Assembly: GCF_006345805.1 (NCBI RefSeq)
Contig: NC_043019.1
Coordinates: forward strand, 2,356,001-2,420,000
Direction: 5' to 3'
Source of the DNA: Octopus sinensis
Taxonomy: Eukaryota
DNA length: 64,000 nt
Shown: positions 1 through 64,000 of the stretch, piece by piece
How the letters are laid out: each line of letters opens with the position of its first letter
Numbering within the stretch: the first letter of the stretch is position 1
Made by a program: the position numbers and the translations under genes
Notes under the pieces: model-generated
What the model saw: the letters and a program-made list of their open reading frames with translations, nothing else
Database searches by the model: none
What the model was told of the DNA's origin: nothing

Positions 1-380
1 CCAATCTCCGACTTCGCCTGTCTCTACGGCCCCTTCCATCTGTCCTTCTGCAACGGCGCTTGCGGTGGTTTGGCCATGCATGTAGGCGTCCGGTGGGGGA
101 ACTGAGCCGTGATGTCCTTCTTCCAACTCCACTTCCCAACTGGTGGAAACGCGCGGGCGGGTAGCTGAAGACCTGGGCTGCGACGATCAAGGAGGACCTC
201 TCCGTGCTCACGGGACCGCAGGTGGTCGGCCTGCGCCGATGGAACCGTGACTGGCTCGCTATCTCCAGTGAACTGGCGCAGGACCGTCGTGCGTGGGCTG
301 CCATGGTTCGAGATGCTCGAGGGTGGTAGAAGAAGCCGACTCAACCCGCCCAGGGTCAATGTCGCCACAAGTACAAGTAA
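1..380 (+). mobile_element. RTE-clade LINE, 3' end (ORF2 C-terminus plus CAAGTA/TAAG tail), decayed
   Basis: Frame +3 reads QRRLRWFGHACRR...GG*LKTWAATIKEDL...RDWLAISSELAQDRRAWAAMVRD, typical of RTE ORF2 ends; one internal stop; short tandem tail. Confidence 0.8.
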
Positions 381-679
381 GTAAGATCAACGATCACCTA
401 GAAGCTCATTCATTGGTTCATTTTTATGAAACGTTCTTGTAGATGTCGGGCAGTCATGATCGAGTAGACCATTAGGGCATTATTGCCGAACCCTTTTCGA
501 CTGTTAAATATATACAGAACTACATAAACAAATGTTTCTCTTTATTATTATTATTATTATTGAAGACATCAGTATGCGATTTTAGAGGAATTTGACTGCT
601 ATTTCTTGTCCGTTCATCTCACATAAGCATCACCTATATATGGCCTTGTTAATAAGAATTTTGCATTACGGTTATGTTA

Positions 680-915
680 TCACGGTTCGATTCCAAGATG
701 AGGCGCCATATGGATGTGTCTTCTCCAGTAACCTCGAATCAACCTAACCGTTCCGAATACAACTAGGAGATGGAAGCTGTGGGAAAGTTCATTGGATGGA
801 CCATAATTGTAATTGGGTGCTGACAGGTTTTCATCTGTCACCCGGCCAGGCACCGCTCCCTGGCTTATCAATGTTTCCAGCAAAGTACTCTCCTTTGCAA
901 GTATTTGAAACAGGT
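680..915 (-). CDS. Candidate host-gene exon, product unknown
   Basis: Non-repetitive, GC-richer island; acceptor ttcttAG at 917-916; open frame DLFQILAKESTLLETLISQGAVPGRVTDENLSAPNYNYGPSNELSHSFHLLVVFGT(VRLIRGYWRRHIHMAPHLGIEP*); possible donor acg|GTTAGG near 752. No homolog recognised. Confidence 0.35.
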
Positions 916-1317
916 CTAAGAATATTTTAATTTTTTGACGTGCTGCTATCTACAATAATCTCGTTTTCTTCCTTCATCCCTCCTCTGATCATGGCGAGAT
1001 TGCAGTGGTCCACAGAACGACACACGCTGATTATAGTTATGACGTCATACAATGTAATGATACCAATAATTAAAAAAATACTTATTACTTGACTATTTTA
1101 TCTAGCTACTAGTAAATACCGATTTTAGGAGCAGATTATCGCAAAAGGCAGTGGGATAATAGTATTAAAAGTATATGGTTAATCTGGATTATTGATCACA
1201 AAGTTGAGCGAAGTGTAATCAGGAGAGACACTCTTGCCTGACCAACATAATTAATTCACATTGATGACTACTTTAGAGGGTAGGTTTCATAAAATTGATT
1301 CTATTTCCGTTGTTTAC

Positions 1318-1535
1318 ATACGGGGATCGGCCGAAAAGTTGATAAACTGACCAAGATACTCTCAGGGAATGTGACCAAAGACCAAATGACGTATATTTTC
1401 CAAACATAGCACTCCTTGAGGTCCACACATGTCTTCTATCCGCGTTGTATTCCATTGGCTAAGAAGCTTTCATCTTGTTGGTCACACAAGTCATCAGCAG
1501 TAGATATGACGTCATCATCACTGCAGTACCGATAA
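1318..1535 (-). mobile_element. Mariner transposase C-terminal relic with degenerate TIR
   Basis: Minus translation SDDDVISTADDLCDQQDESFLANGIQ..KTCVDLKECYV resembles mariner C-termini. Confidence 0.65.
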
Positions 1536-2091
1536 TATTGGTTTACTTTGAAAAGGCAAACAATGACCCTATTTTTAAGGTGAAACTAAAAGTCGTGATA
1601 TCAATATCTTTTAAAAATACATTAACTATATTGTTATTTCAATTTGCTTCAGCTTGATGTCGAAACAGATCATATTACGAAACATATAATAATGTTATTT
1701 GTTTCAACAAACTAATATATATCGGACGTTCGCCTTTCAGTTTTTTCAGAGTGTGTCTAACTTATGATTTTTCGGGGTTGTTTTTGTTTTGATTTTTTTT
1801 TTTGCTCTTTTGTTTTTTTTTTTTTTCACTTATTTTCTCAGTTCCTGTGAACGAGCTGCAAAGTTCCAAGAAATTCATATTGCGCACACTCGCATACTCG
1901 CGCGCATACACTCAGCACGCACGCTCCTATTTATATAGCTGTCAAACCTACAGATGTGGGTCCTAGTTGTATGAGAAGCCTTTGAATTTTTCTATTCAAA
2001 AGCGGTTTTCAACCCAATAGTTATATGCTATTATTTATAGCTTTATGTGATTCGTGACTCTGTTCCAAAAGAATTACGCTAACTCTTTTTA

Positions 2092-2160
<69 letters not shown>

Positions 2161-2859
2161 ATACTCACACACATATTCACACAAACACACATACATATTA
2201 CATGTTTCAGTCATTGGACTGCAGCCATGTTGAGACACTACCTTGAAGGGTTAAGTCGAATGAATTGACCCCAATACTTTTGTTTAAGCCTGGTACTGGA
2301 GGTATTACTGGTACCAGTATTGACAGAAAGGGGATGTCACAGCTGTAATATGTGGTCGTATTGGTAGTGGTATGGTGAGTAGCATTAACGTCAGTATTAT
2401 TGAATTGGGTAAGATATCTAAGGGTTCTATTATTGGTATTAGGTGAGTTGAGATGGGGTTCAGAGGGAGAGATTGCAGGCACTAACGTCAGGCGGTGAAG
2501 TTTGCGTCTATTAGAGAAGGCAGTTATATATCATAAGTTAATATTGATGGAGTAATCAAGTTGAAGATGGGCCAAAGTGGATGAAAGAAGAATAATAGTA
2601 GGAGAGTTTCTAGACCGTAAAGTTTTGCGGATCCAGGAGCACGCTTAATTGCAATTATTTATTGTGCACTTTGTTCAATTATTTCCTCTTTTACTTGTTT
2701 CAGTCATTTGACTGCAGCATCACTTTAATGCGAAAAATAATAACGAAAATTAAAATGCTGAACACTACAATGTATAGAAAAGTAAAGACGAACTCAGATT
2801 ATCACTCATTTGAATTTCTGAGCGACGGTACTTTACCACTGAAATCACCATACTCTCTT

Positions 2860-2890
2860 TTGTCATTATATATATATATATTATATATAT

Positions 2891-2927
<37 letters not shown>

Positions 2928-3240
2928 AATGTTGAATTTGTATATAATATATAAAATTAGAGTTTGGAGTTATACTCCATGATATTATTATTATATATGT
3001 GTATATATATTATATACATATATACATATATATACATATATATACATATATATATATGCTCCCTAATATTATTATTATATATGTGTATATATATATATTT
3101 ACATATATATATACATATATATACATATTTACATATATATATATACGTATATATACACACACATACATACATATATACGTATATATATACACACACATAC
3201 ATACATATATATATATATATATAATATATATAATATATAT
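2860..3240. repeat. Compound (TA)n/(TACA)n microsatellite
   Basis: Direct reading. Confidence 0.95.
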
Positions 3241-3377
3241 ATGGAGTTAAAACGCAGGGTTATTCAAATTATTTTACTTCCGACACATGTTTCGAAGGTA
3301 TCTCTGGTATTATTCCAGAGGAATAAATTGGTGTTGTAAATTGTTAACAAGGGAAAAATACACACACACACATATAT

Positions 3378-3444
<67 letters not shown>

Positions 3445-3593
3445 ATTAAAATTATAACTTAGGGTATCTACGAGATACCACCATGCTGAAAATAGCAGCC
3501 ATGATTTGACTCTAAAATCACCTTAAGTGTTCATATAGCAAACGGAGAGGAGACGAAAAAGACAAATTAAAACTAGTAAAAAATTACTGGATA

Positions 3594-3652
3594 ATTCCAG
3601 ATCCCGGATTTTTGGCTTTGCATTTAGAAATGCTTTTCCTCATCAGTGGAAT
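3594..3652 (-). ncRNA. Degenerate type I hammerhead-ribozyme-like motif
   Basis: ATTCCA-CTGATGA-stem II (GCATTT/AAATGC)-AAAAA-TCCGGGAT-C-TGGAAT; perfect 6-bp stem I; the conserved G12 appears mutated to A. Confidence 0.55.
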
Positions 3653-3672
3653 ATACGCAGAGGGAAACATAA

Positions 3673-3716
<44 letters not shown>

Positions 3717-3869
3717 AACATACGAATACTTACATATACGAACGTATACGACATATATATGCACGTATGCATCATGACTAGATCAAATTGCCCGCTTCTT
3801 GATAAGATCGTTATTTTATTTCAAATTAACGATATTATCCTTATTATATAAATTATTATATATATATAC

Positions 3870-3911
<42 letters not shown>

Positions 3912-3929
3912 AATATATATATATATATG

Positions 3930-4318
3930 CTATTCTTTTATTTTTACGCGTTTTAGTCATTTGACCACGGCGATGTTGTAGCACCGCCTTTTAGTCAAAC
4001 AAATCAAGTCCAGGAATTATTCTTTGTAAGCTTGATACTTATTCTATCGGAATCTTTTGCCGAACCGCTAAGTCACAGTGATGTAACATTAATTGTCAAG
4101 AGATGGTGGGAGGACAAACACAGACACACAAATACATGCATATATATATATATATATATATATATAACGGGATTCTTTCAGTTTCCGTCGACCAAATCCA
4201 CTCACAAGTCTTTGGTGGGCCTGAGGCTATAGTAGAAGACACTTTCTTTCCCAAGGTTCCACGCAGTGCGACTGAACCCGTGGTTAGCAAGCTTCCTACC
4301 ACACAGCCACTTCTGCGC
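3930..4318 (-). mobile_element. SINE family A (tRNA-like head, internal (TA)n/(TG)n, CR1-like 3' tail)
   Basis: Matches copies at 11190-11590, 29350-29760, 31765-32176, 39058-39467, 42157-42560, 46661-47025, 48083-48445 and 63570-64000; partial copies at 2190, 5995, 7990, 13660, 14670, 29200, 34910 and 44010. Confidence 0.9.
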
Positions 4319-4325
4319 ATATACA

Positions 4326-4380
<55 letters not shown>

Positions 4381-5083
4381 TGTGTGTGCGTGTGTGTGAC
4401 AAAAAAGGTGTATTTCCATGCAGGAAAATATATAGGAAAATTTGTTGCTGAAGATGCACCTATATTTGAAAACTTGTAATTGTTTTTGAATAAATTGATT
4501 TACATACATACCAAACTAGTTTCAACAATATTTTTTGTTTATCAATGGTAAAAATTTTAAATTATGAATTAGAAAAACATGTTTAAAAGATTCGATGTTT
4601 ACAATTTCCAGTAATATCAAATATGATTTAAATGTTCACAACATTCAGTTATATAAAAATGTGGACCATCTTGTACAAAATTCAATAGTGTTAGAAGTGA
4701 TCGATAAGAAATATGGATCACCAAAGGTTCGGACGTATGAGTTAAGAGGGAGAAAAACAAGGGAGAAATGAAGATAGTAAAAAAAGGGTTTTGTTTAGAG
4801 TTTCTGTGATTCTTTTTCCGTCGTGTGCAGGAACGTCCGCTTGTAACGGAGTTTTTTTGGAATCCGGTGTATTTATAATTTTTTCCGTGAACGGATCTGA
4901 TTTTTGATTCGTTAAATTACTGGTAACGTCTTATTTTTCTGGTGGTCAAGTTTATCGTTCTGTCTTGTTGGCTTCTCTGTGGGGAACGGTCATCAGCCGT
5001 TCCGGTTGGTTGATATTCTTAAAGGGTCATTTTGTTGTATTTACTGTAGTTCGGTTTTGATCGGAAGTAAAATTTCATCGTTC

Positions 5084-5457
5084 TCATCATCATCATCATT
5101 GTTCAACCGTGGTCGAGACAATGGAATTTACCATGCTACGCCAGACTTCACGGTCCATCATAGCATTACGTAGGTCCTGTTGCTGGATGCTTGTATCCCT
5201 GGGGATTACATCCTGGGTAGGAGAGTGTGCGCCCTCTGGTATCGCGAGTAGATGGCTTCCAGAGGAGAAGAGCAGAAATTGCCTCGTTTTCAGCTCTACA
5301 ACAATGTCCAGCAAACTCGACTCTCTTACCTTTCACAAGAGATGACACAGGTGGTAGTTTCCCATATATTTGTACTTTGGTTGGATGACGCTTCCACGAG
5401 AGATTTTGAGCTCTCATAAGGAGGCGAGTGTAGGTTCCATCCAACCGCCTCTCAAGC
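5084..5457 (-). mobile_element. RTE-type LINE 3' fragment with (TGA)n tail
   Basis: DGTYTRLLMRAQNLSWKRHPT...FAGHCCRAENE, frameshift, DVIPRDT...AMMDREVWRSMV; CATCAT tail on the + strand. Confidence 0.85.
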
Positions 5458-6104
5458 TTCTTTGATAATCGTTCTAGAGTTAGGTGACGTCAGCAACTTG
5501 TGTTTGTAAAATTTCATTAGTCTAGAGTTAGGTGACGTCAGCATCTGGTGTTTGTATGGTGTTATTGTATGGTGATTTAGAGTTGCGGTTTCGAAACCCA
5601 CGTGGAAGATTAAAGTTTTTTTTAATTATATCTCTTGTATCTGGTTGTTTACTGTAGAGAAAGACTGTCAGTATGGTTTTTTGAATTATGTCTTTTGTAA
5701 CTGGTTGATTTCTTTTGTGGTGTATTATTAAAATTTAGTTACGTAGGCGCTGATGTCGATATCCATATCATTGCCTGCAACTGCTGAAGTATTTCTTTCT
5801 TAGATATTTATATGTTTGGTGACTGACGCTTTTTTAATTGTTTACAGTTTACCAGAAATTCAAACCAATTTTCAATTTTCTGCTATTGTTAGAAAAATAA
5901 AATAACAACATCCATTATTTATTTTTCTCTTCAAAATTCTTTTCTCAAATTTATGTTTTCAAACACAGAATGCAAACTCTCAAGCACATACATACACACA
6001 AATATGCATATAAATACGCGGGCAAGAGTTTTCCTGCAATAGCGGTAGGTCGACCAAAACCTTGACAGAGGATTTTGCAGACAGAAACCAAAAGACATCC
6101 GTCG

Positions 6105-6215
<111 letters not shown>

Positions 6216-6224
6216 AAGTTAATC

Positions 6225-6420
6225 CAAACATGAAAACACAAAGAGAAAACCCAACAATGCGAGGACGTGGAACAAGTATAATGTTATTGGATGCTCAGGA
6301 AAGGAAAGAAAGAATGAGGATTTAACGTTTCGAGCGGAGCTCTTCGTCAGAACATAGAAAAAGGAAAGATCCAAAGAAAGGAAGACGGAGGGAAAAAAAT
6401 CGCCAACGGTAGAAACGCGG
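6225..6420 (-). mobile_element. Short Penelope-pLTR-like repeat carrying a hammerhead-like motif
   Basis: Minus strand CTGACGA-A-GAGC-TCC-GCTC-GAAAC-GTT at 6350-6324; second copy at 39545-39735. Confidence 0.65.
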
Positions 6421-6461
6421 TCATATATTTATATTATATATATATATATATATATATATTA

Positions 6462-6498
<37 letters not shown>

Positions 6499-6559
6499 AC
6501 ATATATATATATATAATATATATATATATATTTGTGTGTATGTATGTATGTATGTATGT

Positions 6560-7580
6560 GGCGTGGTCTGATTGATAAGTATCCGGACTGTTGCTATCCT
6601 AATGAAGCTAAAGTATGGAAAATAAGGCTGCTTAGCACAGATCGATCTTCAGCTCTGCTTTTGCTAAGTTTTAATGTTCTTGCTCACATCCGTTGTTTAC
6701 AGCAGTGCTTGGAATGAAAATCATCGCATGGACCATGACAGAGAAAGTTGATCAGAGAATCTACATCAAATTTTGCCAAAAGCTTGGCGGTACATGCTCA
6801 GAGGCCTACGCAAAGTTTTCAAAGTTTTCATCATTCTCAACACAATCAAGCATATCTTGTCACCATCATCATTGTTCGACCGTGGCCGAGACAATGGAAT
6901 TTACCATGCTACGCCAGACTTCACGGTCCATCATAGCATTACGGAGGTCCTATTGCTGGATGCCTGTATCCTGGAGATTACAGGGATACAGGCATCCAGC
7001 AGATCTTGTACAACTGAAACCCAAGTGTCATTCTGGTCAGCTGAAAGCAGTTTTGACACAAACTTGGCAGACACGCGTCTAATACCCAAATCTTCAGTGA
7101 TAATGATCTGAACTGAACCGTAACTAATCTGCACATCCTCTGATAACACACATATGGTGATGCAACGATTTTCTCTCACAGCTGCACGCACATCTGCGAT
7201 GTTGTTTCAGTTCTGCTGGTTGCGGGTCTCCTAGAGCGTTCGTCAATATCAATATTTTTTCAGTCATGTTGGAAACGTCTGAACCACACTTGAATGCGGC
7301 TCATACACTCCTCATTCACTTTTTGTAACTTTGTGTAGTCCTCTGATCAGGTATCGCCATGACAACTTTCTCTGCCATGGTGAATACGACGATCACACGC
7401 TATACACGTTCCTTCTAAGCACTGCTGTAGACAGCAGAAGTGAGCTAGAACGTTAAAACTTAATGCGCATGCACAGCAGAGGTCATGGTCAAGGTCAATA
7501 TGTGCCAAGCATCTTCACTCTGCGTGCTTTAGTGCCGTTACTATGGCGACAGTCCGGATACTTATTGATCAGACCTCGTA
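6560..7580. mobile_element. Non-autonomous mariner made of two inverted 5' halves, interrupted by an RTE fragment
   Basis: TIRs GGTCTGAT(T/C)(G/A)ATAAGTATCCGGACTGT at both ends; the transposase N-terminus M(T/A)EKV is read inward from both ends. Confidence 0.8.
6860..7000 (-). mobile_element. 5'-truncated RTE LINE insertion, same family as 5084-5457
   Basis: Near-identical to 5090-5200; flanked by an approximately 11-bp TSD-like GCA(T/G)ATCTTGT. Confidence 0.8.
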
Positions 7581-8489
7581 TAAATATTTGTGTGTGAGAG
7601 AGAGAGAGAAAGTATTTCTTTATTCACCATAAGGTTGAGAAAAAGAGGGGACAATACAGGGACTGATAAAACAAAAACGTTGGGGTCATGGTATCGAATG
7701 AGACGAAACTTATGAATAAACAAACAATAAAAAATATACAATTAAATGAGAATGAGTGATTAACAAAAAATGAAGCGGAGGACGCGGTTGACCCCACAAA
7801 CCATATACTCACACTGAAGACTTTGAGAGGGCAGGCAGACAGACAGAGAACAAATAGTGAGGGTTTATCAAGCCGGGCAAAATACTTCATAAGCTCTCTG
7901 TTGGCACACCAGGCTAACTCAGTTCTCCTTAAATTAATTAGACTGTGGCCAGCTGGGTCACCGCCTTGAAGAATTTTTAGTCGAATGTATACATATATAC
8001 GAAAGGCTTCTGTCAGTTTCCGTCTACCATATCCACTCACAAGGCTTTGGTGTCCCGAAGCTATAGCGGAAAACTCTTGCCCAAGGTATCACAGTGGCAT
8101 TGAACCCGGAACCATATACTTGGAATCAATATTCTCACCACACATTCCAGAAATAATTTCCCCTTTCTTTGAAAAAGCAAACAATTGCCACTGGATTTTG
8201 ACTTTCTTTCTCCAGCTAAGTGGCAAAACTTCTGCTTCATTTGTATTTTTGCGTATGTCATCTGTATATAACCACCCCTTCCTGATTTCTTTTACTTCAC
8301 GCCATTGACTCACTTGACTTGTTTCATTTAGCTTAATTTTATGTGTGTGTGTGTGTGTATGCGTGTGTGTATGCGTGTGCATGCGTGCGTGTGTATACAT
8401 ACGTACATGCATACAGACATGCATACATACATGAATACATACATATATATACATACATAACGCTCTAACAACTCTTAAGTACTTCCTAG

Positions 8490-9070
8490 ACTGTCGCCCC
8501 TAACTGTACCTAGCACTGCAACATTCCTCTGTTTAACCGAGCTCGTCTCAAATCTTAATTGCTTTCCTTTCTCTGGGGAATTTTGCAAACAACTCAGCAG
8601 GGTCGCTATGGGAATTAGGATGGGCTCCAATTATGCAAACCTCTTTGTCTGCCACGTTAAAGAGCAAATCTTTCCCCAGTTCACCGGTCGCATCCAAAAT
8701 CTGTAAGGTTATTTATATTGAATACCCCGTCAGTTCTACCACCCTCACCACACAAGAGCTCAGTAGTTTTATTTCTTTCGATAACACCTTTCACCCGAAC
8801 ATGAAATTCACCACCATCGTGTCCTATACACCTTCATCCACTACAAGCCTACGAACTTCCACTCCTGTCTCTAATACTCTTCCTCTCACAAGCACTACAT
8901 TTGCCATATCATTCTCTCAAATTCTTCACCTTCTTCAGCTCTGCAGCATTGATTCGAATTTAGAATCTCAACGTCTAAGAATGCAACAATATTTCCTGAA
9001 TCAGTTGTGAACGTTGCACTTCGATGGACCCAACACATCGACCACGATACCGCTTTCCTACCAACTTTGT
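8490..9070 (+). mobile_element. Penelope-like element RT relic
   Basis: LTELVSNLNCFPFSGEFCKQLSRVAMGIRMGSNYANLFV resembles the PLE RT motif GVAMGxxxGPSYANLF; downstream SQxLHLLQLCS resembles PLE thumb; stops and frameshifts. Confidence 0.75.
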
Positions 9071-9149
9071 GCACCCCTACAAATCTGTATCTTGATTATT
9101 TGTCTGTCTCTTTATGCATGTATTAATCTCTCTTTATCCCTGTCTTTCT

Positions 9150-9345
9150 GTCTATCTGGACGGGGTGCCCACGAAGATTTTGATGAGCCTGGCTATCAAC
9201 ACCCGAACAGAATTTGAAATCAGAATGCAAAGATCCAGTACAGATACTGAACTACATGTCATACAATCCTCTAAAAGCAAACCCATCATTCAACTGCCCA
9301 GTAACAAAACTTTGTTTATCAACCCAAATAGAAGAAAGGCAAATT
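9150..9345 (+). mobile_element. Possible Tx1/L1 ORF1 relic
   Basis: LDGVPTKI...FEIRMQRSSTDTELHVIQ...IQLPSNKTLFI loosely aligns to the ORF1 relic at 30250-31155. Confidence 0.35.
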
Positions 9346-9659
9346 GAAGCTTGGTGGCATTTGGACTTATAGTCAGACATCAAGAACGAATACCGCATAG
9401 TATTTTTTCGCCACAAATTTATTCAAAGGTCAAATTTGTATTTCACTCATAATTTCGGAATTGCCCCTTATCCTCAGGCTCACTATCACACTTTAGATCT
9501 TCTCATTACCTTGCCACACTATAGCCCCTCTTGCAACCACACTATACACTCATGCACTATTACATCGTAGACCCTTCTACAAACAAATTCTCTACATCCT
9601 CTCATTGAGTTAATTTGTTTCAATGTATCAATGTGGGTGTCCTATTATTTATTATTTGT

Positions 9660-9900
9660 ACTTACGGCGGCGTTCATACAGGGTGATTTGAGCCGGCTAA
9701 GACCAACGAGTATACCACCAATACTGAACAGATACTCACCAATACTGGCCCAATCCGTCGGTCGGCCCTAACGTCCCAGCAGGCAAAATGATGCTTCTAC
9801 CTGCGGCCCGAAATTCCAGCTTGCAAAATATTGAAAAATGCCCCGTAGGGTGAGCAAGTGCGTCCGATTGCCCGGATGCTGTAGACGTAGTCGTTATTCG
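9660..9900. promoter_or_regulatory. Candidate promoter / first exon
   Basis: CpG-rich unique island; CCAAT at 9718, 9739 and 9750; minus-strand ATG AAC GCC GCC|GTAAGT perfect donor at 9665-9660. Confidence 0.35.
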
Positions 9901-10999
9901 TTGTTGAAGTGAAGAGTATATATATATATATATATATATGGGGTGGGGTGGGGGGAGGATGTATGTGTATGTGTGTGTGTGTGTTTGTTCTCTTCTTTTA
10001 CGGTTATCGTAGAAAAGACTGTCGCAAATGTGTTTCTCTAGGCCTGTGTATGCCTATGTATATGTAGGTTTATGAGTGTCTGCATCTATGTATGTATATG
10101 TGTGCGTCTAAACATATGTGTGTGTAAGAGAGAGACAGAGGATATATCTGATAGTCACCGCAAGAAGACAGAAGAGGAAATGCGAAAAGAAGATAGCGAA
10201 AGCAAAAAAGGGTTGTCTACAACGTGAGCGAAAGAGACAGATAAGAAGGGAAAGAGAAATAGAGAGACGAGAGACGGATCGGCTTTCATTGTAGCTTAAA
10301 ATAAAATGACATCAGGAAATAGCATCATAGAATTAATAATCATAAAACAATTCTCTTTTTCAAACCATCCCCCAAAATACATTTCTGTAAATCTACTTAG
10401 TGATTCGCTTTCTAGCACTTCAGCATTTTACAGAGAGGTTGTACTTCCGCTGATGAAGCTCACTGAAGCAGAAACATGACCGAAGTTGTCTGTCGCTTTT
10501 GCCGGTAAAACAAAACGTTAATATTAGTAATCAAGCCGCTTTATTTTTTTATTAACTCATATTTGTTCTTCTTCAAGTTTTTTCATCATTATTTTTTTAT
10601 TACTATTCCACGCTTACTTAGCTGTCATATAAGAAATCGTCAACAGGATGAGGGATAAGATATGTTGCAGATTTTAACCAGAGGAAGACAGACAATAATG
10701 GAAACCTATCGTGAGAAAGAAGGTGACAAAAATATAGTATATAATTCTTGAGGAGAGTGGTTGATTAGTGTCATTTAGTGAATATACTGCGCATTATCAT
10801 CATGCATATCTTCACATGATAATAATTATAAGCTTTAAGCTTATAATAATTATTATTATTTACAGAATTGTCCCTCGTCACCAGTATCTTTATACACACA
10901 CACGCAAAAAAAAAAATATATATATATATATATATGTTCTCCCCTACTGTCCCTCTCGTGTCTGACCACTGTCCGAAGTCAGGACGCCATGATAGATCG

Positions 11000-11175
11000 T
11001 TAGCTCCTACACGCATTTTTTCTCTCCTTGTTTTTTTCTGTGTATCTTTCTGTCGAAGAGCGTAGGCTCGAAACGTAAAAGACTTTTTCTATTCCTGAGC
11101 GCTATACTAATACATTTGTTTGTTTGTACTCCACCTGCCTTCGTCTTTTGTTTATTTTCGTAAACTTTGTCTTGT
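11000..11175 (+). mobile_element. Short Penelope-pLTR-like repeat with hammerhead-like motif (copy 1)
   Basis: TCTTT-CTGTCGA-A-GAGC-GTAG-GCTC-GAAAC-GTA-AAAGA at 11045-11082; second copy at 12075-12245. Confidence 0.65.
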
Positions 11176-11189
11176 ATATATATATATAT

Positions 11190-11590
11190 AGGAGTGGCTG
11201 TGTGGTAAGTAGCTTGCCTACCAACCACGGGGTTCCGGGTACAGTCACACTGCGTGACATCGTGGGCAAGTGTCTCTTACTATAGCCTCGGGCCGACCAA
11301 GCCTTGTTAGTGGATTTGGTAGACGGAAACTGAAAGAATCCCGTCGTATATATATATTTATGTGTGTTTGTACGTGTGTGTGTGTGTTTGTGTGTGTGTG
11401 TCTATCCTCCCACCATCGCTTGACAACCGATGCTGGTGTCTTTACGTCCCCGTAGCTTAATAGTTCGGCAAAAGACCTCGATAGAATAAGTACTAGGCTT
11501 ACACAGAATAAGTCCTGGGGTCGATATTTTCGACTAAAGGTCGTGCTCCTGTATGGCCGCAGTCAAATGACTGAAGCAAATAAAAAAATA
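11190..11590 (+). mobile_element. SINE family A, full length
   Basis: Box A TGGCTGTGTGG, box B-like GGTACAGTCAC, internal TA/TG tract, GCCGCAGTCAAATGACTGAA tail. Confidence 0.9.
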
Positions 11591-11901
11591 AAATAATATA
11601 TAAAGGGTAAAAATGATTTTTAAGAATAATTCATACTGGTGGCGAACAAGGGTAAAAAAATATCCGTAGACCATACATATTTTTATCATATATATACGTG
11701 TGTATAAAATTATATACGAAGGGAAGGAACACTATGTGATTTTCCTACATACTGAAAAGAGATGTCAAATCCCCAAGCACTCGATAGGCACGTGTGTCCT
11801 TTGTGATATGGAATGTATTCGAGCATTATAATTATGTCTCCCCAGCAGTTTCTGCTGAAGATCCATAGATGATTGATTCATCGATTAACTAATTAATTAA
11901 T

Positions 11902-11933
<32 letters not shown>

Positions 11934-12074
11934 TCATTAATGGTAAAACTTCGGATTATAGAAATAACTAGTCTTTTTAATTTCTTTCAACTTGTCCTGC
12001 TTGCCTACATTCAACATGCATAAATAAGAATGTTTTTCGGTGGTTTGGGGATTAGACATATTTTTTCAGCATGT

Positions 12075-12245
12075 AGGAAGACCACTACACACATTTTTTT
12101 CTCTCCTTGTTTTTTCTGTGTCCCTTTCGGTAGAAGAGCGTAGGCTCGAAACGTAAAAGACTTTTTCTATTCCTGAGCGTTATACTAATACATCTGTTTG
12201 TTTTGTTCACCACCTTCTTCGTCTTTTTTTTTTCGTAAACTCTCC
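12075..12245 (+). mobile_element. Short Penelope-pLTR-like repeat (copy 2)
   Basis: Highly similar to 11000-11175. Confidence 0.65.
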
Positions 12246-12260
12246 CTATATATATATATA

Positions 12261-12319
<59 letters not shown>

Positions 12320-12654
12320 GTTATCAGTAACAATAAAGGGTGAAATAATTAATTTGGAATAATTATTAATTACACCAAGTAGATTTCGGCATGTAAAAGC
12401 CTCATTCGAGGAAAATTTAAGTAATACTAAGCAATTAAGGGTGTAAAAGCGTAGGTGACTTAAAATTGTATGATAGATTGCCGTCATTTCATTCTCTCTT
12501 ACCTGTCTGTGTTTGCCTTTCAAGTGCTGTGTTTTTACTGTGATCTCCTTTTTAATAGAAAGAATAGCTATAACTCTTTGACTGCTATTTCTAAATTCGG
12601 TGTGTGGTGAGGCAATTCGTTGCTAAACCCTTAATTGCTTAGTATATATATATA

Positions 12655-12696
<42 letters not shown>

Positions 12697-12929
12697 AATC
12701 ACAAATCTAAGGAGCTAGAGTGACTCAAGACATGTTTTAAAGTGGCAACGTTATGATTTTCATATCATTTGAATAAAGGTAAGTCACCGATCGCCGATAT
12801 TCTCCTACGGTCTGAATTCGATTATAAGAGAAATGACCAACCAAATTTCAACTTACACAGTCTCATCTTTATTAAATTGGTTTCACTTGGAATAATTTAA
12901 CGCTTCTATTGTCATGTTTGCCCAGTAAG

Positions 12930-13195
12930 AGCTCTGCGTTTACCGTGGTTAGTGTTCCTCTTAAATAGCTGAGGTAAAAATAATGGACAAAGAAAAGATT
13001 CCAACGAACTGACGCTCTTCTAAGAAAGGAACGGATGTAGTCGTAGTAGTATCAGAGTGGGTTCTCAAGGCAAGAAGGGTAATAATAAGAAATGGAGGTA
13101 ATAGGAGACAAGCCAGTTCCATGTAGAATACCATTGCAGTAGTGAAAGATGGCAGAGAGTAGCGATAACAAATTTGTATGTTCAGGTTGGAGAAA
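12930..13195 (-). mobile_element. Jockey/I/CR1-group LINE 3' relic
   Basis: Minus strand ..FHYCNG...ELA.L.P...SFL.R.SVRWNL resembles LINE ORF2 ends; heavily decayed. Confidence 0.45.
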
Positions 13196-13432
13196 TCTAG
13201 TTATTACAAGGTCTCTACTCGTGACATTTATATATATTATTTAGAAATAATATTTCTATTTTTATTTCAGTGACTGAGTGTCACTTTGAAAACTATGTAT
13301 TCGAACGGTGAATTCAGCAACGCCATCTGCCCAAGCAGCTACTCTATGTTGATAAAGGGAAACAACTCAGAAACTATTCCCACAGATGTGAGGCTTATTT
13401 TTTTCAAGCCTGGTACTTATTCTATGGGAAGG

Positions 13433-13670
13433 CGGCGAGCTGGCAGAAACGTTAGCACGCCGGGCGAAATGCTAAGTGGTATTTCGTCTGCCGTTACGTT
13501 CTGAGTTCAAATTCCGCCCAGGTCGACTTTGCCTTTCATCCTTTCGGGGTCGATTAAATAAGTACCAGTTACGCACTGGGGTCGATGTAATCGACTTAAT
13601 CCGTTCGTCTGTCCTTGTTTGTCCCTCTGTGTTTAGCCCCTTGTGGGTACTAAAGAAATAGGTACTTATT
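13433..13670 (+). mobile_element. SINE family B (tRNA-like head GGCGAGCTGGCAGAA, box B GAGTTCAAATTCC)
   Basis: Other copies at about 17870, 18090, 20725, 21125, 22160, 22380, 32513, 33950, 36245, 36420, 38345, 54735, 54965, 58780 and 59255. Confidence 0.9.
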
Positions 13671-14936
13671 CTATAGGTCCCTTCTGCCGAGCAGCTAATT
13701 TACCGGGACACAAACACACCAACACTGGTTGTCAAGTGGTAGTGAGAGATAAAAATACACACACACATATATACGACGGATTTCTTTCAGTTACCGTATA
13801 CCATTTCACTCACAAAGGTTTGGTCGGCTTGAGGGCCACAGTAGAAGATACTTTCCCAAAGTGGTATGCTGTAGAACTGAACCCGGAACCATGTGGTTGG
13901 GAAGCAACTTTCTTACCACACAGCCACGCCAGCGCCTGTTACAAAAAGATACTAACTCATCTCTCTTTCAGAATTAAAAGAGAATCTATCTTAGAATGTT
14001 ATTTTCTATTTAATTTGTTTCCTAAATGAATTAGTTATGCAAATGTATTTAGCTATGTAAAAATCGTAACGAAATTTTCATACCTAAATACATTTATCAT
14101 GCATAAAAGTTTTTTTATGTTAATTAAAGTATTTTTTTAATTTAAGGTATTTTATACAAGTAGTTCAATTTATATTTTGTTAACCTAATTCTCAGATGTT
14201 ATATCGTCTCATTTATCAATCAACTAATTAACTCTGTACACGAACTTTATATTCACCAGTTCTTAACAGTAATACTGAAATATTGTTTATTCAAGCACTA
14301 AATTCTATCATCTATACTAACATAGCTTGCGTCTGTTCATTAGAACGATAAATTAAAATTTGCTTCTGTTTACCTGATTTAAGATAATTTAGCCAAACCC
14401 TCCATTAACCCTTGAACAGCGGGAAAGGGTTGTATGAATATGTATGCCAAATGGACAAAAAACAAAAAAAAATGTTTCTTTTTCTTAAGGGTAGTTTTTT
14501 ACCCTTATTTTCACTTTAAATGAGTACAAAATCTACAATAATTGTTAGGCTCTCGCACCATGAATCTTACAATCTCGTTACCGAAAAGTGCCGTAAAATA
14601 TCCATGTAAAATTTTTGAAACATCAGTGGATGATGTCCGCTGTGTAAGCTTATAATTTTCGTCTTTTATCTTTTATTTCTTTCAGTCATTCGACTGCGGC
14701 CATCCTGGGGCACTGTCTTGAACAATTTTTAGTCGAATGAATCGCCCCCAGTCCTTTTTTTTTATTTATAAGCCTGATACTTATTCTATCGTTCTCTTTT
14801 GCTGAAAAACTTTGTTATGGGGACGTAGACACACCAACACCGACTGTCAAGCGATTGCGAGGTGGGGGGGAGCAAACATAGACACACACATAATTTTATA
14901 TATATATATATATTATATATATATATAATATATATA

Positions 14937-14978
<42 letters not shown>

Positions 14979-16489
14979 GAGGGATTTCCTTCAGTTTCCG
15001 TCTACCAAATCAACTCACAAGGCTTTGGTTGGCTCGCGGCTATAGTAGAAGAGTGTGATGCAGATCAAACCCGGAACCAAATGTCTCGGAAACCATCTTA
15101 AGCGCATTATTCCTGAATTATAAATAATCTGGGTTTGAACTGGTGATCTTTACTTCTAAACTAAGAGTAATGACATCTGACGTTCTTATCGTAGTCAATA
15201 CAGGAAATAGAAGACTTGATTGTATACGCAGCCCAATGTAACGCCTCCGCCTGGTCCTTGGGTACCTTGGGTGGAGTCAACTTTTTTTTCACAAACATTC
15301 ACCCCAAACTCACACTTTCTTTTTACCCCACCCTACTCGCATTTTTATCAGTAGACCTTGACCTGCAGATGCTTAGATTACGTATAAAGCTCACAAGTCT
15401 GGGAGTATAAGAAACCAAGTTCGCAGACAATGATTCTTTTTCTGACTAATCGCTCAAATAAGTGAAAACTATATCCGTGTTGCAATTTATCATTGAAAGT
15501 TTTAATTTATTCAGCATTATAGAATTTAAAGTGATTAGAGCGCTAAGTAGAGAAATTTCCAAACACCTTTTAAGTATGTTTTATAAAAACAGTACAGTAA
15601 TTCTGAGAGAACAATATTTCTTCTACTACCATACAAGATTATAGAATGAACACACCATATCTTCTACTGCCATGTCACCAGCTAATTTACGTTAGCACAT
15701 ATCTTAGTATCGTGAATAATTCTTATTCTTTCTCCTCCAAAAGATCAGACATGCTGATACAGCAATTACAAGTTTTCTTTCTTGAAAAAAAAATGGGTTA
15801 AATTCCAACAGAAGAATGAAATAAATGGTACTGTACGAGGAATCAAATTCCGACACTTTTCAAGGCCTATGTTTTATGCAAATATTAAAAGAAACAGAAG
15901 CTATTAAATATCACATTTAAAATTATGGCTTTTTTCGTCAGTTATTCTCCATTATTTTACTTAATATTTTGTATGATATATATATATATTCATTAGATTA
16001 TATATTATAATAGATTTTTGTAAGTTGTGACATCACAACATTATATACATGGACAGATATAAGCATGTGGTTAATAAGTCCACTTCACTAACATTAGTCC
16101 CGAGTTCGGTCTCTCTGATTGGCACTTAGAGCATGTTTCTCCAGCTTTTGTCTCGGATTTCTAATGCTTTTTCAGTGGAATTTAATAGATTATAACAACT
16201 AGAAAAACAGTCGTGTGAGTGGTTGAGTGTGTGTGTGTGTGTGTGCGTGCGCGCGCAACTATGCGTGCGTGCGTATCAGTATGAGTAGAAGCCTGTGCTC
16301 GCTTCGAGTTGCTTAACTTCAAATTAAAAATTCTCGTAAACCAACAACTTTGAAGACAGTTATTGTTGATCCAGCTGAAATAAAACAAGATTCAACAACA
16401 GACCCCAGGGTCGAAGGGGCCATGCTATAATGATTACTTGGCATCAAAACCACAATGAAGAAACAAAAGGAACCTAGTAACACCTTATT

Positions 16490-16760
16490 CATTTGGAATG
16501 TATGTACACTAACAGAAGAATCCTATTTCACAATTCTAATGGCCGAAAATATAGATTGATACAATATAGGATGGAATGATGTCTGAAGAACTGGGGAAGC
16601 GCTAAAAAAAATAATAGAATACTACATCTACCATTCTGGCAAAAACAAGAATTCAAACAAAGTGGAATTGAATTTCCTCGTCAACAAATTAAATAAGAAC
16701 AACTTCAAGGAATTCCCAGGCATTTCTGACCAAGGTGCAAGACTTTCCTTAAAGCAGTCA
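16490..16760 (+). mobile_element. RTE-type APE endonuclease relic
   Basis: Degenerate WNVxTL, RRTGE and HSG..GxxFLVNK motifs. Confidence 0.45.
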
Positions 16761-17099
16761 TAGGCAACCTGCGGCTTGCAGAACTTTTTTAATATAAAAC
16801 TTAACAAAAGAAGAAAAAAAATAACCTTCAAATTATTTTAGTAGTGTGACTCGCCTGCTGATGAGCCATGTTTTATGGGGTTCGCTACTCAAAAAAAAAA
16901 GTTGTCCATGCCTACCTTAAACCTATCCCCGAAGTCCGACTTTCGAAGAATTTCTACAAGCGTTATGCGTTTTGTTCTGGATAGCTGCAAACACAGCTGT
17001 GAGTAAAGCACTTGGGGTACATGTGAAAATGAAGTTTTGTTGTGTGGGGGTTGTAGAAAGAGCATAGTTTCAGCGCCCGGCCTCATTGTTTCAGATGAA

Positions 17100-17330
17100 T
17101 CAAGAGTGAAGCGTGTGAGATGCTAATGATAATTGACTCAAAACTGGCGGAGCTCCAACCAGTCGCTTGGCTTGGAGTTCCGTAAGATACAAGGGGGAAA
17201 TGTTTTGTGTAGTATGCGATTGTGTGCTAGATAGAAGTGATAAGGCAGTGGTCGGCTGATCGGAGGGGTGTAGAGTCAGTTACAGTTTAGTAGAGATTAG
17301 ATTTGAGATGAAAAGAGATTAAGGGCGTAT
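17100..17330 (-). mobile_element. LINE APE endonuclease C-terminal relic
   Basis: Minus TPLRSADHCLI and A(D)WLELRQF resemble the SDH motif region. Confidence 0.45.
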
Positions 17331-18559
17331 AGAATGTCTTTGCTGAAAGGTGATACACAAAACATCAGATTCTCCGCTCTTTATGGCAGCTAAACTTTAT
17401 CAACGAACTCATCAAGCCATCCATTGTAACACATCATCCTAACATCTCAATCTTCTATAACGTTTATCAACGATAGAGTCAACAATTCATTTTCGTTTGA
17501 AAATATGTTACTTAAAAAATAATTGTAATATAGTTTTTTTTTTCTTTTAATGCTAAATTCAATGTATAGAATATTTTCATCGAAATAGATTACACATTGA
17601 GTTTATCTTCCATCAAATCACAGCAAAATTAGTTTAAAAAGTAAGTAAAATACACATGCTAACTGAAGCTAATTTTGCGTAAAAAACAACATAGTACAAA
17701 TACGGCACAAAATTCTTCACGACTTTTTAAATAAGAAAACATCCAAAAATGCCTCCTGGCATTTTTTTTAAACACATGCGATTTTATCAGCCCACCTCCT
17801 TTAACTGTCTCTAATTTTAGTACATTGCCTACGGCAGTGAATTAGTAAAACATCCACAGCAAAAGAAAAAAAATACAGAACGCCTTGTTGTACATGTTCC
17901 GACTCTTAACGTTCTGAATTCAAATCTTGCCTAGGTTAACTTTGCATTTTATTCCTTCAGGCTCGATAAACCAATGTACCAGTTACGTATTGAGTTGTAA
18001 TCGACCAGCGCCATCCTCTCAAAAATACCGAGTTTACGCCTAATTTAAAAACAATATAGATAGTATACCTGATGTTTTTAGGGTTGGTTTACGCCGATTA
18101 ACTCGACCTAGTACTTGAGTGGTACTTTCTTTTATCGACTCCTGACGAGTGGTCAACAAAGTTGCCTCTGTGAGATTTTAACTCAGTATGTAAAAAACGG
18201 AACAAATATCTCTGGTGATCTAACGATCTTGTTAATCAACAACTCTATAATAATGGGTTTTAATTTAACCACAAAAACAGCAGCTTTGAGAGGATGGGGT
18301 TTAGTCGATGCCAAAGAATGAAAGACAAGTCGACTTTGGTTGTGGCATTTGAACTGAAAATATAAAAGAGAAGAATTTCCTTTATTGGCCAGAAGGTGCC
18401 GAGACACTGAGGACAATACAAAGATGATATGGAAATACTGAAAATTAGGTTTACAGCTAGTAAAATTATGTAAAAAAAAAAAAGACAACAAAGAACCTCA
18501 GCATGCAGATTATCTGTTTCAGGCAAGTCATCAAAAGATTTTTCCCAGTTTCTTTCCGC

Positions 18560-20430
18560 CTATTTACAAAAGTATACCCTAATTAGTCCAATTAAATCTC
18601 ATTAGTCTCCTCACTTTCGCGAATGTTTCATTGAACACACTAGAAGACAGCTCCTCCATTTCTATCCTCACATCCGAAGAAGTTGATGAAAGCTTGGCCA
18701 GAAAGGAAAATTCCTGTCTTCAAACTTTTTACAAAGTTCCACCACTTCACATCTTTTAGCATAGCAACAAGACGGAAGAAACTAGTTAATCCCCCGCTAA
18801 AAGATGCTGCTTCGATTCCCACTATAGTTTCGGCAGATATTCCTACACACGACAGTTGCTGTTCGACACAGGCGCATAAATCGGTAATACACGAACAGTG
18901 AACGATAGCATATAAGACGGGTTCGTCTAAAATAGGTTTGTATGGCTAATGGCATTTCTGTGAGTGTAGTGTTTGCTTCGAACAATTAATGATCTCTTAT
19001 AGCACTGTTATATCAAGGAGTTTCGGAAATTGACCATAGTCTGCGTCTTGAAACTTCTTCAGAAGAGAGTGCTTCAATTTCTCGCGTCGACGTCCAGACC
19101 TGTTATCGAGCCAACATTGCTCATACCTTACACTGTTCCTCTATAAAATGCGAGTGTTGTTTTACCACCAACGGCGTTGTCCAGCTGGTAGTGTATTGTG
19201 GGTACCTAACAGCATTTTGGATGCCAAACCCCAACCTTAGTTTAATACTGCAGTAAGACAAGTCTTACGAAAGGCACCCAAGCTAATTCCTCTTCGTTTT
19301 TATGGTCGTCGTTACCGTTGCAGTGGTCGAGGTGTTTATGCCGACATGTCGGCGTCGGTGCATGCCTGAGTATCATCAGTGACAGCATTCCGAGAACACC
19401 TGCAGAAGAATTTCCTGACCGTGGAACTTGTCTGTTTTATAACATACAGGAAAACATGATCAGATATTTTGTAAGACGAGGTAATGCGGCCAGGAGCAGT
19501 ACACCACAGAAGCGATGTAGGCGTTAGGTATTTCCGCCAAACCTTTCAGAAACAACATCCTGATTCTGAAATAGACTGACAATCCAACTCGCAACATCTT
19601 CGCAAGAGAATGGGTATTACTAGTGACAAGAAGAGAGAACTCAGTCTCGATCCTTGACTTTTGGTTGTTGTCTGCTTGCTCGACTTCCAGGTCAGTTTCA
19701 TGTTCACCGGCAGTCGAGACTGAGGACGAGGCTACCGTTCTCCACCATTTCCGGAGTCACGACAACCAATGCCCTGGGAACTGCAGCTATTGTCTAATTT
19801 TATTACAGTCTTTGTTGCTCCTCTTTACCATCTTTGATTTCTTCCCAGCGGAAATCCTTCAAGCGACCATCACCGCCTACACATCTAGTAGCTGGGCTTT
19901 GTGACAAATGTCGGTAGTCTAATAGCTTTCCCTTCTCCGCCCTTGACAGGGCACAGTTCCGGAATGTGGTTTTGCTCTGAGGGGACCAACAGAACTAATA
20001 AAGTAGTGCTGAACCCACTCAATCCCACATCATTTCCGATTGTCTCAGTACTTACTAGTTGTCGGTACTGTCCTACAATGTAATGGCGGTCTATCACGCC
20101 TAAGGTGTGTAACGCACCAGCACTGCCTGTTTTCGTTTCTAAATCCTTTGCTCTGAATATTATTTTAACCATTCTATAATCTTTCCTTGGTTGAACTAAG
20201 AAATATTGTTTCATATAACTCCATGATCTGCATCTGGCTATTGTTTCGGGAGTACAAGGAAAACCCTATGTGTGATAGAGGCATGCGCTTTCCTACATGC
20301 CTTTTCCTATAAATATTCTTGGAAAAAGAAGATTCTGTATCTCTTAACACATGTCTCCCATGTTTTTTTACCCTTGGGTGATATATATATATCCAAAGAT
20401 TCATCCATGTTCGTAAAAATTTAATCATAC
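18560..20430 (-). mobile_element. Tx1/L1-clade LINE ORF2 relic (RT C-terminal part and zinc-finger region)
   Basis: LKGLAEIPNAYIASVVY; GVLGMLSLMILRHA; EPVLYAIVHCSCITDLCACVEQQLS...SAETIV...FFRLVAMLKDVKW...LKTGIFLSGQAFINFF; many stops. Confidence 0.75.
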
Positions 20431-21124
20431 TTTCATTAAAAATTCTATTTTTATGTTTTCTTTTCCGTGCTTTCTTTTTGTGACAAGGTTTTCGAGTTTA
20501 TTATGTCTGCTTGTTCTTTGTTTTCAATGATCTTGTTTTCCTTTAAAACTTTATGCTTATAATTTACACGAGTTTTTATCTGAGGAACCGTATCGTTTCC
20601 AATAGTGCAACCACCACCGTCATGATTACATTCTTCCCGCTAATCCACATTGAGAAAAAAAACACTTGACTTTCTGATAAGCAATTATTTACAAAATCTA
20701 AAATATAAAATATAAAATGTTTACGGCGGCGAACTGGCAGAACAGTTACAACGCCGATCAAAATGCTTGGCGACATTTCGTCTGTCTTAACATTCTGCTC
20801 TCAAATTCCGCAGGGGTAGACTTTGCTTTCATCCTTTCGGGATCGATAAAATAAGTACCATCTGAGCAACTGGGATCAACGTAATCGACTTACACCCTTT
20901 TCTCAAACTTGCTGGCCTTGTGCCAAAATTTGAAACCAAAATATAAAATGTTCAAAAACAAAACTTTTCATTTCTGTTCCAAAGTAAACGGGATAAAGAA
21001 TGGTTGGTTCTAGTCTTCTTATCGGTAAAATATTGTAACAGAAAACCGTTCTCCATTCAGTATAAATGAGGTAAATTTCAAATGAACAGGTCTAGCCGTC
21101 TCAGTCATATAAATTATCTATTTC

Positions 21125-21350
21125 TTTTACTACCCACACGGGGCTAAACACAGAGAGGAAAAGCAAGGACAGACAAACGGATTAAGTCGATTATATCGAC
21201 CCCAGTGCGTAACTGGTACTTATTTAATCGACCCCGAAAGGATGAAAGGCAAAGTCAACCTCGGCGGAATTTGAACTCAGAGCGTAGCGACAGACGAAAT
21301 ACCACTAAGCATTTCGCCCGGCGTGCTAACGTTTCTGCCAGCTCGCCGCT
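21125..21350 (-). mobile_element. SINE family B, full length
   Basis: Reverse complement of 13433-13670. Confidence 0.9.
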
Positions 21351-22879
21351 GTTATCATAACAGTATATCTTGAACTAGAAACCATTAACTTTTACCATAA
21401 TGATAAAAGTCCGTTTTGTTTATAAGTTCGCTTTATAACAACGTGCTTCCGGTTTCGATTCACTGCTCGGCAACTTGAGCAAATACATTCATACCCTCGC
21501 CTTGGCTCCATCAAATCTTTGTGACTAAAATTTATTCGACAGAAACTGTGTGGAATTCCAGTGAAGGAAGCGGTTCTGTGTTTGAGTGGTGAACTTAATC
21601 CGTCATCGGCTTAACACTCGTTTTGTCTATTTAAATAGTAAAATGATACTACTCATATCAATAAAACATCATCGTACTACATTCTTCTTAAATATGAGCA
21701 ACATATGTCCCTGCTTCAGTAACACTTCATTCTCTTTCTTATATTTTAAAAATAAATTTGTACTTTTAGCACTCCAAAATGTTACTCCAAAATGTTAAGC
21801 CTCTCCAAAATGTTACAGGTCACGCCAAAATGTTAAGCTTCTCTATCAAATTGCATGCTGCAGACTAACTCTTCTTTCAGAGTCAGAATGTGCATCAACT
21901 CTTCGCAATTGATTGCAGGCCTCCACTGAAGTACAAACATCAGTTAAGACCTACAACAGAGTATTATTCTCATATCAAGAGCGGTGCTACAGACATAACT
22001 TAGGAACGTAAATTTGCTTAGGTGGGTGCAAACTCAGGTGCAAAATGTTTTACAAGGTCGATTTTTTTTCAATCTTAATATCAAACAAACACAGTTATAA
22101 TAACGATTGTCCGTCCTATTATAGGCACAAGCTTGAGATTTGGTGGAGGAGAGCCTAGTCGATTATAGCGACCCCAGTACTTGACTGGTACTTATTTTAT
22201 CGACTTTTGAAAAGATGAAAAACAAAGTGGACCTCGGCAGAATTTGAACTCAGAACGTGAAGACGGACGAAATGCCGCTAAGTATTTCGTCCGGAGTGCA
22301 AACGATTCTGACAGCTCGCCGCCTTAAGCATGATAATGCTTTCAAATTTAGGCAAAAGAGCAGCAATTTCAGAGAGGGATTAAGTCGACTACATCGACCC
22401 CAGTATTTAACTGGTATTTATTTTATCGATCCCGGATGGATAAAAGGTAAAGTCAACCTCAGGAGAATTTGAACTCGGAACATGAAGACGGACACCGGCG
22501 TGCTAACGATTCTGCCAGTTCGCAGCCTTAGCTTTAGGCATAGTAATAATAATAATTACTATTATTATCATTATTATTATGATGGCGGCAAGCTGACAGA
22601 ATCGTTAGCACGAAGGCTGCTCTTGCCTAAATCATTAAATATGTACAAAAGTTTTTAATAATTTTAAAAACTAGATGGGCAAACTTTTTAGAGTTAAACA
22701 CGAAAAAATATGTTGCGCAGAGTAACAACTTTATTGTGTGTCGTTTAATTTTTGATTGCGTTGAACAATAAATTAGTTCCAGAAGGAAGCCAATTATAGT
22801 AATGCTTTAATGCTGAGGACACTTGCTGTGAAATGTTTTTTTATGCATTTAACCCCGTTAAATAATAGTTGTCCTCACA

Positions 22880-22908
22880 CATACACACACACACATATAT
22901 ATATACAC

Positions 22909-22939
<31 letters not shown>

Positions 22940-22948
22940 CATATATAC

Positions 22949-22981
<33 letters not shown>

Positions 22982-23077
22982 ATATATATATATATATACA
23001 TATATATATACATAATATATATATATACATATATATATATACATATATATATATTATACATATATATATATACATAC

Positions 23078-23126
<49 letters not shown>

Positions 23127-23127
23127 C

Positions 23128-23176
<49 letters not shown>

Positions 23177-23263
23177 CATATATGTATATACATATATATA
23201 TATAATTATATATATATATATTATATATATATATATATATATATTATACATATATATATATAC

Positions 23264-23310
<47 letters not shown>

Positions 23311-23323
23311 CATATATATATAT

Positions 23324-23383
<60 letters not shown>

Positions 23384-23420
23384 ATATATATATCCGCATA
23401 TATATATATATATATATATC
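22880..23420. repeat. Long (TA)n/(TACA)n microsatellite
   Basis: Direct reading. Confidence 0.95.
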
Positions 23421-23689
23421 CGCATGTATTGCTATGAATTACTTCATGTTCATTTCTGCTAAAAGTACAAATTTATTTTTAAAATATAAGGAAGAGAATG
23501 AAGTGTCACTGAATTAGGGACATTGTTAATTACTATCAGAAACTTTTGATAAACCTAAATGCTATCAACATAGCATTTTTGGGTTTTTTTCATGTTCATT
23601 TTCTTTGCCATTTTTATCTCTTCACTTTGCCGTTTTACCGGTGACAGGAAAAAACCTCTATCCCAAATGCTACTTGTCACAGTATCACT

Positions 23690-23960
23690 ATATCGACCAA
23701 GCAATTGGATTTGTTATACACCGCTGATCACAATGCGCTTCTTTGCATTGTTGTATCTTTTGAATGAAGCCACCCCGTGACTTCGCGGTCAGGGCACCCC
23801 GAACGCAATCTGTCGTAGTGTTACCCATTCACAGATGAGTGTCTGGAGCACGTGAAATGAAGCATCTTGCTCAAGAGAACAATACACCACCGGTCTGCGA
23901 ATCGAAACCACGATCTTGAGACCATGAGTGCAACATCCTAACCTCTAGATGATGCACTTT
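23690..23960 (-). mobile_element. tRNA-headed SINE with Meta-domain-like core
   Basis: Box B GGTTTCGATTC; CTTGAGCAAGATGCTTCATTTCACGTGCTCCAG resembles the Meta domain as I recall it; tail AAGCGCATTGTGATCAGCG shared with 57930. Confidence 0.6.
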
Positions 23961-24255
23961 CCCGAAATTTGTAGACAGTTTTAGTCAATGAGTTTACTAT
24001 TCTTACTAATCCTTTCTACTGGATGCACAAGACCTCAACCCTTACTAATAAAAGATGGAAGCATTCAACGACACAGCATAGTCGTTCAATTTGCTTTCGA
24101 CCGCCAAATTGACTTCAGTATTTATGCCTATATATACTTTTCCAAAGCATGGTACTTGTTCTCTCGTTCTTTTGCCGAACCGCTAGATTTCGGGGGACGT
24201 AACCAAACCAATATCTGTTATAGAGTTGTTGGAAGGGTAAGTGAACAAGGGTAGT

Positions 24256-24639
24256 GGAGGCGCAATGGCCCAGTGGTTAGGGCAGCGGACTCGCGGTCGT
24301 AGGATCGCGGTTTCGATTCCCAGACCGGGCGTTGTGAGTATTTATTGAGCGAAAACACCTAAAAGCTCTACGAGTCTCCGGCAGGGGATGGTGGTGATCC
24401 CTGCTGTACTCTTTCACCACAACTTTCTCTCACTCTTACTTCCTGTTTCTATTGTACCTGTATTTCAAAGGGCTGGCCTTGTCACTCTCTGTGTCACGCT
24501 GAATATCCTCGAGAACTACGTTAAGGGTACACGTGTCTGTGGAGTGCTCAGCCACTTACACGTTAATTTAACGAGCAGGCTGTTCCGTTGATCGGATCAA
24601 CCGGAACCCTCGTCGTCGTAACCGACGGAGTGCTTCCCA
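24256..24639 (+). mobile_element. tRNA-derived SINE family C, tail type 1
   Basis: Box A TGGCCCAGTGG and box B GGTTTCGATTCC followed by the core GAGCGAAAACACCTAAAAGCTC. Confidence 0.85.
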
Positions 24640-25400
24640 AGTGAACTAGCACACACACACACATACACACACACACGCGCGCGCGTGTACAAGACACTTC
24701 TCCGAGAGGCCCGTGCAGTAGGATTGAACCCGAAACCACGTGGCTGGAAAACGAGCTTCATAAACACACATGTTTTATTAATAAAATAGATACAGTAAAA
24801 TGTTTATTTTTACCAGTATGTATATAGAGGCTAATGAGAAATATATATTACAAGATAATTAGATATCAGTTTGGTAGCTATGTTTGGATGCGCAAGAATA
24901 AATCTGTATGAGTATGATAGCGTAGCTGTGTGTATGTGTGTAAACGTACGTTTGTATATGTACATGTATGTGTGTGCTAGTGCTTTTGAATTTGGGTCTA
25001 TGCTTAATTAAGAATTGTTGTGGGGGTGTTGATATTTCGCTTGAGGATAACAATATTAATAACCTGGTGTTAGAACTCAAAATACATCTGCTTCAGAGCA
25101 AAACATCAGTTGAGTAGAGTAGAGGTAATAAGAAATTATAATGACAAAAGTATAAACAACTATAATATGAACTTCATCGGCTTACAGCTGTTTCTGCTAC
25201 AGGGTGTAATGCACTCATATTTTAATGCTTAAGTATCACCCCATATGTTCATCAGCTCCAATATAAGCTATAGGGTGAATACCCAAGCATTCAACTAAGA
25301 GTGCATTGCGGCATCCTCTAGCTGAAACAGCTGCAAACTAATGAAGTATATACCTGTTCATTCCTTTGCCGCTGTAATTACTTTTATATATATGTGTGTG

Positions 25401-25431
<31 letters not shown>

Positions 25432-25470
25432 GCTTGTGTGTATATATATTTGTATATATATACATATGCT

Positions 25471-25538
<68 letters not shown>

Positions 25539-25542
<4 letters not shown>

Positions 25543-25880
25543 AGTATATGAAAGAATGGAGTTGAACGACTAGTTAACAAATATCCTTTATTCTCGACAT
25601 ATGTTTCGAAGGCTGCATATTCCTAATTCCGAAGGAATAAGGAGTACATTATGCAGATTTCTCTTCAGATTATCGTCATGGGCTCCTTGAGAGCGGTCAG
25701 CTAAAAGTTTTTTGTGCATTTTGATGTCGACATAAGTTTCCTTGATTTTCCTGAAGAGAAATCTGCATAATGTACTCCTTATTCCTTCGGAATTAGGAAT
25801 ATGCAGCCTTCGAAACATATGTTGAGAATAAAGGATATTTGTTAACTAGTCGTTCAACTCCATTCTTTCATATACTTATA
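25539..25880. mobile_element. Penelope 3'-end remnant with inverted pLTR: 130-bp arms with one mismatch and an 82-bp spacer
   Basis: Arms 25539-25668 and 25751-25880, each containing CTGAAGA...GAAAC-ATAT-GT(C/T); spacer encodes RKIKETYVDIK..LADRSQG, like a GIY-YIG C-terminus. Confidence 0.75.
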
Positions 25881-26165
25881 ATTTTAAAATAAACATACAA
25901 ATTTCCGCACGAAGACACGTAGTCTATGCCCTAGGGACGTAGCTTCAACCGTGTTCTTTCTGATGTGAATTTGCTACCCAGGTATCGGTTATCTTTCGAA
26001 TTATCCTTAATAAGATAATTCATTCAATTACTCAAATATATATGTATATATGTATATTATATATATATATATATATACATATATGTATATATATGTTTGT
26101 ATGTATATATATATATATATGTCTATATATATGTATGTGTATATATATGTATATATATGTACATA

Positions 26166-26222
<57 letters not shown>

Positions 26223-26959
26223 AAAAAATAAGTGTGTGTATGTACATGTGTGTGATGATGTTTATATTTATGTGTATATCTAAATATAAATAGAGAGAGA
26301 GAGAGAGAAATATTTTGAGGGGTTGTGCCTTATTATTTGCTAATATCGCAACAAAAGATAAGATATACGTGCACAGCAACCGTATTATTAAGGGTAGCCA
26401 TAGAAACTACGAAACGATCAGATATGTAAAAAAACAAAGTATGTGAATGAGTTCATTTTTTGTTTTAAACTATTTTACACATTATTCAGAGGAAGATATG
26501 TATCATCTATTATCTTGACAGTGAGTAATAGGAGGAAGAGAATCAGTTATCTTCAGACTGGAGACGTATCTGTTTCGAGTGCTTACAGTAGAGTACACCC
26601 AATTAAATACACTACATGGCTTGGTGGTAATGCCAAACAGGACAACAGATTGATATTTTGATATAATCACAATGTTTAGAAAAGCATTTTCTGAACCCTT
26701 TAACTGTAAAATTAAATTTTATGGTTATACCAGAAATTATGTTAAATTTCTAACAAAATATAGAATTGGTAATTTCCGCAAGATGTGTTACCTCGATAAA
26801 ATTTACATATCTCAACAAAAGTTAGTTTCAAGCATGACATTCCTCAACAAAAGGGTGCGCTAGATTTATGTGTTTGTTTCTTTTGTTTTGTTTTTTTGGC
26901 TTTTTTGTGTGTGGTTTATTTTGGGGTTTTTTTGAGGTCATTGTTTGAATTTAGATAAA

Positions 26960-27270
26960 GATGCATAGCTCATCAAATAAAAAGCTGTAGCTGAAATGTG
27001 GGCTTATGCTGAACACCTGTTGTCCGGCGAATGAGATTATGGTGAGGTGTGAAAGGGAGAATTGGGAGGTGAAAGATATAAGAATGAGCGATGAATTCGT
27101 GGAAAATATGGAGGAGTATTTCGGAGTAAGAATGGATATGGAAGGTATTCGTATTGGGAATGAACATTCAAGTGACGGTGAAAACCAAAGGACAGGTAAG
27201 TGATGCTAACGGATGGGGCCTTTAGCATCGCTTTCATATTATCATTATTTTCATGTAATAACTCATTTTT
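26960..27270 (-). mobile_element. Possible Penelope linker/GIY-YIG relic
   Basis: Pyrimidine-rich minus strand, SITYLSFGFHRHLN...LLRNT; weak. Confidence 0.3.
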
Positions 27271-27349
27271 CATAAATTTAATTGTAATGTTCTATGTCCC
27301 CATGTCTTGTGGTGTCCCCCTCTGTGTCGCCCCCTGGTGGGTAATAAAG

Positions 27350-27530
27350 AATCACCTGTTGTCCGGCGAAGGAAGAGTACAACTGTCGACTGAGTCAATT
27401 ATAAAAATTGACCCACCAGGAGTTCTAACGAACGAAGGTAAGAATTGTTTTCTCACACTTGTAGCAATAGCAAAAGAGGCAGTATGGAAGACTAGGATGA
27501 AAGGAATTAAGACAGGCAACTTTGGCTCTG
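27350..27530 (+). mobile_element. Tx1/L1 ORF2 C-terminal fragment
   Basis: LSGEGRVQLSTESIIKIDPPG...FLTLVAIAKEAVWKTRMKGIKTG aligns with the relic at 18560-18900. Confidence 0.7.
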
Positions 27531-27839
27531 GTCACAATTTACAATCTGCATTGCCTAATGTCGCTACTTGTGTCTAGTTGTAGCTTCACGCTTGCGTCGT
27601 TTACTTTTACATACACATACTTTCCTTTTGGGGTGTCATCACGACTTTCCGTTGAGCAAACCTTTTTAGAAGAATTGTTTGTTCCAACCTTTTTTGCTTC
27701 GCTATGCAGTGCGAGCTTTTATGTCCTGTGTTTTGACAACTAAAGCTTTTCCGAGTTTTAAATTGTCAGTCTTTCTTAAAATGCAGACCTCCACACACAT
27801 AACATGGACTTGGTTGTAACATTCTTTTTTCTTTATTTA

Positions 27840-28955
27840 TTCCCGGTCGACATGTCTGTACTTGAAAGAATTCATTTCTTCAATTTTCTTTACGCCTTGT
27901 CGCAAGTTGATAATTCTTTGACATTCTTCTGCTACTGCCTACAGGGTTAAAGTCTGGTCCCCCTGCCCTAGTTTAGTTTGGTAAGAATCCGTGCACGTAT
28001 TTCTGCCGTCAAACCTCGCACAAAGATGAGGTATTTAAACATGTCCGGAGATAGTTCCGTTAGTTTAAATTTTTCTCACATTTTATTTACGATTCCGGCA
28101 TAACTGACAAAATCTTTTCCCTCTTCTTTTACTTCGTTCAAACACTCTCTGCGAGTGTTAAACAGGGAACTCTTATCGCTGAACATTTTGGATATCAATT
28201 CAATTGTTTCCTTGAAACAAATTTCACTTGTTTTTTAGGCAAGGTAAAATTGCAGTATTTTTCATGTCTTGAAGGACCTAGTTTCTGTAACAGTAGTCTC
28301 ATGTTTTCATCGTCTGTCCAACACTTGCATTCTTCCTTGAAGATTTCTTCGTATCTTCTGAAGTACGATGAAAGCGTTATACTCTCTTCTGGGTTATAAC
28401 GAAATTCAGTTATAGCATTCGCTACGCCGTCTGACGAAAACGAACTTGAGGTGTTTCTCGACTTCAGCATCAGTTACAGCAACTGATTGTGGTATAGTTG
28501 TTGCTGTTGTAGTTGTTTGTGCAACTCCTGTTGCCGCTGTTGATGTTGTTTTTGCAACTCGAATATGTCAGCTAATAGGTCTTCCATAATTAACGAATTT
28601 TTTGTATCATAAAAAAATTGCTAATGACCAACGTAAGCTTCAAATCTCTCGTCACCACTTTTTATAACGTGGTTTTTGTATACGTCACTTTAGTACCGTG
28701 CACTAATAACAGTGTGATATACACAGAACGGGGTAGACACCAGATGTCTCCACTTGATGTATTCCTAGATACTCTGCCAACAACTGTAACCAATCCAAAA
28801 CAACTCTCAGCGAACTATAACAAGTCATCAACAATTTCCTGCGACTCCACGCACTCACGAACGACACCTTTCAATTTCCTGTGATTTCTCATCTCGCACT
28901 CCCAGTCAAACACGCTGCCACTTATAAGAGTTCGGCTAGTGCAGTCTCACAGGGA
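27840..28955 (-). mobile_element. Gypsy (K02A2.6/Mag-like) LTR retrotransposon 5' part: LTR, PBS, decayed gag
   Basis: ITLSSYFRRYEEIF..W.DD.NMRLLLQKLG..HEKYCNF.LPKK...FSDKSSLFNTR; PBS-like TGGTGACGAG near 28645-28655; putative LTR about 28660-28955. Confidence 0.8.
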
Positions 28956-29020
28956 TGGGGTGCCATGATTCTCGCCATAAAACATAGGTACATACATAAA
29001 TGCATGCATACATACATACA

Positions 29021-29052
<32 letters not shown>

Positions 29053-29756
29053 AAATACAAGAATCACAATTGGATGTAAATTTTTCTATTTGGATATTAA
29101 TCAGGGGCATCATTAACAGCCGAGGTGAAGCACACAAACATACATACATATATACATACACATATACATGCTAGTATATATACCCTGATTATGAACACAC
29201 ATAGAAACCGATAGTATAAGTACTAGGCTTAAAAACAATGAATCCTGCAGTCGATTTTTTTCGACTAAAACTCTTCACGGCGGTGCACTAGCATGGCCGC
29301 AGTCAAATGACTGAAACCAGTAAAAGAAAATAGAGAGATGTTGCATATGGGCGCAGTCGTGGTTGTGTGGTAAGAAGCTTGCTTCCCAATAACATGGGTC
29401 CGGGTTCAGTCCCACTGCGTGGCAACTTCGGCAAGTATCTTCCACTATAGCCTCGGGCCGACCAAAGCCTTTTGAGTGTATTTGGTAGAAAGAAACGGAA
29501 AGAAGCCCGTCGTGTATATATATGTGTATGTATGTATGTATGTGTGTGTCTACTACCCACCACCCACCATTGCATAACAACAGATGCTAGTGTGTTTATA
29601 TCCACGTAAGTTAGCGGTTCGGCAAAAACGAACAGATAGAATAATTACTAGGCTTACAAAGAATAAGTCCCGGAGTCGGTTTCTTCGATTAAAACCTTTT
29701 AAGGCGGTGCTCCAGCATGGCCACAGTCAACTGACTGAAACAAGTAAGATAATAAA

Positions 29757-29816
<60 letters not shown>

Positions 29817-29819
<3 letters not shown>

Positions 29820-30245
29820 GCTGAGTAAAAAGTAAACAACATGAAATTCATCACAATACATTTCAACAATGCGGAAATTTTATTTGTTAAAGTAAGTACC
29901 ATTACAATCAACACATTTTTGCCAATGAGTTACAAGTTTTTTTTTATTCCGGTAACATACGAATCTGGAGTTTTGGAGCTGATGAATTCTTTGAACGCAC
30001 CTTCAGGATCGGTTTGATATTTGAACGCCTTCTCTCGCAGGAAGTCATCAAGGTGCTTGGAAAAGTGATAGTCAGTAGGAGAAAGGTCTGGGGAATAAGC
30101 TGGGTGAGGAAGAACTTCGTAGCCAAGTTCCTTCAACTTCTGAAGCGTCATTAGTGAAACGTGTGGTCTTATATTATCCTCTTCTATAACTCTAATCACT
30201 GACTTCATCTTCCCGATTTTTTCTTCGATGGCGGCATTCGTCGAC
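29817..30245 (-). mobile_element. Mariner transposase C-terminal fragment with terminal TIR
   Basis: DNIRPHVSLMTLQKLKELGYEVLPHPAYSPDLSPTDYH. Confidence 0.85.
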
Positions 30246-30249
30246 TAGT

Positions 30250-31155
30250 GTGTTATATATGCTATGTATTTATAATTGTTCTGTGTCTGCTTGTGTGCCT
30301 GCTTGCGTGTATTCAATTAGTGACTCTGTAGTGTCAGAATTTTCTCGTGTGTACCTAGCTGAAGTGTCTGTTGGTGCTTTCATTGGTGTTACTGGACTGT
30401 CTGTACATGGTGGTGTATATTTGGTTGAGTATTCTGGGCTGTCTGCAATATTCTTGTGTATTCGTTGCTGTGTGGGCGTTTGTGTGTCACTCAGTTCTTT
30501 CTTCTTCATTTTTCAGAGTTCTTTGGGAGTGGGGAGTACTTGATGTCTTTCCTCTTCCTGTTCTGTGTTTCATGTACTTCATCCATATCCCCCTCTTCTG
30601 TACCTTCCTTCAGCTTCTCGATGCTACTACTTCCCTCTTGTCTCACCTCCATTAATGTTTGGTTATCAAGAAGGGGGCAATTTGCTTTAATATAGTGCTT
30701 CTCTCTGCAGTGGTAGCATGTGGGAGGTCTTCCCACCACTATCACACGTTGCTTCACATCCGCTAGCAGCTCAATTTCCTCCGTAATCTCTAGTAGGTCA
30801 AGTGTGGTGTCCCGAATTAAGACTTCTAGACCATATCCCTACTAATTCAGCTGTTTATTCCTGCTTACCTGAAACACTTGAGGGTCATCATTGGTGTCAA
30901 TTAGGATAGCTACTAACTGCCACATCTCGTTGATCTCTGGGGACACCCTGCCAATTCTCACCCTCGGCACTCGCTTTCCGAGATAAGTTGGCAATAGTGC
31001 CCATTTCTCAGATTTCAAGGCCACAGTGGAGTGCTTTGTTGCCTCCTCTACAGTTGGGAAGCGCACCTCCACTGTGCCAGACTTCATTCCTCTTCAGTAG
31101 AATTCTATATTCCTTATTTCTTTTAAGCATTCTTCCAACTCTTTCTCTTTCGCCA
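30250..31155 (-). mobile_element. Tx1/L1-type LINE ORF1 relic with zinc knuckle
   Basis: GTVEVRF...LLPTYLGKR..RVRIGRV...RVIVVGRPPTCYHCREKHYIKANCP, followed by a charged/Thr-rich tail; stop at the junction. Confidence 0.7.
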
Positions 31156-31159
31156 TTTC

Positions 31160-31370
31160 AGTTTTCTTGGTTGCTAATGAGAGGGTTCTGTAGACTACTG
31201 ATAATATATCCTTATTATGTACAATCGTCGATGCAACTGTCAAATTCATCCCCAAAGATCGTGCAGTTGCTACCAATTTTATCAAGGCCAGTTTATCATT
31301 CAACGTTATAGCATGACGCTTAGCACTTTCACGATGAATTTTCTTAGGAGCCGTATGGGGGCAAAAATAA
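31160..31370 (-). mobile_element. pogo/Tigger transposase N-terminal HTH relic
   Basis: APKK...SAKRHAITLNDKLALIK...ARSLGMN.TVASTIVHNKD resembles a CENP-B/psq HTH. Confidence 0.55.
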
Positions 31371-32512
31371 AGTTGCAAATCCATGAGAAAGAGAAAGTAA
31401 CTGTTAAACAGAAGTAAATAAATTTGAATTCAAAACAATCGCAGAAATCACGAGTGATAATGACGCCTCACGGTAGATATTGGAACTACAGTGCAATATG
31501 AGTCCCGAAAGACCGATGAATAAGACAACACAGCTCATTTCAGTATTTCGTTCAGTACGCTACACTGCTTTATGGTGTGTATCTTAACATTTACTTACGT
31601 ATTTTAATATGATTCTATATGCTTTTATTCTTATTTATTATACAGTAACATGATTTTGTGCGTTTTTAACAGTTTTCTAGTGATTTTATGATTCCAATAT
31701 CTGTGGCAGACAGACGTAAAGTCGGGGAAAATGACTTAACTTGATTTTTATTTTTCTATATAAGCGCAGGAGTGGCTGTGTGGCAAGTAGCTTGCTTACC
31801 AACAACATGGTTCTGGGTTCAGTCTCACTGCGTGGCACCTTCGGCAAGTGTCGTCTACTATAGCCTCGGGCCGACCAAAGCCTTGAGTGGATTTGGTAGA
31901 CAGAAAATGAAAGAAACCCGTCGTATATATGTATATGTATATGTATGTGTGTGTATATGTTTGTGCGTCTGTGTTTGTCTCCCCCCCCCCAAACTTCACT
32001 TGAAAATCGATGCTGGTGTGTTTACGTCCCCGTAACTTAGTGGTTCGGCAAAAGAGAGCGGTATAATAAGTACTAGGCTTACAAAGAATAAGTCCTGGGG
32101 TCGATTTGCTCGACTAAAGGCGATGCTCCAGCATGGCCGCAGTCAAATGACTGAAACAAGTTAAAGAGTAAAAGAGCATATATTATTTTTGAAAACCGAC
32201 GTATAATCGAGAACAACTTAAATCGAAACGACTTAAGCCGGGGCATGCCCGTATATTCTAAATGACTGATACAGAAGCTTTATTTATACTCCGTCTTCCG
32301 TATCAACCATTTAGAATATACTCAACGTGCACCTAGGAATTCCTTAAGTAGATCCAGCGACAAAAGCGCAGTACCGTGGATGGTACATGGTAGCTTATAA
32401 AGTGGTGAACGTGCTCCGCAGGCAATTACCCGAAACAAGGTTTGGATACTGTATTTTAATGCCTCCTATCTAAACCTTCATTTTTATTTTAAATATAACT
32501 TATATATGTAGA

Positions 32513-33105
32513 GGCGGTGAGCGCGCCGGGCGAAATGCGTAGTCGTATTTCGTCTGTCGTTACGTTCTGAGTTCAAATTCCGCCGAAGTCGACTTTGCCC
32601 TTCATCCTCTCGGGGTCGATAAATTAAGTACCAGTTTCGCACTGGGTCGATGTAATCGACTTAATCCCTTTGTCTGTCCTTGTTTGTCTCCTCTATGTTT
32701 AGCCCCTTGTGGGTAATAAAGAAATAGAAATAGGTATTTCGTCTGTCGTTACGTTCTGAGTTGAAATTCCGCCGAGGTCGACTTTGCCCTTCATCCTCTC
32801 GGGGTCGATAAATTAAGTACCAGTTACGCACTGGGGTCGATGTAATCGACTTAATCCGTTTGTCTGTCCTTGTTTGTCTCCTCTATGTTTAGCCCCTTGT
32901 TGGTCATAAAGAAATAGAAATAGGTATTTCGTCTGTCGTTACGTTCTGAGTTCAAATTCCGCCGAGGTCGACTTTGCCTTTCATCCTTTCGGGGTCGATA
33001 AATTAAGTACCAGTTACGCACTGGGGTCGATGTAATAGACTCAATCTCTTTGTCTGTCCTTGTTTGTCCCCTCTATGTTTAGCCCCTTTTGGGTAGTAAA
33101 GAAAT
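32513..33105 (+). mobile_element. Head-to-tail trimer of SINE family B
   Basis: Units restart at GTATTTCGTC at 32545, 32734 and 32924 (period 189-190 bp). Confidence 0.9.
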
Positions 33106-35911
33106 ATATAACATATATATGTGTGTGTTTGTGTGTGTACACATATATATTTGAGAGAGGGGAGAGAGAGACGAAAATAGCTTTGAAACAATTAGATAAT
33201 TGGAGGAGTAGCGCAATCTCCTCTAAATAAATTACTGGCTCGAAAATTAAAAAGCCCTATCATAAAGGATCTAAATCTAATTAAATATATTCAGTGCATT
33301 CTCTCCCACCTTATTAAATTAAACATATGGTTGTACATGCCTATTTGCAAGCGTTTGTTCAAACACGATTCTGAGAAACGTCGAAGCGTATTCGTTACTC
33401 AGATATTGCTTAAAAATTTCATCTGGGGAAGCAAATATCATAAGAAAACCAGCAGGGCTCCGATTTAATCAATTTCACATCACTTTATAACAATAATTGT
33501 AAGTCTTGTTGGAGTTAACCTTAAATTATTGAATTATTTTTAAAACAGAAAAACTGCTGCTGTTTGCAGTAATAGCATTTATTTAATTATTTTATAATTT
33601 TATTATTTTCTTTTTTTAACTGTCAGTATTTATGAATTCACTGGTTTTTATAATCACTTAAAACAATTTTAAGGAAATTAGACATATGCTGATGTCATAG
33701 AAAGACCATACGGGATCAAAAGGGAGAAGAAGAAGTACAATATAAGCCGGAAACATCGTTTCAAATAAACTTCCTTCGTGTATAATTGAATTTTGACAAA
33801 ACTGACTTTCGCTATATTTGTTGTAATTAGTATTTAATTAATAATTGTCGTATATTTCGTTTTAACACATCCTATACATTCAATTGTGCGTTCCATTTAC
33901 ACTCCGATAAGAATACATTGTCATTATCAAAGAGAGAAGCGCCATATTAAGGCGAGCTGGTAGACTTATAAGCATGCCGGACAAAATGCTTAGCGACATT
34001 CCGTCCGTCTTTATGTTCTAAGTCGAGGTCGACTTTGCTTTTCATCCTTTCGGAGTTGTAAAAATAAGTACTTGTTGAGTACTGGAGTTTCTCTGAAACT
34101 GCTGGCCTTGTGCCAAAATTTGAGATCGATATTAATACATTGTCAACTTAATATATTGAACTTGACTATAGTGTTTATGGTACTTTTGTCTCCCAACATA
34201 TCCTCAGTACCATAACTGAGACCAGTAAAAGAATAACAAATACAATTTGAAACAAAATGCAATATTTGTAATAAATACAAAGTAATCTTTTACCTGTTTG
34301 CGGCCATACTGAGACGCTGACTTGAAGAATGAATCGATCCCACTACATTTTTTAAAGTCTGATACTTATTTTATCAATCCCTTTTTGAGGGTAGATGGAG
34401 GGGTATCAATGAAGGGAGAAGGTGGGTAGGAGTGAAGAGAGGAAGTAGGTTTCAGGGTAAGAGAGGAGAGGTCGGTAGGAGTGAAGAAAGGAAGTAGTTG
34501 TCAGATGAAGAAAGGAGAGGAGGGGAGTCAGATGAAGAGGGGAGGAGAATTGATCCCGTGTGAGCAAAGCAGCGAAGAGAAAAGATTAATTCCTGTTCAC
34601 GATGAAGGCGGGAGTTCGTATGGCCCTGTGCAAAGAAAATCCGAGGGATATTGTCTTTGATGAAGGGTCGTTGTTTTTGTTACTTGACTTGTTTTCCATT
34701 TGTTTGTCTCGTTGTTCGTAAACCCAAGTTTGTCTTCGTATTTCATATTTTGTATTTCCTACTGTTTTTGTATCTCATGTTGCTTAGGTTTCGTGACGTC
34801 TTGTACACATATATGCATATATATGTACATGTATGTGTATATATATATGTATATATATATACATGTATATGAATGTATGTACATATATGTATGTACATGT
34901 GCATATATATACTCCTTACTCCTTTACTCCTTTACTTGTTTCAGTCATTTTGACTGCGGCCATGCTGGAGCACCGCCTCTAGTCGAGCAAATCGACCCCG
35001 GGACTTATTCTTTGTAAGCCCAGTACTTATTCTATCGGTCTCTTTGCCGAACCGCTATATATTATTTATATTATTATATGATTGAATACCACGCATCCAT
35101 TTCCAAGTAACTTTATCTTAATAATCTTGATGCGACTCTACCCTGTACTGTTCTCTCTCTTCCCTTTCGTTTTCTGTCTCTTCCTTTCTCTAATTTTTTC
35201 TCCCCTTCTCCCCCTTTCGTTTTTTTCTCGCATCCTTTCTCTAATTCTTTTTTCTCCCCTTCACAGTTTTCTATCCGGCTTTCTCTTTCTTCCTCTTTCT
35301 CCTTTACTCTCTCTCTCTCTCTCTCTCTCTCTCGTTGCTTACATATGAGCATCGTCCATCTTTCTTTTCCTCACGTGTTCGTCTTCATTTCTATCAGTCT
35401 GTTTTACAGACCAGACGCATTCTTATCTATCTCCTCTTCTATCTTTTCTGTTATCAAAGACAATATTCCTCTTGCGTTCGCTACCTTACCTCGTCCTGAC
35501 CCAACGGCCCTCCATATTTATTTTCGTTTGGTTTTTTGTATGTCTCCACTGTCCTGCTTTTGTTACCAACTTTGACCCTCGGCAAATCCCAAGTTTTATT
35601 TTGGTACGCGGGAGCAACTGCCTTTCGAAGCTTCAAATAGCCGTTAATTGCTCGAAATGAGAAGTAGATGGATAGCCGACGACTGATGAAGTGTCGTTCT
35701 TTATGTTATTTGTTTTCCATTTGTTTCTCTCGTTGTTCGCATACTCAGGTTTGACTTCATATTTTATGTTGTTTTCGCATTTCGTATTTCATTTCATGTT
35801 GTTTACGTTTTGTGACATCCTGTACACATATATGCATGTGTATATATATGTGTGTGTGTGTGTATAATATGTATATATTATTTATATTATTATATCGTTG
35901 AACGCCACGCG

Positions 35912-35961
<50 letters not shown>

Positions 35962-36904
35962 TATATAATATATATATATATATATATAATATATATATAT
36001 AATATATATATATATATAATTCAGCTACATGATGATATGGGTTATGTATATTAAGAAATTCTGCTCAATGTGAAATCTGTCTCTTAGCTGAAAAGAAATA
36101 AACCTAACGGCAATTGCTATGGACTCACAGAGAAAAAAGAGATGTTTTTCAAAGCATTGAGAATGTGTGCTCATGTTTAAAGACATCTGTTCTTCGTTAG
36201 CTAACAAGGCAACAGCATACGTTTTACTCTTACTACATATTCTCAAGGCGACGAGCAGGCTGAATAGTTATCGCATTGGACAAAATGTTCAGCAGCCTTT
36301 CTTTCCAGTTTTTTGTGTTCTGAGCTCAAATTATGCCGAGGTTGACTTTACCTTTGATCCTTTCGTAGTCGATAAAATGAGTATCAGTTGAGCGCTGGAA
36401 TCGATATAAATTTCTTAACTACCCACAAGGGGCTAAACACAGAGAGGACAAACAAGGATAGACAAACGGATTAAATCGATTTTATCGACCTCAGTGCGTA
36501 AATGGTACTTATTTAATCGACCCCGAAAGGATGAAAGGCAAAGTCGACCTCGGCGGAATTTGAACTCAGAACGTAACGGCAGACGAAATACTGCTAAGCA
36601 TTTCGCCCGGCGTGCTAACGATTCTGCCAGCTCGCCGACTTTCTGGAATCGATATAGTCGACTAGACTCCCTCCCCCACGAAACTTCAGGCTTTGTACTA
36701 ATAGTGGAAACGATTATTATTGTTGCTCTTAATTTAAATACCGTCAAAGCCTGGACTTTGATTTTTGTTGGGGTTTTTTTCGCATTCTTTTTTCGATTTC
36801 GTTAATGCTTTCGTGATAGATACAATAGGTACCGTATGAACACTGGGTTCGATATTATAGATTTACTCTCCCTCTTAACATTGCTGCACTTTTGCCAAAA
36901 TTAG

Positions 36905-37042
36905 ACAGTCACAGAATCATTACACCTCATCAGTAAAGAGCAGTCTTCTGAAAACTGCTTAGATCTTTGGTTAACTGAAAAAGAAAGGTCACAAGTAGAA
37001 ATTTGCATAACATCTACATCTAAACTCATGCAATTGACCCAC
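36905..37042 (+). CDS. Weak candidate internal exon (138 nt, phase 0/0)
   Basis: aattAG acceptor, open frame TVTESLHLISKEQSSENCLDLWLTEKERSQVEICITSTSKLMQLTH, CAC|GTAAGT donor; no homolog recognised. Confidence 0.25.
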
Positions 37043-37072
37043 GTAAGTTATTTCCCTCAGCTTACTCTGTAA

Positions 37073-37435
37073 TCTGTCTAAATATAAACGGCAAAATGTC
37101 TGTGTGCGTGTCCTTAATGCAAATCCACAGTTTTTCAGTTAGAGTGCTCGCATTTTCTATGGTCATTCAAAACCGTCCAGGGGTGTCGTGCACATCTTTA
37201 CATTTCCCCAGTCACCCCGCAAAGCCATTAAAAAATCAATAGATATTACTTTTTTGTGAAATTTCTATCCAAAACCCAATCAAAATGCCCGAAACTTGAT
37301 ACGCCAATTGAATGCCAGCTAGCTGTATGTGATTGGTCGGAGATTTGGACAGTACTCACGTGTATGTGCGCACGCACGCAGCTGTATATGCATGCACTAG
37401 CAATATGACTCGGTGTTGCCGGGTCATAGTGCTAG
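37073..37435 (+). mobile_element. Non-autonomous Helitron
   Basis: 5' a|TC, 3' hairpin ATGACTCGG-tgttg-CCGGGTCAT just before CTAG|t, A|T insertion site, no TSD. Confidence 0.75.
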
Positions 37436-38613
37436 TTATGTATAAAGGAGTACAACTTTTGCTGTATATTGGTGGGTTTAAACTCTGCAGTTTCAAATTA
37501 CGTGTTTTTTAAACTAGGTCCCTTTTGATATTTGTTCTATAATAAGTTTGAGATACTCCCTCGCCACTGGCTATCAAAATTGTAGTGAGCTAGGACTTGG
37601 TTTGTCGTAAACCTGTTATCAACAATGTTATTGTTTACGATTTGTCATACAAAAAAGTAAAGAAACAAAAATTTTTCTGGAAAATACTTAAATGCAAAAT
37701 ACATCTCTGTAATGGAGGCTCTAAATGGTCTCTTGGCCTGTTAGAAATAGCCGCCGAGTCCTTCTGAAATCCATCACCTAATATCTTAAAATAAGATAAA
37801 TGTATTGAATAAGATAATTCTGGATAAACTATATTTGGAAGAAAAAAACAGGATAGGCATGGGTGGAATGCCTTTCATTGTAGATAAGCTCGATCAGGGC
37901 AGATCTGGTGGGTGTACACAACAACAATAACATCTCCCTGGAAGAATGTCTAAGATTTGCAGAGGATAATTTCTAAGAAAACAGCAGTAAAAGAGTAAAA
38001 AACATTTTCTTCATCAAACATTTTAATTTCCTGCTGAAAATTACTGATGAGATAAGTAAAAAGATATAAAAATTTCAGAAGCAAATATTTGCTAGACAGA
38101 GAAATGTTGGGTTTATTTGTTAGATGAAAAGATTAAAAAGAATTTGTAAAATATTTTAAGATGACACAGAATAAAATATTGTTTATATTTCTTTCTGCTT
38201 TTCCTTCATTTTCTTTTATTTCATATATTTCCTTTACTGTTAATTTATCATGAAGAGTAAGCCTAGTAACAGTGTTGAACTGCAAAAATTTGAATAAATA
38301 TCCTTACAGTTCGTGATAACCCTGTTATATATATTTATTTCTTTATATCCCACAGGGAGCTAAACACAGAGGGGACAGACAAAGGGCTTAAGACGGTTAC
38401 ATCGACCCCAGTGCGTAACTGCTACTTAATTTATCGACCCCGAAAGGATGAAAGGCAAAGTAGACCTCGGCGGAATTTGAACTCAGAACGTAGCGGCAGA
38501 CGAAATACCGCTAAGCATTTCACCCAACGTACTAACGATTCTTCCAGCTCGCCGCCCTATATCCCTGTTATATATATATATACACACACACACATATATC
38601 TATGCATGAATAT

Positions 38614-38614
<1 letters not shown>

Positions 38615-38700
<86 letters not shown>
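38615..38700. repeat. (TG)n microsatellite
   Basis: Direct reading. Confidence 0.95.
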
Positions 38701-38703
<3 letters not shown>

Positions 38704-39514
38704 TTTAAGGATCAATTCTATATAAGATTTATCAAGTAGCCAGCATGGAAAACCAATTTAGAAAAAAATTAATATAAAATATATAATTTTGTTCTTTAAA
38801 TATAAAATACATCGATTATATTAAGGAATATTACTATAAGTAATGCCACATGCTGTAATGGGACGCTAAAAGTCAAACTACTTCAATAAATGCACACAGG
38901 CACCGAAAGCGGGGAAGTCGACATAGAAGAAGTTCCTTTTAAATAATTGGTTTAGTCGCATATCATTAATGATTTCATGGTCAGCACGTATTATTTGCTC
39001 ACCAATCATCAGTGCAACATAACCAGAAAATAAAAATATAAACATCTCTACATACCCAGGAGTGGCTGTGTGGTAAGTAGCTTGCTAACCAACCACATGG
39101 TTCTGGGTTCAGTCCCACTTCGTGGCATCTTGGGCAAGTGTCTTCTACTATAGCCCCGAGTCGACCAATGCCTTGTGAGTGGATTTGGTAGACGGAAACT
39201 GAAAGAAGCCTGTCGTATATATGTATATATATATATATGTGTGTGTGTGTGTTTGTGTGTCTGTGTTTGTCCCCCTAGCATTGCTTGACAACCGATGCTG
39301 GTATGTTTACGTCCCCGTCACTTAGCGGTTCGGCAAAAGAGACCGAAAGAATAAGTACTGGGCTTACAAAGAATGTCTCGGGGTCGATTTGCTCGACTAA
39401 AGGCGTTGCTCCAGCATGGCCGCAATCAAATGACTGAAACAAGTAAAAGAGTAAAGAGTAAAAGAGTATACCAAGCGAACAACAACGCATCCAGCAGAGC
39501 CTATACAAATATAC

Positions 39515-39547
<33 letters not shown>

Positions 39548-39796
39548 GTTAATCCAAACAAAAAAACGCGAGGACGTGGAACAAATATAGTATTATTGGA
39601 CGCTCAGGAAAGAAGGAAAGAAGGAGGGTTTAGCGTTTCGAGCGGAGCTCTTCGTCGGAAACATGGTAGAAGGAAAGATCCAGAGAAGGGAAGACAGAGG
39701 GAAAAAATCGCCAACGGTACACACGAGGTCACATTTTGAATATATATATATATGTGCCACACAGTAAGACTGAACCTGGAACCATGTATGTATGTA

Positions 39797-41061
39797 CAGG
39801 GAGCGTAAGATATTTGAGGGAAGATTTATATTTATAAAAAAAAAAACAGATATATAATAACAGATAATAGTTATTTTTATCAAAAATTGCTATGAGGACA
39901 AAAATAAACCACTTTTTCTATAATTTTATTCAATAAAGCCACCCTCAGTTTCAACAACTGCTTCTATATGAGATCTAAATCATCTACATGCTCGAATCGA
40001 GAGGTCCTGGTGCATTTTGGACTTTACTCTGACTATGGCAGCTTTCAAAGAATCTTTGGTGTTAAGGGCATGTTCATTGACCTCTCTCTCTCTCTCAACA
40101 ACGCTTTACATGTAATAGTCCAATGGATTGAGATCTGGGGAATTAGGAGGCCAAATATTTAGGGTTATGTGATCATGAAGATTTTCAGCCATCCATTTCT
40201 GTTACTAGAGCCAAGTGTGATAGTGCAGAGTCTTACTGAAACAAATGTGGCCTTCCATTGCATACACTGTCTATCCAGGGCTTAACAATTATTTCCAGGA
40301 CCTCAATGTAGGCGGCAGGGTTAATTCTAAGGCCATATGGAAAGAAGTAAGGAGGCCTCACATGTCCTTCATTGCTGGCAACTCCTAAAACCATGACAGT
40401 TGCAGGAAATTTTGTATGGATAGCACTTGGTACTTCAGAAGGGTCTGCACATAACCATCTGCCATTTCTTCTGCTAACGTTTTGATCTTGGTCGAAGTTT
40501 TTCTCGTTTGTGAAAAACCAAATCAAATCTTCTGCTGGATTTTTCAGTTTGTTTAAGAGTCTTTTAGATCTATTGTAGTGATTTTGTTTTGCTTTTTCTG
40601 ACATAAATTGACTTTTCCTCATCATATAAGAGTTATATCTGATGTCTTCTTGGACAATATTTCTGATTATTCCTTCTGACACCTGGAGATCTTTCGCAAT
40701 TGATATCATAGGCTTTCTGGGATTGTAATCAATAGTCTGTTGAACTTTCTGGAAAAATTCACGTATTCTGATGATTTCAGAGCGTTTAGAATGCTTATAA
40801 TTCTTTGATACTGGTGATACGTTTCCATCTTCAGTCTAACTCCTTACGAACCTTGTAGACGAAAGAACTGACAACTTTTATAAATCAAGATATTTCTAAA
40901 TCGCTATGCTCAGCCTTTATGACGACAATAACAACATGCCTTTTCCTTGAGTAAGGTGGGGGGGGGTCTGCCATCATTATTTTCTGAAAAAAGATTATAC
41001 AGAGTTAGCAAAAACTGCTGCAATGACCAAAAAGGTGTCCTCAAATACCTTACTCAACCTG
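39797..41061 (-). mobile_element. maT (DD37D)-type Tc1/mariner element, near full length, decayed
   Basis: TA flanks; TIR CAGG..G.GTAAG.TATTTGAGG; ORF with WFFTNEKNF, HTKFPATVMVLG and PPNSPDLNPLDY. Confidence 0.85.
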
Positions 41062-41208
41062 TATATATGTGTGTGTGGTGTGTGTGTATTCATATATACA
41101 TATATTTATATATACATAAATTATATATATATATTATATGTATATATATTATATATATATGTATATATATTATATATATATATATATTGATATATATTAT
41201 ACATATAT

Positions 41209-41296
<88 letters not shown>

Positions 41297-43664
41297 ATAT
41301 ATATATTATCTATCTATATACATATGACTCTATGAAAGTTAATTACAGAAACCTCTACGCTAAAGAATATTTCGGAAATATTCTCTCTACTACAAGAAGA
41401 AGGCCAACAACTTTAGGAAGCAACTCGTCGAATACATCAACTCTAGTATTCAACAAATATTTGTTTCATCGACCTCGAAAGAATGAAAAAGTAAGGTCGA
41501 TCAATGAAGAATTTGAACTTTAATTATAAATCCAGGGAATTGGTGTTAACACATTTTATCCGGAAGGATAATGGTTCTACCAGGTCGTCGTCTTGCATAG
41601 CTTAGCAGTATAAGTTTAACAAAATGTAAGCATAGTTCAAAATTGTTGCGGTTATTGCTGTGTTGTTGTTGTTGTTGTTGCTAAGCAACAAGACGTGTAA
41701 GGCTGATTAGGTGATGGTCTATGGCTTAGGGGCGGGAGACCCCAGACCTTGGAAAAAAAAACTTTGGTCGTCTTGTAGTCGAGGGCACTTCGTTGACGCC
41801 CGATACCATTGGGCGGTGGCCCTCGAAGTCGCTGGAAATGGAGATCTCCAGGTTCAAATTCTTGAACGGCTGTTGCTGCTGCTGTGGTTCCTGCTACTTC
41901 TGTTGTTGTTTAACAACATTTTGAAATGTTATTGAACACCCTTATGATCAAAAGTATTCAATCATAGTCATACTCTTCTTCTGAACATAGTATTCTTGGA
42001 CTGTATTAACCTGTTATCCAATGTAAGCTATTTTTAAGACAGTAGAGTAGAGTTTCCCTATCGGCAATTCCTCGGGTCTGCGAGAGATTGCTTATGGTTC
42101 CACGAGAAATTGTGATAAACAGGCTAATTATATGAAAATAACAAGTGGTAACTATAGGCGTAGGAATGGATGTGTGGTAAGTAGCTTGTTTACCAACCAC
42201 ATGGTTCCGGGTTCAGTCCCACTGCGTGGCGCCTTGGACAAGTGTCTTCTACTATAGCTTCGGGCCGACCAAAGGCTTGTGAGTGGATTTCGTAGACAGA
42301 AACTGAAAGAAGCCTGTCGTATATATGTATATATATATGTGTGTGTGTGTGTGTGTATGTGTTTGTGTTTTTTCCCCCCAACATCGCTTGACAACCGATG
42401 GTGGTGTGTTTACGTCCCCGTAACTTAGCGGTTCGGCAAAAAGAGACCGATAGAATAAGTACTAGGCTTACAAAGAATAAGTCCTGGGGTCGATTTGCTC
42501 GACTAAAGGCGGTGCTCCAGCATGGCCACAGTCAAATGACTGAAACAAGTAACAGAGTAATAGAGAGAGAAACTAGAAACGAGGATTCTGTCTCTGGAGT
42601 CTGTTGAATACGTGGAGAATGGTTATTCCTTTAACCTTACATAGCATTTTCAGAAATCATTAAATACTTTAGATCATGTATCGAATCACCGCCGCCACCA
42701 GCAACCAGATGTGACACGTACCATAAATTCCCACTAAAAATAAGGTTTAAAAGAATATTAGAAGCAGAGAATGTGAAATAAGAATAAACCTAACCACACA
42801 AAGTTAAAGATATCCATTTCTCTACGTTTGCTTAAGTAGAATTTCACAGAATGCTGATCAACAAAGTAAATGAAATATGAACAGCCCTGTGTAGTTAAAA
42901 TGATATTCGCTTTCCTTCTCGACTAGAAGGGCAGAGGCAAAAAGGAAGTCTTTGAAAATGTAAATTTGTATTTTTTTTTTGCCTTGATTTAATTCTGTTC
43001 ATGTTACTCTTGTTTTTTTGGGGGGTTTTTTTTGGGTTTTTTTTCGTGGGTACCCTTTTCTTTAATCTAGCCTAAAACGTTTAATAACTTAAACAACAAA
43101 TGAAAATTAATGGACCAGTTGCATTGTTTTTGTTCATAATTAATAATTAGTTAACAAGAGAAAACTACAGACTGGGATTATCATGCTACGAATGCCCACG
43201 TCAGGGAGGGGGATTTGGTGCATGAACCAATACTTGTTCTTGGGAGAAAGTGAGGAGAGGAAGAAAGAAAGAATTGAACTTCAGCGATAAACATTTTACT
43301 TTTTAGTACTTATAACATCCTTTAAAGGAATGTTTCAGTAACAATTTACGGTCGTTTTAAATGTACCTTATGAATAAACATACGCATTATATTCAAGACA
43401 CACACAATCGTATGAAAGTAATTTGGAAGTTTATGTACATGATTAAAAGTACTGCCGAAATTGAATTCCCAGACGGAGCTCAAATAGCTCAAGGTTAAGA
43501 TGGGTTGTGGCGTTACTTTCATTTTTCTATCTTTGGACTACTCTCAGGTATCAAACTTTCCTATGAATTATAAAGTACATACTGTCCTGTTTCGGTCAGT
43601 TTTGTTTGGGCTTTCTGGTGGGTAGCTATACAACTCCATTCACTCATGTTATTTTCTATTTATT

Positions 43665-43999
43665 ATTATTTATTTAAGTGCCCCTTTTCAAGCCTAGCCA
43701 GGCTCATGGGCCCGGTTTCCCGGTTTCTGTGGCGTATGTGTTCCCCCCAGCTGCACGGGATGCCAGTCCATCGCAGCGTTACTCAATAAACAGGAAGAAA
43801 GAGTGAGAGAAAGTTGGGGCGAAAGAGTACAACAGGGGGCGAAAGAGTACAACAGGGGTCGCCACCATCCCCTGCCGGAGCCTCGTGGAGCTTTAGGTGT
43901 TTTCGCTCAATAAACACACACAACGCCCGGTCTGGGAATCGAAACCGCGATCCTCCGACCGCGAGTCCGCTGCCCTAACCACTGGGCCATTGTGCCTCC
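43665..43999 (-). mobile_element. tRNA-derived SINE family C, tail type 2 (V-domain-like)
   Basis: Same head and core as 24256; tail GCTGCGATGGACTGGCATCCCGTGCAG; internal 20-bp duplication at about 43817-43858. Confidence 0.85.
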
Positions 44000-44207
44000 T
44001 GTTTTCTATTTAGTTACTTTTTATGCGGCTATGCTGGAGCATCACCTTCAATAATGTAGTGCTTATGTCTTTTAAGCCTGGTACTTATAAATCTATATAT
44101 CCTTTTTGCTGAACCACTAAGTCACGCCAACATCGTTTGTCAAACTGTGGTAGGCGGGGAACACAGACACAAACACACGCAACCACACACACATATATAT
44201 CTAATAT

Positions 44208-44690
44208 CTCTAAAATTGAAGTTTTCTGAGTGTGTTTGTACAAGAATTTAATGTACCTCAATAACTTCTACATCTTTTATCCGATTTCTTTAAAATTTTA
44301 TACACAGCTGCTTCATACCCAAGACCCCCGAACATAGGTTACTTAGATTTTGAAAAATCGATATCGAGGCCTCAAGAGCGATGGGAAGCAAACAGTAGAT
44401 GATTCTTATTCATTTGCATTAATCAGCTGTTTTATAATCTATAGGGTCTTCCATACTTTTTTTATCTTTTTATAAAAGTGAAAGGATTTTGTCTATTTAT
44501 TTATTTCCAATGTCCACCAGCAACGGTGATTAAACTGACTAAGAACACTGAACACATACATTTCCACAATTCTCAACCGATTTTCACCAAACTTTACACA
44601 GACATTACTTATGCCCCAACGATGGTCATTCACTAAACATTTTGCCCAGAGCTCCCGCGTAAATGCACGCAAAGCTTAATCTCCATATTT
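44208..44690 (+). mobile_element. Possible Helitron/HINE-like non-autonomous element
   Basis: TC start with AAAATTGAAGTT..TGTGT and internal AACCGATTTTCACCAAACTT motifs; no clear CTRR end. Confidence 0.35.
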
Positions 44691-45432
44691 GAACTGCATT
44701 AAACTTTGGCAAGCTTACCTGTACCTATTCTGAGTTACCTGAAAGGTGACGTTCCCTTCCCTTTCTTCTATTTGTTAATACCTTTGTTTGCCCAGCAATG
44801 CGTTGTTTCCCTTTAAGGATGCTTATTTACTCATCCATTATGATATTTCGATTGTTGTTTTTTAAACAATCACATATAATTCGTCCCAAAGAATCAACCT
44901 TTAAATAGGAGTTTTATTTTCACTAGCAAAAGCTATACGTATCTTTCAGAAAGCTCCATACTAATTTAACTTATGCAGCATTCGCTGATAGTTTATGCGC
45001 AGGCGATGTGGGAAGACAGAATAAAGGGGCTTTTGTTAGCTTATCTCTCCGAAAAAATAGCTTCCTTTGTTGTTGAAAAAATAAACTCAGAGAGGGGAAG
45101 TTTCAACATCTTACTTCAATTTCATTACAACATTTATGTGGCTGTTTCTGACAGGAAATTTAGTTTTCATGTAAAACAACTATATTTTGTAGCCATTATC
45201 CGTAATCTACCCCCAAAACACTTCAGTAGCTCTACTTTGCACCGCTTACAAATTTATACGTTCTATGATTATTAAAGTGCAAGGATTTCCACAATAACCA
45301 ACTTTCAATTTGATTTTCCGTTCCTAGGTTAATCGGAAACGTAAATCTTCTCGGTAGTTCAATTATTTGATGGAAAAAAATACCACCAAAGCAACTTAAG
45401 CCATCCAAAAGACGGGTGTGTTTGCTAGTATG

Positions 45433-45503
<71 letters not shown>

Positions 45504-45608
45504 GTAAAAAAATATACAAACAGGGACAAGAACGTGAAACATTTAGAAGACGACACAAAAGCCCTCAATCATCAGTCAAGAACCGGATCATCTTCGCAAT
45601 TTCGGCTG

Positions 45609-45660
<52 letters not shown>

Positions 45661-45661
<1 letters not shown>

Positions 45662-46622
45662 GACGGGATTCTTTCAGTTTCTGTCAACCAAATCCACTCG
45701 CAAGACTTAAATCACATACGTATTGCAGCGGTCCTTCAGTTTTCTAAGCTCTTCAAAAGAACTATGAAGGTTGGTCCTTTAACCAGACCTTTCGCGACAC
45801 CCTTAAAGCCAGGAAATTTTCAGCACCCCCTCGCTGGCCTGTATCTATGACGTCAACATTTCACCAATATAAGATTCAGAGTGCCAATATACCATATATT
45901 AGTATATTAGACGCAGTCCAATTCAGTAGCCCATATTCAGGGAAAAAAAGATTTTAGTGCATTAAAACTGGTGGGGTGGGAGAGCTTCTCATATAGGACG
46001 GTAAAATTTTGGAGAAGAAAAGGGCGTCTCGTATACCATCATATATATCTTACATGTCATCAAATAATTCAACACGAAAACAGAGTGAAATTGAAATTTG
46101 AAATTATTCATAGCTGATAGTGACGTCATTAAGTGGAGGGAAAGAGCTATACACCGGCGAACTCGTAAATTTTCGTTATCTAATTTTGTGGCCCAGACAC
46201 CCTTTTACAATGAGCCTCAAGTACGTTTACGTAGGATGACATATATATTACACTTAATTCAATTTTAAAATAAATGTTGAAAAAATATAAACTTGATTAT
46301 TCATTATCTGAACAATAGTGAAAGTCCTTGAAAAGAATATATAACTTGTAGTCAAGTAATATTTTAACCCAATAAAACAAACAAAACAATTGAGTTTACT
46401 CATAACCATTTTCTGAGGTTCTCAGAAAACATATTTGTGCTGACGACACCAGAGACGTATAACAAGAATGAGTTATTTTCAGAGATAACGCATATAATAG
46501 GGTAGGATTTCAATTAACATTCAATGAATATATGTGGACTTTGCAAAGTGCACATAAAATGATTATAGAAATTTGCACATGTATGTGTACAAATACAGAC
46601 ACACTCATATATATATATATAT

Positions 46623-46656
<34 letters not shown>

Positions 46657-47036
46657 ATATAGGCGCAGGAGTGGCTGTGTAGTAAGTAGCTTGCTTACCA
46701 ACCACATAGTCTCGGGCCGACCAAAGCCTTGTGAGTGGATTTGGTAGACGGAAACTGAAAGAAGCCCGTCGTATAAATGTATATATATATATATATATAT
46801 AATGTGTGCGTGTTTGTGTGTCTGTGTTTGTCCCCCTAGCATTGCTTGACAACCGATGCTGGTGTGTTTATGTCCCCGTCACTTAGCGGTTCGGCAAAAG
46901 AGGCCGATAGTATAAGTACTGAGCTTACAAAGAATAAGTCCCGGGGTCGAGTTGCTCGACTGGGGGCGGTGCTCCAGCATGGCCGCAGTCAAATGACTGA
47001 AACAAGTAAAAGAGCAAAAGAGTAAGATATATATAT

Positions 47037-47091
<55 letters not shown>

Positions 47092-48196
47092 CGACGGGAT
47101 TCTTTCAGTTTCTGTCAACCAAATCCACTCGCAAGACTTAAATCACATACGTATTGCAGCGGTCCTTCAGTTTTCTAAGCTCTTCAAAAGAACTATGAAG
47201 GTTGGTCCTTTAACCAGACCTTTCGCGACACCCTTAAAGCCAGGAAATTTTCAGCACCCCCTCGCTGGCCTGTATCTATGACGTCAACATTTCACCAATA
47301 TAAGATTCAGAGTGCCAATATACCATATATTAGTATATTAGACGCAGTCCAATTCAGTAGCCCATATTCAGGGAAAAAAAGATTTTAGTGCATTAAAACT
47401 GGTGGGGTGGGAGAGCTTCTCATATAGGACGGTAAAATTTTGGAGAAGAAAAGGGCGTCTCGTATACCATCATATATATCTTACATGTCATCAAATAATT
47501 CAACACGAAAACAGAGTGAAATTGAAATTTGAAATTATTCATAGCTGATAGTGACGTCATTAAGTGGAGGGAAAGAGCTATACACCGGCGAACTCGTAAA
47601 TTTTCGTTATCTAATTTTGTGGCCCAGACACCCTTTTACAATGAGCCTCAAGTACGTTTACGTAGGATGACATATATATTACACTTAATTCAATTTTAAA
47701 ATAAATGTTGAAAAAATATAAACTTGATTATTCATTATCTGAACAATAGTGAAAGTCCTTGAAAAGAAATATATAACTTGTAGTCAAGTAATATTTTAAC
47801 CCAATAAAACAAACAAAACAATTGAGTTTACTCATAACCATTTTCTGAGGTTCTCAGAAAACATATTTGTGCTGACGACACCAGAGACGTATAACAAGAA
47901 TGAGTTATTTTCAGAGATAACGCATATAATAGGGTAGGATTTCAATTAACATTCAATGAATATATGTGGACTTTGCAAAGTGCACATAAATGATTATAGA
48001 ATTTGCACATGTATGTGTACAATACAGACACACTCATATATATATATATATATATATATTATATTATATATTATATATATATAGGCGCAGAGTGGCTGTG
48101 TAGTAAGTAGCTTGCTTACCAACCACATAGTCTCGGGCCGACCAAAGCCTTGTGAGTGGATTGGTAGACGGAAACTGAAAGAAGCCCGTCGTATAA

Positions 48197-48227
<31 letters not shown>

Positions 48228-48445
48228 TGCGTGTTTGTGTGTCTGTGTTTGTCCCCTAGCATTGCTTGACAACCGATGCTGGTGTGTTTATGTCCCCGTC
48301 ACTTAGCGGTTCGGCAAAAGAGGCCGATAGTATAAGTACTGAGCTTACAAAGAATAAGTCCGGGGTCGAGTTGCTCGACTGGGGGCGGTGCTCCAGCATG
48401 GCCGCAGTCAAATGACTGAAACAAGTAAAAGAGCAAAAGAGTAAG
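45661..48445. repeat. Tandem duplication, about 1432-bp unit, joined at (TA)n
   Basis: 45661-47025 and 47093-48445 near-identical; differences are mostly 1-bp indels. Confidence 0.9.
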
Positions 48446-48452
48446 ATATATA

Positions 48453-48481
<29 letters not shown>

Positions 48482-48483
<2 letters not shown>

Positions 48484-49998
48484 CCTCTCTTCGCCGCGTG
48501 TCCCCCTCCTCCTTCCTTCTTCCTTTCCTTGCCTATAAAACAAAATTCCTTTACACGTGGTTACCACTATTGAAAAGACTGCCTCACGCGCTGCTACTAC
48601 ACTTTCGTCCTTGCCAGCAAAAAGGCTTCTTCGTTCGTCCCCTTGTGTGGTTAATTTCCTGTATAGTATTCTTGTTATTTTCTCGTTTTGTAACTAATTG
48701 TACTTTTTGTACATGTATTTTTATTTTTGCAGTTTTATTGTTTGTCTATGCCAGAAAAAAGGCTTTTTCGTTCGTCCTCTTGTGTTTGTTTTTGTACATG
48801 TATTTTAATTTTGCAGTCTTATTGTTACGTCTTGTTTGTGTTCGTACTCATTGTGCCCCGCTGCTTGAAATTTTATTTTATTCTCTCGCGGAAGGCCTAT
48901 TGGATAGTGTTCTGTTATGCCTTCGAAACATGCCTGACTCCTCTAGCGAAGCTGATGACGGGGGTTTTGTCATTGTGTAACCTGTCCGTATTTGGTTTTC
49001 GTTTTCCGTTTTCTTGTTTTTTGTTTTTTGGCTTTTTCTGTTTCTACGTCTTATGTGATGTCCTGTACTTCCGTATAATTATTTATATATGCATGATGTA
49101 TATACATGTAGATGTAGGTACGTACATATATGTTTGTATGTATGCATATATTTTATTTATCTCCTTATTGTCTGACAGCGCCCCGCATCAGGTTCGTTCC
49201 GATTCGTCGTTTCGATCCACTTCTTGGTCCCCTTTTTTTATATTAATATTATTATATTGAAGATGCGGTACTCTCTCTCCCTTTGCTTTAACCTCTTCAA
49301 TCTTTCTCCCTCCCCCTCCTCCTCTCTTCGCCGCGTGTCCCCCTCCTCCTTCCCTCTTCCTTGCCTATAAAACAAAATTCCTTTACACGTGTTACCACTA
49401 TTGAAAAGACTGCCTCCACGCGCTGCTACTACTACACTTTCGTCTTGCCAGCAAAAAGGCTTCTTCGTTCGTCCCCTGTGGTGGTTATTTCCTGTATAGT
49501 ATTCTTGTTATTTTCTCGTTTTGTAACTAATTGTACTTTTTGTACATGTATTTTTATTTTTGCAGTTTTATTGTTTGTCTATGCCAGAAAAAAGGCTTTT
49601 TCGTTCGTCCTCTTGTGTTTGTTTTTGTACATGTATTTTAATTTTGCAGTCTTATTGTTACGTCTTGTTTGTGTTCGTACTCATTGTGCCCCGCTGCTTG
49701 AAATTTTATTTTTTAATCTCTCGCAGGAAGGCCTATTGGATTAGTGTTCTGTTATGCCTTCGAAACATGCCTGACTCCTCTAGCGACAGCTGATGACGGG
49801 GGTTTGTCCTTGTGTAACCTGTCCTGTATTTGGTTTTCGTTTTCCGTTTTCTTGTTTTTTGTTTTTTGGCTTTTTCTTTTCTACGTCTTATTGTGATGTC
49901 CTGTACTTCCGATAATTATTTATATATGCATGTATATATACATGTAGATGTAGGTACGTACATATATGTTTGTATGTATGCATATATTTTTATTATCT
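48482..49998. repeat. Tandem duplication, about 840-bp period, pLTR-like unit
   Basis: 48482-49165 repeats at 49320-49998; decayed GAAGGC...GCCTTC-GAAAC motif in each copy. Confidence 0.85.
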
Positions 49999-50014
49999 CC
50001 TATATATATATTAT

Positions 50015-50052
<38 letters not shown>

Positions 50053-50239
50053 ATTATATATATATATATATATATATGTGTATACAGTTGTATATATATA
50101 TATGTATACAGTTATTATATATATATATATTATTATATGGTTATATATTGTATATATAATATACAGTTATATATATATATATACACTTCCGGCTTTCGTA
50201 GAGTAAACACGTGTGGTCTCGCTCCGCTTCTTTCTCTCC

Positions 50240-50766
50240 GCTCTCTTTCTCTATTACCCCCCTACCCCCCCTATTGCACTATTGGATTAATATAACTTAA
50301 TATAATTAGATAGATAGATAGATAGACAACATATCTCTCCTCTTCCTCTTCTCTCTTGCTCTCTTCTCTTGGCTCCCAATCTCTCCTTAAGTACATAGAC
50401 GCTCTCTTTCTCTATTACCCCCCTACTATTGGATTAATATAACTTAACATAATTAGATAGATAGATAATATATCTTCCTCTTCTCTCTTGCTCTCTTCTC
50501 TTGGCTCCCAATCTCTCCTTAAGTGCATGGACGCTCTCTTTCTCTATTACCCCCCTACCCCCCTATTGCACTATTAGATTAATATAACTTAATATAATTA
50601 GATAGATAGATAGATAGACAACATATCTCTCCTCTTCCTCTTCTCTCTTGCTCTCTTCTCTTGGCTCCCAATCTCTCCTTAGGTACATAGACGCTCTCTT
50701 TCTCTATTACCCCCCTACTATTGGATTAATATAACTTAACATAATTAGATAGATAGATAATATATC
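50240..50766 (+). repeat. Higher-order tandem repeat in the LINE 5' UTR (161/132/160/74-bp units)
   Basis: Units start GCTCTCTTTCTCTATTACCCCC at 50240, 50401, 50533 and 50693. Confidence 0.9.
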
Positions 50767-50770
50767 AAGA

Positions 50771-51567
50771 ATGTCCAGAGCTTGGAAACGTGATGAACTG
50801 GCGTGGTTCCTGCGAGGATGGCAATGTGCTGACGGAGAAAGTCCAAGTAACATAATTGCGGCAGCACTAAGGAACAAAGGATTCAAAAGGACGCCAGCAC
50901 AAATAGAGCGGAAGAGGCAAGAGTTCGTACGCTCATACGCACTTGTCAGATCGCACATAAACACACTGGATGCCATTTTTAACAGCGAAAAACGCGAACA
51001 AAGTAAAGATGGCAAGGATGGAGACGCGGGCGCAGATAAGGAGGGTCACCCCCACCTGGTGGACGCCCAGGAAGAAAACTCCAGCGAGAGGCCTGCCCGG
51101 GAGGTGAACCCAGGTACGGATGCTCCTACCGGCACCAAACCATGGACATGGCGATGAAGAGGCCAAAAAAAGAGGAAAAAACTGAAGCTAAAACTCAGAC
51201 AGCCAAGGGGCAAGGCAGCCAGGGATAGAGGCAAACCTAACTGTCCATATGCCAAAAAGGATGGAAACAAGCGCAGCGCACACGGTATGTATGTTCTACC
51301 TGAGAGGTGCCTGCCGGCATGGAGAGGAAGGTGCAGGCTGCCGCTTTGCACATCCGGGACCCTGCCACAGAAACCAACCACCGAAAGGAAATGGGATGGA
51401 CCACGCATCACCGGCCCCAAAACGGAGGTACGCAGATGTGTGTGCGTACCACAAACCACCAACGTGTTGTTGAAAGGGCAGCTGCTGAGCAGGAATCTTT
51501 TTTGTGCATGGCACAAAAGATTGTACAGCAGCTAACCTGGCTCCATCAGGCTCAGGCTCGCAGATGA
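50771..51567 (+). CDS. LINE ORF1 (frameshifted): Myb/SANT-like N-terminus and CCCH-type zinc finger
   Basis: MSRAWKRDELAWFLRGW...IAAALRNKGFKRTPAQIERKRQEFVRSY; VCMFYLRGACRHGEEGAGCRFAHP; domain calls are by-eye pattern recognition. Confidence 0.65.
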
Positions 51568-51647
51568 ACTGCCCACAGTTCACAAGACCGCCACAGCAGA
51601 TGGACCCAGGGTGACACCACCGGCAACAGCATATACACCTCACCTCG

Positions 51648-54590
51648 ATGCTCCTACTGAACATCAGAGGACTACTAACACACAGTAACAGGACAAAAGT
51701 CCCGTTCCTGAGAGATTTGTCGCATGCAATCAAGCCTTATGCATAGCACTCACAGAAACGCATCTGAAACCGGACATAGCAGATGCGGAATTACACATAC
51801 CACAGTATGTTGTACTACGGACCGACAGGAAAGAAAGAAGTCATGGAGGAGTTGCTATGTACATCCGTGGGGACCTCACACCCCAGGTCCTTTTGTCATA
51901 TTCAAACTCGGTGTGTGACACACTGATTGTACACATAAGGCAACTTGATGTAGTGTGTGTGTGGCTACATATCGCCCTCCAGATGCCCCAAGTCATATGG
52001 GCAAGTTTGAGGACTGCCTTTTAAAAATAGAAGAAGTTCTAACCACATTAGAACAACACATAAGTGTACTTCTCATGGGAGACTTCAATCTACCGAATGT
52101 CAGATGGCCCGAGGGCCTTTCTCTCCCAGGAATGACAAGATGTGAACGAGGACAGGCGAGGTCCCTCCTGAACCTCACCAACACCCTGTACATGGAGCAA
52201 GTAATACTCCAACCAACCAGAGCGGGTAACACACTGGATCTCTGTTTCACAAAATATGGATCTCATCCATAATGTGAAAGTGACACCGACACTACTCTCG
52301 GATCACAACATGGTAGAGCTGACCATGTACGGGCCAAAAGAGCACGGACATGCAGCCTACAAGAAACCCTCAGAGTCTTTCTAGCTTGAACTTCAATAAG
52401 GCAAACTGGAAACAAATTGAGAAAGAGATCCTCAAACAAAACTGGCCTGAATGTCTCTCCTCGCCGGACATCGACATGATACTTCAACAATTCATGTCTG
52501 TAATGCAAGCCATATGCTACAAATGTGTCCCAGAGAGAAAGGCCACTGTACAAGAACAAATCCCAGAGAGAGAAAAATTTTAATGAGACGGCGCACAAAA
52601 ATCTCAAATCGCCTAAACAAACAAATTGAAAGCAGTGAAAAGTCCCGCCTGAAAATAAAACTGTTGGAAATTGAAAATGGTCTGCAACTCTCCCATGAGA
52701 AGGAAGAGCAGACAAAGAAGCCTGGGCTATAGACAACATAAAAACTAACCCAGAGCTTTCTACAGGTATGCCAAAGAAACAGCTACGGTGCACTGTAGGA
52801 TAGGGCCACTCCTTGAAAAGGATGGCACACTCACAGGAAAACCAATGAGGGTAAGTGAATACTGAATGAACAATTCAAGAGTGTTTCACTCCACCCCTTG
52901 GGCTTTTCCAAATCAGCAATCCAACTGACATTTTTACCACTGCAGATATAGAATCAGAGGCGGCGACGTTAAATTACATCGATATAAAGGAAGATGATGT
53001 AATAAAGGCTATAGATGAAATGAAAATAGACTCAGCTATTGGCCCCGATGGATTCCCGTCAATCCTCTTAAAAGTATGTAAGAGAGTCTTAGCAAGACCA
53101 CTGCAGTTCCTCTTTCAGAGCTTCCTTGCAGCTGGCAAACTTCCAAGAAAACTGAAGGAAGGTAAAATATGCCCTATTCATAAAGGAGGTGCAGAGCGAA
53201 GCCAAGAACTACAGACCTATCTCTCTGACCTCACACATCAGCAAGGTCATGGAACGAATAGTCAGAAGGAAACTAATCACCTTCCTTGAAGAAAATGACT
53301 TGCTGCCTGACACCCAACATGGTTTCCGACCAGGAAGAAGCTGCTTAACTCAGCTCCTGCAGCACTATGACTGGGTGCTGAAACAACTGCTCAACCACTC
53401 AAATGTGGAAGTCATATATCTCGACTTCGCAAAGGCCTTCGATAAAGTCGATCATGGAATGATATGTCACAAACTGCGTGATCTTGGCATAGTTGGAAAA
53501 CTAGGAGAATGGCTTCACGACTTTCTGAAGAAATAGAAGTCAGGTGGTAGTAGCCAATGGGGCCACTTCCATTAGCACGCAAATAGTGAGCGGTGTTCCA
53601 AGGGCACTGTTTTGGGACCACTACTGTTCATAATGGCCCTCTCAGACATGCCCTCAGCCACGCGGAGAGCCACGATCACAAGTTATGCAGATGATACAAA
53701 AGTTTCACAGGTAATACAGAACCCTGAAGACACTAGGCACCTGCAATATGAGCTGGACGAAATTTACAAGTGGGCTGAAAAGAATAGCATGCAGTTCAAT
53801 GCTGAAAAGTTTCAAGCTTTATACTATCAGCATGCAAACTGAATGCAATACCCAAGGAATACACTGGACCCGGAGGGATTGCAATCCCAGAGGCACAATC
53901 AGTGCGTGACCTGGGTATTCACAGAGTGATGACGCGACCTTTCATGTACATGTTGCTAAACTGACAGTGAAATGCAGACGCCTGGCTGGATGGATTCTTA
54001 GAACCTTTAGAACAAGAGAACAGGAAACCATGATGGTCCTCTGGAAGACACTTGTCCTAAGTCACTTTGACTATTGCTCTCAGCTATGGTCACCATCCAG
54101 TGTCAAGTTGATCACAGAACTTGAGGCGATCCAACGAAGCTACACGAAGATAGCCTCTATGCAGAATGTAAGCTACTGGGAAAGACTCAAGAGATTAAAA
54201 TTATATTCCCTGGAGCGTAGGCGGGAAAGATATGCCATAATATACATCTGGAAGATCCTGGACGGAAGCGTCCTGAACTTTGGCATCGAGAGTTACGCAA
54301 ACGCCAGAACTGGGCGCCACTGCGTGGTGCCTAGGACTCCAAACTTGCCATCAAGATGTAGGACAAGATTCTGTGATAGCCTGGGCTTCCGAGGCCCACA
54401 GCTCTTCAATATCCTCCCGATGAACTGAGAGACCTACATGAGGTGGATGCAGATGTTCTTTAAAATGGAGCTGGATCTCTTCCTGTCAGGTGTCCCAGAT
54501 GAACCAACTTCACGGCAGGAGGGGCAGATGAGGGCAGCTGCATCGAACTCTCTCATGCACCAAATAGCAGTTGCTAGAAAGCCTCCATGA
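51648..54590 (+). CDS. LINE ORF2 (APE endonuclease + reverse transcriptase), multiple frameshifts
   Basis: LNIRGL, LTETHL, RTDRKERSHGGVA, LMGDFN, LDLCF, SDH; YRPISLTS, QHGFR, YLDFAKAFDKVDH, GPLLF, YADDTK. Confidence 0.95.
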
Positions 54591-55339
54591 AGTGAAACCA
54601 AGTAGCAACACAAATGGCGGTGCCCCAGCATGGCCACAGCTCATGAGCTGAAACTGGAATCAATCAATCAATCAATCAATCAATCATATATATACCTTCT
54701 TTCTACTATACGCACAAGGCCTGTAATTTTGGGGAAGATGGCTAATTGATTATATCGACCCCGGTGTTTAACGGATGCTTATTTTATCGAACTCGAAAAG
54801 ATGAAAGGCAAAGTCAGAAGGGGTGAAATTTGGACTCATAGCATAAAGACGAACGAAATGCGACTAAGCATTTTGTCCGGCGTGTCACCGAGTCAGCCAG
54901 CTCACCGCCTTGTTATTTGCTAAAATAGGAAGTATGACTTCAAATTTTGATACAAGGCCAGCAATTTCGGACTCCAGTACACAACTGGTACTTATTTTTA
55001 TCGATCCCAAAAGGAGAAAAGGCAAAGTCAGCCTCGGTGGAATTTGAATTAAGAACGCAAATACGAACAAAATGCTGCTAAGCATTTTGCCCGGCATGCC
55101 ATCGAATCTACCGACTCGCCGCCTTGCTATGAATATAGATATTAATAGTAAAACCAGTAATATTAGTAGTTGTACTTTCTAGTGTATTTTGACGGTATAT
55201 TCTGGTATGTATATTGGTCTATATTTGACCACTATGCATTAAACTTTAGGCTTGGTTTCGTGTAACAGCGCGGGAGATAACTTACTACATAGCTATTAGA
55301 TAATTCGTGAAACATTGTGTGTGTATGCATATACATACA

Positions 55340-55342
55340 TAC

Positions 55343-55430
<88 letters not shown>

Positions 55431-55448
55431 GGATGGATGGATGGATAT

Positions 55449-55524
<76 letters not shown>

Positions 55525-55554
55525 AGATGGAGGATAGATATATAATATATATAT

Positions 55555-55625
<71 letters not shown>

Positions 55626-55633
55626 TAGAGATG

Positions 55634-55712
<79 letters not shown>
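55340..55712. repeat. (GATA)n microsatellite
   Basis: Direct reading; may be the expanded tail of the adjacent minus-strand CR1 relic. Confidence 0.95.
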
Positions 55713-55714
<2 letters not shown>

Positions 55715-56050
55715 CTTAGACTGGCTTCGGTCATTATTGGCCCATGACATGACCAACACAATAGCACCACATAGAAAAGTCTTTTAGTTGATTATTTCGG
55801 GACACCATGGACCGCTCAAGCAGAAAGTTGTTGTTGGTTTAGAGGTACCCAGGTGTTGGTGGTTTATCCGGTATATCCTGGAGGAATTTGTCCTGCTACC
55901 CTTTGAAAGTTGTGGGGTCTTTTTCTACTTTAATTTCTTTCGGCATAACATTGAAAAGAGCAGGACCATTTGCAATGAAGAAATTGTTGTCGCAATGTTC
56001 TTATATGATGTGATCTCGACCTTTGTAGGGGACGCATTGCACGAGGGGGT
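55715..56050 (-). mobile_element. CR1-like LINE 3' relic
   Basis: NFFIANGPALFNVMPKEI...FLQDIPDKPPTPGY parallels the C-terminus of the LINE at 54360-54590. Confidence 0.6.
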
Positions 56051-56098
56051 GAGCTAGTCTTGAGTGAATTGTAAACATAATATTAGTGGAATATACAA

Positions 56099-56172
<74 letters not shown>

Positions 56173-56414
56173 TTTGAAACTGACTTATTGAAGTCCACCT
56201 GAAGATTGTCGATCAAGACAAGAAACATTGTAGTGGCGGTTTTTTTTTTACTTTTTATTTAAATTTTATGTATTGATTAAGTCTTTCTTGTTTGTTTTGC
56301 AAAATAGTGGTTTTGTCTCTATAATATTTTATAATATTTTACTATAAAATTGGATTTAATCCTAAATCTGATTTTTTCCCTGTAAATTTGGATTTATTCC
56401 CTAATATTTATTAT

Positions 56415-56473
<59 letters not shown>

Positions 56474-56474
56474 A

Positions 56475-56690
56475 CAAGGGCGAGCTGGAAAATTGCTGTC
56501 TTGGGCGAAAGAAAATACAGGAGGATCAGTCAGTTGTGATTTTATTCAACATATTCTCCTCTCAGATTAACACACTTGTTGCAGCGACCCTTCAATTTTC
56601 CTAAGCCCTGTAACAAAACTCAGAAGGTCAAGCCTCCAACTAGACCTTTCATGACACCCTTAAAGCCAGGAACTTTTCAGCACCCCTTCG
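56475..56690. mobile_element. Mariner-derived MITE
   Basis: TA flanks, imperfect TIRs; 3' half recurs at 45730-45835 and 47160-47265. Confidence 0.6.
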
Positions 56691-57148
56691 TGTATATATA
56701 TATATATATATAATATATTTATATTCTTTTATTCTGTTATTCTTTCACTTGTTTCAGTCATTTGACTGACGTCCTAGTATGGAGTCCTGCAAATTATATT
56801 CATCTGGACGGTTGCACCGATGATCTACGGACATTTATTTAAGTAAAATTACGTATTATATTAATAGTGAAACATGTGTGCGAATAATCCATATTTTTAT
56901 TGCTTTTTCTTTTGTCTTGCTCGATTACGTTTTGGTTCTTCTGCTAAATTTTTCTTGAGAACATTTCTTAGTGGTAAGACCATAGCGGATCTATTTCTAG
57001 TATAAGGGTGTCCACATAGTGGTTTCCCTCTAATATTTATATAATACAATTTTAGTGAACCGTCAGTTTTTTTATATGCTAGACCACTGGTGTGAAGTCG
57101 ATGTTAATTAAATTAATACCTAATTTCTCACCCTCATTTAAATTTACA

Positions 57149-57184
<36 letters not shown>

Positions 57185-57929
57185 TGTATGTATGTATGTA
57201 TGTAGTGATTGTCAGTAAATAAGAAGGATTTTTCTATTATTTCTTGCTTTCCACTTCTTAGAAGAAGTCAGAAGTGGAGCTAATCAGGAACATTGTCACA
57301 GGAATATGCTGACCCCGATGAAGCAACTGATCAAGCATAATTGAAGACAAAGATGATGTCGTCTGTAGATAACCTACGTCAGAGAAAGCTGTCCAATCAT
57401 TGTCAAATTTTTGCGTAATACGTGCCGTTCTTTCAGCAATGAAAAAAATAAGATAGTAAAGAGTTTTACTGCATTTAATAATGACAGCTTGAAACGATTT
57501 GTCGATTTTGACTGCAAAAAAAGTGAAATTGTCATCAACGCTGCGACGATGCTGGAAATTAATTCTGTTGATGTAGAATCCTTTACAACTGCACTGACAC
57601 CTAAAAAATTGTCATCACAGCCCACAGCGAATATAATATATAATTTAAATAACAAAAATATATTCCACTGCGTTAGACATGTTTACTTAGAAAGTTAAAG
57701 AAAAGAATAAGAATAATATCCACCCTGTTCCAAAATTAACTCACGCTACAATGATTATAAAGATTACGTTGCAAAATATTACCTACATGTTATGTGGCCT
57801 GCCACATTCTGTTGGCATATAAACATTATTATTTTGCTGAAGTTTCGCCTCAAATCAGTTCTAGAAGAGCAAAACTAAGTAATTCTAAGTAATTCCCACT
57901 GTGACGTGTGTATATATATATATATATAT

Positions 57930-58216
57930 ATCACTGTAATCACCGAGACCGACGAGGCTATCAGATGTAGCCACACACCGCTGGTCACAATGCGCTTCGC
58001 ATTGTTTAAGCCTTCAAATGACGGGCAGGCCAACAGAAGAAAGAGTGAGAGAAAGTTGTGGCGAAAGAGTACAGCAGGGATGGGCACCACCCCCTGCCGG
58101 AGCCTCATGGAGCTTTAGGTGTTTTCGCTCAATAAACACTTACAGCGCCCGGTCTGGAAATCGAAACCGCGATCCTACGACCGCGAGTCTGCTGTCCTAA
58201 CCACTGAGCTATTGCC
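57930..58216 (-). mobile_element. tRNA-derived SINE family C, tail type 3
   Basis: Same head and core as 24256 and 43665; tail AACAATGCGAAGCGCATTGTGACCAGCG. Confidence 0.85.
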
Positions 58217-58219
58217 ACA

Positions 58220-58255
<36 letters not shown>

Positions 58256-58344
58256 CACATTCACACACAAATATATATATATATACAATGTTATATAAGC
58301 TTACTTATATATATATATATATATATACACAATGTTATATAAGC

Positions 58345-58375
<31 letters not shown>

Positions 58376-58390
58376 ATGTTATATAAGCTT

Positions 58391-58451
<61 letters not shown>

Positions 58452-58499
58452 TATAGTTGAAATTTACAGAAAAAGAAAAGACGAAGACAGGTGCATAAG

Positions 58500-58740
58500 C
58501 AACAGTCTTTTACGTTCCGAGCAACCTCGTACTACCTTAGTAATGTAAGGGTCTACCTTAATGAGATTTTGCCGAATAGGAAGGTTGGACGCAAAGGTTC
58601 TGTAGAATATCCCTCGTATTTACCCAACCTCACACCACTAGAATTTTTTATCAAGATGCTCAAAAGAAAATGTTCTCGGTACCAAACCGGTGGCAGTCAA
58701 CGAACTGAGGGTAGCAGTTGAACGAGAATACGCATAAATA
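58500..58740 (+). mobile_element. Tc1/mariner transposase C-terminal relic
   Basis: LPNRKVGRKGSVEYPSYLPNLTPLEF is a degenerate form of FPxRWIGRGGxxxWPxRSPDLTPLDF. Confidence 0.55.
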
Positions 58741-59254
58741 TTATTTTCTACTCTAGGCACAAGGCCCAAAATTTTGCGGGTAGGATGCCAGTCGATTAGA
58801 TCGACACCAGTACACAACTGATACTTAATTTATCGACCCCGAAAGGATGAAAGGCAAAGTCGACCTCGGCGGGATTTGAACTCAGAACGTAAATTTGAAC
58901 AGACGAATATACACATAAATATGGTACGAAATGTTTCTTGGTGTTTTGCGATTTCGTTGCTTCGCATTATGAACGGTGCCTGGACCAGGACTGTCACCCT
59001 TTTGAAAACAGGCGTTCATTAAACTAAATTAAATTCTGTGTGTAAATTCTATTAAATTATGAAATGAAATGCATTGCAATTAACACTGACTTTATAAACA
59101 CTTAGTATGTGTCTACATATTGCGGACACCCTACGCACTCTCACACACACACACACACACACACATTCACATATATTGCACGTAAAGTAAGTTACATTAT
59201 TTTAAGTTTACGGTAGACCATTGAGCACTTTGTATCGTATATATTGAAATATAT

Positions 59255-59670
59255 AAGGCGGCGAGCTGGCAGAAACGTTAGCGTACCGGGCGAAATGCGT
59301 AGCCGTATTCCGTCTGCCGTTACGTTCTGAGTTCAAATTCTGCCGAGGTCGACTTTGCCTTTCATCCTTTCGGGGTCGATAAATAAAGTACCAGTTTCGC
59401 ACTGGGGTCGATGTAATCGACTTAATCCCTTTGTCTGTCCTTGTTTGTCCCCTCTGTGTTTAGCCCCTTGTGGGCAGTAAAGAAATAGGTATTTCGTCTG
59501 TCGTTATGTTCTGAGTTCAAATTCCGCCGAGGTCGACTTTGCCTTTCATCCTTTCGGGGTCGATAAATAGAGTACCAGTTTCGCACTGGGGTCGATGTAA
59601 TCGACTTAATCCTTTTGTTTGTCCTTGTTTGTCCCCTCTATGTTTAGCCCCTTGTGGGCAGTAAAAAATA
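59255..59670 (+). mobile_element. Head-to-tail dimer of SINE family B
   Basis: Second unit starts at 59489 after AAAGAAATAG, the same junction as in the 32.5-kb trimer. Confidence 0.9.
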
Positions 59671-60471
59671 TATATCGAAATATGTATTTGGTAATATAAT
59701 TACTCTTTCACTTCTTTGAGTCATTGGACTCTGACTATACTGAAGCATCATCTTGGAATACATACATGTGTGCGAGTGTGTGTGTATGTGTGTATGCATA
59801 TGTATGTATATGTATATATGTACGCGTTGGTGGGTGTGATGTGTTGTGTTCGTGGTTGTAGCTCATTAGTAACTGTAATGCGTGTTGTGTGCTACACGTT
59901 GTCGAGTTTTAGTTTTTATTTGTCTGTAGTTTAATGTGAATGCTAGTGTAACAACGACTATACCATGTCTGTGATCGTACATGTGAGTAGCTGTGCAGTG
60001 GGTGAACGTTTGCCATCCATCCTATCGGATTGTTTTTGTTCGTTATTCTACAACTTCCCGAATGTGTCTGTGTTTGTGTATGCGTCTGCATTTTTGCGTT
60101 GGTGTTGGCCCATCCCAGATGTGCAAGCACTATTATAACATAAGGCACACTTGTATCTTCTAAAGGATCGACAGCTGTTCAGAAATTAAGTAATTTCGAG
60201 AAGTGCAGAGAAGGAATAGCGTTTCAGGAGCAACTGTGTTTATGTTGTAGATGTGTGGCCGCCATGGGAGATCATCAGAAATTGTGAGGTCTGCCGTTTG
60301 TAAACTTTCGAAAGGTTTTAATTATAAACTCTTCATTTTGATGCAGAGAAGGCGTACTGTTATCAGTATGCTCCTTTGATATTTGTAATGACTTTATATT
60401 TTCGTTTGAACATATCACGTTGTTATGTCACCATCGGAAAATAGCTTTAGAGTTTCCGTTCATTGACAGTA

Positions 60472-61024
60472 TTGGGTTGTCCGGAAAGTTCGTGCCGATT
60501 TTTAAATGAAAAGAAAAAGGTCAATAAATACTTGCCATTACATTTTTAATCAACCAAATATGAACCATTTTGTTGCACAATGCGTCTCCATCTTTCCTTT
60601 AACTTGAAAATACCCTCTTCCCAGAACTGAGGTAGTTTCATGGGAAAGAATTCATTAAGGTATCTTTTTACGTCAACCAAGGAATTGAAATTTTTACCAT
60701 TAAGACCTGAATAAGTGAAAATCCGAAGGAACAATATCTGGTGAATATGGAGGGTAGGTAAACACATCCCAGCCGAGCTGCAGCAAGTTTTGTCTGGTTC
60801 CCAAAGCATCAAGTGCCGAAAATGAACTGTCTTATCTTCCATTTTAAAGGGTTACAGAATTAACACAGGTTATAGGAACATAAATCTTCTTCCACGAAAA
60901 GATATCTTAAACTGTGCTCTAAATGGAGGTATAGTAAAATCCTATTTTATGGACTCAACCATGTTCTAAAATAAGTCGAAAGTTAAGCTACTATAAATCG
61001 GCACGAACTTTCCGGACAACCCAA
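60472..61024 (-). mobile_element. Internally deleted mariner with perfect 30-bp TIRs
   Basis: TTGGGTTGTCCGGAAAGTTCGTGCCGATTT / AAATCGGCACGAACTTTCCGGACAACCCAA, TA TSD; N-terminus MEDKTVHFRHLMLWE fused to C-terminus KLKERWRRIVQQNGSY. Confidence 0.92.
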
Positions 61025-61429
61025 TAAATCACGTCCTATATAGGAATGTAGATTGCGGTTAGATGTCACATTTGTTCAAAATGTTATTCTGGAAAAAGCG
61101 TGTTTCTTTATAAGTGTCAGCAAATTGAGTTCCACGGTATGATAAACATTTGAGTAGAGTAAATATGTCTGCATTTCAGGATCGATGAAAATTCTTTTGA
61201 CTGTGGAAGACTATCATAGAGAAAGACAAACAATTGTTGCCGGAGTTGTTTTGTTGATATTGCTGTTGTTGTTGTTTGCTTCCATGCTAAGCCGAGATCG
61301 TCCAGACTTATGATCAAATACATTCCACCACTGGTCCTCGAATATTTTCAGATAGAGTTTATATCTGAATTCCCTGTTTGTGAGGTTTCTTTGTGATTCG
61401 GGATAAATTCAGTAGCGAATTCTAACAAG

Positions 61430-61730
61430 TCACATAGATGTAGAGGGTTTGTAGGACACAGCGTGAGACGACTGTTGTTATCGTTAGGCCTAACTCATCG
61501 TAAAGTCAATACCACCATGACTGATATCCAATCTACAGTGGAGAAGGCTAGCCACTGGATTTGGTTAAAAAGAGACGATGAGCGATGGCTAGAAGTATAT
61601 TGAGTTCTTATAACCAGCTGATCTAGCAAGCGGGGCCTCAATCAGTGAGGGGGGGGGGGCCGGTGCGCATTGATGCCGTCGAGAGGTAGCCCCGAAACGG
61701 CGCGCATTCTCTCCTGATGACCCCATACAC
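61430..61730 (+). mobile_element. RLE-type (HERO/NeSL-like) non-LTR retrotransposon 3' fragment
   Basis: CRGFVGHSVRRLLLSLGL...TVEKASHWIWLKRDDERW* resembles HERO C-termini. Confidence 0.7.
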
Positions 61731-62481
61731 TTGCTAGCTTCCGGTATACGGAGCTCTCAACTGGTAGCACTTGCATGTGCAAGTTGTTTGCAAGACATCA
61801 GATATTAGTTCATAGTTGAATAATTTAATGGAATTACATAACAAGCTCAGAATACGCTCGTTAGTGATAACAGAAGAAGACTCATTGTCATTATATTTCA
61901 ATGCGGTATTGTTTGAAAATAGATGCAATGTTCATATTAATCAATTAAATGGAGCTGCTTCAAACGGCCGTACTGAATTGACACCTGTACATCTTTGTTA
62001 CTTATTTATGTGCTGCTCACCTAACGTGGAATCTGCACATCGGAAAAACTATAGAAAGTATCTTTATAAAAAATACATGTCAGAATTACCAAGAACGGAT
62101 ATCTTCCCTTGGCTGGGTTGAGCTGTCTGCACACACGCAGGAATATTAGGTACTAAAACCTTTACACGGAGTCTTGGTATTCAATATTCAAATTGTTGAG
62201 GTGTGGGGATTATACCGAACTAGCAAGGTACCTCAATTTAAGTACTTAATTCAACTGAATCTTAATTATGTGTGTGCGTGTGTATGTATCAGCCGAAATT
62301 GCGAAGATAATCTGGTACTCGACTGAGGAAAGAAAACTTCGATTGACCCATCCTTGTTTTCTTTGTATCGTCTATCTGGATGTTTTGTTGTCCCATTTTT
62401 TGTCCAGATATTTTGAGTTATTTATTTATATTTTTATATTTATTTATTTATATTTTATATTTATTTATTTATATTTTTGTA

Positions 62482-62522
<41 letters not shown>

Positions 62523-63130
62523 TATATATATATAAGCGGCGTAGTACACTTTGTCTCTATATGTATATATATATAATATATATATATGTGTTGTATATAT
62601 GTATATATAAATTCATATATGCATGTATATGTATATATATATAGGTGTGTGAGTGTGTGTGTGCGTGTGTGAGTGTGTACGTGTGTGTATAACTACTAAA
62701 CACGAAACTCTCGGTCCTTGAGTCACTTATGTAACTTTACAATTAAGAAGTGAAAAACTACAAAAAAGAAATATATACGTGCTTTAGTTTTCCTATTGAG
62801 TACTATTTCTCGTATTTGTGGCACCAACCTAAACACGCACACACACACACACACACGTGTGTGTGCGTGTGATTTGCTGAAGTTGCTAAATTCGCAAGTA
62901 TTGACGAGGAAGCCGAATGGCTTCCGCTTTTCGAAGGAACTCTCTTGCAATATTTATTTTGTAACGATCCGCAGACACTTCCTTACCACATTCAGTGTCA
63001 AAATTTCAATGAACCTATAACCAGATACGCTATTTCTCACAAAATTATGATATAAAATAGAAATAAAAATGGCTTCGCTAATCATCTCCGATTTGTTGCT
63101 GTCTGACAATGATAACAGGTATGCGTGTAA

Positions 63131-63230
63131 NNNNNNNNNNNNNNNNNNNNNNNNNNNNNNNNNNNNNNNNNNNNNNNNNNNNNNNNNNNNNNNNNNNNNN
63201 NNNNNNNNNNNNNNNNNNNNNNNNNNNNNN
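63131..63230. other. Assembly gap (100 N)
   Basis: Direct reading. Confidence 1.
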
Positions 63231-64000
63231 TTTGTATGATGGTGTTATGTATGTATGTATGTATGTATGTATGTATATTGAATGCCTTTCAATTTCTTAA
63301 TGACTTTGCCCATTATTTATTCAGGCCATCAGTCCTTAGAATTCACTTATAAGGATATAAAAAAGATTTAAACTCTTCTCATTTTGTATCATACAACATT
63401 ATAGATTATTATACATATTGAGAGAATTCACGACCGAATTAACGTTCTCACAAGTGAACTTCATTCATATATGCTGTACAATACATTTCCTGCGGTAATA
63501 AACATTATTTATTCTCGGTCACCTTTACTAAACCACTCCTTGGAAATTGCGAACATTTTATTCCACTAGGCACAGGAGTGGCTGCGTGGTAAGAAGCTTG
63601 CTTCCCAACTATGTGGTTCCGAGTTAACTCTTTCTCTGCATGGTACCTTGGGCAAGTATCTTGTACTATCGCCTCGGGCCCACTAAAGCCTTGTGAGTGT
63701 GGATTTGGTAGACAGAAACTGGAGGAAACCTGTCGTGTATATACATGTGTGTCTGTGTGTGTCTGTGTCTGTGTCTGTGTGCGCGTGTGTGTGTGTGTGT
63801 GTGTGTTGTGTGTGTGTGTGTTGTCTTTGTGCATGTATTTGTCTCCCACCATCGCTTTACAACCGGTGTTAGTGTGTTTACCTCCCCCGTAAACTAGCGG
63901 TTCGGAAAAAGTGATTGATTGAATAAGTTCCAGAGCTGGGTTCGGTTCATTCGACTAAAACAATCGTTCAAGGCGATGCTCCAGCATGGCTGCAGTCTAA

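What the first reader, a model, noticed from the sequence alone, without database searches (positions are those of the whole stretch)
50771..51567. LINE ORF1 with a Myb/SANT-like (trihelix) domain plus a CCCH zinc finger
Seen: ORF1 begins W-x4-E-x3-FLxGW...IAAALRNKGFKRTxxQIERKRQEFVRSY, the spacing of trihelix Myb/SANT-like DNA-binding domains. After a charged linker and frameshifts comes C-x7-C-x7-C-x3-H. Established: CR1/L2-group ORF1s usually carry PHD, RRM, zinc-knuckle or esterase modules, and I recall CCCH fingers in some invertebrate CR1s. Inference: a Myb/SANT-like module would be an unusual acquisition that could give DNA targeting or autoregulation at the repeated 5' UTR. I cannot confirm novelty.
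Basis: partly seen in the sequence, partly recalled or inferred. Interest (0 to 1): 0.75.

Follow-up and report, generated by a model that had tools for sequence, protein, structure and literature searches.

The report
Octopus LINE ORF1 with Myb-like domain
This is the broken first gene of a dead jumping element (a LINE) in an octopus genome, and its family, apparently confined to octopods, has replaced the usual front module of that gene with a Myb/SANT-like putative DNA-binding domain, a combination I found in no published survey.

Summary
Window 50185-54685 is one full-length but dead CR1-group LINE. It has a 10-bp target-site duplication, a repeated 5' UTR, ORF1, an APE+RT ORF2 and an (ATCA)n tail.

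ORF1 (50771-51567) is split over three reading frames. Its three conserved blocks are:
- an N-terminal ~72-aa helical domain
- one C-x7-C-x8-C-x3-H finger
- a C-terminal helix

All three blocks recur upstream of ORF2 in diverged copies from Octopus sinensis, O. vulgaris and Argonauta hians. The Argonauta copy is intact (ORF1 291 aa, ORF2 1021 aa).

The N-terminal domain is Myb/SANT-like of the trihelix type:
- Pfam Myb_DNA-bind_4 is hit by 7 of 23 family members, and one passes the gathering score.
- hhalign against a bona fide 4x Myb_DNA-bind_4 protein gives 96% probability.
- The AlphaFold model (domain pLDDT 88-97) has plant GT-1 as its best geometric match in the PDB, but the Foldseek E-value (0.57) is not significant.

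The three nearest non-octopod LINEs examined carry a PHD finger plus three CCCH fingers instead. So the Myb-like module most likely replaced a PHD in the octopod lineage.

DNA or chromatin tethering is inferred, not shown. Searched surveys of ORF1 types do not mention this architecture; Repbase and Dfam could not be checked. I rate it a new variant of a known kind, of moderate interest.

The parts
50175..50184 (.). 5' copy of the target-site duplication ATATATATAC, at the end of a (TA)n microsatellite
   Evidence: It is the longest exact match between the two flanks. The TA repeat spans 50116-50183.
50185..54685 (+). Full-length, degenerate CR1-group LINE (about 4.5 kb)
   Evidence: Bounded by the target-site duplication. 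Carries APE and RT domains. Positions 51700-54695 are 94% identical to an O. vulgaris copy, L007 10962-13970.
50185..50770 (+). 5' UTR, mostly tandem repeats: 292-bp unit x1.8, itself built of ~132-bp sub-repeats, spanning 50239-50766
   Evidence: Self-BLAST gives 98.7% identity between 50239-50474 and 50532-50766. Tandem Repeats Finder confirms the array.
50771..50986 (+). ORF1 N-terminal Myb/SANT-like (trihelix-type) domain, residues 1-72, intact in frame 1
   Evidence: Pfam Myb_DNA-bind_4 E=0.002. AlphaFold helices at residues 7-19, 25-35, 42-60 and 63-77, with block-mean pLDDT 88-97 over residues 1-80. Foldseek GT-1 match, 2jmw, probability 0.93. hhalign 96% to Myb_DNA-bind_4 repeats. All the family's conserved residues (L33, R40, Q44, R47, K48, Y56) are present.
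50987..51287 (+). Charged, low-complexity ORF1 linker, holding the stop at 51155-51157 and the frameshifts
   Evidence: The three-frame translation and tblastn with intact relatives put the blocks in different frames. AlphaFold confidence is low here.
51288..51353 (+). Single CCCH zinc finger, C-x7-C-x8-C-x3-H, in frame 2
   Evidence: Read directly from the sequence. Weak Pfam zf-CCCH hits. 53-71% identical to the fingers of P0143, L001 and P0147. The three Cys are kept in all seven aligned ORF1s; the His in six, since L005 has Gln.
51469..51567 (+). ORF1 C-terminal conserved helix (AAEQESFLCMAQKIVQQLTWLH) in frame 3, ending at a TGA that is probably premature
   Evidence: 72% identical to P0129 residues 299-327. 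The equivalent region of P0121 is a confident long helix, residues 236-275. Homology to P0143 continues past the stop.
51725..54587 (+). ORF2 (APE endonuclease plus reverse transcriptase plus C-terminal region), broken by many frameshifts and stops
   Evidence: Pfam Exo_endo_phos_2 in 51955-52272 and RVT_1 in 53189-53536 and 53612-53842. tblastn with Argonauta ORF2 needs at least 7 frame changes, and the HSPs contain stops.
54588..54685 (+). 3' UTR with a conserved GGCGGTGCCCCAGCATGGCCACAGC...GCTGAAAC box, followed by the (ATCA)n tail at about 54659-54685
   Evidence: Sequence read. The same box, followed by family-specific short tandem repeats, is seen in L001, L002, L006 and L007.
54686..54695 (.). 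3' copy of the target-site duplication ATATATATAC

Best explanation
SHOWN
- The feature is the decayed ORF1 of a full-length CR1-group LINE flanked by a target-site duplication, in an Octopus genome (O. vulgaris or O. sinensis).
- In this LINE lineage ORF1p has four parts: (i) an N-terminal ~70-aa Myb/SANT-like domain of the trihelix / Myb_DNA-bind_4 type; (ii) a disordered charged linker; (iii) one non-canonical CCCH zinc finger; (iv) a C-terminal long helix.
- All named members of the lineage come from octopods: Octopus sinensis, O. vulgaris and Argonauta hians.
- Parts (iii) and (iv) are shared with the three nearest non-octopod LINEs I examined.
- Those relatives carry a PHD finger and two further CCCH fingers where the octopod elements carry the Myb-like domain. 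The most economical history is therefore a module swap, PHD to Myb/SANT-like, at the base of the octopod lineage.

INFERRED
- ORF1p binds the element's RNA through the CCCH finger and the basic linker, and multimerises through the C-terminal helix. This would be the same job that the coiled coil plus RRM does in L1 ORF1p.
- The Myb/SANT-like domain contacts double-stranded DNA or chromatin and so tethers the RNP to the genome for target-primed reverse transcription. That is the role proposed for the PHD finger it replaced.
- Whether binding is sequence-specific is unknown.

The window copy itself is dead, because both ORFs are broken.
For: Architecture and conservation:
- Searches show the three blocks in the window.
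- The same blocks are present in L001 (intact, Argonauta), L006 (O. sinensis) and L007 (O. vulgaris), and in the full-length proteins P0121, P0129, P0143 and P0147.
- RT nucleotide identity between these LINE families is only 66-73%. The domain is therefore kept across long divergence.

Myb/SANT assignment:
- Pfam: (P0138 scores 29.3 bits against a cut-off of 27).
- The family profile finds P0146 at E=7e-4 in 1.84 billion proteins.
- P0146 is a 4x Myb_DNA-bind_4 protein (1e-40).
- All four of its repeats align in register.
- hhalign gives probability 96% and E=4.8e-9 over 55 columns.
- The AlphaFold model is confident, with mean pLDDT 81 and domain pLDDT 88-97.
- Foldseek: GT-1 trihelix 2jmw, probability 0.93, TM 0.54, rmsd 2.9 A over 65 columns. 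It ranks third by E-value, but it is the longest low-rmsd alignment; the two hits above it have rmsd above 11 A.

Module swap:
- L004, L005 and L009 ORF1s show a C4HC3 PHD pattern plus three CCCH fingers plus a homologous C-terminal helix.

LINE identity:
-.

Modularity of ORF1 and the proposed targeting role of PHD:
- Metcalfe & Casane 2014, PMC4120745.
Against: - The window ORF itself scores below Pfam's gathering threshold (18.9 against 27 bits).
- Foldseek E-values are not significant (0.57).
- Profile searches against PDB sequences found no Myb or SANT protein.
- The CCCH finger has a non-canonical middle spacing (x8), is below every Pfam cut-off, and is modelled with low confidence.
- No binding data exist.
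- SANT-type relatives of this fold bind histone tails or other proteins rather than DNA.
- The direction of the swap rests on three outgroup loci of unknown organism and on no formal phylogeny.
- CR1-group placement rests on architecture and the 3' tail, not on an RT tree with reference elements.
Confidence: 0.75

Rival explanations
1. The N-terminal domain has the Myb/SANT fold but works as a SANT-type protein or histone-interaction module, or as an ORF1p-ORF2p or host-factor adaptor. It would not bind DNA.
For: SANT domains share the fold and bind histone tails (established knowledge). The module sits where sister LINEs carry a PHD finger, which is a histone reader (PMC4120745). There is no evidence of a shared DNA motif in the 5' UTRs of the different families.
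Against: The best profile and structural matches are to the DNA-binding trihelix / Myb_DNA-bind_4 branch. The third helix is strongly basic and nearly invariant (R40, Q44, R47, K48), as expected of a recognition helix.
Confidence: 0.25
2. The Myb-like domain binds the element's own repeated 5' UTR, either as DNA or as RNA. That would give autoregulation of the internal promoter or recognition of the element's own transcript in cis.
For: Every family examined has a repetitive 5' UTR immediately upstream of ORF1. PIF/Harbinger Myb-like proteins bind subterminal repeats of their own element (PMC4055405). The window's repeats contain TGGATTAATAT three times, which from memory is one base off the plant GT-1 Box II core.
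Against: The 5' UTR repeats of the four families share no recognisable motif. L006 and L007 are CT-rich and L001 has unrelated ~100-bp repeats, and GGATTAA is absent from all three. Meanwhile the putative recognition helix is nearly invariant. Tandem 5' repeats are common in LINEs that have no such domain (PMC13343379).
Confidence: 0.12
3. The resemblance to Myb/SANT is convergent. On this view the N-terminal region is simply a lineage-specific helical bundle, for example for oligomerisation, with no evolutionary link to Myb_DNA-bind_4.
For: The window ORF and most family members are below Pfam's cut-off. Foldseek E-values are above 0.5. PDB profile searches were negative. Small helical bundles match one another easily.
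Against: Independent lines agree on the same family and the same register: one member is above the gathering score; there is a profile hit to a bona fide Myb_DNA-bind_4 protein among 1.84 billion proteins; hhalign gives 96%; and GT-1 is the best geometric match, at probability 0.93.
Confidence: 0.1
4. The ORF at 50771 is a host gene or exon that merely lies next to a 5'-truncated LINE, and is not part of the element.
For: NCBI and ENA gene models annotate similar ORFs as stand-alone 'uncharacterized proteins'.
Against: The ORF lies inside the target-site duplication. It is followed by the CCCH block, the helix block and ORF2 in the same order in four loci from three species. The annotated O. 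sinensis protein P0122 itself lies in such a LINE, L006.
Confidence: 0.02

Closest known systems
CR1/L2-group LINEs with a PHD-type ORF1 (type III of Khazina & Weichenrieder; CR1 subgroups 4 and 6 of Metcalfe & Casane 2014), including the unnamed relatives L004, L005 and L009
   Same: The ORF2 has the same layout (APE plus RT, 48-51% identical). The 3' end carries short tandem repeats. The ORF1 C-terminal half is homologous: the first CCCH finger has the same x7/x8/x3 spacing, and a helix follows it.
   Different: The PHD finger and CCCH fingers 2-3 are absent. A Myb/SANT-like domain occupies the N-terminus instead.
Trihelix / Myb_DNA-bind_4 domains (Pfam PF13837; Arabidopsis GT-1, PDB 2jmw)
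   Same: The helix spacing and the signature W..E...L..W ... G[FY].R[ST]..Q...K...L...Y are shared. There are profile and fold matches.
   Different: The match is very divergent (about 20% identity), and most members are below Pfam's cut-off. The domain is encoded by a retrotransposon ORF1 rather than by a cellular transcription factor. DNA binding has not been shown.
Myb domains of site-specific LINEs (the R2 N-terminal zinc finger plus Myb; the TRAS/SART Myb-like region)
   Same: A LINE-encoded Myb-fold module could contact target DNA during target-primed reverse transcription (R2: PMC12503042; TRAS from my own knowledge).
   Different: In those elements the Myb domain is part of the RT-bearing protein. 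In R2 it accompanies a restriction-like endonuclease and strict site specificity. Here it lies in a separate ORF1 protein of an APE-type element with dispersed copies.
Myb-like (ORF1) protein of PIF/Harbinger DNA transposons (Ping/Pong, Harbinger3_DR)
   Same: A transposable element puts a Myb/SANT-like DNA-binding module on a separate protein from the catalytic one (PMC4055405).
   Different: Those are class II DDE transposons in which the Myb protein recruits the transposase to the subterminal repeats. There is no CCCH finger and no RNA intermediate. This is an analogy only.
L1 ORF1p (coiled coil plus RRM plus CTD)
   Same: It is the first ORF of a bicistronic LINE, and it combines a presumed multimerising helix with a nucleic-acid-binding module.
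   Different: No RRM, CTD or Transposase_22 similarity was detected by Pfam. The helix is C-terminal and its oligomeric state is unknown.

Membership tests
Myb_DNA-bind_4 / trihelix (Pfam PF13837) | The window ORF itself scores at or above Pfam's gathering score (27 bits) | tested here: not met
   It scores 18.9 bits, E=0.002, over residues 28-62.
Myb_DNA-bind_4 / trihelix (Pfam PF13837) | The protein family to which the window ORF belongs reaches the model | tested here: met
   P0138 scores 29.3 bits, E=1.2e-6, over profile positions 3-71 of 89. Seven of 23 members hit at E<0.1. hhalign to the Myb_DNA-bind_4 repeats of P0146 gives 96%.
Myb_DNA-bind_4 / trihelix (Pfam PF13837) | Three-helix Myb/SANT-type bundle | tested here: inconclusive
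   AlphaFold gives confident helices at 7-19, 25-35 and 42-60, plus 63-77. GT-1 (2jmw) is the best geometric match, with probability 0.93, TM 0.54 and rmsd 2.9 A, but Foldseek E=0.57.
Myb_DNA-bind_4 / trihelix (Pfam PF13837) | Binds double-stranded DNA | not testable with these tools
   This needs EMSA, SELEX or DAP-seq with recombinant domain.
CCCH zinc finger (Pfam zf-CCCH and relatives) | Three Cys and one His in conserved order across homologues | tested here: met
   The three Cys align in all seven ORF1s compared. The His is present in six, and L005 has Gln there.
CCCH zinc finger (Pfam zf-CCCH and relatives) | Canonical spacing C-x7/8-C-x4/5-C-x3-H and a score above the Pfam cut-off | tested here: not met
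   The spacing is x7-x8-x3. The best Pfam score for the window is 16.8 bits against a cut-off of 20.5. The best score in the family is 20.2 against 27, for zf-CCCH_PARP12.
CR1-group (CR1/L2) LINE | ORF2 with an N-terminal APE endonuclease and an RT | tested here: met
   Pfam Exo_endo_phos_2 and RVT_1. The intact Argonauta relative has a 1021-aa ORF2.
CR1-group (CR1/L2) LINE | 3' end with a conserved box and short tandem repeats instead of poly(A) | tested here: met
   The window ends in (ATCA)n. Relatives end in (ATACAAG)n, (ATTTAAGG)2 and (ACATTAAA)n after the same conserved box. That CR1-group elements other than Zenon lack poly(A) is taken from PMC13343379.
CR1-group (CR1/L2) LINE | RT phylogeny places it inside the group, and in a named clade | not tested
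   No Repbase or Dfam reference set is available here, and the database hits carry no clade names.
Published ORF1 types I-IV (RRM+CCHC; coiled coil+RRM+CTD; PHD; esterase) | Presence of the type's diagnostic domain | tested here: not met
   No RRM, CCHC knuckle, Transposase_22, PHD or esterase hit in the window ORF1 pieces, nor in the L001 ORF1 (98% identical to P0121), P0129 or P0147. By that scheme it is type V, 'unclassified' (PMC4120745).
R2-type or PIF/Harbinger-type Myb modules | The Myb domain is fused to an RLE-type RT protein (R2), or is encoded beside a DDE transposase (Harbinger) | tested here: not met
   The element has an APE-type ORF2 and no DDE transposase. The Myb-like domain lies in a separate ORF1.

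The most novel reading that the evidence does not exclude
In this octopod LINE lineage, target choice has been moved to ORF1p. The trihelix domain would read a specific DNA sequence and steer the RNP there, making this an APE-type, two-ORF LINE whose ORF1 protein provides sequence-specific DNA targeting. That would be the retrotransposon counterpart of the Harbinger Myb-like protein. The sequence read could be TA-type microsatellites, where the window copy sits and next to which the O. vulgaris and O. sinensis copies end. Alternatively it could be the element's own 5' monomers.
Probability: 0.15. Interest if true: 0.75.

Novelty: new variant of a known kind. Interest (0 to 1): 0.5.

Why it matters
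ORF1 proteins are the least understood part of LINE biology. Published classifications of the CR1/L2/Jockey superfamily list RRM, CCHC, coiled coil/CTD, PHD and esterase modules.

A conserved lineage in which a Myb/SANT-like domain sits where its relatives carry a PHD finger adds a new module to that list. Because the swap puts one chromatin- or DNA-facing module in place of another, it supports the idea that the N-terminus of these ORF1 proteins contacts the genome rather than the RNA.

It also gives a tractable test case: an intact copy exists in Argonauta. The question it can address is whether an ORF1 protein can contribute to target choice.

On the practical side, several 'uncharacterized proteins' and a chimeric LPIN3 gene model in octopus annotations are pieces of this ORF1.

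Tried and rejected
- The word-indexed protein search with the window ORF found nothing. With the Argonauta ORF1 it found only a 98%-identical twin. Only the exhaustive profile search recovered the family.
- Profile searches against PDB sequences, using the full-length and the N-terminal-only alignments, gave only chance-level hits such as Gfh1 and ribosomal S8.
- Foldseek on the full-length P0121 model (mean pLDDT 60.7) gave nothing usable apart from GT-1 at rank 2 with E=2.1. I repeated it with the better domain model.
- A self-comparison of the window found no second copy of the element.
- L002 and L003 carry no ORF1 homologue upstream. They are 5'-truncated or rearranged: P0003 is an RT with an internal triplication. 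L008 has no recognisable ORF1.
- I looked for a shared motif in the 5' UTRs of the four families and found none.
- I considered the ATGA stop/start overlap at 51564-51567 as an ORF1/ORF2 coupling signal. I rejected it for the window because homology to other ORF1s continues past that stop. The overlap is real in the intact Argonauta copy.
- Literature searches for Myb, SANT or CCCH in LINE ORF1s returned nothing relevant. Khazina & Weichenrieder 2009 is not held in the library.
- I did not build a consensus to repair the frameshifts. It was unnecessary because intact relatives exist.

Full report
**What is in the window**

The interval 50771-51567 lies inside a single 4.5-kb non-LTR retrotransposon.
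- The element runs from 50185 to 54685 on the + strand.
- It is flanked by a 10-bp target-site duplication, ATATATATAC, at 50175-50184 and 54686-54695.
- It sits in a (TA)n microsatellite.
- Its 5' UTR (50185-50770) is mostly a tandem array: a 292-bp unit x1.8, built of ~132-bp sub-repeats.
- ORF2 homology runs from 51725 to 54587.
- ORF2 has Pfam Exo_endo_phos_2 and RVT_1 hits, but it needs at least seven frame changes and contains stops.
- The 3' end has a conserved box followed by (ATCA)n rather than poly(A).
- No other copy lies in the window.

**The observation**

Three ORF1 blocks can be recognised by comparison with intact relatives, and they lie in three different frames:
- the N-terminal domain in frame 1 (50771-50986)
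- the zinc finger CMFYLRGACRHGEEGAGCRFAH in frame 2 (51288-51353)
- the helix AAEQESFLCMAQKIVQQLTWLH in frame 3 (51469-51555), ending at a TGA at 51565-51567

There are two small corrections. The first motif is W-x3-E, and the finger spacing is C-x7-C-x8-C-x3-H.

**Host and relatives**

- A stitched ORF2 query finds its best named hit in Argonauta hians, at 63% identity.
- Window 51700-54695 is 94% identical at the DNA level to a copy in Octopus vulgaris chromosome OX597814.1 (L007).
- An O. sinensis gene model carries a tail that matches the window's ORF1 linker at about 73% identity.
- The window is therefore from an Octopus of the vulgaris/sinensis group.

The Argonauta locus L001 holds an intact element. 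ORF1 is at 5529-6404 (291 aa) and ORF2 at 6314-9379 (1021 aa). All three ORF1 blocks are present.

Two further, more distant families have the same blocks in the same order upstream of ORF2, although both copies are frameshifted:
- L006, in O. sinensis, is 73% identical to the window in ORF2 DNA.
- L007 copy 1, in O. vulgaris, is 69% identical.

An exhaustive profile search of 1.84 billion representative proteins found 27 hits at E<=1e-3. Nearly all are ORF1 fragments or full-length ORF1s (P0121, P0129, P0143, P0147). Of the ten I looked up, five carry a source name, and all five are from O. sinensis or O. vulgaris. The family is real, conserved and, as far as these data show, octopod-specific.

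**Is the N-terminal domain Myb/SANT-like?**

Several independent lines agree.
- Pfam Myb_DNA-bind_4 is the only family hit by the window ORF, at E=0.002 and 18.9 bits, below the cut-off of 27. The 24%-identical Argonauta ORF1 hits it independently (E=0.0015).
- Seven of 23 family members hit it. P0138 passes the gathering score, with 29.3 bits covering profile positions 3-71 of 89.
- The ORF1 profile pulled out P0146. Pfam shows P0146 to be a fourfold Myb_DNA-bind_4 protein (1e-40).
- A local HMM aligns all four of P0146's repeats in the expected register.
- hhalign gives 96% probability and E=4.8e-9 over 55 columns spanning the three helices.
- AlphaFold2 with the 23-sequence alignment models the window ORF with pLDDT 88-97 over residues 1-80. 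The helices are at 7-19, 25-35, 42-60 and 63-77.
- In Foldseek against the PDB, the longest low-rmsd alignment is the trihelix DNA-binding domain of Arabidopsis GT-1. The figures for 2jmw are probability 0.93, TM 0.54 and rmsd 2.9 A over 65 columns.

Caveats:
- The Foldseek E-value is 0.57, which is not significant.
- Profile searches against PDB sequences found nothing relevant.
- The nearly invariant residues L33, R40, Q44, R47, K48 and Y56 fall in helices 2-3. This is the G[FY]xR[ST]xxQxxxKxxxLxxxY signature of this domain class.

I conclude that the fold assignment is well supported for the family. DNA binding is not shown.

**The rest of ORF1, and the module swap**

I examined three of the closest non-octopod LINEs. 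They are L009, L004 and L005, at 48-51% ORF2 identity, and they come from metagenome assemblies of unknown organism. Each of their ORF1s has:
- a C4HC3 PHD-type finger
- three CCCH fingers
- a C-terminal helix

Their first finger has exactly the octopod x7/x8/x3 spacing. The 'YA[DE]A ... FLE..Q.I' helix region also aligns. So the CCCH-to-C-terminus half is ancestral.

The octopod lineage lacks the PHD finger and fingers 2-3, and carries the Myb-like domain instead. The donor of that domain is not identifiable: the nearest non-LINE relative, P0146, is remote.

**Mechanism (inferred)**

By analogy with other ORF1 proteins:
- The CCCH finger and basic linker would bind the element's RNA.
- The long C-terminal helix would multimerise. 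In P0121 it spans residues 236-275 with pLDDT of about 90.
- The N-terminal module would face DNA or chromatin.

[quoted passage not shown] Replacement of a PHD by a Myb/SANT-like domain at the same position fits a genome-tethering role.

Precedents for element-encoded Myb modules that contact DNA are:
- the R2 N-terminal domain (PMC12503042)
- the separate Myb-like protein of PIF/Harbinger transposons (PMC4055405)

The 5' UTR repeats of the four families share no motif, while the putative recognition helix is nearly invariant. A SANT-like, non-DNA-binding role remains a serious alternative.

**Comparison with what is known, and novelty**

- The element meets the architectural features of CR1-group LINEs: APE plus RT, a target-site duplication, and a short-tandem-repeat tail. 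I could not run an RT phylogeny with reference elements.
- Its ORF1 fits none of the published types I-IV and would be 'type V, unclassified'.
- The main ORF1 survey, a 2026 survey of vertebrate CR1-group elements, and gastropod, bivalve and octopus TE papers mention no Myb/SANT or CCCH ORF1.
- Targeted literature searches found none either.
- Repbase and Dfam could not be checked.

I rate this a new variant of a known kind, namely modular LINE ORF1 evolution. It is of moderate interest. It would be of higher interest if the domain proves to direct integration.

Noticed in passing
window 50116-50184 and 54686-54700; L007 13950-14400; L006 11920-12000: The window copy is inserted in a (TA)n microsatellite, with target-site duplication ATATATATAC. 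The O. vulgaris and O. sinensis copies also end next to TA-rich repeats, whereas the two Argonauta copies do not. About 5.8% of the window lies within 5 bp of a (TA)>=4 run, so this is only a weak hint of TA-repeat targeting.
   Followed up: partly
P0128 (O. sinensis XP_036355764.1, 'LPIN3, partial'); window 50984-51198: This gene model joins a genuine Lipin_N domain to a C-terminal tail that is about 73% identical to the window's ORF1 linker. It is either a chimeric annotation or an exonised LINE fragment.
   Followed up: partly
P0122, P0123, P0126, P0143 (XP_036366487.1, CAI9735850.1, CAI9729350.1, CAI9715314.1): Octopus 'uncharacterized' or 'hypothetical' proteins in NCBI and UniProt are fragments of this LINE ORF1. 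P0122 lies in a decayed full-length element, L006.
   Followed up: yes
L001 6401-6404: In the intact Argonauta element the ORF1 stop TGA overlaps an in-frame ORF2 ATG, giving ATGA. This is the arrangement expected for termination-reinitiation coupling. The similar ATGA at window 51564-51567 is probably a premature stop.
   Followed up: partly
window 50283-50293, 50430-50440, 50722-50732: The 5' UTR repeats contain TGGATTAATAT three times. From memory, this is one base off the plant GT-1 Box II core (GGTTAATAT). The motif is absent from the 5' UTRs of L001, L006 and L007, so it is a curiosity and not evidence.
   Followed up: partly
window 48498-48980 and 49361-49744: Two mechanical ORFs share a long identical peptide (…SCIVFLLFSRFVTNCTFCTCIFIFAVLLFVYARKKAFSFVLLCLFLYMYFNFAVLLLRLVCVRTHCAPLLEILF…). 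This indicates a direct repeat spaced about 860 bp apart, just upstream of the LINE.
   Followed up: no
window 55232-55770: A long tetranucleotide microsatellite, read as LSIYLSIY… on the minus strand, lies downstream of the element. The window as a whole is rich in simple repeats: 4% of its bases lie in (TA)n runs of at least 10 bp.
   Followed up: no
L003 5977-8331: The database protein P0003 is a reverse transcriptase with its central part repeated three times. This is a tandem triplication or an assembly artefact in an unrelated LINE copy.
   Followed up: no
L001 9400-9445, L002 8310-8370, L006 11860-11890, L007 13900-13945, window 54605-54655: All the families share a conserved 3' UTR box (GGCGGTGCCCCAGCATGGCCNCAGC…GCTGAAAC) just before their family-specific tandem-repeat tails. 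It is a likely recognition site for the reverse transcriptase. I did not fold it or test it for covariation.
   Followed up: no
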